Assembly (NCBI RefSeq): GCF_009914755.1
Contig: NC_060947.1
DNA from: the human T2T-CHM13v2.0 reference genome, Homo sapiens
Length of the DNA stretch: 64,000 nt
Reading direction: 5' to 3' (one strand)
Positions 1 through 64,000 of the stretch are shown in pieces. Position 1 is the first letter of the stretch. The number at the start of each line of letters is the position of its first letter. A program made the position numbers and the translations under genes. The notes below the pieces were generated by a model. It made no database searches. It saw only the letters and a list, made by a program, of their open reading frames with translations, and had not been told where the DNA came from.

Positions 1-638
1 TTGATAGTGGTATGGTTGTAACATTTTGTGAGTTTACTATAAACCATGGAATTTGAAAGTATGTGAATTATATCCATCAACAGATGAATAAGTTAACAAA
101 ATGTGTATATACATACAATGGAATATTATTCAGCCATAAAAAGGAATCGAGTAGTTGCACATGCTGCAATTTGGATCAACCTTGAAAACATTATGCTAAA
201 TGAAAAGGCCATATACGGTGTGATTCTACTTATATACTGATGGTTCCAGAACATTGTGAGTGTAATTAATGCCACTGAATTGTACACTTAAAAGTGACGA
301 AAGTGGCAAATCTTATGTTATATATTTTTACAACGATAAAAAAGTAGTAAAAAAATGCTATTAGATCAAAAAGAAGAAGATAGTGATAACACCAAATGCT
401 ACTGAGGACATAGTGAAACTGGATCATTTCTACTTTGCTTTTAGAAATGTAAAATGATACAGCCAGTCTGGAAAATGGTTTGACAATTTATTTGAAAACT
501 AAAAATGGCCTTGCCAATTTGAGCCAGCAATTTCACTCTTAGACACTTACCCAAGATAAGTGAAATTTTATCTTTACAGAAAAAACTGTACATGCATGAT
601 CTTAGCAGCTCTTAATAACCTGAAACTAGAAACAGGCT
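1..638 (+). mobile_element. Old L1M 3' fragments (ORF2 end / 3' UTR)
   Basis: Typical L1M motifs such as 'atccatcaacagatgaat', 'aatggaatattattcagccataaaaagg' and 'aaccttgaaaacattatgctaa'. Boundaries approximate. Confidence 0.7.
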
Positions 639-664
639 ATATTTGTTTCCTATTACTCTTGTAA

Positions 665-1620
665 AAGACGGAAAAGAAAAAGAAATTGTACTAGATTCTT
701 GCCAAAAACAGCAAGAAAAACTTTATTCAAGGCTACTGTAGTAGGGGTTGAGGGAGTACAGGGAATTTTACCCCAAAATATGTCTCCCTGCTTTAATAAG
801 TATTTTGAATTAAAGGCTCTTAGAAATCAACAGGCATTGGAAGAGAATTTTCACCCATCTACATAAAGACCAGAGAAACCCACCAAGAAGAACAATTGAT
901 TTTTTCTTCTCTTCCCTGTTATCCCATTTATTGCAGAAAAGAATACCAAAAATGTAGTCACATCTGAACAGACCTTTTCAGAAGATAATGTCCATCTCTC
1001 AGGCTCATTCAGTTTCCAAAAAGAACCATTTAAAAGTTAATCTCTATTTCCAGATCTATTCATTCTCCCTAGTAATCATTTGTTGTCCCTCAACAGAATT
1101 ACTTATATTTCCTGTCTCCTACCTCTTTTCTGAAATAATGATATGTAAGTATTTGGGCCCCATTGAGATACTGGATCATCACTCTGCGCTTCTCCCTCGT
1201 GTGCGTGTTAATAAATTTGCATGTGATTTGTCCTATTAATCTAACTTTATGAGTTGATTTTTCAGTGAACCTTCCAAAGGCAAAGGGGATGTTTTCCCTT
1301 CACCCCTACAGGGTCAAAACTACTGCAATAAGGGAGAGAGACTAAACCCAACTATAAATACAGCAAGGAAAAGTAGGGACTTACACCTAACAAGCAAAGT
1401 GAGGGAATAGATGGAAAATTACTAAGAGGATCTTGGCTATATATCAGTGATTGGGGGAAGAAGAGCTTGATCATTTGTCAAGGGTAGGATATTCTTGAAA
1501 AACTTGCTTAGCAGGATTATTTGCTAAAACTGGGTTTGGTAGGCCAAGAATGGGGCCCAAGGATGAAGCCTAGTTGAAAAGAGCCTGACTGAGGTTTGGT
1601 CAAGGAGGGAGTCCTTGTCA
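665..1620 (-). mobile_element. MER31-like ERV1 solo LTR (interrupted by 749-1310)
   Basis: The reverse complement begins TGACAAGGACTCCCTCCTTGACCAAACCTCAGTCAGGCTC, resembling the MER31 5' end. Left boundary approximate. Confidence 0.6.
749..1310 (+). mobile_element. ERV1 solo LTR (MER34-like)
   Basis: TG...CA termini, 4-bp TSD gggt (745-748 and 1311-1314), AATAAA near 1210. Subfamily name tentative. Confidence 0.75.
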
Positions 1621-2539
1621 CAATTTATCACAAACTTAGTGGCTTAAAACAATATAAACTTATTATCTTACAGTTCTGAATAGCAAAAGTCTCAAAACAG
1701 GACTCACTGGGATAAAAATGAAAGTTTCACAAGGCTACATTCCTTCTAGAGGCTCTAGGGGAGCATTCATGTCCTTACTTTTTCCAGCTTCAAGAGGCTT
1801 TCTTCATTTCCTGGCTCCTGGTCTGCTTTTATCTTTGAAGCCAGCAATGGCCAGTTGTCTTTCTCGTATCACATTACTCTGACACTGACTCTTCCTCCTT
1901 GTTCTAGACTGTGAGGAATAAATTACTATTGTTTATAAGCTACTCAGTTTATGGATTTTTATTATAGCAGCCCAAATGGACTAAGACACCAACCCAATTC
2001 TGGTAGCCCAGTTTTGAGCTGGGGATTTGATGACAGTAGAGCCTTGAAAATCAGGAAACCTGAATTCCTTGGTTGGTGTGGAAATCCTCTGGGAACAGTG
2101 GTCCTGGCAGTGGTGAAAGGAGGGTCCAGCAACAGCAAATGCCAAGGAATGGACAAACTCAACCATGATGACTAAATTTCTATAGTAAGAAGCCCTCTGG
2201 TTGTAACCATAGTCATTGTCCTTGGCAGGAGCATAGATAAACTGGATGTCTGGATCCCCTTTGGAGACTTTGATTGTTGGTGAGGAGAAAGGAGAAAGTG
2301 CCATGGGACAGAAAGGAACTTGCCATGGAACAGAAAGGAATTTTTCATGAACCAGGAGATAAAGTATTTTACTAGAAGCTTTTAGACACCAGAGACATCC
2401 TCCACTCCCTCAGCCAGAGCTGGATCTTGGGGCTGGTATCTATTTGGAGAGTTAATGTTGGTTTTGTTGTGATATTTATCTTATAACTCTGCCTGGTTTT
2501 GGTAACATTGTTTCATTCTAATATGCCAATTATATCTCA

Positions 2540-5500
2540 GCTGCCTATGACAGCAATAACGGAAAACAAAAAGCTGGCTAAAAAATCTGAAGAGAAAATT
2601 AGGGTATCAGATGTCCACAGGGGGCTCTGAAACGATTGGATGTAATCCTGCAGATAAAGAAGGACATATATATGTGCAAAGCAATACACATGCCCATGAA
2701 AGAACTGAGAAGGTTGTGTCACCTCTGGCTGACCTTAAGGTTCTAGTCTAAGACAGAGATGTAAACTGTCAGCGAGAGCATTGAAGGTGGGCCCCAACAT
2801 GCACACAGAAGCTCAGCAAAAACTGGAGAGATATAGGTCCAAGGTGTTTAAGGAAATTTCTATACAATAATGAACTGACCACTAAACTAACTGAACAGAG
2901 ACTTCAGTGGTCACATATGAAGATTTATACATATTTTACAGAATTTATTCATTTTAAATGGCCAACTTTTGACAAAAACTTAGAAGACATGCAAAGAAAC
3001 AACAAAGCATGGCTCAAACAGGGGTAAAAAAAAGAAATAAATATAAAGTGTTGTTGAGGAAGCCCAGCTGTTGGATGTATTAGGCAAAGATTTAAAACAA
3101 GCTATCTGTAATATATTCTAAGAACTCTAGGAAAGCGTGCCTTAAAAAAGAATGGAAATTGTGAGAACAATGTATTACCAAATAGAGAATGTAAGATTAA
3201 AAATTTTTTTTTAAATAGAAATTTTAGCATTTTAAGTACCATAACTGAAACAAAAGAATTCACTAGAAGATTTCAGCTTCAAATTTCAGCTGGCAGAATA
3301 AATAAGCAGCATATTTAAAGATGAGTCAATAGAGATTACCTAGCCTGAGGAACAAAGAGAAAAGATAATATAGAAAAATAAACAGTGCCTCAGAAACCTA
3401 TGGTGAACCATCAGGCACACATAATTGGTTTTCAAGGAGAGGAGAGAAAGAGGCCAAAAATTTTTTTGAATAATGGCCAGAAACTTCTTTTCATCCATAA
3501 TATTTGTCTGTACATCCAGGAAGTTCGGCAAATTCCAAGTAGGATAAAATCAAAATGACACAAAACTAGACAAATTATAATCAAACTATCGAAAGACAAA
3601 ATTTTGAAAGCAACAAAAGCAAAAGATTCATCACATAGAAGACCCCCTCAGTAAGATTAACAGCTGATTTTTAATTAGAAATTCAATGTTTTTTCATTAT
3701 ACAAAAACACTGTAAAAAATAGGAATAAGAGAAAATGTCCTCATCCTGATAAAGAGAATCTATAGAAAATCTATAGAAAACATCATATTCAATTATGACA
3801 GACTCTAAGCTTTCCAACTCACGAACAAGACAAGGATGTATTCTTTTGCCACTTCCATTCAACACTGGATTGGAATTTCTAACCAAAGCTAAAAGCAATT
3901 TCAGCAATGTTGAATAATGCATTACCAATATGCAAAAATTAATTATATTTCTTCACACTAGCCATGAAATAGCAAAAGATGAAATTAAGTAAGCAAATTC
4001 ATTTACAATAGGATAAAAAATACTTAGAGATGAGTTTAACAAAAGAAGTGCAAGGCTTGTACACTAAAACTACAAAACATTGTCAAAAAGCAGTTAGAAT
4101 ATATAAATAAATGGAACAATATCCTGTGCTCATGGATTATAAGATTTAATTTGGTTAAGATGGCAATAATCCCCAAGTCGATCTAGAGATTCAAAGAAAT
4201 TACTATCAGATCCGCAGCTGACTTCTTTTTAGAAATTGTCAAGATAATCCTAAAATTGATATGGAAACTCAAAGGACCCATAGTAGCCAAATAATGTTGA
4301 AAATGAACTCAGTTGGAAGACATAATTCCTGATTTCAAAACTTCCTGCAAAGCTACAATGATTACGTTGATGTGGTACTGCCATAGAAATAGAAATATGG
4401 ATTAAAGGAACATAATTCAGAGTCCAGAAGTAAACCTTTATGTTATGGTCAATGTATTTTTCACCAGGATGCCAAGAAAACTCAATGGCAAAAGACTGAA
4501 ATTCAAAACATGGTGCTGGCACAACTGGATATTCACATACAAGATGATGAATTTAGATGGCTACCTCATACCGCTATAAAATTAACCCCAAATATATCAT
4601 AGACATAAATATGAGGTAAAAGTATAAAACGCTTAGAAATAAAACATAAAAGTAAATATTCATGACCTTGGATTATGCAGTGGTTTCTTAGCTATGACAT
4701 CAAAAGCACAAGTGACTGAAGAAAAAAATAGATTGGACTTCATGAACAATAAAAACGTTTGAGCTGCAAATGATACCACCAAGGAAGTGAAGAACAACCT
4801 ACAAAATGGCAGATGATATTTGCAAATCATATATCTGTAATGAAGCTTGTGTTCCAAATATAGTAAGAACTCTTACAACTCAAAATTTAAAAGACAATAA
4901 TCCAATCAAAACTTTGCAATGGATCTCAATACATATTTATCCTAAAAAGATATACAAATGCCAATAAGCATATTCAAGGATGCTCAATGTCATTAGTTAT
5001 TAGAGAAATGCAAATAAAAAATGATATATCACTTCCCTTCTACTAGGAAGGCTAAAGTAAACAAGACATAACTGGGCATGGTGACTCACACCTGTAGTCT
5101 TAGCTACTGAGGTGGGAGGATCACTTGAGCCCATGAGTTAGAGGTTACAGTGAGCTATGATCACATCATTACACTCCAGCCTTGGTGACAAAGTGAGACC
5201 CTGTACTTTAAAAACCATAAATAAAGTAAACAAGACAGACAGAAATGAGTGCTGGTGAAGAAGTGATGGCATTGAAAGAAACCCAGAGGATGAAAAAATG
5301 TTTTTAAATCATTTATCTCTTAAGTGTCTAGTACCTTGAATATATAAAGAGCTCATCATTCAATAATAAAAGGGAATAACTGAATTTAAAATGAGCAAAA
5401 GAGTTAATGGACATTTATCCAAAGAATATATAGAAATTACCAAGAAGCAGCATTATTCATAATAAACAAAAGTTGAAACAACCCCAATGTCCATCAGTTG

Positions 5501-5900
5501 ATGAATGTGGTATATCCATATACATTCTAATGTTATTGAGCAGTAAAAGAGAGTGAAATACTGATACAGACTACAACATGGATGAACCTTGAAAATATTA
5601 TGCTTAGTGAAAAAAGCCAGACACAAAAGGCACTTACCGTATGATTCCATCTATATAAAATTTCCATAACAGGGAAATACATAAAGAGTCATTATCACCT
5701 GAGGGTAGGAATTAAGAGAAGCAAAGAATGATTGATAATTGGCATTAGGTTTCTTTTTGTGGTGATGGAAATCTTCTAGAATTATAAAGAATTATATAGT
5801 GACAGTCGTGTCACAACTTTGTGATATACTAAAAACCACTGAATTACACATATTACATTGGTGACTTTTGTTGTATGTGAACTGTATCTCAACAAAAATT
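2540..5900 (+). mobile_element. Degraded old L1M (ORF1/ORF2 remnants and 3' UTR)
   Basis: A-rich plus strand with decayed ORF2-like segments (e.g. 4050-5040) and an L1M 3' UTR ending near 5900. Confidence 0.75.
5071..5221 (+). mobile_element. Alu monomer (FRAM-like)
   Basis: Right-arm Alu sequence with 16-bp TSD taaagtaaacaagaca (5053-5068 and 5222-5237). Confidence 0.85.
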
Positions 5901-5904
5901 GTTC

Positions 5905-6940
5905 AAAATCATAACATTTATGAGATATATCCATGTTTGTGTACATGCCAATAATTAATTTTATTTCTGAGTAATATTTTAACATATAAAAGTACTAAAA
6001 ATTGCTTATCCATTCTCCTATAGGAGGTCACTTTGGATCGTTTTCGATCCTTGGCTATTATGTACATGTGAATATATGAAAATTATTTACAATTCTATTT
6101 TTGGGCCTACATCTTCATTTCTTTTTGGTAAACTCCTGTGGATGAAATTGCTGGATCATGGGGTAAATGCATATTTAACACATAAAGAACTGCCATACTG
6201 TTTTCCAGAATATTTGCACAATTTTACAGTCTCACCAGCAAAGTGATAGAGATCAGTTGTTCCAAATCCTCACCAACACTTAATGTGGACAGGTTTTAAA
6301 AATTTTAGTCAGTCTGGTAGGTGTATAGTCATATTTTATTGTGGCTTTATCTTGCATTTATCTGATAACTAATAATGTTAATCACCATTTTGTCTGCCTA
6401 TTGGACATTGTCATATCTTCCTTTGTGAAGTGTATGTTCAACTATTTTTAATTGGGTTCTTTGTACTTTTTAATTAAATTTTAGTACTTCTTTATATATT
6501 CTGGACATAAGTTTTTGTAAGATACAGCTATTGCAAATATTTTCCTCGAGGCTGTAGCATACCTTTTCATTTCATTAATCATGTTTACTAGTAGCTTTTT
6601 ATTTTGAAATAATTCCAAATTTACAGGAAAATTTCAAGAATAGTGCAAAGAACTCCCATATAACTTTTAACCAAATTTTCCAGTTGTTAACATTATACCG
6701 ATTTTTCTTTTTCCATTGTCTATGTATCTATCAGAGCTATCTGTTACAGCTGTCTCTCTATCATAGTTCCTATCTCCGTGTAGTGTTTTCTCAACCAATT
6801 GAGAATAAGTTACAGACCTGTTGCCCAGTTGCATCTAATTACATCAGTGCGTTTTTCTTAAAATACAAGAGCACGTTCCTACCAAATCACAGCACAATAA
6901 TGTAAATCAGAATGCTACCATTGATACGTTGATATTTCCT
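5905..6940 (-). mobile_element. Old L1M fragments, antisense
   Basis: T-rich L1 3' motifs such as 'gaaattgctggatcatgg', 'cctcaccaacact' and 'ttgtgaagtgtatgttcaa'. Confidence 0.7.
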
Positions 6941-7372
6941 TAGATTGATAAAAATATAAATATCTCAACCCAAATGCCAATATCATGCTTAATGAGAAAA
7001 TACTGAAGCCGCTTAATAGAAACAAAAATGAAATGATGTTCCTTATCATCATGAGTATTTAACATTGTTATGAATGTACTAGATAACACAATTAGAGATG
7101 GAAAAAATAATTGGCATAAAATGGAGTTGTTAAATTTTAAAGTTGATAAAATTTGGTAAACTACCATTATATCGAAGATACTTTTTTTTAAACCTGGAAA
7201 CTCAAAAAAAAAATCAAATGATAAACTATTTAAAATTGTTAAGGGAAATCAGAAATTTGAATGAGTATCAAATTAATATACAGAAAACTATTATTTAAGT
7301 ATGTGTTAAAAACCTTTAAGGAATATAATGACAATAAACAGCTTATTTGAAATAATAAAAATGAAATAGGCT

Positions 7373-7653
7373 GGCCGGGCACGGTGGCTCACGCCTGTAA
7401 TCCCAGCACTTTGGGAGGCCGAGGAGGGCGGATCACGACGTCGGGAGATCGAGACCATCCTGGCTAACATGGTGAAACCCCGTCTCTACTAAAAATACAG
7501 AAAAATTAGCCGGACGTGGTGGTGGGCGTCTGTAGTCCCAGCTACTGGGGAGGCTGAGGCGGGAGAATGGCGTGAACCCAGGAGGCGGAACTTGCAGTGA
7601 GCCGAATAGTGCCGCTGCACTCCAGCCTGGGCGACGGAGCGAGACTCCGTCTC

Positions 7654-7682
<29 letters not shown>
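7373..7682 (+). mobile_element. AluY, full length, long A tail
   Basis: AluY diagnostics (gagaccatcctggctaac, ggagaatggcgtgaacc), many CpGs retained, pure A tail of about 29 nt, TSD gaaataggc. Confidence 0.95.
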
Positions 7683-7684
<2 letters not shown>

Positions 7685-9385
7685 AATAGGCAAGAATAAA
7701 CCAAATACAAAATATACAAGATCTATATGGATAAAACATTATAAAGCTTTGAAAGATACACAAGAATACTTGGTGATCTGAAAAGATATGGATAATATGC
7801 CTCAATATTATAAAGATGCAATAATTCCTAAATCATTCTGTATGTATAATATAATACAATTGTAAGTAGTGCAATATTTTTTGGATCTAAATAAGCTGCT
7901 TCTAAAATCCACACGGAAAATAAGTGTGCAAAGATAGCTGGAAAAATTCTGGAAAAGATGAATAATTTCATTGTGACATTTCCTACAAGTTTTCAAAAAT
8001 AAAATGTATGTGAAATAATTAAAATTTTGGTTCTCACACATTAATAGATGTACCTATGAATAGAATAAAAGGTCCAGAAACAGATCCATACAATATAAAT
8101 TATCGATTTTCTTTTCTAGATTCCTGTGTTTTATATCAGACTTAAAACAAGTTTTCTCCAATCTATGACATGAAGAAAAATTCTGTAATTTTCACATTTC
8201 ATTTTTTAATTAAAAAATAACTTCATGGCAACAGAAAATCCATAAAGTCAATAGACAAATGGCAAACATGAAAACATTGTTGCACTGCATGTCACAAAGT
8301 CTAATTTTCTTAACAGTCGTTTCTAGAAGAAAGAGGTTAACAAATATTTTTGACAGACTTTTGGGTGTAGGGGAAGAAAAACCTGAGTCCAAGGCTTTCC
8401 AAGGTGGGGTGTGACATGACCCCACACTTTGGATTGGGAACCAAAAGGGCTAAATATAGAAGAGCTTCTGTAAAGAAGAACATAAACGTAAAAGGAAAAT
8501 GAAAAGTGAATATAAACTGAGTTCATAGAAAAATATAGAATAGGCTATTTTATATATATATATAAAATATATATATATAATGTAACTCAGTTTATATTCA
8601 TGATAATAAAGTGGCAAATTATTAACCAGAGATACAATTATACTTCACCATATTACCAAAATTTGAAGGGCTTGATAACATGTTCTTAGTTGGTAAAAAT
8701 GTGGAGCAACAGGCATTAAATTTGCAGAACTTGTATGAAGCACAATTTAACATTATCCATCAAATTTTTTGAATGGACATAACTTCTATGTCCAATAATG
8801 ACAAGACAGAAGACTCAGACCAATAATCCAACTGAGAAAAAATATAAAAGCTAAACAAAATATTTAAATACATTTCTCATACTTAAATAGATGTATCTAA
8901 GAGTGTATATATTGATATAATTAGAGACATTGGAGAGCTATTAGGATAATGAAGAATTAAGGATCCAAGACAAGATATGGGAAAGCAGAAAACCCAGAAG
9001 ATCCAGAGCAGTAAGCCCAGCTGGAAATGTCCATCTATTTCAGAAGAGGGAGGTTGAGGAATATTTCAGTAAGTTTGTGGCATGTGGAGACAAAAACTTG
9101 AGTTCAAGGCCTACCAAGGGGAGTGTAATAAATGCCTACAGTTTGGTTTGGAAACACAAAAAGCTAAACACTAGGAGTAAGAGGAAAACAAGAAGTAGAT
9201 GTGCTCCCACAAGGGATGAGGTCAAACTTGAAATAATCTCAATATCTGAAAATGGTCAGATGTGATGCAAGAATGTCAGTGTCCCTAGCCACTTGCCAGA
9301 AGCAAATGTAACTCTTCTCTGAAGGAAGATATCATCATATGCCAGAAATTATTTCCATAATTTTTCATATACAATTAGAAGTATT

Positions 9386-9836
9386 TGTATTAGTCAGGGT
9401 TCTCTTAGAGGGACAGAACTAATAGGATATATGTGTTTATATATATGTGTTTATATATATATGTTTATTAAGTATTAACTTATGTGATCACAAGGTCCCA
9501 CAATAGGCTGTCTGCAAGCTGAGGAGCAAGGAGAGCCAGTCGGAGTCCCAAAACTGAAGAACTTGGAGTCTGATGTTTGAGGGCAGGAAGCATCCAGCAG
9601 GGAAGAAAAATATAGGCTGAGAGGCTACGCCCATCTCTCCTTTTCACGTTTTTCTGCCTGCTTTATATTTGCTGGTGGCTGATTAGATGGTGCCCACCGG
9701 ATTAAGGGTGGGTCTGCCTTCACTAGCTCACTGACTCAAATGTTAATCTCCTTTGACAACACCCTCACAGACACAACCAGGATCAATATTGCATCCTTCA
9801 ATCCAATCAAGTTGACACTCAGTATTAACCATCACA
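9386..9836 (-). mobile_element. MLT2A (ERVL) solo LTR
   Basis: tgtattagtcagggttctc...ttaaccatcaca termini, 5-bp TSD gtatt (9381-9385 and 9837-9841). Confidence 0.9.
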
Positions 9837-9839
9837 GTA

Positions 9840-11179
9840 TTCAATCAAACATAACTAAGGAAATTAAAAGACTAGAAAACATTAGTGAAATCAGAGAAAC
9901 AATGGATAATGGAAATCGATATGTAGTAGCAGAATATAAGAGTTAACAGAATATATTAGCTATACTGAATATGCTCAAGGACATAGAATAAAATATAAAT
10001 TTTTGTCACAAGCTGAAAACTTCAACAAATGATTAAGCAGAAAGTGTAGAACTATAAATCTAAAATAAACATTAATAACTCAATAATTGGTTTAACAGAG
10101 GGTTACACAGTAAAAAGAGAATTTAGCAAACTGAAAGATAAATCCTAAGAGAATATTCACAAATACATAGAGGCAAATGGATGGAAAATATATAATAAGA
10201 GACATAGAGACTATAGCTAAAGATGGCAACAATATGTAATTGGAATCCCAGAAGGAAAGGAGATAAAGAATGAGGCAAAAATCACTATTTTAATAAATAA
10301 TAGATGAGAATTTTCCAAAACTGGAAACCGCGAAGCTACAGATTCAAAAATTACTATGCACATCAAGCATGTAATTATAAAGAAAGCCACAAATAAATAC
10401 ACAAAAATATATTCAACATCATCCTTCAGGGAAATACAAATTAAAACAGTCTGAGATATCACCAAATAATATCAGCATAGCTAAAACACAAAAGAGTGAC
10501 AATACCAAAAGCTGGCAAAGATGTGGAGAAAGCAGATAAGTCATATATTGCTGGTGGGGATATAAAATGGTACAGTCTTAAAGTATTCTGGATCATATCC
10601 AGAATGCAAAAAGAATTTATATAATAAATTAAACTAGAAGACAACATTCACAAAAGTGAATATCCAAATGTCCAATAAATGTAGGAAAAGATAGTTAATC
10701 TAATTAGTCATTAGGCAAATTCCAATTAAAATCACAGTGAGATAATGGTACACAGCATTTAGACTGTAATTCTGTAATTTTCAATAGTGACATTACCAAG
10801 TGTTATAGTATACAAAGCAATACAAATCCTATACACTGCTGGTGAGTTAGAAAATTGGTACTACTCTTGACAGTACTTGCTAAAGCTGAACATACATCCT
10901 ATGACTAGAATATTGACTTCTACGTGTATACCTAACAGAAACATTTATACACATGCACCAAAAAACTGATAAGAATATTCATAGCAATATCCTTAGTAAT
11001 AGATTAAAACTTGAAATAAGCGCAATATCCCATCAATAGTAAGATAGATAAATTATGGTTATTCTTATATTTGAATATTATATAGCAATGAAAGAGATGA
11101 ACTTGCAACAACATGGAAAAATCTCACAATTGCTATATTAATTAAGGAAGTAATACATGTAATCAAATTGTACAGAACT

Positions 11180-11218
<39 letters not shown>

Positions 11219-11410
11219 TGAGTACAAGTAAAACTGAGGAAAGCTGAATAAGATAGGTGGATTGTATCAATGTCAATATATTGGTTGTGATTTTGTACAA
11301 TAGTTTTGCAAGATCTTACCATTGAAGGGAACTGTATAAAGGTATGTGGGATGTCTATATTCTTTTTTAAAATTTCGCATGAATCTATGATTATTTCAAA
11401 AGAAAATGTA
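9840..11410 (+). mobile_element. Old L1M/HAL1-like fragments with an L1MC/ME-type 3' UTR
   Basis: Decayed ORF1-like segment (about 9900-10380) followed by L1 ORF2-end and 3' UTR motifs, with a (CA)n tract at about 11182-11217. Confidence 0.6.
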
Positions 11411-12107
11411 TAGGAATAAAAACGGGCCACATTATATGAAGTCATTGCCTTTAATGGTAATTATCATACTAGCAAAAGACTATTTTCAAGGGAATAATTA
11501 TACTCATGTATTTGTATTCATTACCCATAGTTGATGATACCACTGATAACTAGATTCCATCTTTTTGCTAAGACATTACTCAGATATTTTTGAAATTAAT
11601 AGAGGTGATCAAGGATTTCCATTCTTGACCTATCTGACAATCATTGTTCTTTTAGATTGCAGGATATTCCCCAAAATAAAATAGATGATTGGAGATCATT
11701 TAGCTGATTCCTAGTATAGTGACTTTTGGATACATGCAACCCACAGTCTATTCCCTGCAAAAGAATTCTTATGGGTCCACAGTCCTCATATTGGGAGTCC
11801 ATTTTTTTTCAAAACTTTAAAAAATGTAAAATCATGTGTATTGAGATAAAAAATGGCAAGGGCATTATTTTGTCCTAAAATATGTATATATCTGCTAAAA
11901 GACATAATTGGAAATTATCAAAACAAAGAAGAAAACAACACACAATATTTATTTTGGGTCTCTGAATCTGTTTTTACTATATTGGAAAAAAATAAACAAG
12001 AATTATATTTCAAAATATCTTAAGACTCATCTTGGTATCTCATTCATAACCATACACATAACAGGTGAGTTTCTGTTATTGAATGAATAAATAATTGAAC
12101 ATATTTC

Positions 12108-12401
12108 TTTTTTTTTTTTTTTTTTTTTTGAGACAGTGTCTTGCTCTGTAGACCAGGCTGGAGTAGAGTAGTGCCATCACTGCTCACTGCAGCCTTGACT
12201 TTCCAGGCTCAAGCAATCCCCCGACTTCAACTTTCCAAGTAGCTCAGACTACAGGAGCACACCACTACAACTGGCTAATTTTTGTAGAAATGGGGTTTCT
12301 CCATGTTACCCAGGCTGGCTCAAACTCCTGGGCTCAAGCTATCTGCCTACCTTAGCCTCCCAAAGTGCTAGAATAACACTCAGGAGGCTCTGTGTCCAGC
12401 C
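12108..12401 (-). mobile_element. AluJ
   Basis: Poly-T followed by the Alu reverse complement, 15-bp TSD aattgaacatatttc (12093-12107 and 12402-12416). Confidence 0.92.
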
Positions 12402-13010
12402 AATTGAACATATTTCAATTGACTTTATAAGACTAGGCAGTCTGATGAAAAAAATATTTTTTAAAAAAATTTCTGGAGGGCTTAGGAGCCTGGCTAGATT
12501 AAAGAAGTCTCATGAACAGCAAAAGTAGAAGGTAATGCTAGACAGTTAAGGACCTGGATTGCATAGACACATTGAATACCACATTGGAAAGGTTGACTTT
12601 TATGTGATAGACACTGGGGAGGCCCGATTAGTGAAGTAAAAATATAATAATTTTCTTTTAAGTAAAATAACTGATGTGTAGGAACTTCATCATATGTGAA
12701 TCCAATAGGAGAATGAATAAATCAGATAAATTTCACACATTCTGCTTCTCCATTTGTGCCACTGGTCTTTAATAACATTATATAAATAAGGGACACATTC
12801 AGGGAGAATTTTAGTTCCTGAAAACAGCAACAGTTTGGTAGAGAAGCTTCCTTCTGTCTTACATTGCATATAGCCCAACCCCAGCCAAAGCCAGTGATGG
12901 ATATTGACTGTAGTGATCATGGATTCTCATCTTTGGGAAAAATAATACTCAAGATCTTAAAAACAATAGTTATTTTTCAAATAAACTAAAGCATTTCTCA
13001 GCATTCATGC

Positions 13011-13013
<3 letters not shown>

Positions 13014-13050
<37 letters not shown>
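13014..13050. repeat. (TG)n microsatellite
   Basis: Direct reading. Confidence 0.95.
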
Positions 13051-13053
<3 letters not shown>

Positions 13054-13660
13054 CACATATATGTATTTATACTTTTGGAAAATTAGGGAGCATAGAATGA
13101 CACTAGGAGCCAGATTTTGCATGAGCAAAGGATCAAGGGAGAAACTAAAGAAACCCCTGGTACTTAAGTATTACCAAAAAATGATAATTCCATGATCACT
13201 GCTTATAATAGTGTTTTATAAGAAGATTCTGAGAAACAATAAGCCAGAGGACTCCTGCATATTAATTGACAAACACTGATAATACATGATTTTATAGAGA
13301 GAGACTTGAGAATGCAGAGAATATGTGACATCTTCAAATACACACGGTGACTTTTAACATTTCTAAAATCAGGATAGAAAGAATCAAATCTTACTCTACC
13401 CCACCCAATTGATCACTGACACTTGCTCTGAAAATTACATGGTAAATGTGGCTATTTTTTTGCCACAAAATATAAAATTCTATTAGATATTGTTACTGAA
13501 CAGAAGGATAGTTGATAGAAAAGTCCATAATGCATAATAATTACCAAGGATTCAATATAAAACTCTTTAGAAGTCAGGATAAGGTAATTGATGTTCTTCA
13601 GGTATTGAGCATGGTCTATAACATGATTTAAGATTGTGGCTGACTTTTGGGGATGAGGAA

Positions 13661-14032
13661 GTACTATGGTCTGAATGTTTGTGTCACCACCTAAATTAAT
13701 ATGTTAAAGTTCTAGCCCCCAAACTAAGTGTATTAGGAGGAGGAAACTTTGGGAGGTGATTAGTGCGCTATTCTCATAAAGGGGATTAGTGCCCTAATAA
13801 AAGAAGCCTGATAAAGCTCTGAGAGAGCTCCCTTATCCTTCTAACCTGTGAAATTACAGTGAAAACATGGGCATCCATGAAACAGGAAGTAGGCCCTCAC
13901 CAGACCACCAAATCTGCTAGCACCATGATCTTGGACTTCCTAGCCTCCAGAATGGCGAGAAATAAACGTTTGTTGTTTATAAGCCACCCGGTTTATGATA
14001 TTTTTGTTATAGCAGCCCTGATAGACTGAAAA
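13661..14032 (+). mobile_element. MLT1A/MST-type MaLR LTR
   Basis: 'tactatggtctgaatgtttgtgtc' start, 'ttggacttcctagcctccagaa', 'aataaacgtttgttgtttataagccacc'. Confidence 0.8.
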
Positions 14033-14329
14033 CAGAAAGTATTCTTTTCTCTTTATGTTTGATCTTCTTGGCATAACAAATTAAATCTTGTTGTAAGAAA
14101 TTAAATCCGCCAAATTAAGTTGTACACAGTAGAAATTGTGGAAAACAAACTAATAAAAGGCTTATTGTTGGAGAATAAAAAACACCAACCTCAGTTATCA
14201 CAAAAGGAATGATTAGTTTAATTCAATTAAAACTACAGGCAATTTAAGAATATCATGATGATCTGCAAAAGGACCATGTACCAGATATATCACCTTGTTT
14301 GCACTCTTTCCCCTGTCCTCACCTAGTAC

Positions 14330-15490
14330 ATTACCAAATCCTAGCCATTCTTCCTATATATTGAATAAAGTATTTTTAAGACATATTTTTAGTCCATCTA
14401 TTTTTCTGATTCCACCAGGAAACAAGCCATAGTCATCTCTTTCTTGGACTGTGGTAACAGCCTCATAATTACTTTCCCCGCTTTCTCTTTTGCTCATCTC
14501 CAAGCAGTTCTTTCCAATTCAGTCAGAATTATCTTTAAAATGTGTAAATCTCAACATATAAGCATCTCATTTAAAACCCTTCTATTGTTTCCCATCATAT
14601 TTAGTGAGGAATGAAGAATTTTGGCTCTACGACCAGACCACTTGAGTTTGAATTCTATCTGTGCTATTTTACCAGTGACTGGGGGCAAGTCACTTAACCT
14701 CTCTGTTCTTCGCTTTTCTTATCTTGAAAATGAGAATAATAATACCCACCTACCAGGGTTTTTGTGAGGATTGAATGTGATGATACAAATAAAGCACTTA
14801 GAGGTCAGGTTTGGTGGCTCACGCCTGTAATCTCAGCACTTCGAGAGGCTGAAGTGGGATAATCCCTTGAGCCCAGGAGTCCAGGACCATCCTGGGCAAC
14901 ATAGTGAGACCCCATCTGTACTACAAAAAAAAAAAAATTAAAAACCAAGTAAAGCACTTAGAACAATTTCTGACACTCTTATAATCTTATTACTCTAAAC
15001 ATGAAAACACCTACCAGTGATATAAGATCTTATATGACTTGACAGTTGTCCACCTCTCAGAACTCATCTGCGCCCCTCTTCCCCTCACTACACTGCAGTC
15101 ACACTGGCCTTTTTGTTCTTTTTGCCCAAATTCACATAGCACATTCCCATGTCAGAAAATTTGCTCATACTCTTCTTTCTGCCTAAATACTCTCTCCCCA
15201 CACTTCACCTGCCTGGCTCCTAGTCATCTTACTGGCTTCATCTTGAAAGTTACTTCCCACAAATAGGCTTTTTCTGACCATCTAATCTAAAGTGGGTCAT
15301 TGCACCTATTTCATTTCCTCCTTGAATATATTTACATTTTTATTTGCAAGCTTATGTGTTTAATGTCTGTCTCCTTTACTAGACTGTAGTATCAACTGAG
15401 GTAAAAAAACAAAACAAAACATGTTTTTAATTGTATTCTTAGAACTTTGAAAATTATCTGATACAAGGCGTTTTCTCAATAAATATTGGC
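14330..15490. mobile_element. L2 remnant containing a MIR (about 14610-14985), which contains a FLAM Alu monomer (14803-14945)
   Basis: MIR core 'ggcaagtcacttaacctctctg', FLAM flanked by TSD taaagcacttaga, L2-like 'ctcaataaatattggctgaa' end. Confidence 0.65.
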
Positions 15491-16149
15491 TGAAATAGAA
15501 AGACATACTTAAAAGAAATAAATATACTACCGTTTATACAAGCCAGAGAGGTGGTATACTCCAGAAAAATAATCTAAAATGTACAAGTTAATTCTTTTGT
15601 TATCAGAATTGGTCAGATCCTAATTAAATATCAGAGCCATAACAAACAACTGTGGCATCTGAGGCAGGCAGCAACAAATTCAACCATAACTCTACAGAAA
15701 AATGTACTATGAGAAAAAAAAAGTAGAGGACAAAAAAAAAAAAAAGAAATCAAAGAAACCCTAGAACATTAGCCTTTCTGCCCTTGACACAGGGTGTCTG
15801 GCCTTTTCATCATTACTGGCTGCCACGAAGTCTGGCTTAGGGCCAGAGACAAGCTCACCACTGTGCTAGTGCAACTAGAGAATCCTGATTGAGGGAAAGG
15901 TGATGTTTCTTGAGGCAATAAACCTAGTATGTACATTTACTTTTTAAAAAAATAGGTGATTTTTAAAGCAGTTTTAAGTTTATAGGAGGAAAAAAACAAC
16001 AGAAAGTACACAGTTCCCATACCTCCTTACTCTCTTGTCAGTTTTCCCTATTATTTACATTTTGCACTGGTATGGGCCATCTGTTACAGTTGGTGGGCCA
16101 ATATTGATTGTACATAGTTCCAGTGTGTGTATCAATGTTTATATTTTAA

Positions 16150-18085
16150 ATTGTGGTAAAATATAGATAAAATTTATAATTTTAACCAGTTTTAAGTGTA
16201 CAGTTCAGTGACATGAAGTACATTCACATAATTGTGCAGCCACTACTACCATCTCCAGAATTTTTTCATCTTACAAAACTGAAACTCTGCACTCATTAAA
16301 TAATAACTCCCTTTTCCCCACAAACACCATTCTACTTCTGTGTCTATGAATTTGACTACTTTAAGTTCCTCAAATATGTAGATTCATGCAATGCTTGTCT
16401 TTTGTGATTGTCTTATTTCACTTAGCATAATGTCTTCAAGGTTCATCTATGTTGTAACATGTATCAGAATTTCCTTTGTTTATATAGCTGAATAATACTC
16501 CATTGTATGTAAATACCACATTTTGTTTATACATTCATTCACTAATGGACATGTGGTTTGCTTCCACGTCTTGGCTATTGTGAATAATGCTGCTATGAAC
16601 ATATGCGTGTACAAATATCTGTTTGAGTCCTTGCTTTCAATTGTTTTGGGTATATACCCAGAAGTGGAATTGCTGGATCATATGCTATTTCTATTTTTAA
16701 TTTTTTGAGGAATAGTCATACCGTTTTCCATAGTGGCTGCATCATTTTACATTTCTAAGAGCAGTGCACAAGGGTTTAAATTTCTCCACATCCTTGCAAT
16801 CCTCATTTATTATTCTCTGTTTTTAAAAACATATATATATGATATATATCACATATATATGATATATATCACATATATATCATATATATCATATATATGA
16901 TATATATGATATATATGATATATATATGATATATATGATATATATATGATATATATGATATATATATGATATATATGATATATATATGATATATATGATA
17001 TATATATGATATATATGATATATATATGATATATATGATATATATGATATATATACGATATATATGATATATATACGATATATATGATATATATGATATA
17101 TATGATATATACGATATATATGATATATATGATATATATATAATATATATGATATATATGATATATATGATATATATATGATATATATGATATATATGAT
17201 ATATGATATATATGATATATATGATATATGATATATATGATATATATGATATATGATATATATGATACATATATGATATATATATGATATATATGATACA
17301 TATATGATATATATGATATATATGATATATATGATATATATGATACATATATGATATATATGAGATATATGATATATATGATATATATGATATATATGAT
17401 ATATATATGATATATATGAGATATATATGATATATATATGATATATATGAGATATATATGATATATATATGATATATATGATATATATATGATATATATG
17501 ATATATATATGATATATATATGATATATATAAATCATATATATATCTCATATATATATGCCATCCTAGTGGGTGTGAAGTGGTACCTCACTATGATTTTG
17601 ATTTGCATTTGCTTAGTGATTAGTGATGCTGAAAATTTTTTCATGTGTTTATTGGTTATTTGTATATTTGCTTTGGAGAAATGTCTATTCAAGTCCTTTG
17701 CCCATTTTAAAATCTGGTTGTTAGCGTTTCTGTTTTTGAGATACAGGAGTTCTTAATATTTATTCTGGATATGAACCTCTTATCAGATATATGATTTTCA
17801 AATACTTTCCCCAAGTGTGTGGGTTGACTTTTGCTCTTGTGATAGTGTCATTCATGCACAAAAGTTTTAATTTGATATAATTCAATTTCTCTTTTTTCTT
17901 TTTCTTCTGCTGCCTGTGCTTTTGGTGTCATGTCCAAGAAATCACTGTCAAATCCAATGTCATGAAGTTTTCCAACTATGTTTTAAGAATTTTATAGTTT
18001 TAGCTCCTATGTTTAGGTCTTTGATTCATTCTGAGTTAATTTTTTATATGATGTAAGGTAAGAGTCCAATTTTATTCTTTTGTAT
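16150..18085 (-). mobile_element. L1MB-type fragment (3' UTR and ORF2 end), interrupted by an AT satellite
   Basis: 'gtatatacccagaagtggaattgctggatcata' and 'ttggagaaatgtctattcaagtcctttgcccatttt'. The L1 sequence is collinear across 16830-17558. Confidence 0.85.
16830..17558. repeat. Long AT-rich simple repeat of (ATATATG/ATATATATG)n-type units, about 730 bp
   Basis: Direct reading. It accounts for the low-complexity Y/I/S/H ORFs at 16849-17550. Confidence 0.97.
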
Positions 18086-18154
18086 AATTATACATATTTT
18101 TTAAAAAAAACATTTCTAGCCCTATGTACTTTAATGCCCTTAAGCAACATGTTT

Positions 18155-18447
18155 CGTTTTTGTGTTTGTTTTTGTTTTGACACAAGGTATCATTCTGTTG
18201 CCCAGGCTGGACTGTGCTGGTGCAATCGCGGCTCACTGTAGCCTCAACTTCCCAAGTTCAAGTGATCCTCCCACTTCAGCCTTCGAATAGCTGGGACCAT
18301 AGGTGCCCAACACCACACCCCAAGCCTGGCTAATTTCTTGCATTTTTAAAGGAGACAGGGTTTCACCATGTTGCCCAGGCTGGTCTAGAAACCCTAGGCT
18401 CAGGCGATGCATCTGCCTTGGCCTCCCAAACTGCTGGGATGACAGAC
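18155..18447 (-). mobile_element. AluJ
   Basis: Alu reverse complement with flanking direct repeat cttaagcaac. Confidence 0.88.
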
Positions 18448-18667
18448 TTAAGCAACTTTTTGATAACCCTGCCTAAGTTACAGCTCTGCAACTGAGATTT
18501 ATTTCCAAACAACCTAACTTTGAAAATGAAGAGAGCCATGAGCAAACACAAATGATATGTAGTTTGATAGGTGGTAACTTGAAGGAAAAGTTCTAACAAT
18601 TGGAGTTTTCAAAAGCAGAAGAGAGAGTTTTGGCATTAATTTGGAATTTGATTTTACAAGGCTTTTT

Positions 18668-20387
<1,720 letters not shown>

Positions 20388-20389
20388 GG

Positions 20390-20740
20390 AAGAAAAATTT
20401 ATGTGTTAAATGTGGCTGGGCTGCACCTTGTGGAGCGTGGGAGTGGCTGTGCAGGCGCCAGCCGCCAACCATCTCAGAATGCGTTCATTGCCTGAGCCTG
20501 GATGCCAGCATACCTGCGGCGCGGCACTCGGGGCTTGCGAGGAGACTGGCAAGCACAGACGCCACGTCCTATATCTCCCGCAACACGGTCGCCATTTTTG
20601 GTCGCCATTTTTGGTCGCCATTTTTGGTCGCCATTCTGTTGGTACTAAGGTGTTGTGGTTGGTAGAAGCTTAAGTGAGAGCATCGCGAGTAGTGTGGTCG
20701 CAGCCATGTCATTGTCACCGCTGCGGGTGGCGGTGGTGTG
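20390..20740 (+). promoter_or_regulatory. CpG-rich putative promoter / 5' UTR of the SSU72 retrogene
   Basis: GC- and CpG-rich block in an otherwise CpG-depleted window, containing the YY1-type array and a Kozak-like gcagccATG. Promoter function is inferred. Confidence 0.5.
20587..20638. repeat. 13-bp tandem repeat (GGTCGCCATTTTT)x3 plus one degenerate copy, YY1-like motifs
   Basis: Units at 20587, 20600, 20613 and 20626. Each complete unit reads AAAAATGGCGACC on the minus strand, fitting the YY1 core AAnATGGCG. Confidence 0.9.
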
Positions 20741-21290
20741 CTGGAATAACCAGAACCAGAGCATGGAGGCACACAGAGTCCTCAACAAACGAGAATTCAG
20801 TGTCCAGTCCTTTGGAATAACACCTCATGTGAAGCTTCCAGGACCAGCGCCTAACAAGCCAAATATTTATGATTTCAAAACCACATATGATGAAATGTAC
20901 AATGATCTTATCACGAAAGACGAAGAATTCTATACACAGAATGGCGTTCTGTATATGTTAGACAGAAATAAGAGAATCAAGCTCCGGCCAGAAAGGTTCC
21001 AGGATTGCAAAGATGTGTTTGATCTGATCATCACTTGTGAAGAGAGCATTTATGACCAGGTGGTGGAAGATCTAAATTCCAGAGAACAGGAGACCTGCCG
21101 ACCAGTGCATGTGGTGAACATGGACATCCAGGACAACCAGGAAGATGCCATCATAGGGGCGTTTCTCATCTGCGAGCTCTGCCAGTGTATCCAGCGCTCA
21201 GAGGATATGGAGAATGAGATTGATCAGCTGCTGCAGAAGTTGGAGAAGAAGAGAGGCCAGGCCTTCCTGCACACGGTCTGCTTCTACTAA
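20706..21290 (+). CDS. SSU72: Intact intronless SSU72-like retrogene (RNA Pol II CTD phosphatase homolog, 194 aa), catalytic Arg replaced by Gln
   Basis: ATG 20706 to TAA 21290 is 195 codons. MSLSPLRVAVVC...HVKLPGPAP...YDFKTTYD...MLDRNKRIK...DIQDN...FLHTVCFY is collinear with SSU72 without indels. It is a paralog/retrocopy, not the multi-exon parent. Expression is unproven. Confidence 0.88.
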   Translation: MSLSPLRVAVVCWNNQNQSMEAHRVLNKREFSVQSFGITPHVKLPGPAPNKPNIYDFKTTYDEMYNDLITKDEEFYTQNGVLYMLDRNKRIKLRPERFQDCKDVFDLIITCEESIYDQVVEDLNSREQETCRPVHVVNMDIQDNQEDAIIGAFLICELCQCIQRSEDMENEIDQLLQKLEKKRGQAFLHTVCFY

Positions 21291-21299
21291 TGGTCCTGG

Positions 21300-21410
21300 C
21301 CTGGAGCCCGCTGCTGTTACTGCCACTTGCTGCTGCTGCCACCACCACCATGGCCAATTTCGCCACTGCTGCTGTCGTGGCTGCCTCCCTTGCCACTGCA
21401 GCCCTCCAGA
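21300..21410 (+). repeat. GC-rich degenerate triplet tract (GCT/GCC/CCA) in the retrogene 3' UTR
   Basis: gctgctgttactgccacttgctgctgctgccaccaccaccat...gccactgctgctg. Confidence 0.7.
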
Positions 21411-21692
21411 AGCCATCGTGTTGAACTTACTTCTGTTAACACTTTTTACTTCCTGATATTTGTTAATAATTTTAGGTATTTGGTTGATGATTCTTTACCC
21501 AAAGGAATTGTACTTGTAAAATGAGAGGAGATACATAAATTCCAAGTTTCTTTTATCCCACATTTACTTATGAGTAGCATATTAATGATAAATTGCTGTT
21601 GTTGTTGATTTCCTTTAACCAAGGAGTTTGAGAAGAGCTGCCAGACCTTCACGCACAGGCCCCCTCACCCAATTTTTGAGTTGTTTGCTGTC

Positions 21693-22128
<436 letters not shown>

Positions 22129-22929
22129 TGCTTTCTTATAGTTGTATTTTAAGAGGTCTTTATATATTTTGGATAACAGTCCTTTATCAGATATGTGTTC
22201 TGCAAATATTTTCAACCAGGCTGTCACTTATATTTTCATTTCCTTGATAGAGTCTATAGCAGAGAACAGGTTTTTAATTTTAATACAATCAAAATTTCCA
22301 ATTGTTTCACTTGTGTCTTGCTTTTGGTGTTGTATCTAAAAGCCACTGCCAAACCAAGGTCATCTAGACGTTCTTATATGTTAACTAGAATACCATTCTT
22401 AATAACCTTTGTATTTTTGTATGTGATTTATACTTTCTATTATTTTCTAAAGAAAATGCTTTGGTACTTATCTGGAGATTGAATTGAGAGTATATGTGAG
22501 TTGTTGCCTTATAGAATACATTACTTTGAAATTCAGTTATATATAAAGGCATGACATATGGGTAAAATCATATAACTACAAATATATTTGTAGGTCTATA
22601 ATGACATATATCTGTACCTGTTTATAGCACAATAGACATATAGTTTTACAAGGTGATCAAATATTTTAGAACCAATTATCAATAAAAACTTTAAAATTAT
22701 CTATCCTATTCCAAGATATATAGGTCCAGCATATTCATAACACTTATATAGAGACACAGAATATGAAATAAGCATATAAGGTAGCTATAAAACAATTGTT
22801 GGAATTATGTCAAAGAAGCAAAGTTATTAAATACATCTTAGTTTTATTGCTTTCACTTTTATCCAAACTAAAATTTGCTAACACCTTTGGCTTAGTAGGA
22901 AAAAATAATCTTTTGGGTGTGACTGTGAC

Positions 22930-23371
22930 TGTGATGGTTAATACTGAGAGTCAACTTGATTGGATTCAAGGATACAAAGTATTCATCCTGGGTGTGTTTG
23001 TGAGCGTGTTGCCAAAGGAGATTAACATTTGAGTCAGTGGGCTGGGAAAGGCAGACCCACTCTTAAGCTGAGTGGGCACAATCTCATCAGCTGCCAGCAT
23101 GGCTAGAATATTAGCAGGCAGAAAAATGTGAAAAGAGAGACCGGCCTAGCCTCCCAGCCTACATCTCTCTCTCCCATGCTGGATGCTTCCTGTCCTCCAA
23201 CACTGGACTCCAAGCTCTTCAGTTTTGGAACTCGGATTGGCTCTCCTTGCTCCTCAACCTGCAGACGTCCTATTTTGGGACCTCGTGATCATGTGAGTTA
23301 ATACTTAACAAGCTCCCACATATATACATATTCCATTCTTTCTGTTCCTCTAGAGAACCGTGACTAATACA
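22930..23371 (+). mobile_element. MLT2A (ERVL) solo LTR
   Basis: tgtgatggttaatactgag...gactaataca termini, near-perfect 5-bp TSD gtgac/gagac. Confidence 0.9.
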
Positions 23372-23759
23372 GAGACTAAAGTGTCTCTGGCAAATGTCAC
23401 TGCATTGATTGCCTGAATTGATACATGTTACATAAAAGATTTTCAGAATCTATGTTGCTATTTGGAAGCCTGGACTAATATTCTTTCTCATTCCAAAATG
23501 TGTTAGGCATGCTTGAAAAAAAAATATTTGATTAGTCAGGGACAGTATTCTACCCTAGGTATAAAATGTGTTCTACTAGAATTTCCAAACCAACTTTAAA
23601 AATACCATTTGTGTGTCTCTTTCTGGCAGCCCCTTATATCTGAAAATAAGGGATAAGCCAGATGTAAACTGACTACAGATCGATTGCTACTTTAGTAGTG
23701 TACATTGATGCTACATTTTTGACTTATAAATCTCTCAAATTTTTTTTTGTTTTGATTAA

Positions 23760-25598
23760 CCTTTTTTATTATATTTTAAGTTCTAGGGTACATGTGCACA
23801 ATGTGCAGGTTAGTTACATATGTATACATGTGCCATGCTGGTGTGCTGCACCCATTAACTCGTCATTTACATTAGGTATATCTCCTAATGCTATGCCTCC
23901 CCCCTTCCCCCACCCCACAACAGGCCCAGGTGTGTGATGTTCCCCTTCCTGTGTCCAAGTGTTCTCATTGTTCAATTCCCATCTATGAGTGAGAACATGC
24001 GGTGTTTGGTTTTTTGTCCTTGAGATAGTTTGCTGAGAATGATGGTTTCCAGCTTCATCCATGTCCCTACAAAGGACATGAACTCATCATTTTTATGGCT
24101 GCCCATGGTGTATATGTGCCACATTTTCTTAATCCAGTCTATCATTGTTGGACATTTGGGTTGGTTCCAAGTCTTTGCTATTGTGAATAGTGCCACAATA
24201 AACATACGTGTGCATGTGTCTTTATAGCAGCATGATTTATATTCCTTTGGGTATATACCCAGTAATGGGATGGCTGGGTCGAATGGTATTTCTAGTTCTA
24301 GATCCTTGAGGAATCGCCACACTGTCTTCCACAATGGTTGAACTAGGTTACAGTCCCACCAACAGTGTAAAAGTGTTCCTATTTCTCCACATCCTCTCCA
24401 GCACCTGTTGTTTCCTGACTTTTTAATGATTGCCATTCTAACTGATGTGAGATGGTATCTCATTGTGGTTTTGATTTGCATTTCTCTGATGGCCAGTGAT
24501 GATGAGCATTTTTTCATGTGTCTTTTGGCTGCATAAATGTCTTCTTTTGAGAAGTGTCTGTTCATATCCCTCACCCACTTTGTGATGGGGTTGTTTTTTT
24601 CTTGTAAATTTGTTTGAGTTCATTGTAGATTCTGGATATTAGCCCTTTGTCAGAAGAGTAGATTGCAAAAATTTTCTCCCATTTTGTAGGTTGCCTGTTC
24701 ACTCTGATGGTAGTTTCTTTTGCTGTGCAGAAGCTCCTTAGTTTAATTAGGTCCCATTTGTCAATTTTGGCTTTTGTTGCCATTGCTTTTGGTGTTTTAG
24801 ACATGAAGTCCGTGCCCATGCCTGTGTCCTGAATGGTATTGCCTGGGTTTTCTTCTAGGGTTTTTATGGTTTTAGGTCTAACATTTAAGTCTTTAAAGTC
24901 TTTATTCCATCTTGAATTAATTTTTGTATAAGGTGTAAGGAAGGGATCCAGTTTCAGCTTTCTACATATGGCTAGCCAGTTTTCCCAGCACCATTTATTA
25001 AATAGGGAATCCTTTCCCCATTGCTTGTTTTTGTCAAAGATCAGATGGTTGTAGATGTGTGGTATCATTTCTGAGGGCTCTGTTCTGTTCCATTGGTCTA
25101 TATCTCTGTTTTGGTACCAGTACCATGCTGTTTTGGTTACTGTAGCCTGGTAGTTTAGTTTGAAGTGAAGTAGCATGATGCTTCCAGCTTTGTTCTTTTG
25201 GCTTAGGATTGTCTTGGAAATGCGGACTCTTTTTTGGTTCCATATGAACTTTAAAGTAGTTTTTTCCAATTCTGTGAAGAAAGGCATTGGTAGCTTGATG
25301 GGGATGGCATTGAATCTATACATCACCTTGAGCAGTATAGCCATTTTCACGATATTGATTCTTCCTATCCATGAGCGTGGAATGTTCTTCCATTTGTTTG
25401 TGTCCTCTTTTATTTCATTGAGCAGTGGTTTGTAGTTCTCCTTGAAGAGGTCCTTCACATTCCTTGTAAGTTGGATTCCTAGGTATTTTATTCTCTTTGA
25501 AACAATCGTGAATGGGAGTTCACTCATGATTTGGCTCTCTGTTTATCTGTTATTGGTGTATAAGAATGCCTGTGATTTTTGCACATTGATTTTGTATC
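23760..25598 (-). mobile_element. L1PA 3' segment (ORF2 C-terminal part and 3' UTR) of a 5'-inverted element
   Basis: ORFs 24571-25527 and 23972-24574 are frameshifted L1 ORF2p (ELPFTI...IKYLGIQLT...[16 protein letters not shown]). Confidence 0.95.
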
Positions 25599-28403
<2,805 letters not shown>

Positions 28404-29116
28404 TAATTGAAAAATGATTTATATTTCTGCCTAAGGTGTCTTTCCCCCTGTCTAATTTTTGTTAAACTTGACAAACTGTCCCCTTCTCAAGATCTGGTTC
28501 TAATGTCATTTCTGTGATGGCTTCCTTGACAACCACAACCTAAAGATCACCCTGTCTCTGGGATGTCATAGGACTTTGATTATGCATGATTTCTTCACTT
28601 TTGGCAGTGTATTCTAGTTGGTTATATCCTCATGTACTTTCTTGCTTGGCTTTAAGCTCCTGAAAGGCCAGGGCTATGTCTCATACCTAGACAAGAGCCA
28701 GCCCATTGGAGGAGCGTAATAAATATTTATTGCATAAAATAATGAATTACAGCAGTTAGAACATTAATAATCAAATATATGTAGTATTGTGAGCTGTTGA
28801 GGAGACTATTTGAAGGTTTGTCTCTGGATGAACTCAACCAGCCAGAACATAGCCCTTAAATATCTGAAAAATACTTTCAAGTTCCTAAAAGGTAATTACA
28901 AAGCCTTGGACTTTGAGGCCTGTAATTACAATTCCAAGATTTACAATTCCAATTATAGTAGCCTTTCTTCAATATTTTATTGACTTTTAACCAGCAGAAA
29001 ATTCTTAAGTTTATTTATCTAGTCTCCCTTGTCATAGAAGAGGAAAAAAAATCAGAAATCTGGAGACTTGAAGACAAATTCTCATCAGTAACAGTAACAT
29101 TCTAAAAGTGGAAGAA

Positions 29117-29413
29117 GGTCTGGTGTGGTGGCTCATGCTTGAAATTCCAACACATTGGGAGACAAGATTGGAGGATTGCTTGAGTCCAGGAGTTCAAAAC
29201 CAGCCTGGGCAACATAGGGAGATACCATCTTTACAAAAAATAAAAATTAGCCAGGCATGGTGGTTTGTGCCTGTAGTCACAGCTTCTCAGGAGACTGAGA
29301 AGGGAAGATCATTGAGCCCAGGAGGTTGAGGCTACAGTGAGCTATGGTTGCACCACTGCACTTCAGCCTGTGTGACAGGACAAGATTCCGTCTCAATAAA
29401 TAAATAAATAAAT
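29117..29413 (+). mobile_element. AluJ with (AAAT)n tail
   Basis: Diverged dimeric Alu. Confidence 0.9.
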
Positions 29414-30959
29414 AATGGGAAAAGACACAAAACAAAAACCCGTCTTCAAACTGGATTATGACACTCTTGAATGTTGGATATTTATAATTATTAACCCACG
29501 TTAAGGCAATTTATGTTCAATGTCATTTATTTGGGAAGGCAGGGAAGCATACAGATTTTAGGTATATAAAAGATTTTAGATAGATTAACCATAAAAAGTT
29601 ACATTTTTAAAATAGTGTTGGTGTTTTAATGATAAGTTGCCTTGAAATGTATTTCATGCGGAAAATTTCATTCTTAAAAGACAGTGGATATCATTATACT
29701 ATTCAGCTCTTGTTATATCCAGGCCATAAGATCCTATTTGAAAGAGAAAACACATATGTTACCTTCCTAAGGATATAGGGAGAAAGAGAAGTAGGCTGTC
29801 AACGTATTGCCACAAGTCAAGGCAGAAAAGTGTTCTGCCAAAGAATGTGGTATGAGAAATTAAACCACTGACAATGCCTCTCATGAGGATAGGTGTTGGA
29901 AAATACCAAAGACAAAAGGACTACATAAATGCATCCCCCTTTTTACAGATGAAATAAGTAAATGTTCTTAGAATATAACTTAAAAATTGTTATCAACCTG
30001 CTGGTAATGAAAACTGTTGTGCACTGACATCAAATTATACATTATTATACTAGATATATTTTACAGTACCTCCCCACCCATACCCCTGTTGAAGGTAAAC
30101 TGCCTTACTCAGAGAACTGTACAGGGATGGTGACCATGTTTTATCCATAACCATTTCTCCTTGCAGTTGATTGGGCTAAGACTTTGAACTTGACCCAAAT
30201 GTGGCCCATTTGTAGGTTTGCCAGTGGTCCATGTGGTCTGACAGTAAAAGAGGAACAAGTACAGTTAGATTTCTTTCTTAAAAATTTTGAACTGGGCCAT
30301 CATGAAGTTGAAGCAATTACTAGCATGGGTTGAAGCTGAGAGAATGCCATGAAGGAGCATAAGGGACTAAGCGATCTAAAACATGGCAAGATGCATCTAT
30401 GTGCAAGACAAAGATATGAGGAATAGAAATGTTGTGATTCTGTAAATTATGCAATACAACTGGTCAATGAAGTGGGCAAAATGAAGCCAATTACCAAATA
30501 TCACCTTTTAGAAAGAATTTAAGTGCTATTATAACCAATCAACAATGTCTTATATAATGAATACATTTCCCTGATACTCGACTATAAATCCAGAGGTTAG
30601 TTTCTGAGGTTGATCATTGGCTCTGCAATGTCATAAAAAAATGCAGGCCTATTTTATCTTCTAACTCCATCATTCTCATAAATAATTTCCATCCTTAGGC
30701 CTGTTGTCTCATATTTGGAAGATGTTTGCTGCACCTCCAGGCTTCATATATATATAATAGTACCCAAGGAAGGGAGGGAGAAAGGAGGAGAAACAAACTG
30801 AAATCTCCCATTTCCCTCTCTTATCAAGGGTGAAAGTCATTCTCAGAAGCCCACAGCGAGTTTCTCCATATCTGTTCTTGGTCAGAATATAGTATAATGT
30901 GCATTTCCAGTTCTACCACTGCCTAAGAGGAATGAGAGGGCCATGATTGACTTAGACCA

Positions 30960-31170
30960 TAGTTTCTCTGGAAAAGTATGGTGCACACCTATTTTTGAAA
31001 ATAATGATTTATTGGAACACTACTATGCACATTTATTTATATATTGTCTAGGGCTGTTTTTATGACACAACAGGTGAGTTGAATATAGTTGCAACAGAGA
31101 CCATATGAGCCATAAAGCCTAAAATATTTATTACCTGGACCTTTATGTAAAGAGTTTGCCAACTTCTAAC
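30960..31170. mobile_element. MER58A-like DNA transposon within an old MLT1 region (about 30520-31270)
   Basis: 'gttgcaacagagaccatatgagccataaagcctaaaatatttattacctggacctttat...gtttgccaac'. Confidence 0.7.
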
Positions 31171-32230
31171 TTAAATCTATCATGATTCATCCACTGGAAC
31201 TGAACACATTTTGCCATTTGAATAAAGTTGAACTCCTGTTAGCAGGCAAGATGAGGGAAATGGCCGTTGGGTAAAATATAACACCACCTCTGTGAAGGAA
31301 TTGGTGAATGAATGAGAGAAAGAGTGAGAGTGAGCATGACAGAGGGAAAACATATGAGGATCAGAGCTTCTTTAGTTCCCAATAAGTTTTCAAATCACAG
31401 TTCCAGTAATGTTTTTTTGGGGGGGAGACATGCCAGAAATATAACATAATAGCAAGTTGAGTGTATTCGCTGGAACTAGAGTTAGTAACTCTGTTTAGAT
31501 TGAAAATATGAGAAAATTGAGTTTTGCTTCATGACAATTTGGTATATATTTGTACAACTTTTATTCTCAGTATTTACAAAAGAATGCTGAGATAAATACT
31601 ACTTACAGCTAATGCCCTGGGCCTTTCCGAACTCTTCCAATTATGAGACATAACCCCCACCTTTAACTTGAAATAGAAGATATACTTTGTTTTAAATAAA
31701 AATAGGAAATATACCATAATTATCTTTCCTATCAACTTTTGATGTTTCTACTTTCTAAAAAAATTAATGATGTGTCAATTATGCTACTATATTATACTTT
31801 AAGAATTAAATCTTTATGAAAGAAACATATAGTTTCATTTAAATTTGTTAACTGTAGTTCTTAGGTGAATTTGACTTCTTGCCTCTTCCTAGCAGCAAAA
31901 CTGAAATATTTTATAACATTCCATCATACTTTCAGAGTAGATATTTTATGAAGACAGGTGCGTATATATAATTGAAAGAGACTAGAAAGGCCTATCTTCC
32001 CCAAAACACTTTTATTTTTTCAAAATGAACTAAAAATCCACAAATAGAGTTTCATTGTTTGGAGTCAGATAATTTTACTTCTAGACTCGGCACAAATACT
32101 TACTTACTGTTTGATCTTATTCAAGTTATTTAAGCTTTCCGGGTCTCATGTTCCTAATCAGCAATAGGGAAATAATAACATACCCTTCCTGCCTACTATA
32201 CATATAATAAGTGATAGTTATGAAAGTACT

Positions 32231-32648
32231 GAGAATGATGATTTCCAATTTCATCCATGTCCCTACAAAGGACATGAACTCATCATTTTTTATGGCTGCA
32301 TAGTATTCCATGGTGTATATGTGCCACATTTTCTTAATCCAGTCTATCATTGTTGGACATTTCGGTCCAAACACCGCATATTCTCACTCATAGGTGGGAA
32401 TTGAACAATGAGATCACATGGACACAGGAAGGGGAATATCACACTCTGGGGACTGTTGTGGGGTAGGGGGAGGGGGGAGGGATAGCATCAGGAGATATAC
32501 CTAATGCTAGATGACCAGTTAATGGGTGCAGCACACCAGCATGGCACATGTATACATATGTAACTAACCTGCACAATGTGCACATGTACCCTAAAACTTA
32601 AAGTATAATAAAAAAAAAAGAAAAAATACAGATCAAAAAAAAGAAAAA
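32231..32648 (+). mobile_element. Short young L1PA2/3-like insertion with 5' inversion, inside a MIR
   Basis: 32231-32366 is antisense L1 and 32367-32648 is the sense 3' UTR plus A tail. TSD gaaagtact (32222-32230 and 32649-32657). Confidence 0.95.
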
Positions 32649-34954
32649 GAAAGTACTTTTAAAATGCAATCAACATACAAATATAAGGACTTGACATTAT
32701 GCTGCAAGTACATCTCAATGAGTGAATCACTATGTTAGCATACATAATTTACATATTTTAAGAAACTACCTTTTATTGCTTTTTTACTGGATATAAGCAG
32801 GGGAAGGGGCACAGGATGGGAAGAATTAGAAATCAGCAGTTTAAAATGTGAATTGTTTTTAACTATCTTCCAAATTCTGGGTGGGATAGTGAACTGGCAT
32901 AGTCTAGTAACGCAAATAAGTTAGTTAGTGCTAGTTTCCTAAAGGAAGAGAAACAGAAGCAAAAAATTCAAAAGGGAAATGGAAAGATACCAAAGAAAAT
33001 TTTCATCATTTGTAATTATGCCCAAATCTAGTAGTGCTTTCAAAATCATAAGCATTTTAATTTAATTATATACATATTGAGTGTGTAAAGAACAAGCTAA
33101 GGATACATAAATGGGGAATCTGATATAGGGGAATATGTTGCATTTTGAAATAAGACAGGTGACAACAGTATGGGTAAATCCTGGAGGGAAAAGATCTTAC
33201 ATCAAAAACCAAATGTGAATGAAAGCATAGAGGGAGAAAGATAGAACATATTGTAAAATAGACAGTAGTTGACCAGTCTGGCTAGATTAAAGGGTATAGT
33301 AAGAGCATGTATAGTAATGTACAAGACTGGAGAGCTGAAAGCCAGATCAAGGCAGGTTTTGAAGGAATTGTTCCTACATGTATAGTACATATATGTATCA
33401 TATGAACTATGTATCATCTACAGACACCTATAACATGATATACTACAAATCATGACAAAATAGAATGGTTGCTAATCCTTTGTGTACTAAATGTTCAATC
33501 ACAGACTTTTGTCATCATTACGGCCAATATCAATTTTCCTTTCCCATTTCTACGTTTAACTGTTTTTATTTAAATTTCTAAATATCTACAGTGAGTAGTT
33601 CACTTTTGAAAATTTCATAATATAATGTTTTCATCATCATACATGAGATAAGAGAGAAAAAAATGACAACTTCATGTTTTGTAAATTCCCTTAGTTATAA
33701 ATGGACTGTGAGTTTTTTCATAGCAGATCTATATGAAATGATTTTCTGGTTGCTGTTGATTTCCAGGGTTGAGTCTTGGAAGTTGATGGGAGTCTGAGTG
33801 ATCCTTCAGGGATTTCTATTGTGCAGGCAAGCATGGGCAGCCTTAGCAGTTTTATATAGAGGAACATTATCCTTCATTAAAATAAAGTAGAAAGATATTG
33901 CAAGTGTTTTTGCTGACATTTCCAGATGCACTGTATTTACTCTGTATCCCAGGGGCAAAATATATTAAAGAATCTTACTGCTAGAAAGCACTTGGAGAGT
34001 TCAAATAGTCCAGCCATCTTTTCCCAGGTGAGACAGAATCTAACTAGAATTATCTATTCTACTATTAAATACTACAGGAGAAGGGAATACTGGTGCTGCT
34101 TTTGACCTCTATAAATAATGTAGCAGATTATTTTGATTGTTTCTGGAAAAGGCAGATAGGGTTCTCTTTTTACTTATTTGTTTTAAATGAGATTATTCTA
34201 TTCAGCAATTTGCATCTCTTTTCAGGTTACTTCCATATATGCTATTCTACTTACTTTCTCTGAGGCTAACCAACGCCTTACAACAGCAATCTTCTAGCCC
34301 AATTCTGTGCCTTATGCTCCCAAACTCTTCCCCCTTTAGGATATTCTCACTCAGCATCCAATTCTTTTAGAGAAATATTGGTTACTAACATTAAGATGAG
34401 TGATAACAAGGTGACCAAACAAACAAATCCTGGCTCATGTGATGGCTACCTAACTTATTGCCTTTAATGTTTTTATCCTCTTAACGTGCAATTAAAGTTT
34501 CTAAAGAGTGACTAATGCTGACAATAATATTTTTAAAACATGTGGTGTAAAATTTTAGGTAATAAGACCTCTGCTTTTCAAATCATTCCACCTACTTTAG
34601 GTTGAGAAACTTAGAGGTGATTTCAGAAAGATAATATTCCCATATTAAACTATATAATTAACAAAAACAATACCATTTTCAAGGAAACTGTTCAGTTGAA
34701 TATATCATGATGGCCTTTCCTAGAAATACTTATTCAATTGCATTCACTTAAAGAATGTTAACTTTTCCTTGATTTTAAAACAGTTTCAAATCTATTTTTA
34801 ATGGATAATATCAAGAATAGTTTTTTAAAATCTCGTTATTTCCATATCATAATTTTATTGAAAAGATGGCATGAATTTGTGTGGATTAATAATAGTAGAG
34901 TATCATCTATGTTTCAGGATTTTATTAATTTGTTTTTGATGACTTCATGACCTC

Positions 34955-35297
34955 CAAATGGCATGTACTGGAAACTTAATCCCCAAGCAACAGTGTTGGG
35001 AGGTGGGGCTTAATGAGGGGTGTTTCATTCATGAGGGTTCCGTCTTTATAAATGGATTAATGTTGATTATAAAAGGGCTTGAGGCTGTGAGTTCAATCTC
35101 TTGTTCTCTCATGTGCACGTGCTCTCTTGCCTTTCTGCCTTTCAGTGTGAAATGACGCAGCAAGGAGGCCCTTGACAAATGCTGGCCCCTTGACCATTGA
35201 CTTCCCAGCCTCTGGAACCATAAGAAATAAATCTCTGTTCTTTATAAATTACTCTTTCTTAGGTGTTCTGTTATAGCAGCACAAATTCGACGAAGAC
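34955..35297 (+). mobile_element. MST-type MaLR LTR
   Basis: 'ttaatccccaagcaacagtgttgggagg' and 'gacttcccagcctctggaaccataagaaataaatctctg'. Confidence 0.75.
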
Positions 35298-36096
35298 GTC
35301 ATATTTGTTGAGTATGATTCAAAATAATTTCTTTAAATGATAACTAATTTGGAAATACTTCTCTTTGCTGGCACCAGCAGTTAAATTTACCCAGGAAATA
35401 TTTTATTTTACTAGATATATGTTTGAAATATGACACTAAAAAATAGTTGAAATGTTGGCTTTTAAAGGAATTTCTGTTACCGTTGTTACCATTGGAAGAG
35501 ACTTTAAATATCACCTACTTCAGATATTCTTAAGTAAAATTCATGATGAGTCCCAGTCACCACCCCCCCATTATATGCTCTTCAACACCCTCAATTATAT
35601 ACAAAATTGTATATGTGTATGAATTATGCATTGTTTAAATAAGAGAAATCATAGTTGTTTTCCAAGATCACATAGCGAGCTACTGGAAGAGCCTATATTA
35701 GAACCAAGAAACCAGTCAAACTCCAATGCTCTATCATTAATACCTGCTGCCTCCAATTCACGCACTTTGTATTTTGCTCTATATTAAATTCATGGCTGTA
35801 ATTTTAATTTCAATCTTCTGGAATGTATTGGAAGTCTCATGTACTGCTGGTGGGAGTATACATTTTTACAAACGTTTTGGAAAACTTTGGTGATATTTAC
35901 TAAAATTGAACACACATATACTCAGAAATTCCACTTGTAAGTATAACCCAATATAAATGAATATATATGTTCACCAGAGGATATGTTCATGAATGATCAT
36001 TGCAGGGCTTTTCATTATGGCCCCAAACCAGAAGCTATCCAAATACTCACCAATACTAGAATGAACAAATAAACCATTGTATAGTCACATAGCATA

Positions 36097-36153
36097 ATAC
36101 TATACTATACTATACTATACTATACTATACTATACTATACTATACTATACTAT
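36097..36153. repeat. (TATAC)n pentanucleotide microsatellite within an old L1ME fragment
   Basis: Direct reading. Confidence 0.92.
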
Positions 36154-36562
36154 AGCAATGACAATGAATGCTTGCATACAATATTACTCCATACAATAAT
36201 TACACACAATTACAATTATTGTAATACTACATGTCATACAATATTACTTCATACAATGATATTGATAGATCTCACAAACATAATTTGAGCAAAAAGAGTT
36301 CAACACAGAAGAATATGTACTGCATGTTTTTATTTACATGAAACACCCCTGATGAATAATGAATGGAAGCAGATATGGGAATATCTTCTGGGGTTCTAGT
36401 AATGCTCTAGTAATGCCCCGTTTATTAGCCTAGGTACTGATTACCCAGGTTTGTTCCACTGTTAATGTTCAGCAAGCTGTATACTTAGAATTTGTGTTCT
36501 TTACGCTATGTTATAATCCTTAAAATACACAAAATGTTTTTAGCAAATAGGACAATACTATC

Positions 36563-36928
36563 TGTTATGGTTTGGCTGTGTCCCCACCCAAATCTCATCT
36601 TGAATTGTAGCTCTCATAATCCTAATGTGTCGTGAGAGGGATCCAGTGGGAGGTAGTTGAATCATGCGGTTGGGTCTTTCCCATGATGTTCTTGTGATAG
36701 CAAATAAGTCTCACAAGATCTGATGGTTTTATAAAAGGGTAGTTCCCCTGCACATGCTCTCTTGCCTGCTGCCATGTAAGACTTGCCTTTGCTCCTTCTT
36801 TGCCTTCTGCCATGTTTGTGAGGCCTCCCTAGCCATGTGAAACTGTCAGTCCATTAAACCTCTTTTTCTTTATAAATTATCCAGTCTCGGATATGTCTTT
36901 ATTAGCAGCCTAAGAACAGACTAATACA
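36563..36928 (+). mobile_element. THE1/MSTA MaLR solo LTR
   Basis: tgttatggtttggctgtgtccccaccc...gactaataca, TSD ctatc (36558-36562 and 36929-36933). Confidence 0.92.
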
Positions 36929-37308
36929 CTATCATAGATATTATCATTTTTACAGATAATATTATCAGAGAAATGAATATAAACTAACATTTACTGAATA
37001 CCTAATATGCATTGTGTAATAAGCTCTTCTCATGTGTAACATCTCAATTAATACTGACAAATAACCTCGTGAGAGAGGTATTATCCTGATTTTCAAACAG
37101 AATATGTGCTCAAGGCCATTCAGCTAATAACTTGTTTTATGAAAGACCCTAGTGATCTGATTACATGGTCTTTAGGAGAAAATAAGTCCCTTGAAAAGCT
37201 CAATGGACTGAAAAATATGAGTCTTGAGTCCTAACACTAGCCTTACTCACTCATTCATTTATCTGACAATATTTAACTAGCCACTATGTGTCTATATGCC
37301 AGGGATAT

Positions 37309-37310
<2 letters not shown>

Positions 37311-37346
<36 letters not shown>
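37311..37346. repeat. (GT)n microsatellite
   Basis: Direct reading. Confidence 0.95.
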
Positions 37347-37348
<2 letters not shown>

Positions 37349-37802
37349 CTCATGGAACTCAGTCTTCTTATCTGTAAAATACTAAAATGTAAGTGTTAAA
37401 CTAAATGATTTCAGAGATCTCTTTTAACTTTAATATCAAGTTTACCATTTCCTTCACAGCAGCATTCCCTAAATAAGTTGATTTACGTAGGGCTCCAATT
37501 TGTTGGCTGTTAAAAATAATCTTAAAAAAAAGATGTATCATGGTCAAATTACCTTGAGAAATGTTGAGAAATTTGTTTCACTTCTCAAAGTGAAACAAAT
37601 GTCTTTATTGGAGCATTTCTAGAAGCCTATAACATGCTCGAATTCACTGAATTATCAAGAGGGATGATAGAGTATGCACAATCTCTCTAATTTGACTATG
37701 TAACTATTGGCATCTCATGAAATACACTTCTCAAGAAAAAGTTCTTGGCGAAAAGTACTAAAGTTTGAGCCACAGAAAACGTATCTGGAAGTTAAGCTAT
37801 TT

Positions 37803-38079
37803 ATTTATTTATTTAGAGACAGAGTCTCACTCTGTCGCCCAGGCTGGAGTGCAGTGGCATGATCTCAGCTCACTGCAACCTCCGCCTCTTCAAGTCATTC
37901 TCTTGCCTCCTGCCTCATCTCCCGAGTAGCTGGGATCACAGGCACTCCCTGCTAATTTTTGTATTTTTAGTAGAGACGGTGTTTCGCCATGTTGGCCTCG
38001 AACTCCTGGCCTCAAAGGATCTGCCCGCCTAGGCCTCCCAAAGTGCTGGGATTACAGATGTGAGCCGCCATGCCCAGTT
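37803..38079 (-). mobile_element. Alu (S/J) with small internal deletions
   Basis: Alu reverse complement, TSD gttaagctattt (37791-37802 and 38080-38091). Confidence 0.9.
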
Positions 38080-41000
38080 GTTAAGCTATTTCTTATTAAT
38101 TGTTTTTTTGTGAGGTGATCACTAGTAAATACGTTATCTTTTGCAAATCAGTTTATAGCTCTTCTATATATTCACAGAGTAGAGATACACACACACACAC
38201 ACACACGAAAAACAATGCAAACATACCATTTTAGTTTTCCAGGTTGGCAGACTATTGGTTCTAATTGATTTGAAAACTTTTCAAGTTGCCAACTACCTAA
38301 CCAGCAACCCACAAACATATGACGTTTACAAGTAAAAACATTATTTTGATTTATATGCCATTTACACCTTGTGTTTCCGACTGATCATGAAATATTTTGA
38401 GTTTTACTTCTTCACTACTTCGGAAACTATTATTAGGACTATTACTCTATGTATCCCAAGGGAAATCTTATAGAAATATCAAAGTGAGATAATTCCCTTA
38501 GTTTGTTTTCCTAGAGGAAATTATTCATAGTTCTAGAAATATAATGCAATAATGTTATGATTTACATTTTCAGGCAATTCATGAAAATTTAAACAGAGTA
38601 CATTTTTAAATGTATTATTGGCTAGTAGTTGATTGAGGGAGTGGTACAGTCCTCTCTATCAAGAAATAAAGAGTAATAGGGAAAATATTAATTTCAATTA
38701 AAATATCATAGATGTAATAGCATATTTTAGTTGTAGAATGAAATATTAAAATATGCATTGAAGCTTGAAGCTAGTTATATTAAAAATAAAATTGATCGAA
38801 ATAGTATTCGTTTATCTTTTAATAGCTCATACTCAGATAAAGATTATTAATAAAAATGAATTTTATTTCAAATGGTAGAAGAAAAGGAGGGTTGTGTTTT
38901 ACACATAAAGACAAGTAAGAGCTACTTTTACATCTGGGTCATTCATGCAAATTTCCAAGACCAAAATAACCAAAAATAATTAAAACAGGCTTTGTGGTCA
39001 TAAAATTAAAGTCTAAAATGTGGACCATCACTCACCATTTTAAAAGGCAAGGTTGCACCATCTCAAATTGCTATATCACTTCTTCATTCCACTGGTCACT
39101 CCAAGTTAGATTTTGCTCTGACAACCTAAATTTGCAGTCTTCCTCTGCAGTCATCTATCAACTTAAGGATTCAGACATCAGAATATTAAGATAGGACTTG
39201 TTTTTTTGTGAATTTTCTCTGATTTAAGTCAGTATGCCATCTTTAACAGAAACTTCATTACCATAACATTGATTACTCTGCAAATATTTAGTCCAAATAT
39301 TTCTATTTGGCAGTTTTTGTGAATCTTCAGGTAGATTTTTTTTTCCTTTTAAATGATCTTTCTATTGTCAAGGTTTTTGAATAGTTAGAAATGAATTTTA
39401 AGTAATACTATAGGGTTATGTACCAGCTTGTGATGTGGTATTTACTGAATCCTTTTGCTAGTGATTCTTAAAATACATTTTATTCCTTACTGTCAACTTC
39501 ACCGCTAGCTTTGCAACATTTAATTATCTCATGTAAATATTTTCTCGTTGGAATTACAATTGAAATTTTCTTTTCTTGTGGGGAGAATAATAAGTGTTGT
39601 TTAGATGCCCTGAAGTTTCATAGTCTGATCTGATTATGAAATGGAAAATGCCTTTATTTCCTTTATGAGCATGATGAAAACATTTTGAAAACTGGAAAAA
39701 AATGTAATTAAAATTGATCATTCAAGATATAATTGGATTCAAAGAACACTAGGAAAGCCCACCTATTGTTAATATAACATCAGGACGGTTCCCCAACTGA
39801 TAAAGAAACATTTTGTATCCTTGTAACTAAAGTGATTTGCTGCATAGTTGGAAAGCAATATTTTTGTTTTGTTTTTGTTTTAACCAATATTTCGTTATCC
39901 AAATCCACCTTCTTCCCATGAGATGAGTCATGTAGCAATTTATGCCACTCAAAAGAACAGAGACAGAACTAATATTCTGCCTGAAAGCCACTGACTTAAG
40001 AGAATACCCATCCCTTGCTCTTTGGGATTTGAAGCAGGAATCACAACAGTTAATAAAAAAAAAAAAACCCTTATAGGAATGAAGAATTTTTAAAGGAATT
40101 GACAAGAAAAGAAGAAATGTGAAATTATAATGGGTTGCAAAAACTTAATTTCCAGTCAATTGACTAGAAACGCATTTAGGCTTATTCTTTTTCTTTCTTC
40201 TATGTCTCAGGTCATTAGATAACTACCTATGGATGTAAAAGCACTGATAAAAAGTAAGTTGAGGATAGAAACACTTGGAGATAACTTGAAAACTCTGGAT
40301 AGCATTTAAATCAGCAGGCCCTAATGATTGGTGACTAAGGATTCTAAAGGCAATGGTGCATGTTATTGCAAATCTCTTTGCTGCTATTTTGAGAAAGTTG
40401 CTCAGAACAGAAGTGCCAGAAGTCTGAAATAGAGCTCAATGTCCAATTTTACTAAAAGGATGATCTCGGAAAATTGTAGACCTGTTAGCATAACGTCAGT
40501 ACCTAGGATCATAGTGGAAAAAGTCATTATACTATCAACTTGAAAATACCTATGGGGCACAAAATGCTGAATAATGAGCAAAATGGTTTCACAAAGAACA
40601 AATAACATCAGCACATTTCATTTCTCTCTCTACCAAAGTAATATCATTTATAGAGAGGGAGGAAAAATCATTACTTGCCTGCAAACACCATTTACGTTTT
40701 TCCATCTAACCAAGTCTTAATTTTCCCATGCTTTTTTCTCTAAGGCTAGTCTTTAGTTACTTATGGTGTTATTTTAGAAACTTTGGGGCAATTTTGCTCC
40801 TCTCCAAAACAATTAATATTTGGTTCTTTATTCCTTTAACTTAAGACTTTTTGACACTACCAACAAGCTCTGTGACTTTGAAAAAGTTACTAAACTTCTC
40901 TGAGTTTGTTTCCATATATTTAAAGCTGAAGTTCTGTTTTAGCTCTCTGGACCTATTACTGAAAATAAGTATTATATTCAAGATAACATTTCAAGTTGAT

Positions 41001-41799
41001 TCATTAAGTATGAGAGGCTTAGTAAAGGAAAGTATAAAGTTATACAAATACTGTGACACAAACACAAATAAGTGGAAGTAAAAATTTTGATGAAGATAAT
41101 GAGGATGACATTACATCCATGCTAACATGGATGTAATTAGTGTCAGGCATTAATTAGAGTTTTTACATATTAACATTAAAAAGACAAAAGACAAAGAAAA
41201 TTACTTAAGTGTAAAGAATGTGCAGTCTACAGGATTTACGGATATAATGATTGAACCTAATGACAGAAGTAAGCAAAATCCAGTATGAAATCTGTCTATA
41301 CTTGGCTTGACTAAATCTTCACTATTGAACTACATTTAGTTTAGGATTCTGTAGTTGAAAAAGAATACAGGTGTTTTATAGTTGTTGTTTCAGAGGACTA
41401 CAACTTAAAAGGATTAAATATAGCTAAGAGGCTGAAAAGAAATTTAAAGCACAATTTTTCTTTGAGTGGAAGAGAGAGGGAGAGAGGAAAGTGTCTACTT
41501 GCTTTATAAAAATAGCTTAGGGCAGACTAAATAAAATAGGGAAAATGTTAACCAATTAATTCAGTAAATATTCATTTCCTATCTAATACTGCTTGTTACT
41601 GTGATATAAAAAAATTCCAAGGCCATATCTCTGCTAACAAAAAGTTTGTACTTTTACTAGGAAGACAAAAATAACATAGTCATCTAAACAAAGTAAGGCT
41701 GCATAAGATACATTTATGATCCAGTGCTAAAATGAGTAGTGCAGACAATAAATGAGATCAGTATCTAGAGAAGAGAGCAATGAAGGTAGTCCAAGCCAT

Positions 41800-44110
41800 A
41801 TGTATTTTTCCCAAAGCTTGGATTTCCCTTACTCTCTGCTCCCTTCACATTGTTAATAGCAGGCCTCTGCAATGACAGAACCTCTGGAAAGCCTTCTCTG
41901 AGCAACTATGCCCTCTCCCATCACCACAATGCACAAATACAACTGGCTTAGGTGCCCATTCTGTACTCCTTCAGCATCTTGCACTTGCCTGTAACTCAGT
42001 TCTTCTCAGTCTGTATTATAACAGCCTATTTGCTTGTCTGTGCCCCTCAATAAAATGTGAGTTCCTTAAGAGTAAGCACCAGTTTTTATTTATTGCTCTG
42101 TCATCTAGTGCATGGCTTAGTATATATCAGGATGTTAATTAATATTTGAGGAATAAAAGGGAAAAATGAATGCTGTATCAGTGCCAAGAGCATTTTTTCT
42201 ATTATTACAACTTAATAACAAAAAGTTGCCAACAAATTTCTCTTGACATTCTCCAACTGATAAGTAGGACTAATGGGTCTAAGATCCTGCCATGAAAAAT
42301 TTATGAAATAATTTATGATTCTTTATGTACATTCCAATCTCTTCAGGTTTACCTCTTACCTCTCTTTTCTTCTCACCATATTCCACAGTCACAAAGAACT
42401 ATTTGTGGTTCTCTTAAATGTTCTTTGTTCTCTCTAATCTCTGAGGCTTTTGCATATACTTTCAGAATACACTCTTCTTTCTCACCTCTTCCTGCTGGCT
42501 CTGTCCCTGCTACCTTCTTCATCTGGTTATCTCCAACTTATATATTAAGTCTCTTTCAGCTCACCAACCTGAGCAAATATTTTCCTGACAATTCACTCTC
42601 CAATCCTTACACTTGGTTGATTTTGGTGCCCCTGCTCCATGTTCCAAAGCATACTCTACCTATTTCTTAATAAATTATGTGAATTCCTTGAGCTTCCTTG
42701 TTCATTGCTTTGCAAGCAATGCTTAGTGAAAGGTTTGACACAAAATAAGCTCACCATAAATATTGGGAGATGGAATGAATGAATGGAATTGGAAGGCTTT
42801 ATGGAGGAGTTGCATATAGCTAAAAAATATTGATGTCTAATACACCAGGATCCATTCTGTGTACTTTTATATATTAAATCATGAAGTCATCTCAAAGGCG
42901 TTACAGAATAAGCTACTCTTATTATCTCAATTTTGCAAATAAAGAAATGGAGGCACTGAAATCTAAGTAATTTGTCCAAAGTTATACACAGCTGGCAAGT
43001 GACAAAGAAAATGCTATTAAGTACTACACCACATTGTCTCTGTACTTAGGTCTTATGCTGACCTAAGTCAAGCATCAAGGATGGAATGGATTGGGAATGA
43101 GAGAATCAAGGGAGAAAAGTGCTACAGATGAGCAGCATGATTTAAGCTGAAGAATAGCACATGATATGCAAAAACAAAAGGCAATTGGGAGAATAGTCTG
43201 ATATTGTTTGGAATGTTTGTATTGGGAGGTAGTGGAAGACAGACTTGGATAGGTTAGTAAGTAGGTTGTAGACAGGATATAATGTCAAAATATAAAGTTT
43301 AAGCTACAGTACACAAGAAGGGGTAAGAACATAGTGTGTTCTTGAATAAGTGAAAGACATGATAGAATCCCTTTTGGTAGGGGTAATATAAGGGGATGTG
43401 CATAATCAAAAAGACTGGGGAAAACTGCCAGCTAGTTGGGGTTTTCAGCCGAGCATTATCCTGGTAATGTCACCAATGTTCAAGGTCTAGTTCTTATACC
43501 AAAAGGTTTATAAAAATCTATGTGCCCCAAAGCTTATAAGATTCTTACGTGACTAATTCAAACAAAATAATCAGCAACTATATTTTGAGCACCTTCTCTA
43601 TAACAGGCATTGTATCAGTCTTTGGGAAATGGTGATGAAGGAAAGACATGGTTGCTATCACCATGGAGTATAGTAGGTTAAGCGTAATGTGCATAAAGTG
43701 AGATGTGTCATAAAAGTGGAAGAAGAGGTCAATATAAAAGATATGGGGGTCCATTACTGGTCTAAGATGCCAAGGGAAAATGCCTGGCAGAGGTTACAAA
43801 GAAGCAGAGAACCAAAGAATGACTAGAATTTGGTTAGACAAGGGTGAAAAAGGAGGAACTCCAAGCAGAAAAAATAACACATAGAAAGGACTTGAGATAG
43901 GAGAGAGCATATCATATTCAAAGATCTGAAAGCAGTTCTATATGGCTGGAGTAGAGAAGGAAAGTGACACAAGATGATGTTACAGAGGAAGACTAAAGCT
44001 AGATTACACAAGTTCTTACAAGACATTGAAAATAATTTATTTTTATCCTAAATGTTATCAGAAGTTATTGAAGGGTTTTAAGCAGTTCAGTGATCAGTTC
44101 ATATGATTTG
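41800..44110. mobile_element. Cluster of decayed L2 and MIR fragments
   Basis: L2-like ends ('aatatttgaggaataaaa', 'aataaatattggga' type) and MIR-like 'aaagaaatggaggcactgaaatctaagtaatttgtccaaag'. Confidence 0.55.
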
Positions 44111-44331
44111 ATTAACTATCTTTTTTTTTTTTTTTTTTAACGAAGAAACCCTTGTCAGATTTCCTCTTCCAACAGATTGATAGACTAGATGAACTGACTG
44201 GCCCTTAAATTCATACTAACTAAAAATGCTGGATTAATTTTTTCCTATGTGTATTGGTAAGAAACATGGAATACACAGTTTAAAAAAGTCAAAAGTTAAG
44301 GAAAGTAGGAAACTAAAAAAGTGAGTGAAGT

Positions 44332-44632
44332 GACCAGGCACAGTGGCTCACGCCTGTAATCCCAGCACTTTGGGAGGCCGAGGTGGGTGGATCATGAGGT
44401 CAGGAGTTCAAGACCAGCCTGGCCAAGATGGTGAAACCCCATCTCTACTAAAAATACAAAAATTAGCTGGGCGTGGTGGTGGGCACCTGTAATCCCAGCT
44501 ACTTGGGAGGCTGAGGCAGTGAATTGCTTGAGCCTGGGAGGCGGAGGTTGCAGTGAGCTGAGATCGTGTCTCTGCCCTCCAGCCTGGGCGACAGAGTGGG
44601 ACTCTGCCTAAAAAAAGAAAAAAAAAAAAAAA
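44332..44632 (+). mobile_element. AluS
   Basis: Full dimeric Alu with A tail. Confidence 0.93.
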
Positions 44633-46127
44633 GGGAGTGAAGCACTGACTAAAGCTTTTACATGAGGGGATCTTTCAAATATGGTGAATTTTAACTTCAG
44701 TTTTCATAACCTCATGGGAACTAAGAGACAGGCCATAAGTCTTATGGCCCACCCAAGAGACTAATGTAAGATACCCACATAAAGCTTGAACCCCAAAGGA
44801 ATGAAGCCACCCTGACAGCGTGATCCAGAAATAAACCGTACGAGCATTTTCAAATTTAGGCTCTAGGTCGTACTTCTGAATGGCTTGATAGATTACATTA
44901 GATCAACTATTTTGCAGATAAAAGCTATATACTCTGCAAAATATATTAAAAAAAAAAACACTTGTAGCCATTGGCAAGGGAACAAAGAAGGAAGACAACA
45001 GAGGTATCTGATATCTGCATAGAAGAAATGATAATAAATGAGTTCTTAATTTTGCTTGGCTCTTATCCTGAGACAAAGCCCAGTTGTATTACTGGGGGGC
45101 TACATGCATATAGAAATCAGACAGTTTTACTGGATTGAATAACCAGAGAGCAAAGTCTGAGGCAATCACAGTAGCTAAAAAGTGAGGGGAGAAATCTCCA
45201 AGGGACAAAGCCATAGGTAGGGAGCCCCAATTCTGCATACGAGCTCTACTCAAATCTCTGGTTGATTTTTGAACCATGCCTGCATAGGATATGGTTCAAG
45301 TAACCAAGCTAAAGGCTAGAAAAACTGATCTAATATTTCTGAGTCTGTGGTTTTTGTTAAGAAAAAATCAACTGTTTACCTAAAAAAAAATTAATACACT
45401 TCAGAGGAAGAAAATAGCAGAATCCAGAATCTTCCATCACCCAGAAAGTACAGCATACAATAAAAAAATTAACAGAAATATGAAGAAACAGGAAAACATG
45501 GGCCCATTTTCAGGAGAAAAGATAATACAAAGGCCAAAACCAAGATAACCAGAAATGTAAATATCAGACATAGATTTTAAAAACAGGTTTTGTAATTGTA
45601 CTTGAAGTCATAAAGGAAAATATGCTTATGATGTATGAAATATAGGAAATCTCAACAAAGAATAGAAACTATTAAAAAGAATCATGTGAAATATCTAGAG
45701 CCTAAAAATACAATACCTGAAATAAAATGTCACTAGAGAGGCTTAACAGCAGATTGAAGATAAGTTTTAAAAGTGTTAGGAAGCTTGATAGATCACTACA
45801 CATAATCTAATCTAGAGGAGACAGGGAGTAAGAGGAAAGACTGAAAATAAATAAATAAACCCGTTTACTCATTGGTCTTCAGGGAGAAATGTATTGAGTG
45901 AAGAAGGAAACAATTTATCTTGGAATTCATAACCATGACCTAGTTCTCTAGAACTCATAGTACCCACAGATAACTCCATCAGAAGCAACCATAAAAATTT
46001 TCTTCAGAAGAATTCATGTTCATTCATGCCCCAAGAAATAACAATGGATACTTTTCTAAGGAAAAATCACTAATACCACAAAGCATGCAAAACAAAACAA
46101 AAATATAAAACAATAACTCTTTACCAT

Positions 46128-46483
46128 TGATATGCTTTGGCTATGTCCTCACCCACATCTCATATAGAATTCCCGTGTTATGGGAAGGACCTGGTGGGAG
46201 GTAACTGAATAATGTGCGCAGGTCTTTCCTGTTCTGTTCTCGTGATAGTGAATGTCTCATGAGATCTGATGGTTATAAAAAGGGGAGTTTCCCTGCACAA
46301 GCACCCCTCTCTCTTTGCCTGCTGCCATCTGTGTAAGACATGACTTATTCCTCCTTGCCTTCTGCCATGATTGTGAGGGTTCTCCAGCCACGTGGAACTG
46401 TAAGTCCAATTACAGCTCTTTCTTCTGTAAATTGCCCAGTCTCGGGTATGTCTTTATCAGCAGCATGAAAACAGACTAATACA
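46128..46483 (+). mobile_element. THE1 (MaLR) solo LTR
   Basis: tgatatgctttggctatgtcc...acagactaataca, TSD accat (46123-46127 and 46484-46488). Confidence 0.92.
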
Positions 46484-47164
46484 ACCATGAGAAAGAGTTA
46501 GCAGAAATAGCAATCAGCAAATCAGACTTACGGTAACAGATACTGGAAACCTTAGGTTCAAAATATAAAAGTTGTATATGTGATAATTTCAAAGACTTTT
46601 TTAAAAATTAAATTTGATAATGGAGGAAAAGACTACAAAAATTAACCCAGTAGATTGGAATACAATTTAAATAGAATCACTATAATTAAATATAGTAATA
46701 TAAAATAATAACTCAATAGGTAGGATAAATGTTAGACTTGATTCAGCTGAGGAAAGAAGTGGAAAACTGGAAAACAGATCCCAAGAGATTATTCAGATTT
46801 GCAGCACAAAAAGACAATAGAGAATATGCAACATGGAGGAAGAGAGTGAGATTATACGTGTAAAAATTTTTTACTTCTCAAGAGCAAAAAAGGAAGCCAG
46901 CATACAGTGAAATAGTAATCCAGTGTACTAAAAGATACCGGTAACCTAAGATTCTATAACTCACACAAATATATTTTGAAAAAAATGAAATAAAGTTATT
47001 TCTGGAAAATTAAAACTGAGAACATTTGTTACTGACTGAACCTAAGTAAAGGAAATTCTGCCAAATATACTTCAGGTAAAAGGAAAGGGATTGTGGATGA
47101 CAAGTGAGAGAATTAAAATGACAGAGTAACAGAAATTGTTAAATACGTAAATAAATCTGAAAAG

Positions 47165-47720
47165 ATGTTCTGGTTATCAATTTTGCATAAAATCACCCCA
47201 AACATGGTGACAGAAAAAAGTGACCCTTTTATTATGCTCTTGCATTCTGTGGAACAAGAATTCAGACAGGGTACTGCAGGGATGGCTTTTCTTTCTTCTA
47301 AGGTATCTGTAGCCTCAACTAGAAAGACCTGAATGGCTAGGGTTAGTTGAACAATCAGGGTCAAAAATCATCTGGAGGCCTCTTTATTCACATGTCTCTT
47401 GCCAGAACTGGTATGACTCAAAGGCTGGACTCATGTGGTACTGTATTTCAGAGAGCATGCCCGTAGCTTCACGTGTTGTGTACTTTTTACAACACAGCAA
47501 CTGGATTATGAGAGGGAGTGACCAACAGGGAAGAGCAGAATAAGTGTGTCAAGATGCCAAAAGAAAACCTAAAGACTTTTTCAAAGGTAAGCTGATTTGT
47601 CACTAAATGTTACTCCTACCACATATTGGTTAAGCAAGCCACTAATACTAGCCCCTAAGCAAAAGGAGGCTAAATAAACTCCAGCTCTTAAGGGTGGAGT
47701 AGCAAGATCACAATCTGCAA
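47165..47720 (-). mobile_element. Old MLT1 LTR
   Basis: 'aaatcaccccaaacatggtg', 'attctgtggaacaagaattcagacaggg' and 'aatcatctggaggc'. Confidence 0.6.
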
Positions 47721-49570
47721 TGAACCATAAAAATAATGTCTTGTATGATCAAAAAGCAAAATAGAACTACAACATATTATAATGAAGGCATGTAGGTCAG
47801 GTGAAAGGGTGCTTAGCATTAAAATATCATAAAATATTTAGGATATCATTTAGGATGTAATTTCAGAAGATAAAAACATCATTTAAACTTAGAGCTTGAT
47901 ACGTTATGTATACATGTTAAAATTATAGCATAACCACTAAAGGAAAAGAAACAGAGTGAAAACATCGCAAAATTTAACAGGAGAAAGTTGGATTTTTTTT
48001 AAAAAATTGATCCAAAATAAGCCAAAATAAAGTGAAAAAAACATAGAAAGTGGGAATAAATGGTAAGCACCAACAGGGTGATAGAAATACCATATTACTA
48101 GTCACAATAAGTAAAAAGAGACTAAGTTTTCCATTTAAAGAGAAAAAATTGGAAAAGCATGTAGTAAAACAAAATCCAGCTATATATTGTCTAGAAGAGA
48201 TATACTAAAAACATAAGGATACAAAAAGTTTGAAAGTAAAAAAAAATATGTAAAGCATTTACCAGGCAAATGAAAGAAAGCTGGGATGACCATATTAATA
48301 TCAGATAAAATAAATTGTAATGCAAAAATGTATTAGTTAAAAAGGATCATCACATAATGATAAAATGTTAACTTCAAGACAAAAATGTAACAATTCTAAC
48401 TTTCTAAATTCGGTTCCCTGAAAAAAGTAAATAAAACTGACAAAGATCCTAGCAGAGCAATATGGAAAAAAAAGAGAGGATACTAATAAATAAGATTAGG
48501 AATGAGAAGGAAGACATAAGTATAGATGTTACAGATATTATAAGGATTAAATGGAACTATTATAAACTTCATGCAAATAAAAACTCAGAGGAAATATTAA
48601 AGTTCCTAGAGTGTATAATTTGCCAATCCTGAATGAAGAAGTAACTGAAATAATTCAATAATTATTAAAATATTGGACCAATAATTTATGTTTCTATTAA
48701 AAGTTTTCAATCCTAAAAGTTTTGACCAGAAAGCCCTAACAAACATTTACAGAATATTTAATTAGTCAGATGTAAAATTTTCCTAGGCAATAGCCCAGAT
48801 AGTCACTGAAATAATTTCTTTTTCTTTGAGCAATAAGAAACTACCTTTTCCAACCAGATGGACCTAGGTGGGCCCATGTGACTATTCTCAACAATGGAAT
48901 GCAAGATTAAATGATATGTCACTTTTATTCCATATTAGTTAGGAGTCAATATGTCTTTTCTGCACCCTCTGTACTTTCTTCTCCTCATTTTCTAGCCACG
49001 TTTTGAGGATCCCAGAGGCAAGCCATGGAAAGAGCCTTAGTTGTTTAATCAATAGCCAAGGTATTGCCAAAGAGGAACAATCTATAATTATCATAAAGGT
49101 AAAATAAGGCTTTTTAGTCTTAGTGCAGGAATAGATAAGTTAACTAAAATAATCGAGCAGAGATTTTAGAAACAGATGTATCTATGACCGAACATATTTT
49201 ATGAAAATCCTGTCAGTAGGAAATAAGATTTCACAAAATGTAGTTGAAACTATTGGTTAAGCATGTGGAGAAAAATGAATTGGACCTCTACTTCACGTGA
49301 TATATTAAAATTAGTTATAAACTACAAAATATTCATAATTCTAAACTAGAAAGCATTTTAACACAATATAGAAGAATATCTTTATTACCATGTGGGAAGT
49401 AATGATTTCTTAAATGTGACACAAAATTTGTAAATCATAAATTAAAAATCTAATAAATTCAACCACATTAAAATTAGGAACATCCATTCAAAATGCAACA
49501 TAAAGAAAGAAAAAAAGACAAGACAAAAAAGAGAGTAAAGGATTTATAATATATATGAAGGAATTAATGT

Positions 49571-49574
<4 letters not shown>

Positions 49575-49612
<38 letters not shown>
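49575..49612. repeat. (CA)n microsatellite
   Basis: Direct reading. Confidence 0.95.
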
Positions 49613-49615
<3 letters not shown>

Positions 49616-49895
49616 ATATATATATAGAACTCCTTTGAATTAAGCGAAAGACAAACCTAGGAGAAAAAAATTATGAACAAAAGACCTAACAAGCACCTTG
49701 TGGAAGAGGAAATCCAAAGCCAATAAACGTATGAAAATATGCTTAGTCTCAGCATTAATTAGAGAATATTGCTAAATAAAAATGTAATGAAATAACATTT
49801 CATACTATCCAGATTGGCAAAATTAAGAAATCTGTTAATACCAAATGCTGACTAAGATATGGGTCAGTGGGAACTCAAATACTGCTGGTGGGTGT

Positions 49896-50300
49896 TGCTA
49901 TGGTCTGAATGTTTGTTTCCTGCCAAAATTCATTATGTTGAAACCTAATCTCCAATGTGGTATTACAAGGTGGGACCTTAAGGAGGTGATTAAATCAGGA
50001 GGGCTCCATCCTCATGAATGGAATTAGTGCCTTTAGAAAAGAAACCTGAGGGAGCTTATTAGCCCCTTTGCCCTTCTACCATGTGAGGACACAGCTAGAA
50101 AGCACCATCTCTGAAGCACAGAGTGAGCCTTCACCAAGGGCTTGATCTTGGCAACAAGATCGAGGTGCCACCACTTAATCTGTTGGTGCCTTGATCTTGG
50201 ACTGCCCAGCATCCAGAACTGTGAACAATAAATTTATGCCTTTTGTAAATTACCCAATCTAAGGTGTTTTCTTATAAAAGAATGAATGGGCTGAGAGAGA
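49896..50300 (+). mobile_element. MST/MLT1A MaLR LTR
   Basis: tgctatggtctgaatgtttg start, 'ttgatcttggactgcccagcatccagaactgtgaacaataaa'. Confidence 0.8.
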
Positions 50301-50447
50301 TGTATAAATAGGCACAACAGCATTGAAAATCTATGTAAGATGCCCTTACTACTATAGAACAATTCCTGTCCTAGGAATGTACCCCATTTTTTTCCCTTTT
50401 TTTTCACTTCCATAGTCTAAGCCAAGTAGGAATATAACATAGAATAA

Positions 50448-50957
50448 AGGTTTCTGATCTTAAAATCCATGGTTAGAATGTAAAGGCCATGTAAAGTTGA
50501 ATGGAAAACAATTACTTCTTTATTTCTAGCAGTCCTTAAATGAAATCTAGCATTTCCTTTATTTATTTCCTTTGTTTGTGAATGTAGGCAACAAACCACA
50601 GCAGTCTTAGCAGTACCAGTGACTTTGTCACCAAGGAAACAAAAATATTTTTGTATCACATTACTACTATTGAAGATAACTGAGTGTAAATATCCTCTAC
50701 ATTAATCACTACTTCACAACCAGGGAAGTTATTCGACCTACCCCTAGATCACGTTATTTAATGGATTAATAAAGAAAGATATTTAATACTATGTAAAAAT
50801 TTATTAACATTTTTATAACCATATTTCAGTATAACTGGTGTCATTTATAAGCCTATTATTTTATTTTGTACTTTAAAAACTTAATCTGAAAAGGAAGCCA
50901 ATAAGCTTTACCAGATTTCCAAAAAAGTCCATGGTGCAGTTAAAAAACCCGTTCTAT
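50448..50957. mobile_element. hAT-Charlie-like DNA transposon remnant
   Basis: Degenerate terminal sequences and a Charlie-like interior ('tatttcagtataactggtgtc'). Tentative. Confidence 0.45.
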
Positions 50958-51387
50958 AAAATCTCTTGCTCAAAATGCACAAAGCAGGGCTGTTTAAAAT
51001 AGAAAAAAAAAAGTCTGTGATCCAAACGTCCATCAATGTATAGATGCTTTGTGATATATTCACACCATATAGGAATATTTTGCTGCAGTGAAAATGAATG
51101 ATTTATAATTACACACAACAGCATGGATGAATTTCAGGAGAGCAAAAAATGGAAGTTACAGAAGAATGTATAGTATATGATTCTATGTGAAAAAAGTAGA
51201 AAACAGGCAACCTAAGCAACAAACATGTAGTGAAACTATAATGAATGAAAGGAAACAATAAGCACAAATATCAAGTTAGATATTTCCTCCTGACTCAGAG
51301 TCAGGAGGAAAAGTGTGGGATCAGAGTAAAAACATAAGAGGCAATGTTCTTTTTCTTAACCTGGGTGGTAGGTACATAGATAATTAT

Positions 51388-51750
51388 TTGTCTTTGTCAA
51401 CTTGGGCTTCTATAACAAAATATCATAAACTGAATATCTTAAAAAACAAACATTTATATCTCAAAGTTCAAGAGTCTGGGAAGTCTGAGATCTGGACACC
51501 AACATGGTCAGTTCTGGTGAGAGCGCTCTTCTAGGTTGCCGAAAGTGGGCTTCTCCTTGCATACTTACATGGCAGAAAAAGTGAGCAAGCTCTATGGGGT
51601 GCCTTTTACAAGGGCACTAATCCCATTCATGAGGGTTCCACCCTCATTGCCTAATTTTCTCTCAAAGGTCCTACCTTCTAATACCGTAACTCTGCAGGTT
51701 AGGATTTTAATATATGAATTTGGGGGAACATAATCATTCAGTGTATAATA
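51388..51750 (-). mobile_element. MLT1A-type LTR
   Basis: 'ctataacaaaatatcataaactg', 'gggaagtctgagatc' and 'atgaattttgggggaacata'. Confidence 0.8.
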
Positions 51751-52479
51751 TAATCATAGAATTATTATAATTTTCATGGATTTCTTTTTCTTTTGTCTGT
51801 TCAGTGCTTACTAAAAGCAGTTTTTAAGTGTGCATAATTCTGTCTGCTTTGTGAAGAATAGAATTAAGGGGATGCATAGTAGAAATGGTCAGCTGTTTAA
51901 GGAAGATGCTGTGGTCTGGGCTAAGGTTTGGGTAGTGAGTAGGCACAAAGAGAAGTAGTCACATTTAGGCTATATCTTAGAAGTAAAAGGTAGAAGTTGT
52001 TGTTGAAGGAAAGAAGAAAAGAAAGAAGAATTTGCCTGAGAAAATGCATGGAGGTAGAGCTGTTGCAGATGTGGGAGATACAGTACAAGGAATGTGTTTA
52101 GAAGAGAAATGAAGAGTTCTGTTTCAGACCTTAAATTCTGAGAAGTTGATGAGACATCCTAGTAAAAATATCACTAGGCAGTTGCTATTTGGTATTTGTT
52201 ACATAAACAGAACCATAGGAACCATAACATTATTGAGCCAGAAAATAACCCTGAGTTCATTTCCCATTCTAAATCTGAAAAAAAAAAAAAAAAAAGAAAT
52301 CCTGTTATTTCTTAATGTCCATACCTCTCCAATGATTATGGGTGAGTTTGGGAATTGCCAGCAGCAATTAATTCTTTTAGGATTGTCTCTATTTTTTTTT
52401 TCCAGTAAACTGCCAAATCAAGGAATACTTCCATTTGAGACTTTCTCTCTTGAATGAATTCATTTTTATTTTTAAATTT

Positions 52480-53240
52480 TAAATTGACAAATTATACTTG
52501 TATATACTTATGGAGTACAAAATGGTGTTACAATTTTTTATTATGTTATGCTTAGCTTTTTAAAATTTTTATTTTTTATTTATTTAAATTTATTATTGCT
52601 TTTACCTTTTTATTCAGGTATAAAAACAATAGAGTGTATTAATCTTTAAAGGTACAATGTAATAATCATATGTATACACTATTCAATCACAACTTCCATG
52701 AAGACCTTGGAAATTTCTGTTAGAAGGTTTCCTCTCATGGTTCTTGCTGAACTCCAACCTGCCACTTAATCCCTTCCAACCAACCCTCATTCCTAGAGTA
52801 ACTGCTATTCTGCTACCTTTCTCTATCTCTTAGTTTTGCTTTCTATTGGATCTTACAAAAATGGGATAATACAGTATATAGTCTTTTTTGCCTGGCTGCT
52901 TCTTTTGTTTTGCCCAACATCCATATTGTTACATGCACCAGTACTTCATTCTTGCTGTGTAGAGACTGGTGTTATGATTTCTGAATACATGTGGAATAAT
53001 TACATCAAGCGAATTAATATATCCATCACCTCAAATAGTTATTTTTTTGTGGTGAGATCATTTGAAATTTATTTTCAGCAATTTTGATATGTACAATATG
53101 TTAACATTTACTATATTCACCATGCTGTGCAATATATCTCAATGTAAGGGAAAAAAAACTTATTTCTCCATCATCTCCCCACTCCCCTAGCCTCTGCTAG
53201 CCACCGTTCTACTGTTTCTTCAAGTTTGATTGTTTCTGTG
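52480..53240 (-). mobile_element. L1MA 3' UTR fragments
   Basis: 'aaattgacaaattatacttgtatatacttatggagtacaa' and 'tccatcacctcaaatagttatttttttgtggtgaga'. Confidence 0.65.
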
Positions 53241-55223
53241 GATAAAAGGGAATGTTTGTACACTGAGTAAATTTGTTTACTGCTTTTATTCAGAATGCTC
53301 CATCTCCTCTTCTCTAACTTCCAGGGCTACTTCACATTCTAGTCAGGTTACAGCATCTAATTTATAATACCTTATATTGGGATTGTGCTTTAGAGATTAC
53401 AATGAGCTTTCACATACATTACTACATTTACACCTTCTAGCCCTTCTTTGAGATAGTTTGGAAGAGTGTTATTATCCCTATATTTAATATGAAGTAATCA
53501 AGACACCTAGCTCTAATGCGTTGCCCAAGATCGTATTTACTAAGTGGCAAGGCATAAACTCAACCCAAAGCCTGCTGGCTCCCTGTGATCTTGTGTTTAT
53601 TTTATATCTTATACTGGTTTGCATGTTGAGAAAAAATACCAGTTCTTGTCTCCTGGGTAATTATACTCCAAAGACATTTGCTTTAAGTTTTTAGATTTGC
53701 ATAATGAAATTGGCAATTAGAATGCTTGCTTCAGGTAACTAAACTAACATCACCAAGATTGCAATTAAAATGAAAAGGAGGGCTATAGTTATTCATGATT
53801 TTTTTCTTAAAATAATTTCAAAACACTCCCCTACCTATTACTTATTTGCTACCTATAACACTCTTATAAACTATCATGACAGATAACAATATTATCATTT
53901 AGAAAATAAAGAAATGGAGCCAGAAAAAGGTGAAGGCAGCTTCAAATCAACTACTAATAGATCCCCATGATTCCCAAGATCTACCGTTATTTATGATGGA
54001 AATTTTCTTTGCAAAATCCCTACATCATGTTAAAAGTCATACTGAATCAAAAGTGTATTCTAGGTGTTTTATGCAAAATTTTAAGGCTTAAAGAGAATGC
54101 TATGCTAAGTAAATTCTCAATATTGATATACTCAATATGAAGAGCACTGTCATAGGTAATAAGTCCTCAAATAATAGAATATATTTTAATGTGTTAGCTG
54201 AATAACAAATAATTTTTTGTTCAAGAAGCATTTGTCTCTCCATGCCACGGTTGTTTTAAAGATAGTCTCATCAAGAAAGCCTTAATTAAAACACTTCCCT
54301 GCCTAAGCTTCTTCCAACTAACCTCTGGTAGCCTGAGTTTGAAATACTGTTTTGAGTGATCATTTAGGGTGGAAATGACAGAGAACTCTCTCTCTCTCTT
54401 TTTTTTTTTGCCTTATATATTACTCCTGTGTTTTTAGTTAAATTTTCAGGATCACTGTGTATCGCTTTTGTAATCAGAAAAAGCAGACACCAAAAGGTCA
54501 TTTAAAATGTTTTAAATTGTAATGTCTTCTCTAAAATTTCTCAGAAAATATTCTTTCATTTTGTTATAATAGCCAAATGTAAAATAATGCACTGAAAGTT
54601 ACTAGATCGGAAGTAAGATAATTGCTATAATTCAATATAAGCATTCTGATTCATTGAATGTTTCATGTGTTTTTATGCTAATCTAATCAGACCATCTTAG
54701 AAAATTTTAGGCCCAGGAATCCTTAATGATACACTTTGAAACAACTGTAGTCTTTGAAATACACAAAAATAGATGCCATAAAGATTTTATGGGATGTATT
54801 TCTGACAGCAGTGTGGTTATTCCATAATTTACCCTTAAACGTCACAATCAGGAGAACATCCATGCTTAAAATAGACCCTAGAACATATATGCTAGAAAAT
54901 GAAAAACATTTCTAGTTCTAAAATGTTGAATCTGGATTTCAGTTCTGAAACTCTGATTGAACACCTTTACATTAAGCCCATGAATGAATGTTTGATTCAA
55001 GTTATTTCAAATCTGGCTAGAAATTTATGAGTTAAAACCTGGCCTCCGACGCCATTAAAGAAAATGGTCATTTGGGGAAGGTGGATAGAATAGAGAATGA
55101 ATACTTTATTATGAAGCCTTAGGAATGTAGTACTTTCCTTTGAAGGGAAAATGTTTTGGATCCTTTGTAATGTATCTGTTTTTATTTTTTTAATCAAATG
55201 CACCCCAAATCTCATTGGTCTTA

Positions 55224-55630
<407 letters not shown>

Positions 55631-58460
55631 ATTGTGGCCACAATGTTAATGCAAAATAAAAGTTTAAACTAAATTATAAGTTTTTCAAGACCTATGATAT
55701 CTTAGTTATCCAATCATGCGATTGTTTGAAGCTCACATGTTTTCACTATTGGTAATACTTTGCTTCCCTCTACCTAGAAAAGGCTGCCTCCACGGGCCCC
55801 ATTTATTGGGCAGTTTATTCCAAAGTTAAAAGGTAGTTACCTACAAAGTAAGGTAAAACAGCTTGATATGTGATAACAAACGTATAATTCTAACAACAAC
55901 CAAGTAGAGCCTAGGTAGACGATGTTGCTCTAGTACTCGCCCATCAGTATTGAAAATGTAAGATGAGGATGAGCAGAAGAGCACAAACTGAAAACGAGGC
56001 TGGGGCAAATCTTCCATACAACCAAAGAATTTTCCAAATCCGGAGCAGTGCAAGCCTATATAAAAGTCTATTATATGGAGCAAAACTTGGAGTTAACAGA
56101 AGGTGTTGGCAACTTTTAGCTTTTAAAAATGATTATAATTATAATTTGTTTCTTAAACCCCACATCAAGATGTTTTGCCTGCTTGAATAAAACTATTCTG
56201 TTACCATTTCGCCACCTGTAGTTGTTACTGTAGATAAAACGCCTATGATATAGTACCTAGACAATGAAATAATAAAAAAGACAATAACGTAACCCCAATT
56301 GTTTAAGACCATTGTTACTTTGAATTCCCATTTTTTCACACTTCCCCTCATATTAAAATGGCTCCAGGTAATTTTAAGTTTCAGCTAAGGGGAGGTAACA
56401 CATAAAGTGATTTAGTTTGGCTTTAGTGGAATATGTTTGTTTCTCAATCACTCTGGTGAATAAATTATTGCTAGCTGATCCAGTGTAAGAAGGTGCCCAT
56501 GAATGCTCTTGTCCACTGTGCCACTCAACTACCATGGCATGAAGGTGCAGGGCCAGAGATTATTTTCCCCGGCACCAGAAGTACCTAGATAGTAGAGGCG
56601 CAACAAAAGCTAGTGTGCAAAAATTTTTCCTTAATTTTTTAACTTATTTAGAAAAGAAACTTGATAAAGGCTTTCTACATTACACAAGAGTTTAAAATGT
56701 GTTATAAGACATTAAATAACAACTTGTGATGCTTAAAGAAAAATGTCTATCAATACAACAACAAATTTGTACAACAAATTTTGAACAACTAGTTTAAAGG
56801 AGAGAAGCATCTAAAGGAGGGGAAGGTAAATAGATATGTAGGACAACATTAAAACACATTTTTTCTTCATTTAATTTTTATATCATAGGAGGTTGTGAAA
56901 AGTGCATTTGTGATTATAATCTCTACCAGCAAAAAACGTTGTATTGTCTTAAATAATTTTCCTTAAGGAGTTGATGTGGAAACAAAGTGCTAATGCTAAA
57001 TTTTCAAATCTCCACCCACCTCAAAGAAAAGGCAAGTGTTCTTGAGTCTACAATCATAGACACCAGATTCTGATGTATACAGTAACAAAAAATTATCCCT
57101 AAAGATAATTACTGTTATGTCTTTTATATATCTAATGGATTTTTTGGGGGGGAGTGCAAAGAAATGCAGAAAAACTTATTCAGAATAAGGCTTTTGAATT
57201 CCAGGTAGAAAAAACTATGTTGAAACTTTATGCATTTATATATCAAGAAATATCAGCTGTATTCTGATGCTTTAAGATTAATTTAGAACAAATTTTATTA
57301 TTCGGAACTGGGAGATTCAACAAAGTGAATTTGCTGTGGTATATCATAGGAAAACTTTTAAACTTTACTTTTAGAGTGTGAAAGTTGTATTATGGATGTT
57401 ATTTTTTTCTGGGCCGAAAAGCTGTCTTTTCCTGGCTTTGGTGACATTTATATACCTTAGAACTAACTGATATTATTTATTATTTATTATTTTTTGCAAA
57501 CATTGGTACCTTTTACTTCAAATTTTGTGAATAAACTGATACATATTTCAACGGGCTTTCAAGCAATTTTACAACAAAGCACATACTTCTTAGCAACATC
57601 ACTATAAGACAGCAATGTATTCTCTTTAATGTTTACCTGTTGTAATCCTCTATAGGGTTTCCAAAACTTCTGCACATTGTGCTTTTCATATAAAATTTTT
57701 ATTAAAGATCTTAGCTATTTTCTAAATGAATATCCTTTTTATTGGATTTTTTCCAATTACAAATGAAATTTCATTTTACATCTATAATTAGAAACAACAC
57801 TTACAATGGGACTGTACAAATTTAGGTCAAAATAAAAATATATGTATTTTGTGACTTCATAAGACATCCTTTACTATATCTTTAAAGAAAGCAGAAGTAA
57901 CAGCAATATATGTGAAAGTAATGATTTAATGACTATAAGCAAGACAAAGTAATAGAATTGTGCTTCTTTTGCAGACTGGGGACAATGAAATGTTTAGCTA
58001 CAATTTTCCCATCCGATATTATTAATAAAGAAATGAAAGCACTTTTTCCAGTATGATCCTTTTTTTTCCTTTGCTTTTTGGTGGTATGCAAACTGCAAGC
58101 TATTTAATATACTCAAAATTCTGTTAGAAAAAGCTATCATTAACATTTTGAATGTCTTTAAAAATTCTATGCAGTCTGATGGTATATGTATAAGATTATA
58201 ATAAAGTAAAAGAAATGAATAATTTCTTTCTATTCATAGGCACTATATCTACAATGACCATGACAGGTGGGTAAATAATCACGGAATAGTTTTATTCAAG
58301 CAGGCAGAACATTTTGATATGGGGTCTGAGAAAAAAATAATAACTGGAATTCCTCCAGTGTTGTGCTAGGTATGAAAGGTGACACTATAGGATAAGACGC
58401 CTTGCTGGGAAATACCAATCATTATTGAAGTGTGCAAAATGCATTTTTCCTTACTGGTTA

Positions 58461-58827
<367 letters not shown>

Positions 58828-58899
58828 ATATATATATATATGTACGTTAAATTTAATACATATGTATCACACATATATAATTACATAATTATATTTGGG

Positions 58900-60080
58900 T
58901 ATATATGTTAAACATATATTTTATATATACATACACACACACCACAATTTCTTTACCCATTCATCCATCAAGGGACACTTATGTTGTTTCCGTATCTTGG
59001 CTCCTGCAAAAAGAATGGAAGCACAGATAACTCTACGAGGTACTGGTTTCATTTCCTCTGGGTATATATCCAGAAATGGGATTGCTAGATCATACGGAAG
59101 TTTTATTTTTAATATTTGGGGGAACCTCCATGCTGTTTTTCCATACTGGCTGCACCATTTACAGTCCCATAACGAGGGTTCAGTTTTTTTTCACATCCTC
59201 TCCAACACTTATTATTTCTTGTCCTTTTTTTTTTTTTTTTTTGATGGAGTCTCACTTTATCACCCAGGCTGGAGTGTAGTGGTACCATCTCAGCTCACTG
59301 CAACCTCCAGCCTCAGCCTGCTGTGTAGCTGCTACTACAGGCACGCACCACCATGCCCGGCTAATTTTTGTATTTTTTAGTAGAGACGGGGTTTCACCAT
59401 ATTGGCCAGGCTGGTCTTGAACTCCTGACCTCATGATCCATCTGCCTCGGCCTCCCAAGGTGCTAGAATTACTGACGTGAGCCACTGCACCCGGCCTCTT
59501 GTCCTTTTGATAATAACCATCCTAACAGGTGTGAGGTGGTATCTCATTGTGGTTTTGATTTGCATTTCTCTGATGATTAGTGATGCTGAGCACCTTTTCA
59601 TTTACATGTGGCCATTTTTATGTCTTTGGAAATTATTCAGCCTTAATAAAGAAGGAACTCCTGCATTTGTGAAAACATAGATGAACCTAGAGGCATTATG
59701 CTAAGCGAAATGAGCCAGAAACAAACAAAACAAATACTGCATTTCAGTTATATATGAAATCTAAAAAAGCTGACTACATAGAAACAGGGAATATATAGTG
59801 TTTACCAGGGGTGGGGGAAATAGACGGATGTTGGTCAAAGAGATCAAAGTTGCAGTTATGTAGGATGAGAAAATCTAGAGATCTAATGTGCAGGATGAAG
59901 ACTATAGTTAAGAATATTGTATCCGTGAAATTTGCTGAGTTGATTTTAGGAGTTCTTATCAGAAAAATAAAAAGGTAACAATGTAAGGTAAAGGATAACT
60001 GAATTTACTTGACTCTAGTAATTATTTTACTATGCATATCAAAGCATCATATTTTACACTTGAAAATATATATACAATTA
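58900..60080 (+). mobile_element. L1MA-type element with 5' inversion (antisense about 58900-59626, sense 3' UTR about 59627-60080)
   Basis: Antisense ORF2-end motifs switch at about 59627 to sense 'ggaaattattcagcc...atgaacctagagg'. Confidence 0.75.
59229..59496 (-). mobile_element. AluS with internal deletion, nested in L1MA
   Basis: TSD tcttgtcctttt (59217-59228 and 59497-59508). Confidence 0.9.
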
Positions 60081-63039
60081 ATTTTTTTTAGAATTTAACT
60101 TTAAAGGTAAATTTAAAGTGTCATACTCAAAATATATGAATTTAAGTAGAAGGGAAGATAATTCAATATTATTTTGCTACTAAATCAGTGTAGGTTCCCC
60201 ACAAGGCTAAAAACAATAAAGTCAAAATGAAATGATAGAATTCAATCAACCAGAAGATATGGAAAAATTCCCTCACTATGACCACGGAATATATGGGTAC
60301 AAATGTACACTGTCGGCAAAATCGAAATGTTTTGAAGAAAAGGGAGTATTATCTAACAGTACTTACTTTAAGGAATATCAGTGTTGTCATCTTTTTAGGC
60401 AAAAGGGCTATTTTCTTAAACTACTTCGGGTTTTTTTTTTAAATGAGAGAGTGGAATAAAAACAAACGACTGCAGCCATTTCAGTTACTTAAAAAAATGC
60501 TTCTCTTCTCCTGTCTCCTGTCTTTTTACTGGTACTTTTAATTAAACGCTACAATCCTAAAAAAGGATATTATTATAAGTCTCATTCTAATGACAAATAC
60601 TATAGGCTATATAAGTAGATATCATGATCTGTTGTAGGACTTCTTGCTTTGATGGCATACTTAATTCTGATTATGCAAATTGTAATGGTTACACTTTCGC
60701 ATAATGCAGTTGGAAAAAACATGGTATCATATTTACCTATTGTGATACTTTATTCTCCCTTCAAGTATGCAAATACTGAGTAAATGGCAGTGATTTTCCT
60801 GTTTAGGTTTCTTTCCTGTTTTATAACTGTAGTCTACTTCTTTTGCCAAATAGGTAAAAATTTAACAGTTCATAGTTATTTGTATTGATGTCAGAATTTT
60901 TTTCCCTCTGTCATGTAAGTAACCCTTTTTAATTTAAAAAATAAGCAGTTTTATCTCAAAAAACAGAATAGCTCAAGGTGCATAATAAGTAGCATTATCT
61001 CAAAGAAAAATATGGCAGTTATAACACCCAGATAACTTGTATTTTCTAAGACCAATTTGTTATACACTTTTTTTGGCAAAAGCGTTTTTTCTTTTCTTTT
61101 GCAATCATAGAAACAAAGTTGGTGTCCCACTGCTATCGATGCTGGCAGGAAGAAAAATCTAAGAACATTTACAAGGAACCAGTATTTTAAGACTTTTCTT
61201 ATGCACATTGTGGGTTTCATTTTATGAAAATTTAAAATGTGTTGACCTTTGCATTTGATTGCTGGTGTTTTCATTAAAATGGAAACCTTCAATTCTTACA
61301 GAGCTATTTCATAATATCACTGGTTGGAAATTAGATTTGATTATGTCGCTGTCTCTCTAAACTTAACACCTACAAAACAGAAAAGTTCAGTATCATAATA
61401 TTCACCTCTCTTTCAAATGTAATTGACTTTTCCTGACATCAGCATGGCAAAGAACAATCATTTTGTTTCTGATATATTTCTGTGTAATACGTCTGTTTAT
61501 TTACCGCTCATCATGCAGGCCAGGAGAGAAATTAAATTTCATTCCTTCTTCAGACATGAATATGCAGATTTGATAGTGGCCGCATTTCAGAGCAAATAGA
61601 CCTCTTTAACGTAATAGTTTTACAGTCAACTCTTTGAAACAGAGTATATTCTTCTTCCTTATTTTTCTGACAAAGTAGAACTTTCAAATAGTTCAAATAA
61701 TAATTTGTACACATATAAAATTAACACATGTCAAATATTTTACTAAAATCATTCACTATTGTGGGAACCAGTAAGGTAGCAAACTGATTCTAAGAGAATC
61801 TGGAGAGGTGGGTTTTTATAAGCAAATTAATAACAGAAAGCTAAGATACGATCATTAAATTAGAAACAAAACTAGTCAATGCTCTTCAAGGTTCATAAAA
61901 ATAAACTTTGGGGGGTTATTTCTTATTGAAGAGAAATAATTTTTACATCTGCCAGATATACCAAGTTTACTTGTAACATGTAGCTTTACTACACCTGGGA
62001 ACTTTATTTTTCTTTTCTTTTCTTTTTTTTTATGAACTGCAACTAGAAAGAGAAAAATCTGGGAACTTTAAGCTATAGCAGCAGTGAATCATGTACACAC
62101 CCTAAATAATCCTGTAGTGGGTCTGAAAAACATCGCCTATATGATATTGAAAAGACATTCTGTCCCTTTCCTTTTGCCTTATTTCCTAGTATTGAATAAA
62201 GTTGCTTAACAATTCTCTTTATATGCAAAGCTTTAACAAAGATATCAGAAGACAAAGTCCCCACATTTAAAGTACAGTTGATTTTCCAAATGTTCACAAA
62301 TCTGTCATTCTAACCCTGGCTTTCTACACAATCTATTTGGTCCTATAAGTGAAGTAGAGACAGCTTCCTCGAAAGAAACATAAAGGAAACGGGCCGCTGA
62401 ATATGGTACACAATAATGTGAACAAAAAGATCAGGTTAATAAAGTTGTGTCCCGTCCTTTAAATTCAATATAATTTGTTGTTTTCTTTGTGGTGTAACAT
62501 GTGTTGTTGACTGCAGAAAAGTTAACCTATAAAGACAGAGCTCAGATATTCTTTTAATAGAAAATAAACTTTGGCGAGTTTCAGATAGAAATGAATAGTA
62601 TGACCTTTTACCAGAAAGTCACTACAAAGTTGAATCTTTCCTCACAGATTTTCAGAAAGCATACCCATAGCCTGAAATATTTCAATCCCATGCTTCCCTA
62701 GCTCCTAACATATCTCTCTTCTTCTTCACAGTTACCAATAAAAAAAAACCATAGAAACTCACATAGGCAAGAATTTTGTCTTTATTTATGTGCTCCCAGG
62801 ACCTATGACCAAAGCTTGATCCATAATAGGTACTCAGCAAATGTATAGCAAATGTATATTGATGTGAGGGTGGATGAAAATAGGAATCATAGACATTGAT
62901 AGTTCTTTCCCATGCTGAAGTCAGCCTTTCCTTCTCTGAGTTCATAGCAGTGAGAGTCCCATCTTCTTTTTTTGCCATATATAGCTATTAAATATAAAGA
63001 GTATGTTGCCTAATCTCTACATATTCATGGCTGTCTATC

Positions 63040-63142
63040 TTTCCTTCCTAGCCTGCCTGCCTGCCTTCCCTCCTTCCTTCCCTCCTTCCCTCCCTCCCGC
63101 CTTCCTTCTTTCCTTCCTTCCTTCCTTTTTCTTTCTTTCTTT
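63040..63142. repeat. (CCTT/CCCT/CTTT)n polypyrimidine tract
   Basis: Direct reading. Confidence 0.9.
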
Positions 63143-63605
63143 GCAATGCTAGGCCTTCATCCCCAAGAAATAATCAATCTGACCCCAAATAATAATTCAT
63201 AACACAGACTTTACTAAGTTCTAAGGTTTTAATGGGAAGGAAAAGAGAAGACAGAACAAAGAATGGAGATACTAGCATTCTAAAATACAGGCAGAGGAAA
63301 CACTCTTCTAGTCATGTTGAGGACTATATAGGAAATGCAGGTGTGGAGCTCTGATGAGAAGCCACCTATATACAATTTGCCAAAGATTGACTTTGACTCT
63401 CAACGTCAAGCTGATTTTACAAGGACAACTATTTCAAATTATTATTGGTGGTGCATGGTATCCAGAGTACATAGTAATGTATTTTATTTGAGAAGCTTCA
63501 AACACACTCAATGTTTAACCCCTTCTGCAGAATCCTAATGCTTGAGACTGCAGATATAGAAAATAAAAGAACCAAAGAAAAAGATTTGTACCAGGTGTAG
63601 GATAA

Positions 63606-64000
<395 letters not shown>

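What the first reader, a model, noticed from the sequence alone, without database searches (positions are those of the whole stretch)
20587..20638. Tandem array of YY1-type sites about 70 bp upstream of the retrogene ATG
Seen: three perfect and one degenerate copy of GGTCGCCATTTTT, each with a CpG, all in one orientation. Established: CGCCATnTT is the YY1 (also YY2/ZFP42-family) motif, YY1 binding can be methylation sensitive, and clustered same-orientation YY1 sites occur at imprinted or allele-specific control regions such as Peg3 and Xist. Inference: local amplification of one motif, possibly inherited from the parental 5' UTR, built or tuned a promoter for the retrogene. It may be a copy-number-variable expression or methylation switch.
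Basis: partly seen in the sequence, partly recalled or inferred. Interest (0 to 1): 0.7.

Follow-up and report, generated by a model that had tools for sequence, protein, structure and literature searches.

The report
Tripled YY1 site before SSU72 retrogene
This is a short repeat that added three copies of a predicted YY1 transcription-factor site, which an X-linked gene copy (SSU72P1) inherited from its parent gene; it likely helps start transcription of this intact primate gene copy, but that is untested and nothing points to an imprinting switch.

Summary
The array is real: a 13-bp unit, 3.8 copies, 100% matched (20587-20635), found once in the genome and the tightest of three triple CGCCATnTT clusters found genome-wide. 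It is not a new motif. The retrocopy carries about 300 bp of the parental SSU72 5' CpG-rich region, and the fourth, 'degenerate' unit is the homologue of the parent's single YY1-type site. Three intact copies were added upstream, likely by slippage, while the original lost a conserved T. The unit resembles the mouse L1 Tf site shown to bind YY1 in a methylation-sensitive way, so binding is likely. SSU72P1 has an intact 194-aa frame, groups with intact New World monkey proteins, and its older substitutions avoid conserved sites, so it was likely a selected simian retrogene. It has lost the catalytic Arg18, and its most recent changes look neutral. CpG retention gives no sign of hypomethylation. 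Copy-number variation, start site, expression and YY1 occupancy could not be tested. Verdict: an inherited promoter site turned into a small minisatellite; a promoter role is plausible, an imprinting-type switch is unsupported.

The parts
20587..20625 (+). Three identical added 13-bp units, each with an intact CGCCATnTT YY1-type site and a CpG
   Evidence: no such repeat in the parent
20626..20640 (+). Original ('home') copy, homologous to the single parental site 81 nt before the parent's ATG; one of the two conserved T's after the core is C here
   Evidence: the importance of the two T's is shown by EMSA on the mouse L1 Tf site (PMC11602158)
20411..20705 (+). Parent-derived 5' region, a remnant of the SSU72 CpG-rich promoter/5' UTR; 67% identity over 249 aligned columns with the three added units removed; parental ETS-like and SP-like motifs are lost
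   Evidence: motif consensus strings recalled
20569..20574 (+). Weak TATA-like CTATAT, absent from the parent, about 20 nt before the array; would put a start site near 20600 with no ATG before 20706
   Evidence: consensus recalled, function inferred only
20706..21290 (+). SSU72P1: intact, intronless 194-aa Ssu72 frame, 84.8% nucleotide identity to the spliced parent
20739..20759 (+). Phosphate-binding loop: Cys12 kept, Ser13 to Trp, Arg18 to Gln (CGG to CAG), so the CX5R signature is broken
   Evidence: CX5R signature from PMC8038829 passage
21392..21670 (+). Remnant of the parental 3' UTR, ending at a repeat insertion; poly(A) tail and target-site duplication not found

Best explanation
The array is a tandem amplification, likely by replication slippage, of the one YY1-type site that the SSU72P1 retrocopy inherited from its parent's 5' region, and it likely works as a small cluster of YY1 sites that supports transcription initiation of the retrogene when unmethylated. 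Shown: homology of the fourth unit and about 300 bp of flank to the parent; three extra intact copies only in the retrocopy; an intact reading frame. Inferred: a long parental transcript from an upstream start carried the core promoter along; GGT at both ends of the 15-nt home copy seeded the duplication, a 2-nt loss gave the 13-nt unit, and later slips gave three identical copies; the home copy lost a T after the first duplication, so an intact site was likely always present. Predicted: YY1 binds the three added units, more weakly when the CpG is methylated, at or just downstream of a start site near 20600, where YY1 activates. The effect would be quantitative, not an imprint.
For: Parent alignment: home copy plus UTR scores 50 vs 6.8+-5.0, and UTR without the motif 27 vs 6.8+-4.2; upstream flank 81 vs 42+-6; each 0 of 1000 shuffles; GC-rich control stretches score 52-53. 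Parent has one core motif, retrocopy three. Mouse L1 Tf site GTCGCCATCTTG binds YY1, at least 8-fold less when methylated (PMC11602158). YY1 activates just downstream of the start site (PMC11269187; PMC13017510; PMC11160661), and each unit holds an Inr-like hexamer. About 3% of expressed retrocopies inherit a parental promoter (PMC4772013). The gene was under selection: clade with intact Aotus, Callithrix and Saguinus proteins at 97/90; 2 changes at 53 conserved sites vs 9.1+-2.8 neutral, 2 of 600 simulations; simulated chance of staying intact 0.001-0.012 at 12% divergence.
Against: No expression, start-site, ChIP or methylation data could be seen. Parental CpGs are kept at 12 of 38 in the 5' region vs 6 of 25 in the coding region, p=0.58 and 5 of 18 in neighbouring TNPO3P1, so no sign of germline hypomethylation. 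The 9 differences between human and P0001 fall at neutral-like sites (0.201 vs 0.205+-0.057; 497 of 1000) and Arg18 is lost, so the gene may be decaying. ETS-like and SP-like motifs are lost. The TATA-like element is weak and lies 24 or 37 nt from the Inr-like A's. YY1's effect is strand-biased and I could not establish which orientation favours this strand. No ape DNA was available to date the expansion.
Confidence: 0.5

Rival explanations
1. Same origin, but neutral: a chance slippage minisatellite in the inherited 5' sequence of a retrogene that has recently relaxed, methylated and unbound in vivo.
For: Neutral-like recent amino-acid changes, including human G30E at a site with variability 0.01; broken CX5R; CpG decay like coding DNA; a second non-parental low-complexity stretch follows the stop codon; minisatellites are common, 35,638 VNTR loci in one survey (listing).
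Against: Triple clusters this tight were found at only 3 places genome-wide; the copies keep the T that the home site lost; the 21 changes on the stem to human and P0001 are constrained (0 of 1000); the recent-change test rests on 9 sites.
Confidence: 0.38
2. The array drives antisense initiation (leftwards, towards the Alu and TNPO3P1) or represses sense initiation from upstream starts.
For: YY1-linked initiation is strongly strand-biased; YY1 sites further downstream of a start can inhibit it; an antisense Inr-like hexamer lies at 20675.
Against: The parent's single site has the same orientation relative to its gene. No transcript evidence was seen.
Confidence: 0.07
3. An allele-specific methylation switch of the Peg3/Xist type.
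For: Three same-orientation CpG-containing sites meet the count of three in 500 bp used for such clusters (PMC2665242); X-linked.
Against: No mouse or cow orthologue grouped with the gene; no CpG protection; at Peg3 the sites set expression level, not methylation; X inactivation alone would give allelic methylation in females (established knowledge).
Confidence: 0.04
4. Assembly artefact.
For: Perfect identity of units; one haplotype seen.
Against: The array is 49 bp in unique sequence, far shorter than any read; the units differ from the home copy in a structured way.
Confidence: 0.01

Closest known systems
Retrocopies with a parentally inherited promoter (Carelli et al. 2016, PMC4772013, passages seen)
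   Same: About 300 bp upstream of the coding region is homologous to the parent's 5' CpG-rich region.
   Different: No CAGE start site shown here; one inherited factor site has been tandemly amplified.
Mouse L1 Tf 5' UTR monomers (PMC11602158, passages and one section seen)
   Same: Head-to-tail repeats each with a GTCGCCAT-core YY1 site and a CpG, on a retroposed element.
   Different: Here the unit is 13 bp, about one zinc-finger footprint (recalled), ends in TTTT not CTTG, has only three intact copies, and binding is untested.
Clustered YY1 sites of Peg3, Xist, Nespas (PMC2665242 passages; PMC5526879 abstract)
   Same: Three or more same-orientation CGCCATnTT sites with CpG near a gene start.
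   Different: Those are spread over longer, mammal-wide conserved, differentially methylated regions; this is a perfect 13-bp repeat at an apparently simian locus with no methylation evidence.
TRIB3 promoter VNTR (PMC7425993, search listing only)
   Same: Short promoter repeat with few copies; precedent for copy number setting expression.
   Different: TRIB3 has shown alleles of 1-5 copies and an expression effect; neither is shown here.
SSU72L genes on chr11 (formerly SSU72P2 etc., PMC12807706 passage)
   Same: Intact intronless SSU72 retrocopies once filed as pseudogenes.
   Different: Separate clade, 63-65% identical, keep Arg18, and the 3 upstream regions checked have no YY1 core.

Membership tests
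YY1-binding site | CGCCATnTT core with both downstream T's | tested here: met
   Units 1-3 match; unit 4 does not
YY1-binding site | Bound by YY1 in vitro or in vivo | not testable with these tools
   Only analogy to the L1 Tf site
Clustered-YY1 imprinting/allelic control region | Three or more motifs within 500 bp near a gene start | tested here: met
   Three in 35 bp, 90-116 nt before the ATG; start site itself not shown
Clustered-YY1 imprinting/allelic control region | Cluster conserved in human, mouse and cow | tested here: inconclusive
   No other genome held; the protein clade holds only simian rows among those placed, which argues against
Clustered-YY1 imprinting/allelic control region | Differential, allele-specific methylation | not testable with these tools
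   Indirect CpG-retention test shows no protection
Promoter VNTR | Head-to-tail repeat with unit of 7 bp or more | tested here: met
Promoter VNTR | Copy number varies between individuals | tested here: inconclusive
   No hit in supplements of four catalogues; GRCh38 position only estimated from recall and tables partly held
Retrocopy with inherited promoter | Upstream sequence homologous to the parent's 5' region | tested here: met
Retrocopy with inherited promoter | Start site lies in the inherited sequence | not testable with these tools
   No CAGE data; supplement of PMC4772013 not available
Functional retrogene | Intronless, intact frame shared across species | tested here: met
   synteny of the monkey copies not checked
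Functional retrogene | Purifying selection | tested here: inconclusive
   Older changes constrained, pairwise dN/dS 0.25, recent changes neutral-like
Active Ssu72 phosphatase | CX5R signature | tested here: not met
   Cys12 kept, Arg18 is Gln

The most novel reading that the evidence does not exclude
SSU72P1 is a misannotated simian X-linked retrogene that in apes encodes a catalytically dead SSU72, a decoy or reader for the Pol II CTD and symplekin, and its germline dose is set by a young, length-variable, methylation-gated array of YY1 sites grown from the inherited parental promoter.
Probability: 0.1. Interest if true: 0.65.

Novelty: new member of a known kind. Interest (0 to 1): 0.33.

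Why it matters
It is a clear sequence record of how a retrocopy can reuse a parental promoter: one inherited factor site multiplied while neighbouring sites decayed. If YY1-dependent expression holds, it offers a compact natural test of YY1 site number, spacing and methylation, and it would support reclassifying SSU72P1, as was done for SSU72P2, here as a likely pseudo-phosphatase. If not, it is an ordinary minisatellite.

Tried and rejected
De novo origin: rejected by parent homology. CpG richness as proof of an active island: o/e 0.76-0.82 vs 0.21 for the window, but retention of parental CpGs equals that in coding DNA, so rejected. Pairwise dN/dS 0.25 (CI 0.16-0.41) as proof of selection: weak, since dS includes the parent's branch and CpG decay, and the amino-acid count (43) equals the neutral expectation at 12% divergence; replaced by the site-conservation test. 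Eutherian age: not supported; fourfold non-CpG divergence is 6 of 43, like TNPO3P1 (88% identity), and tenrec joins the clade at only 92/85. RNA fold of the 5' region: z -2.45, 2 of 200 shuffles, ensemble frequency 0.01; repeat-driven, not pursued. Poly(A) and target-site duplication not found. Literature: 'SSU72P1' gave one false hit; unit sequence, TNPO3P1 and 'SSU72 pseudogene' gave only the HGNC paper; two searches found no study of this copy among rows listed. Supplement searches of PMC8096271, PMC13308034, PMC11701250, PMC11975116 and PMC2584115 gave no hit. Two wanted papers were not held, which leaves human-specific expansion and motif orientation open.

Full report
Observation. The window shows three perfect 13-bp units and a fourth imperfect one at 20587-20638. 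TRF gives period 13, 3.8 copies, 100% matches. CGCCATNTT occurs 4 times in 64 kb, 3 of them here, against 0.50 expected; 0 of 100 shuffles reach 4. A two-unit 23-mer is found only here in the genome. Triples of the core with gaps up to 12 nt were found at 3 places genome-wide, the others being longer-period repeats on chr21 and chrY. Pairs with gaps up to 6 nt were found at 4 places. The tool notes such counts may be lower bounds.

Origin. The downstream frame (20706-21290, 194 aa) is Ssu72 and matches five separate exons on chr1, so it is a processed copy. The parent has one long YY1-type site 81 nt before its ATG. The fourth unit and the 65 nt after it align with that site and UTR with one gap (score 50 vs 6.8+-5.0; without the motif 27 vs 6.8+-4.2; each 0 of 1000 shuffles). 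Homology continues upstream to about 20411 (81 vs 42+-6, 0 of 1000; two GC-rich controls 52-53). Identity is 67% over 249 columns, mostly C>T and G>A. The parent has no such repeat. So the 'degenerate' unit is the original, and the three perfect units are additions. About 30 nt of parent just upstream, holding an ETS-like word, is missing or overwritten; the alignment cannot tell which. The home copy is 15 nt with GGT at both ends, and dropping 2 nt gives the 13-nt unit; slippage on that microhomology is my inference. The added units keep the parental T that the home copy lost, so the first duplication likely preceded that change. The expansion could not be dated without ape DNA.

Is there a gene to drive? 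Of 338 homologues at E<=1e-60, 120 were listed. The best, P0001 (named Pan paniscus, 10 members), differs at 9 of 194 sites. A careful tree of 23 rows (21 chosen from the 120, plus this protein and one chr11 copy) groups the human protein, P0001, Aotus, Callithrix and Saguinus at 97/90; a quick tree of 57 rows gave 82. The monkey proteins share 14-15 of 42 derived residues, other rows at most 9. Synteny was not checked, no separate Old World monkey row appeared, and databases show only intact copies. Pairwise dN/dS to the parent is 0.25, but the number of amino-acid changes equals the neutral expectation at 12% divergence. The pattern is not neutral. Using site variability from 88 of 116 other homologues, human changes are conservative (1 of 600 simulations), fall at variable sites (0 of 600) and hit 2 of 53 conserved sites against 9.1+-2.8. 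The 21 stem changes are constrained (0 of 1000), whereas the 9 recent ones are neutral-like (497 of 1000). Human and P0001 carry Arg18 to Gln and Ser13 to Trp in the CX5R loop; the monkeys keep Arg (signature from PMC8038829 passage). SSU72P1 was thus likely a selected simian retrogene that is now either a pseudo-phosphatase or relaxing.

How the array would work. Mouse L1 Tf monomers carry GTCGCCATCTTG, which binds YY1 by EMSA, at least 8-fold less when methylated, and needs both downstream T's (PMC11602158, passages and section 15). Units 1-3 keep both T's and unit 4 does not. YY1 is unusual in activating from just downstream of the start site (passages of PMC11269187, PMC11160661 and PMC13017510). 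A weak TATA-like word at 20569, absent from the parent, would place a start near 20600, with no ATG before 20706, and each unit has an Inr-like hexamer (consensus words recalled). This fits an inherited core promoter, a route used by about 3% of expressed retrocopies (PMC4772013 passages; its supplement could not be read, and may list this copy). All of this is prediction.

Against. The 5' region is CpG-rich (o/e 0.82, or 0.76 with the added units removed, vs 0.21). But parental CpGs survive at 12 of 38, against 6 of 25 in the coding region (p=0.58) and 5 of 18 in TNPO3P1, so there is no sign of germline hypomethylation. ETS-like and SP-like words are lost. YY1's effect is strand-biased and the favoured orientation could not be established. 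The imprinting analogy meets only the count criterion of PMC2665242 (passages); at Peg3, mutating the sites altered expression but not methylation (PMC5526879 abstract).

Variation and prior description. Supplement searches of four tandem-repeat papers and one retrocopy paper gave no hit. This is inconclusive: the VNTRseek file was cut, lists coordinates and not motifs, my GRCh38 position was estimated from recall, and I did not confirm that chrX rows were reached. Full-text searches for the gene name and unit sequence found no study of this locus. The library lacks most subscription papers. HGNC has moved SSU72P2 to protein-coding SSU72L2 (PMC12807706 passage).

Verdict. A YY1-supported inherited promoter is the most likely working role (0.5), with a neutral minisatellite close behind (0.38). 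It is a new member of known kinds. Interest 0.33, much of it from the retrogene itself.

Noticed in passing
window 20706-21290: SSU72P1 is annotated as a pseudogene but has an intact frame, intact simian relatives and constrained older substitutions; catalytic Arg18 is Gln in human and P0001. The 9 differences to P0001 look many if that protein is bonobo.
   Followed up: yes
window about 18677-19975: TNPO3P1 extends beyond its annotated span and has two halves in opposite orientation relative to the chr7 parent, as expected of a 5'-inverted (twin-primed) retrocopy; a chr6 copy also matches on both strands.
   Followed up: no
window 21291-21391: About 100 nt of GCT/CCA-rich low-complexity sequence between the stop codon and the start of parental 3' UTR homology, not in the parent; a second local expansion.
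   Followed up: partly
L026:1197-1930 (chrY 1.306 Mb): Minisatellite of about 19-bp period with 11 CGCCATnTT matches in the locus, a much larger same-orientation YY1-type cluster.
   Followed up: no
L024:1500-1550 (chr21 10.71 Mb): Diverged 20-bp repeat with three CGCCATCTT sites.
   Followed up: no
L008 (chr7 125.79 Mb) and L002-L007 (chr11 4.30-4.40 Mb): Seven further intact SSU72 retrocopies; the chr7 copy shares its upstream flank with the chr11 copies checked, so it likely arose by DNA duplication.
   Followed up: partly
window 21682-21939 and 16831-17559: An Alu-like repeat interrupted by an L1 3'-end-like piece at the end of the retrocopy (family names recalled), and a 730-bp AT-rich tandem array.
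   Followed up: no

What the first reader, a model, noticed from the sequence alone, without database searches (positions are those of the whole stretch)
20706..21290. Intact SSU72 retrogene that looks like an evolved pseudophosphatase
Seen: an intronless 194-codon ORF with no stop or frameshift. The P-loop reads C12-W-N-N-Q-N-Q18 (20739-20759). Established: SSU72 is a LMW-PTP-fold Pol II CTD pSer5/pSer7 phosphatase whose CX5R loop (C-SSNQN-R) needs the Arg to bind phosphate, and its C-terminal strand docks on symplekin. By-eye comparison with human SSU72 as I recall it gives roughly 75-80% identity. Many changes are conservative (I/V, L/I, D/E, Q/E), while radical ones fall in conserved motifs: S13W, S14N, R18Q, SFGTG to SFGIT, and TCEER to TCEES. 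The nucleophile Cys, the KLPGP substrate loop, the DIQD acid loop and the HTVCFY tail are kept. Inference: a structurally maintained but catalytically dead paralog that could trap phospho-CTD or compete with SSU72 for symplekin/CPSF, plausibly in germline. Caveat: R18Q could be a single CGG-to-CAG CpG transition.
Basis: partly seen in the sequence, partly recalled or inferred. Interest (0 to 1): 0.85.

Follow-up and report, generated by a model that had tools for sequence, protein, structure and literature searches.

The report
Old SSU72 retrogene, now likely decaying
This intact X-linked copy of the SSU72 phosphatase gene was a real, selected gene in monkeys and apes for tens of millions of years, but the ape version lost its key catalytic arginine and now seems to be drifting like a pseudogene.

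Summary
Window 20706-21290 (+) is an intronless 194-codon ORF, a full-length Ssu72 match, 151/194 identical to human SSU72, with the P-loop CWNNQNQ.

It is not a chance-open pseudogene. Intact 194-aa relatives exist in a sequence NCBI labels bonobo (same CWNNQNQ) and in three New World monkeys. The monkey copies share 12 derived residues with the human copy but keep CX5R. Lineage-wide omega is about 0.4. The CDS has no indels, while its UTR flanks have 11. Older substitutions avoid conserved sites.

So R18Q (CGG to CAG, a CpG transition) arose after the split from New World monkeys and is not private to humans.

The claim of present-day maintenance is not supported. Human and bonobo differ at 9 residues against about 4 expected under neutrality. 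These changes are random with respect to conservation and hit near-invariant H23 and R114.

Best reading (0.55): a formerly functional simian retrogene that was inactivated in the ape lineage and is now drifting. A still-functional, non-catalytic paralog remains possible (about 0.3). No expression data or primate DNA were available, and no paper on SSU72P1 was found.

The parts
20414..20705 (+). 5' flank of the retrocopy, homologous to about 300 bp upstream of the parental SSU72 ATG (5'UTR / CpG-island part)
   Evidence: Local alignment. Global alignment gives 58.6% identity with 7 gap events. CpG o/e is 0.80 here against 1.25 in the parent.
20587..20635 (+). Perfect 13-bp tandem repeat GGTCGCCATTTTT, 3.8 copies, expanded from a single parental GCCGCCATTTTG at -77. 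The resemblance of its core to a YY1 site is recalled, not tested.
   Evidence: TRF, 100% matches. Parental single copy.
20706..21290 (+). Intact 194-codon SSU72-derived ORF (annotated SSU72P1)
20739..20759 (+). P-loop codons 12-18, CWNNQNQ. Cys12 is kept and Arg18 is lost (CGG to CAG).
   Evidence: The same loop is in P0001. New World monkey orthologs keep CS(S/N)NQNR.
20817..20825 (+). Codons 38-40, I-T-P in place of the parental T-G-T (the SFGTGT motif)
   Evidence: Family conservation at sites 38 and 39 is 0.72 and 0.84.
21045..21047 (+). Codon 114 AGC (Ser) in place of Arg. This change is human-side only.
   Evidence: Family conservation at site 114 is 0.86.
21123..21134 (+). Asp loop D140-I-Q-D143, retained
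21291..21400 (+). 110 bp after the stop codon with no counterpart in the parental 3'UTR or in the chr7/chr11 copies
   Evidence: 103-bp gap in the alignment. No blastn match. TRF finds a 16-bp repeat at 21312-21342.
21401..21592 (+). 3'UTR homology to the parental SSU72 3'UTR
   Evidence: 66.5-71% identity with 3-4 gap events.

Best explanation
SSU72P1 is the human copy of an old X-linked processed retrogene of SSU72. The retrocopy arose before the common ancestor of New World monkeys and catarrhines and was kept as a coding gene under purifying selection. New World monkey copies still carry the CX5R catalytic loop. On the lineage leading to humans and bonobos it lost the P-loop arginine through R18Q, a single CpG transition, and it also changed T38I and G39T next to the pocket. 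That should abolish phosphate binding and catalysis. Since then the frame appears to have drifted without detectable constraint. It is still open only because too little time has passed for a stop or frameshift to arise. On this reading it is a recently dead retrogene and not a maintained pseudoenzyme.

Shown: retrocopy structure, orthologs, timing of changes relative to the sequences available, lineage-wide omega below 1, and a recent random-like substitution pattern.

Inferred: loss of activity from R18Q, the absolute dates, and present-day non-function.
For: (1) Retrocopy structure. The copy is colinear with the 5 parental coding exons and has no introns.

(2) Orthologs. P0001 (NCBI label Pan paniscus; 185/194 identical; cluster of 10 members) lies on a 160,241,051-bp contig. 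That size fits the bonobo X as described in passages of PMC11168930. Three New World monkey proteins (Aotus, Callithrix, Saguinus) are all 194 aa. All 5 sequences share 12 derived residues, and no other of the 120 aligned sequences kept (116 database hits plus 4 human sequences; 124 before trimming) shares more than 6. The clade has UFboot 100.

(3) Past constraint. My own codon-model ML gives omega on the X branch of 0.29 (p=0.006 against 1). With the parental omega fixed at 0.01 it is 0.42 (p=0.048). The 585-bp CDS has 0 indels against 11 gap events per 177 mismatches in its own UTR flanks. Simulation gives P(no stop)=0.10 at the null model's 66 substitutions. Pre-simian, stem and New World monkey substitutions avoid conserved sites (P=0.03, 0.0004 and <0.0001).

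(4) Loss of the Arg. The Arg is present in 101 of 103 hits where the loop could be read. It is absent only in P0001 and in a Cebus protein.

(5) Recent relaxation. Human and P0001 differ at 9 residues against about 4 expected from 0.97% X divergence (P(>=9)=0.03; under omega 0.3, P about 1e-5). Mean conservation of the sites hit is 0.476 against 0.509 for all sites (P=0.37). Two of the 9 hit sites with conservation >=0.8, against 0 of 32 older non-pocket changes (Fisher p=0.044).

(6) No intact Old World monkey ortholog appears among the 120 listed hits.
Against: The recent-period sample is only 9 substitutions, and no bonobo DNA was available, so dS for that interval is assumed and not measured. 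The species of P0001 rests on a database label plus a contig length.

Residues conserved in active enzymes (H23, R114) could become free in a working non-catalytic protein, so hits there do not prove total loss of function. An excess of replacements (point estimate omega about 2) could equally mean positive selection.

The ORF is still intact in at least human and P0001, in a cluster of 10 member sequences. The 21 stem changes still avoid conserved sites outside the pocket. If R18Q came early in the stem, that would mean constraint continued after catalysis was lost.

The omega test is borderline (p=0.024-0.054) once the parental omega is fixed realistically. The absence of Old World monkey proteins from a database is weak evidence.
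Confidence: 0.55

Rival explanations
1. It is a still-functional, catalytically dead SSU72 paralog (pseudophosphatase). The fold and partner surfaces would be used non-catalytically, for example to compete for symplekin or other SSU72 partners. The active-site pocket would then be free or under directional change, possibly with fast, positively selected evolution typical of X-linked germline genes.
For: There is a long history of constraint. The ORF is intact in human and in P0001 (cluster of 10 members). Stem substitutions avoid conserved sites except in the pocket, where 5 of 21 fall in 12 pocket residues (hypergeometric P=0.004; the pocket was defined post hoc). Cys12, the Asp loop, KLPGP and the C-terminal HTVCFY are retained. 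The human-bonobo replacement excess (9 against about 4 expected) is compatible with positive selection. NCBI models the bonobo locus as protein-coding (label).
Against: No purifying selection is visible after the loss. Near-invariant residues outside the P-loop are hit independently in both lineages. S13W and S14N are ordinary variants in CX5R-bearing relatives, so the pocket 'remodelling' reduces to R18Q, T38I and G39T. No expression, peptide or binding evidence exists, and no paper mentions SSU72P1. RefSeq and HGNC keep it as a pseudogene while upgrading the chr11 copies. Without the Arg, phospho-CTD trapping is chemically unlikely (recalled).
Confidence: 0.3
2. It is an ordinary processed pseudogene that was never functional, and its frame stayed open by chance.
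For: It is annotated as a pseudogene and sits in a gene-poor, AT-rich X region beside another processed pseudogene (hub table). Stops alone are not decisive: P(no stop)=0.05-0.10 for 66-89 substitutions.
Against: Five intact 194-aa orthologs span two parvorders. Omega is about 0.3-0.4. There are 0 indels against about 4 expected from the flank ratio; combined with stops this gives roughly 0.002-0.005. Substitutions are strongly biased to variable sites.
Confidence: 0.05
3. It still has phosphatase activity despite R18Q, for example with another residue substituting for the Arg.
For: Cys12 and both Asp-loop aspartates are kept.
Against: The Arg is invariant in the 85 full-length sequences selected for carrying C12 and R18, and it is present in 101 of 103 readable loops. 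It is essential in Cys-based phosphatases (recalled). T38I and G39T also hit conserved positions.
Confidence: 0.03

Closest known systems
Human SSU72 (chr1 parent; PDB 3o2q/3o2s)
   Same: Same length, gap-free alignment, 77.8% identity, Pfam Ssu72 over the full profile. Cys12, the Asp loop, KLPGP and the C-terminus are kept.
   Different: Intronless and X-linked. The P-loop is CWNNQNQ (no Arg18), with T38I, G39T, T40P and R114S. There are 43 replacements, while the parental protein is nearly invariant in vertebrates (191-194/194 in several mammals and reptiles).
SSU72L family (six chr11 copies plus one chr7 copy; HGNC renamed SSU72P2 to SSU72L2 as protein-coding, PMC12807706 passage)
   Same: Intronless 194-codon intact SSU72 retrocopies in the same genome.
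   Different: They form a separate, older lineage: 64-65% aa identity to the X copy, and they group with a rhinoceros protein. They keep CX5R (CVSN(V/I)NR) and show omega about 0.2. The X copy lost the Arg and remains annotated as a pseudogene.
Pseudophosphatases such as STYX or the inactive myotubularin-related proteins (recalled, not tested here)
   Same: A phosphatase fold with a catalytic-loop residue replaced.
   Different: Those are expressed, conserved proteins with demonstrated non-catalytic roles. Here there is no expression or binding evidence, and no detectable constraint after the loss.
Retrogenes that die after a functional period (recalled concept; reviews listed were seen only as a search listing)
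   Same: A retrocopy with an inherited CpG-rich 5' end, long ORF conservation, then a lineage-specific inactivating change.
   Different: The frame is still fully open. The only lesion is loss of catalytic and conserved residues.

Membership tests
Ssu72 family (Pfam PF04722) | Full-length match to the family profile above the curated cut-off | tested here: met
   290.1 bits against a cut-off of 25.3, profile positions 1-189 of 189. Gap-free alignment to solved human and Drosophila Ssu72.
Active Ssu72 / Cys-based phosphatase | CX5R P-loop: nucleophilic Cys | tested here: met
   C12 is present.
Active Ssu72 / Cys-based phosphatase | CX5R P-loop: phosphate-binding Arg | tested here: not met
   Q18, codon CAG against parental CGG. 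The Arg is present in 101 of 103 readable loops among the 120 hits.
Active Ssu72 / Cys-based phosphatase | Asp loop (D140/D143) | tested here: met
   NMDIQDN is retained.
Processed retrocopy | Colinear with the spliced mRNA, no introns | tested here: met
   All 4 coding exon junctions are fused, and UTR homology is present on both sides.
Processed retrocopy | Poly(A) tail and target-site duplications | tested here: inconclusive
   The 3' end could not be located. Homology fades after 21592 and an Alu follows at about 21682. TSDs were not searched for.
Functional retrogene (historical) | Intact orthologous ORFs in several species and omega below 1 | tested here: met
   Five intact 194-aa sequences form a clade with UFboot 100. 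Omega is 0.29-0.42, p=0.006-0.054. Synteny of the monkey loci was not testable.
Maintained pseudophosphatase | Purifying selection after loss of the catalytic residue | tested here: not met
   Human and P0001 differ at 9 residues against about 4 expected if neutral, with site choice random relative to conservation. Small sample and protein-level only.
Maintained pseudophosphatase | Transcript and protein exist; a partner (e.g. symplekin) is bound | not testable with these tools
   No expression, proteomic or binding data were available. No paper on SSU72P1 was found.

The most novel reading that the evidence does not exclude
In apes, an ancient X-linked SSU72 retrogene was converted by R18Q and changes beside the pocket into a non-catalytic paralog. 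It is now evolving under positive selection (human-bonobo omega point estimate about 2). It would act in the germline as a competitor or adaptor on SSU72's partner surfaces (symplekin, TFIIB, cohesin) and not as a phosphatase.
Probability: 0.15. Interest if true: 0.65.

Novelty: new member of a known kind. Interest (0 to 1): 0.35.

Why it matters
The locus is filed as a plain pseudogene, yet it records a full retrogene life cycle. It was born with part of the parent's CpG-rich 5' end. It then spent tens of millions of years as a selected coding gene that is still catalytically equipped in New World monkeys. In the ape lineage it lost the catalytic arginine. The outcome is either a dying gene or, less likely, a new non-catalytic regulator of the Pol II CTD / 3'-end machinery. 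The question is cheap to settle with existing primate assemblies and human expression and variation data. It also bears on whether the New World monkey copies should be annotated as a second active SSU72.

Tried and rejected
(1) CpG-island promoter idea. Window 20400-20760 has CpG o/e 0.80. However, it is homologous to the parental upstream region, which has o/e 1.25, and the CDS fell from 25 to 14 CpGs. I read it as a decaying relic, not evidence of a protected promoter.

(2) The 13-bp repeat as an old regulatory element. Its copies are 100% identical, so it is probably a young expansion.

(3) Three-taxon NG86 distances with the chr7/chr11 copies as third taxon. They gave an implausible parental dN because X and chr7/11 share parallel changes at 10 nonsynonymous sites. 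I replaced them with ML with the parental omega fixed.

(4) Pocket clustering (P=0.004). The pocket was defined after seeing the data, and S13W and S14N occur in CX5R-bearing relatives, so I give it little weight.

(5) The Fisher test was entered with 3 recent hits by mistake. G30 falls just under the 0.8 threshold. It was corrected to 2 of 9 (p=0.044).

(7) The structure papers PMC3038789 and PMC3475799 were not held, so symplekin-interface and CTD-contact residues could not be mapped. Only review passages were read.

(8) The one 'SSU72P1' literature hit was a false match to 'Ssu72p' followed by a reference number.

(9) The first broad literature search did not require SSU72 and returned nothing relevant.

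(10) Structure prediction, fold search and complex prediction were not run. An alignment-driven model of a 78%-identical copy would not discriminate between the readings, and no symplekin sequence was at hand.

(11) The 110 bp after the stop has no match in the parental or chr7/11 loci, and its origin is unresolved.

Full report
1. WHAT IS THERE

Window 20706-21290 (+) is a 194-codon ATG-to-TAA frame with no internal stop. It matches Pfam Ssu72 (PF04722) over the entire profile, E 7.8e-87. It aligns without a gap to solved human SSU72 (3o2s/3o2q) and to Drosophila Ssu72.

The window's own genome was searched. It holds the following SSU72-related loci:
- the multi-exon parent on contig 1
- this X copy
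- six intact intronless copies on contig 11
- one intact intronless copy on contig 7

I located the parental splice sites and spliced the five coding exons in a script. The X copy is colinear across all four junctions, with 151/194 identical residues and 89/585 nucleotide differences. Cys12, KLPGP, DIQD and HTVCFY are kept.

2. EXTENT OF THE RETROCOPY

Homology to the parent runs about 300 bp upstream of the ATG, to about window 20414. Identity there is 58.6% with 7 gap events. It resumes in the 3'UTR at 21401-21592, at about 67-71% identity with 3-4 gap events. The 110 bp directly after the stop have no counterpart. I could not locate a poly(A) tail; an Alu follows at about 21682.

The 5' flank is CpG-rich, with o/e 0.80. 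The parental region it derives from has o/e 1.25, so I read this as a decaying inheritance and not a protected promoter. A single parental GCCGCCATTTTG at -77 has become 3.8 perfect tandem copies of GGTCGCCATTTTT at 20587-20635. The perfect identity of the copies argues for a recent expansion.

3. ORTHOLOGS

A protein search listed the best 120 of 532 hits. The relevant ones are:
- P0001. It is 194 aa, 185/194 identical to the human ORF, and a cluster of 10 member sequences. NCBI labels it 'SSU72-like [Pan paniscus]'. It lies on a contig of 160,241,051 bp and has the same CWNNQNQ loop. Passages of PMC11168930 give a 154-Mb chimpanzee X and a 6.3-Mb bonobo-chimpanzee difference, so the contig length fits the bonobo X.
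- Three New World monkey proteins: Aotus P0009, Callithrix P0011 and Saguinus P0013. All are 194 aa.

These monkey proteins share with the human ORF 12 residues derived relative to the parent: P2S, D50N, V54I, Q63E, L75F, P93L, L104V, L109I, H145Q, E147D, T149I and R185Q. They keep CS(S/N)NQNR. No other of the 120 aligned sequences kept (116 database hits plus 4 human sequences; 124 before trimming) shares more than 6 of the 12.

FastTree and IQ-TREE on a 30-sequence subset that I chose (UFboot 100) recover the five as one clade. A tenrec protein and a lemur protein attach next (UFboot 96 and 78). This may reflect an older origin or convergence at variable sites.

Among the 120 hits the P-loop could be read in 103. 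Of these, 101 end in Arg. The exceptions are P0001 and a Cebus protein reading CLSNQNW. No Old World monkey ortholog appears in the list.

4. TIMELINE OF REPLACEMENTS (parsimony on proteins)

- Twelve changes are shared by all five sequences, and 5 more are shared with some New World monkeys.
- Twenty-one are shared only by human and P0001. These include S13W, R18Q, T38I, G39T (New World monkeys have Ala) and T40P.
- Four are human-only (G30E, K73E, R114S, Q132R) and 4 are P0001-only (H23Q, K28R, E74Q, Q142R).
- Site 150 differs in both.

R18Q therefore arose after the split from New World monkeys and before the human-P0001 split. TCEES is human-specific. Absolute dates (about 43 and about 6-7 million years) are recalled and not computed here.

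5. WAS THE FRAME EVER UNDER SELECTION? YES

(a) Omega. NG86 for parent against X gives Sd 41.5, Nd 46.5, dS 0.469, dN 0.108. The parental protein is almost invariant in vertebrates, so nearly all dN lies on the X branch.

I wrote a GY94-type branch model for four sequences (parent, X, chr7, one chr11):
- With the parental omega free, omega on the X branch is 0.29 (2dlnL 7.58, p=0.006 against omega=1).
- With the parental omega fixed at 0.01 or 0.05, it is 0.42 or 0.41 (p=0.048 or 0.054).
- With parent-only codon frequencies, it is 0.39 (p=0.024).

This is a home-made implementation with a distant, saturated outgroup, so I treat it as moderate evidence.

(b) Indels. The flanks carry 11 gap events per 177 mismatches, and 8 of these are not multiples of three. 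The CDS carries 0 per 89 mismatches. With the null model's 66 X-branch substitutions, about 4 indels are expected, so P(0) is about 0.02.

(c) Stops. Simulation from the parental CDS gives P(ATG kept, no stop)=0.10 at 66 substitutions and 0.05 at 89. Combined with the indel result, an open frame under lifelong neutrality has a probability of roughly 0.002-0.005.

(d) Site pattern. I built a conservation profile from diverse Ssu72 proteins. I aligned 151 sequences: 141, 9, and the parent. Of these, 101 were full length and 85 had C12 and R18; these 85 were kept, which dropped 16. I then compared the mean conservation of the sites hit with the all-site mean of 0.509, using 20,000 random draws:

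| Group of replacements | Mean conservation of sites hit | P |
|---|---|---|
| Pre-simian | 0.364 | 0.03 |
| Human + P0001 stem | 0.321 | 0.0004 |
| New World monkey lineage | 0.322 | <0.0001 |

Neutral decay would not avoid conserved sites in this way.

6. IS THE ARG-LESS FORM STILL MAINTAINED? NOT DETECTABLY

The only contrast that post-dates R18Q is human against P0001.

Site pattern. The 9 differing sites have mean conservation 0.476, indistinguishable from random (P=0.37). They include H23 (0.99, changed in P0001), R114 (0.86, human) and G30 (0.80, human). Outside the pocket, 0 of 32 older changes hit sites with conservation >=0.8, against 2 of 9 recent ones (Fisher p=0.044; the table was mis-entered). 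A Mann-Whitney comparison of recent against older non-pocket changes gives p=0.038, and against all older changes p=0.095.

Number of changes. From 0.97% human-chimpanzee X divergence and a nonsynonymous mutation fraction of about 0.69-0.71, about 4 replacement differences are expected under neutrality. Nine are seen. P(>=9) is 0.028 at lambda 4.2, and about 1e-5 at lambda 1.3 (omega 0.3). Constraint of the earlier strength is therefore excluded for this interval. The data fit neutrality or positive selection.

Caveats:
- The sample is 9 sites.
- There is no bonobo DNA, so dS is assumed.
- Species identity rests on a label plus a contig length.
- Residues conserved for catalysis might be free in a working non-catalytic protein.

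7. THE POCKET

Five of the 21 stem changes fall in residues 12-18 and 36-40 (hypergeometric P=0.004). I defined that set after seeing the data. W13 occurs in 4 relatives and N14 in 8 or more relatives that keep the Arg. The clearly damaging hits are therefore R18Q (conservation 1.0), G39T (0.84) and T38I (0.72).

That residues 36-40 line the substrate site is inferred from the review statement that a small beta2A/beta2B sheet sits by the active site (PMC8038829 passage). I could not read the primary structure papers.

8. MECHANISM AND RIVALS

Best reading (0.55). The locus is a simian-wide X-linked SSU72 retrogene that was functional and probably catalytically active, as its New World monkey orthologs still appear to be. 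It was inactivated by R18Q on the ape lineage and has since been drifting. The frame is open only because little time has passed.

Rival (0.30). It is a non-catalytic paralog that is still used, possibly fast-evolving. The constrained pattern of the stem changes and the retained Cys, Asp loop and C-terminus allow this reading. Nothing after the loss supports it.

Never-functional pseudogene (0.05). Section 5 contradicts this.

Retained activity (0.03). This conflicts with the near-universal Arg.

'Trapping' of phospho-CTD is unlikely, because the missing Arg is the phosphate ligand in this enzyme class (recalled). If the protein exists, competition for partner surfaces is the more plausible mode.

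9. COMPARISON WITH WHAT IS KNOWN

The chr11 and chr7 copies form a different and older retrogene lineage. They are 64-65% identical to the X copy, keep CVSN(V/I)NR and show omega about 0.2. HGNC has reclassified at least SSU72P2 as the protein-coding SSU72L2 (PMC12807706 passage).

No paper in the searchable library mentions SSU72P1. One search gave one hit, which one search showed to be a false match. One search covered the SSU72L/P symbols. Supplementary tables were not searched and could hold expression values.

RefSeq calls the human locus a pseudogene (hub table), while NCBI models the bonobo locus as a protein (label).

10. VERDICT

The kind of object is known, namely a retrogene turning into a pseudogene or pseudoenzyme. 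This member and its ape-specific catalytic loss do not appear in the papers I could search.

Noticed in passing
L002-L007 (contig 11, 4.298-4.404 Mb) and L008 (contig 7, 125.79 Mb): There are seven further intact intronless 194-codon SSU72 copies, each inside a 236-codon open frame. All keep CVSN(V/I)NR, and omega for the clade is about 0.2. Three of the six chr11 copies read MEIQD in place of MDIQD in the Asp loop, and one of these also has M168I. They group with a rhinoceros 'SSU72 like protein 3-like' sequence, so the family predates primates.
   Followed up: partly
window 20587-20635: A perfect 13-bp tandem repeat GGTCGCCATTTTT (3.8 copies) lies in the retrocopy's 5' flank. It grew from a single parental GCCGCCATTTTG at -77. 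The core resembles a YY1 site (recalled).
   Followed up: partly
window 19154-19975 and 20007-20391: A second processed pseudogene (TNPO3P1, same strand) lies about 730 bp upstream of SSU72P1. The two are separated by an AT-rich simple repeat and a minus-strand Alu that abuts the retrocopy's 5' end. I did not examine whether they are independent insertions.
   Followed up: no
window 21291-21400: The 110 bp immediately after the stop codon are rich in GCTGCT/CCACCA repeats and have no match in the parental 3'UTR or the chr7/11 loci. Their origin is unknown.
   Followed up: partly
P0053 (Echinops) and P0046 (Prolemur): A tenrec and a lemur 'SSU72-like' protein attach to the simian X clade (UFboot 96 and 78). 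The tenrec protein shares 6 of the 12 clade-defining residues. This could be an older eutherian origin or convergence at tolerant sites.
   Followed up: no
one search hit list: Many mammals carry multiple annotated intact 194-aa 'SSU72-like' proteins, including colugo, marsupials, bats, carnivores and rodents. This suggests that SSU72 is unusually prone to producing long-lived retrocopies. A Cebus protein (P0112) reads CLSNQNW and also lacks the Arg.
   Followed up: no
The X copy and the chr7/11 family share identical derived states at 10 nonsynonymous sites, and 20 of 45 X-changed nonsynonymous sites are also changed in chr7/11. This shows strong reuse of the same tolerant positions in independent retrogenes.
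   Followed up: partly
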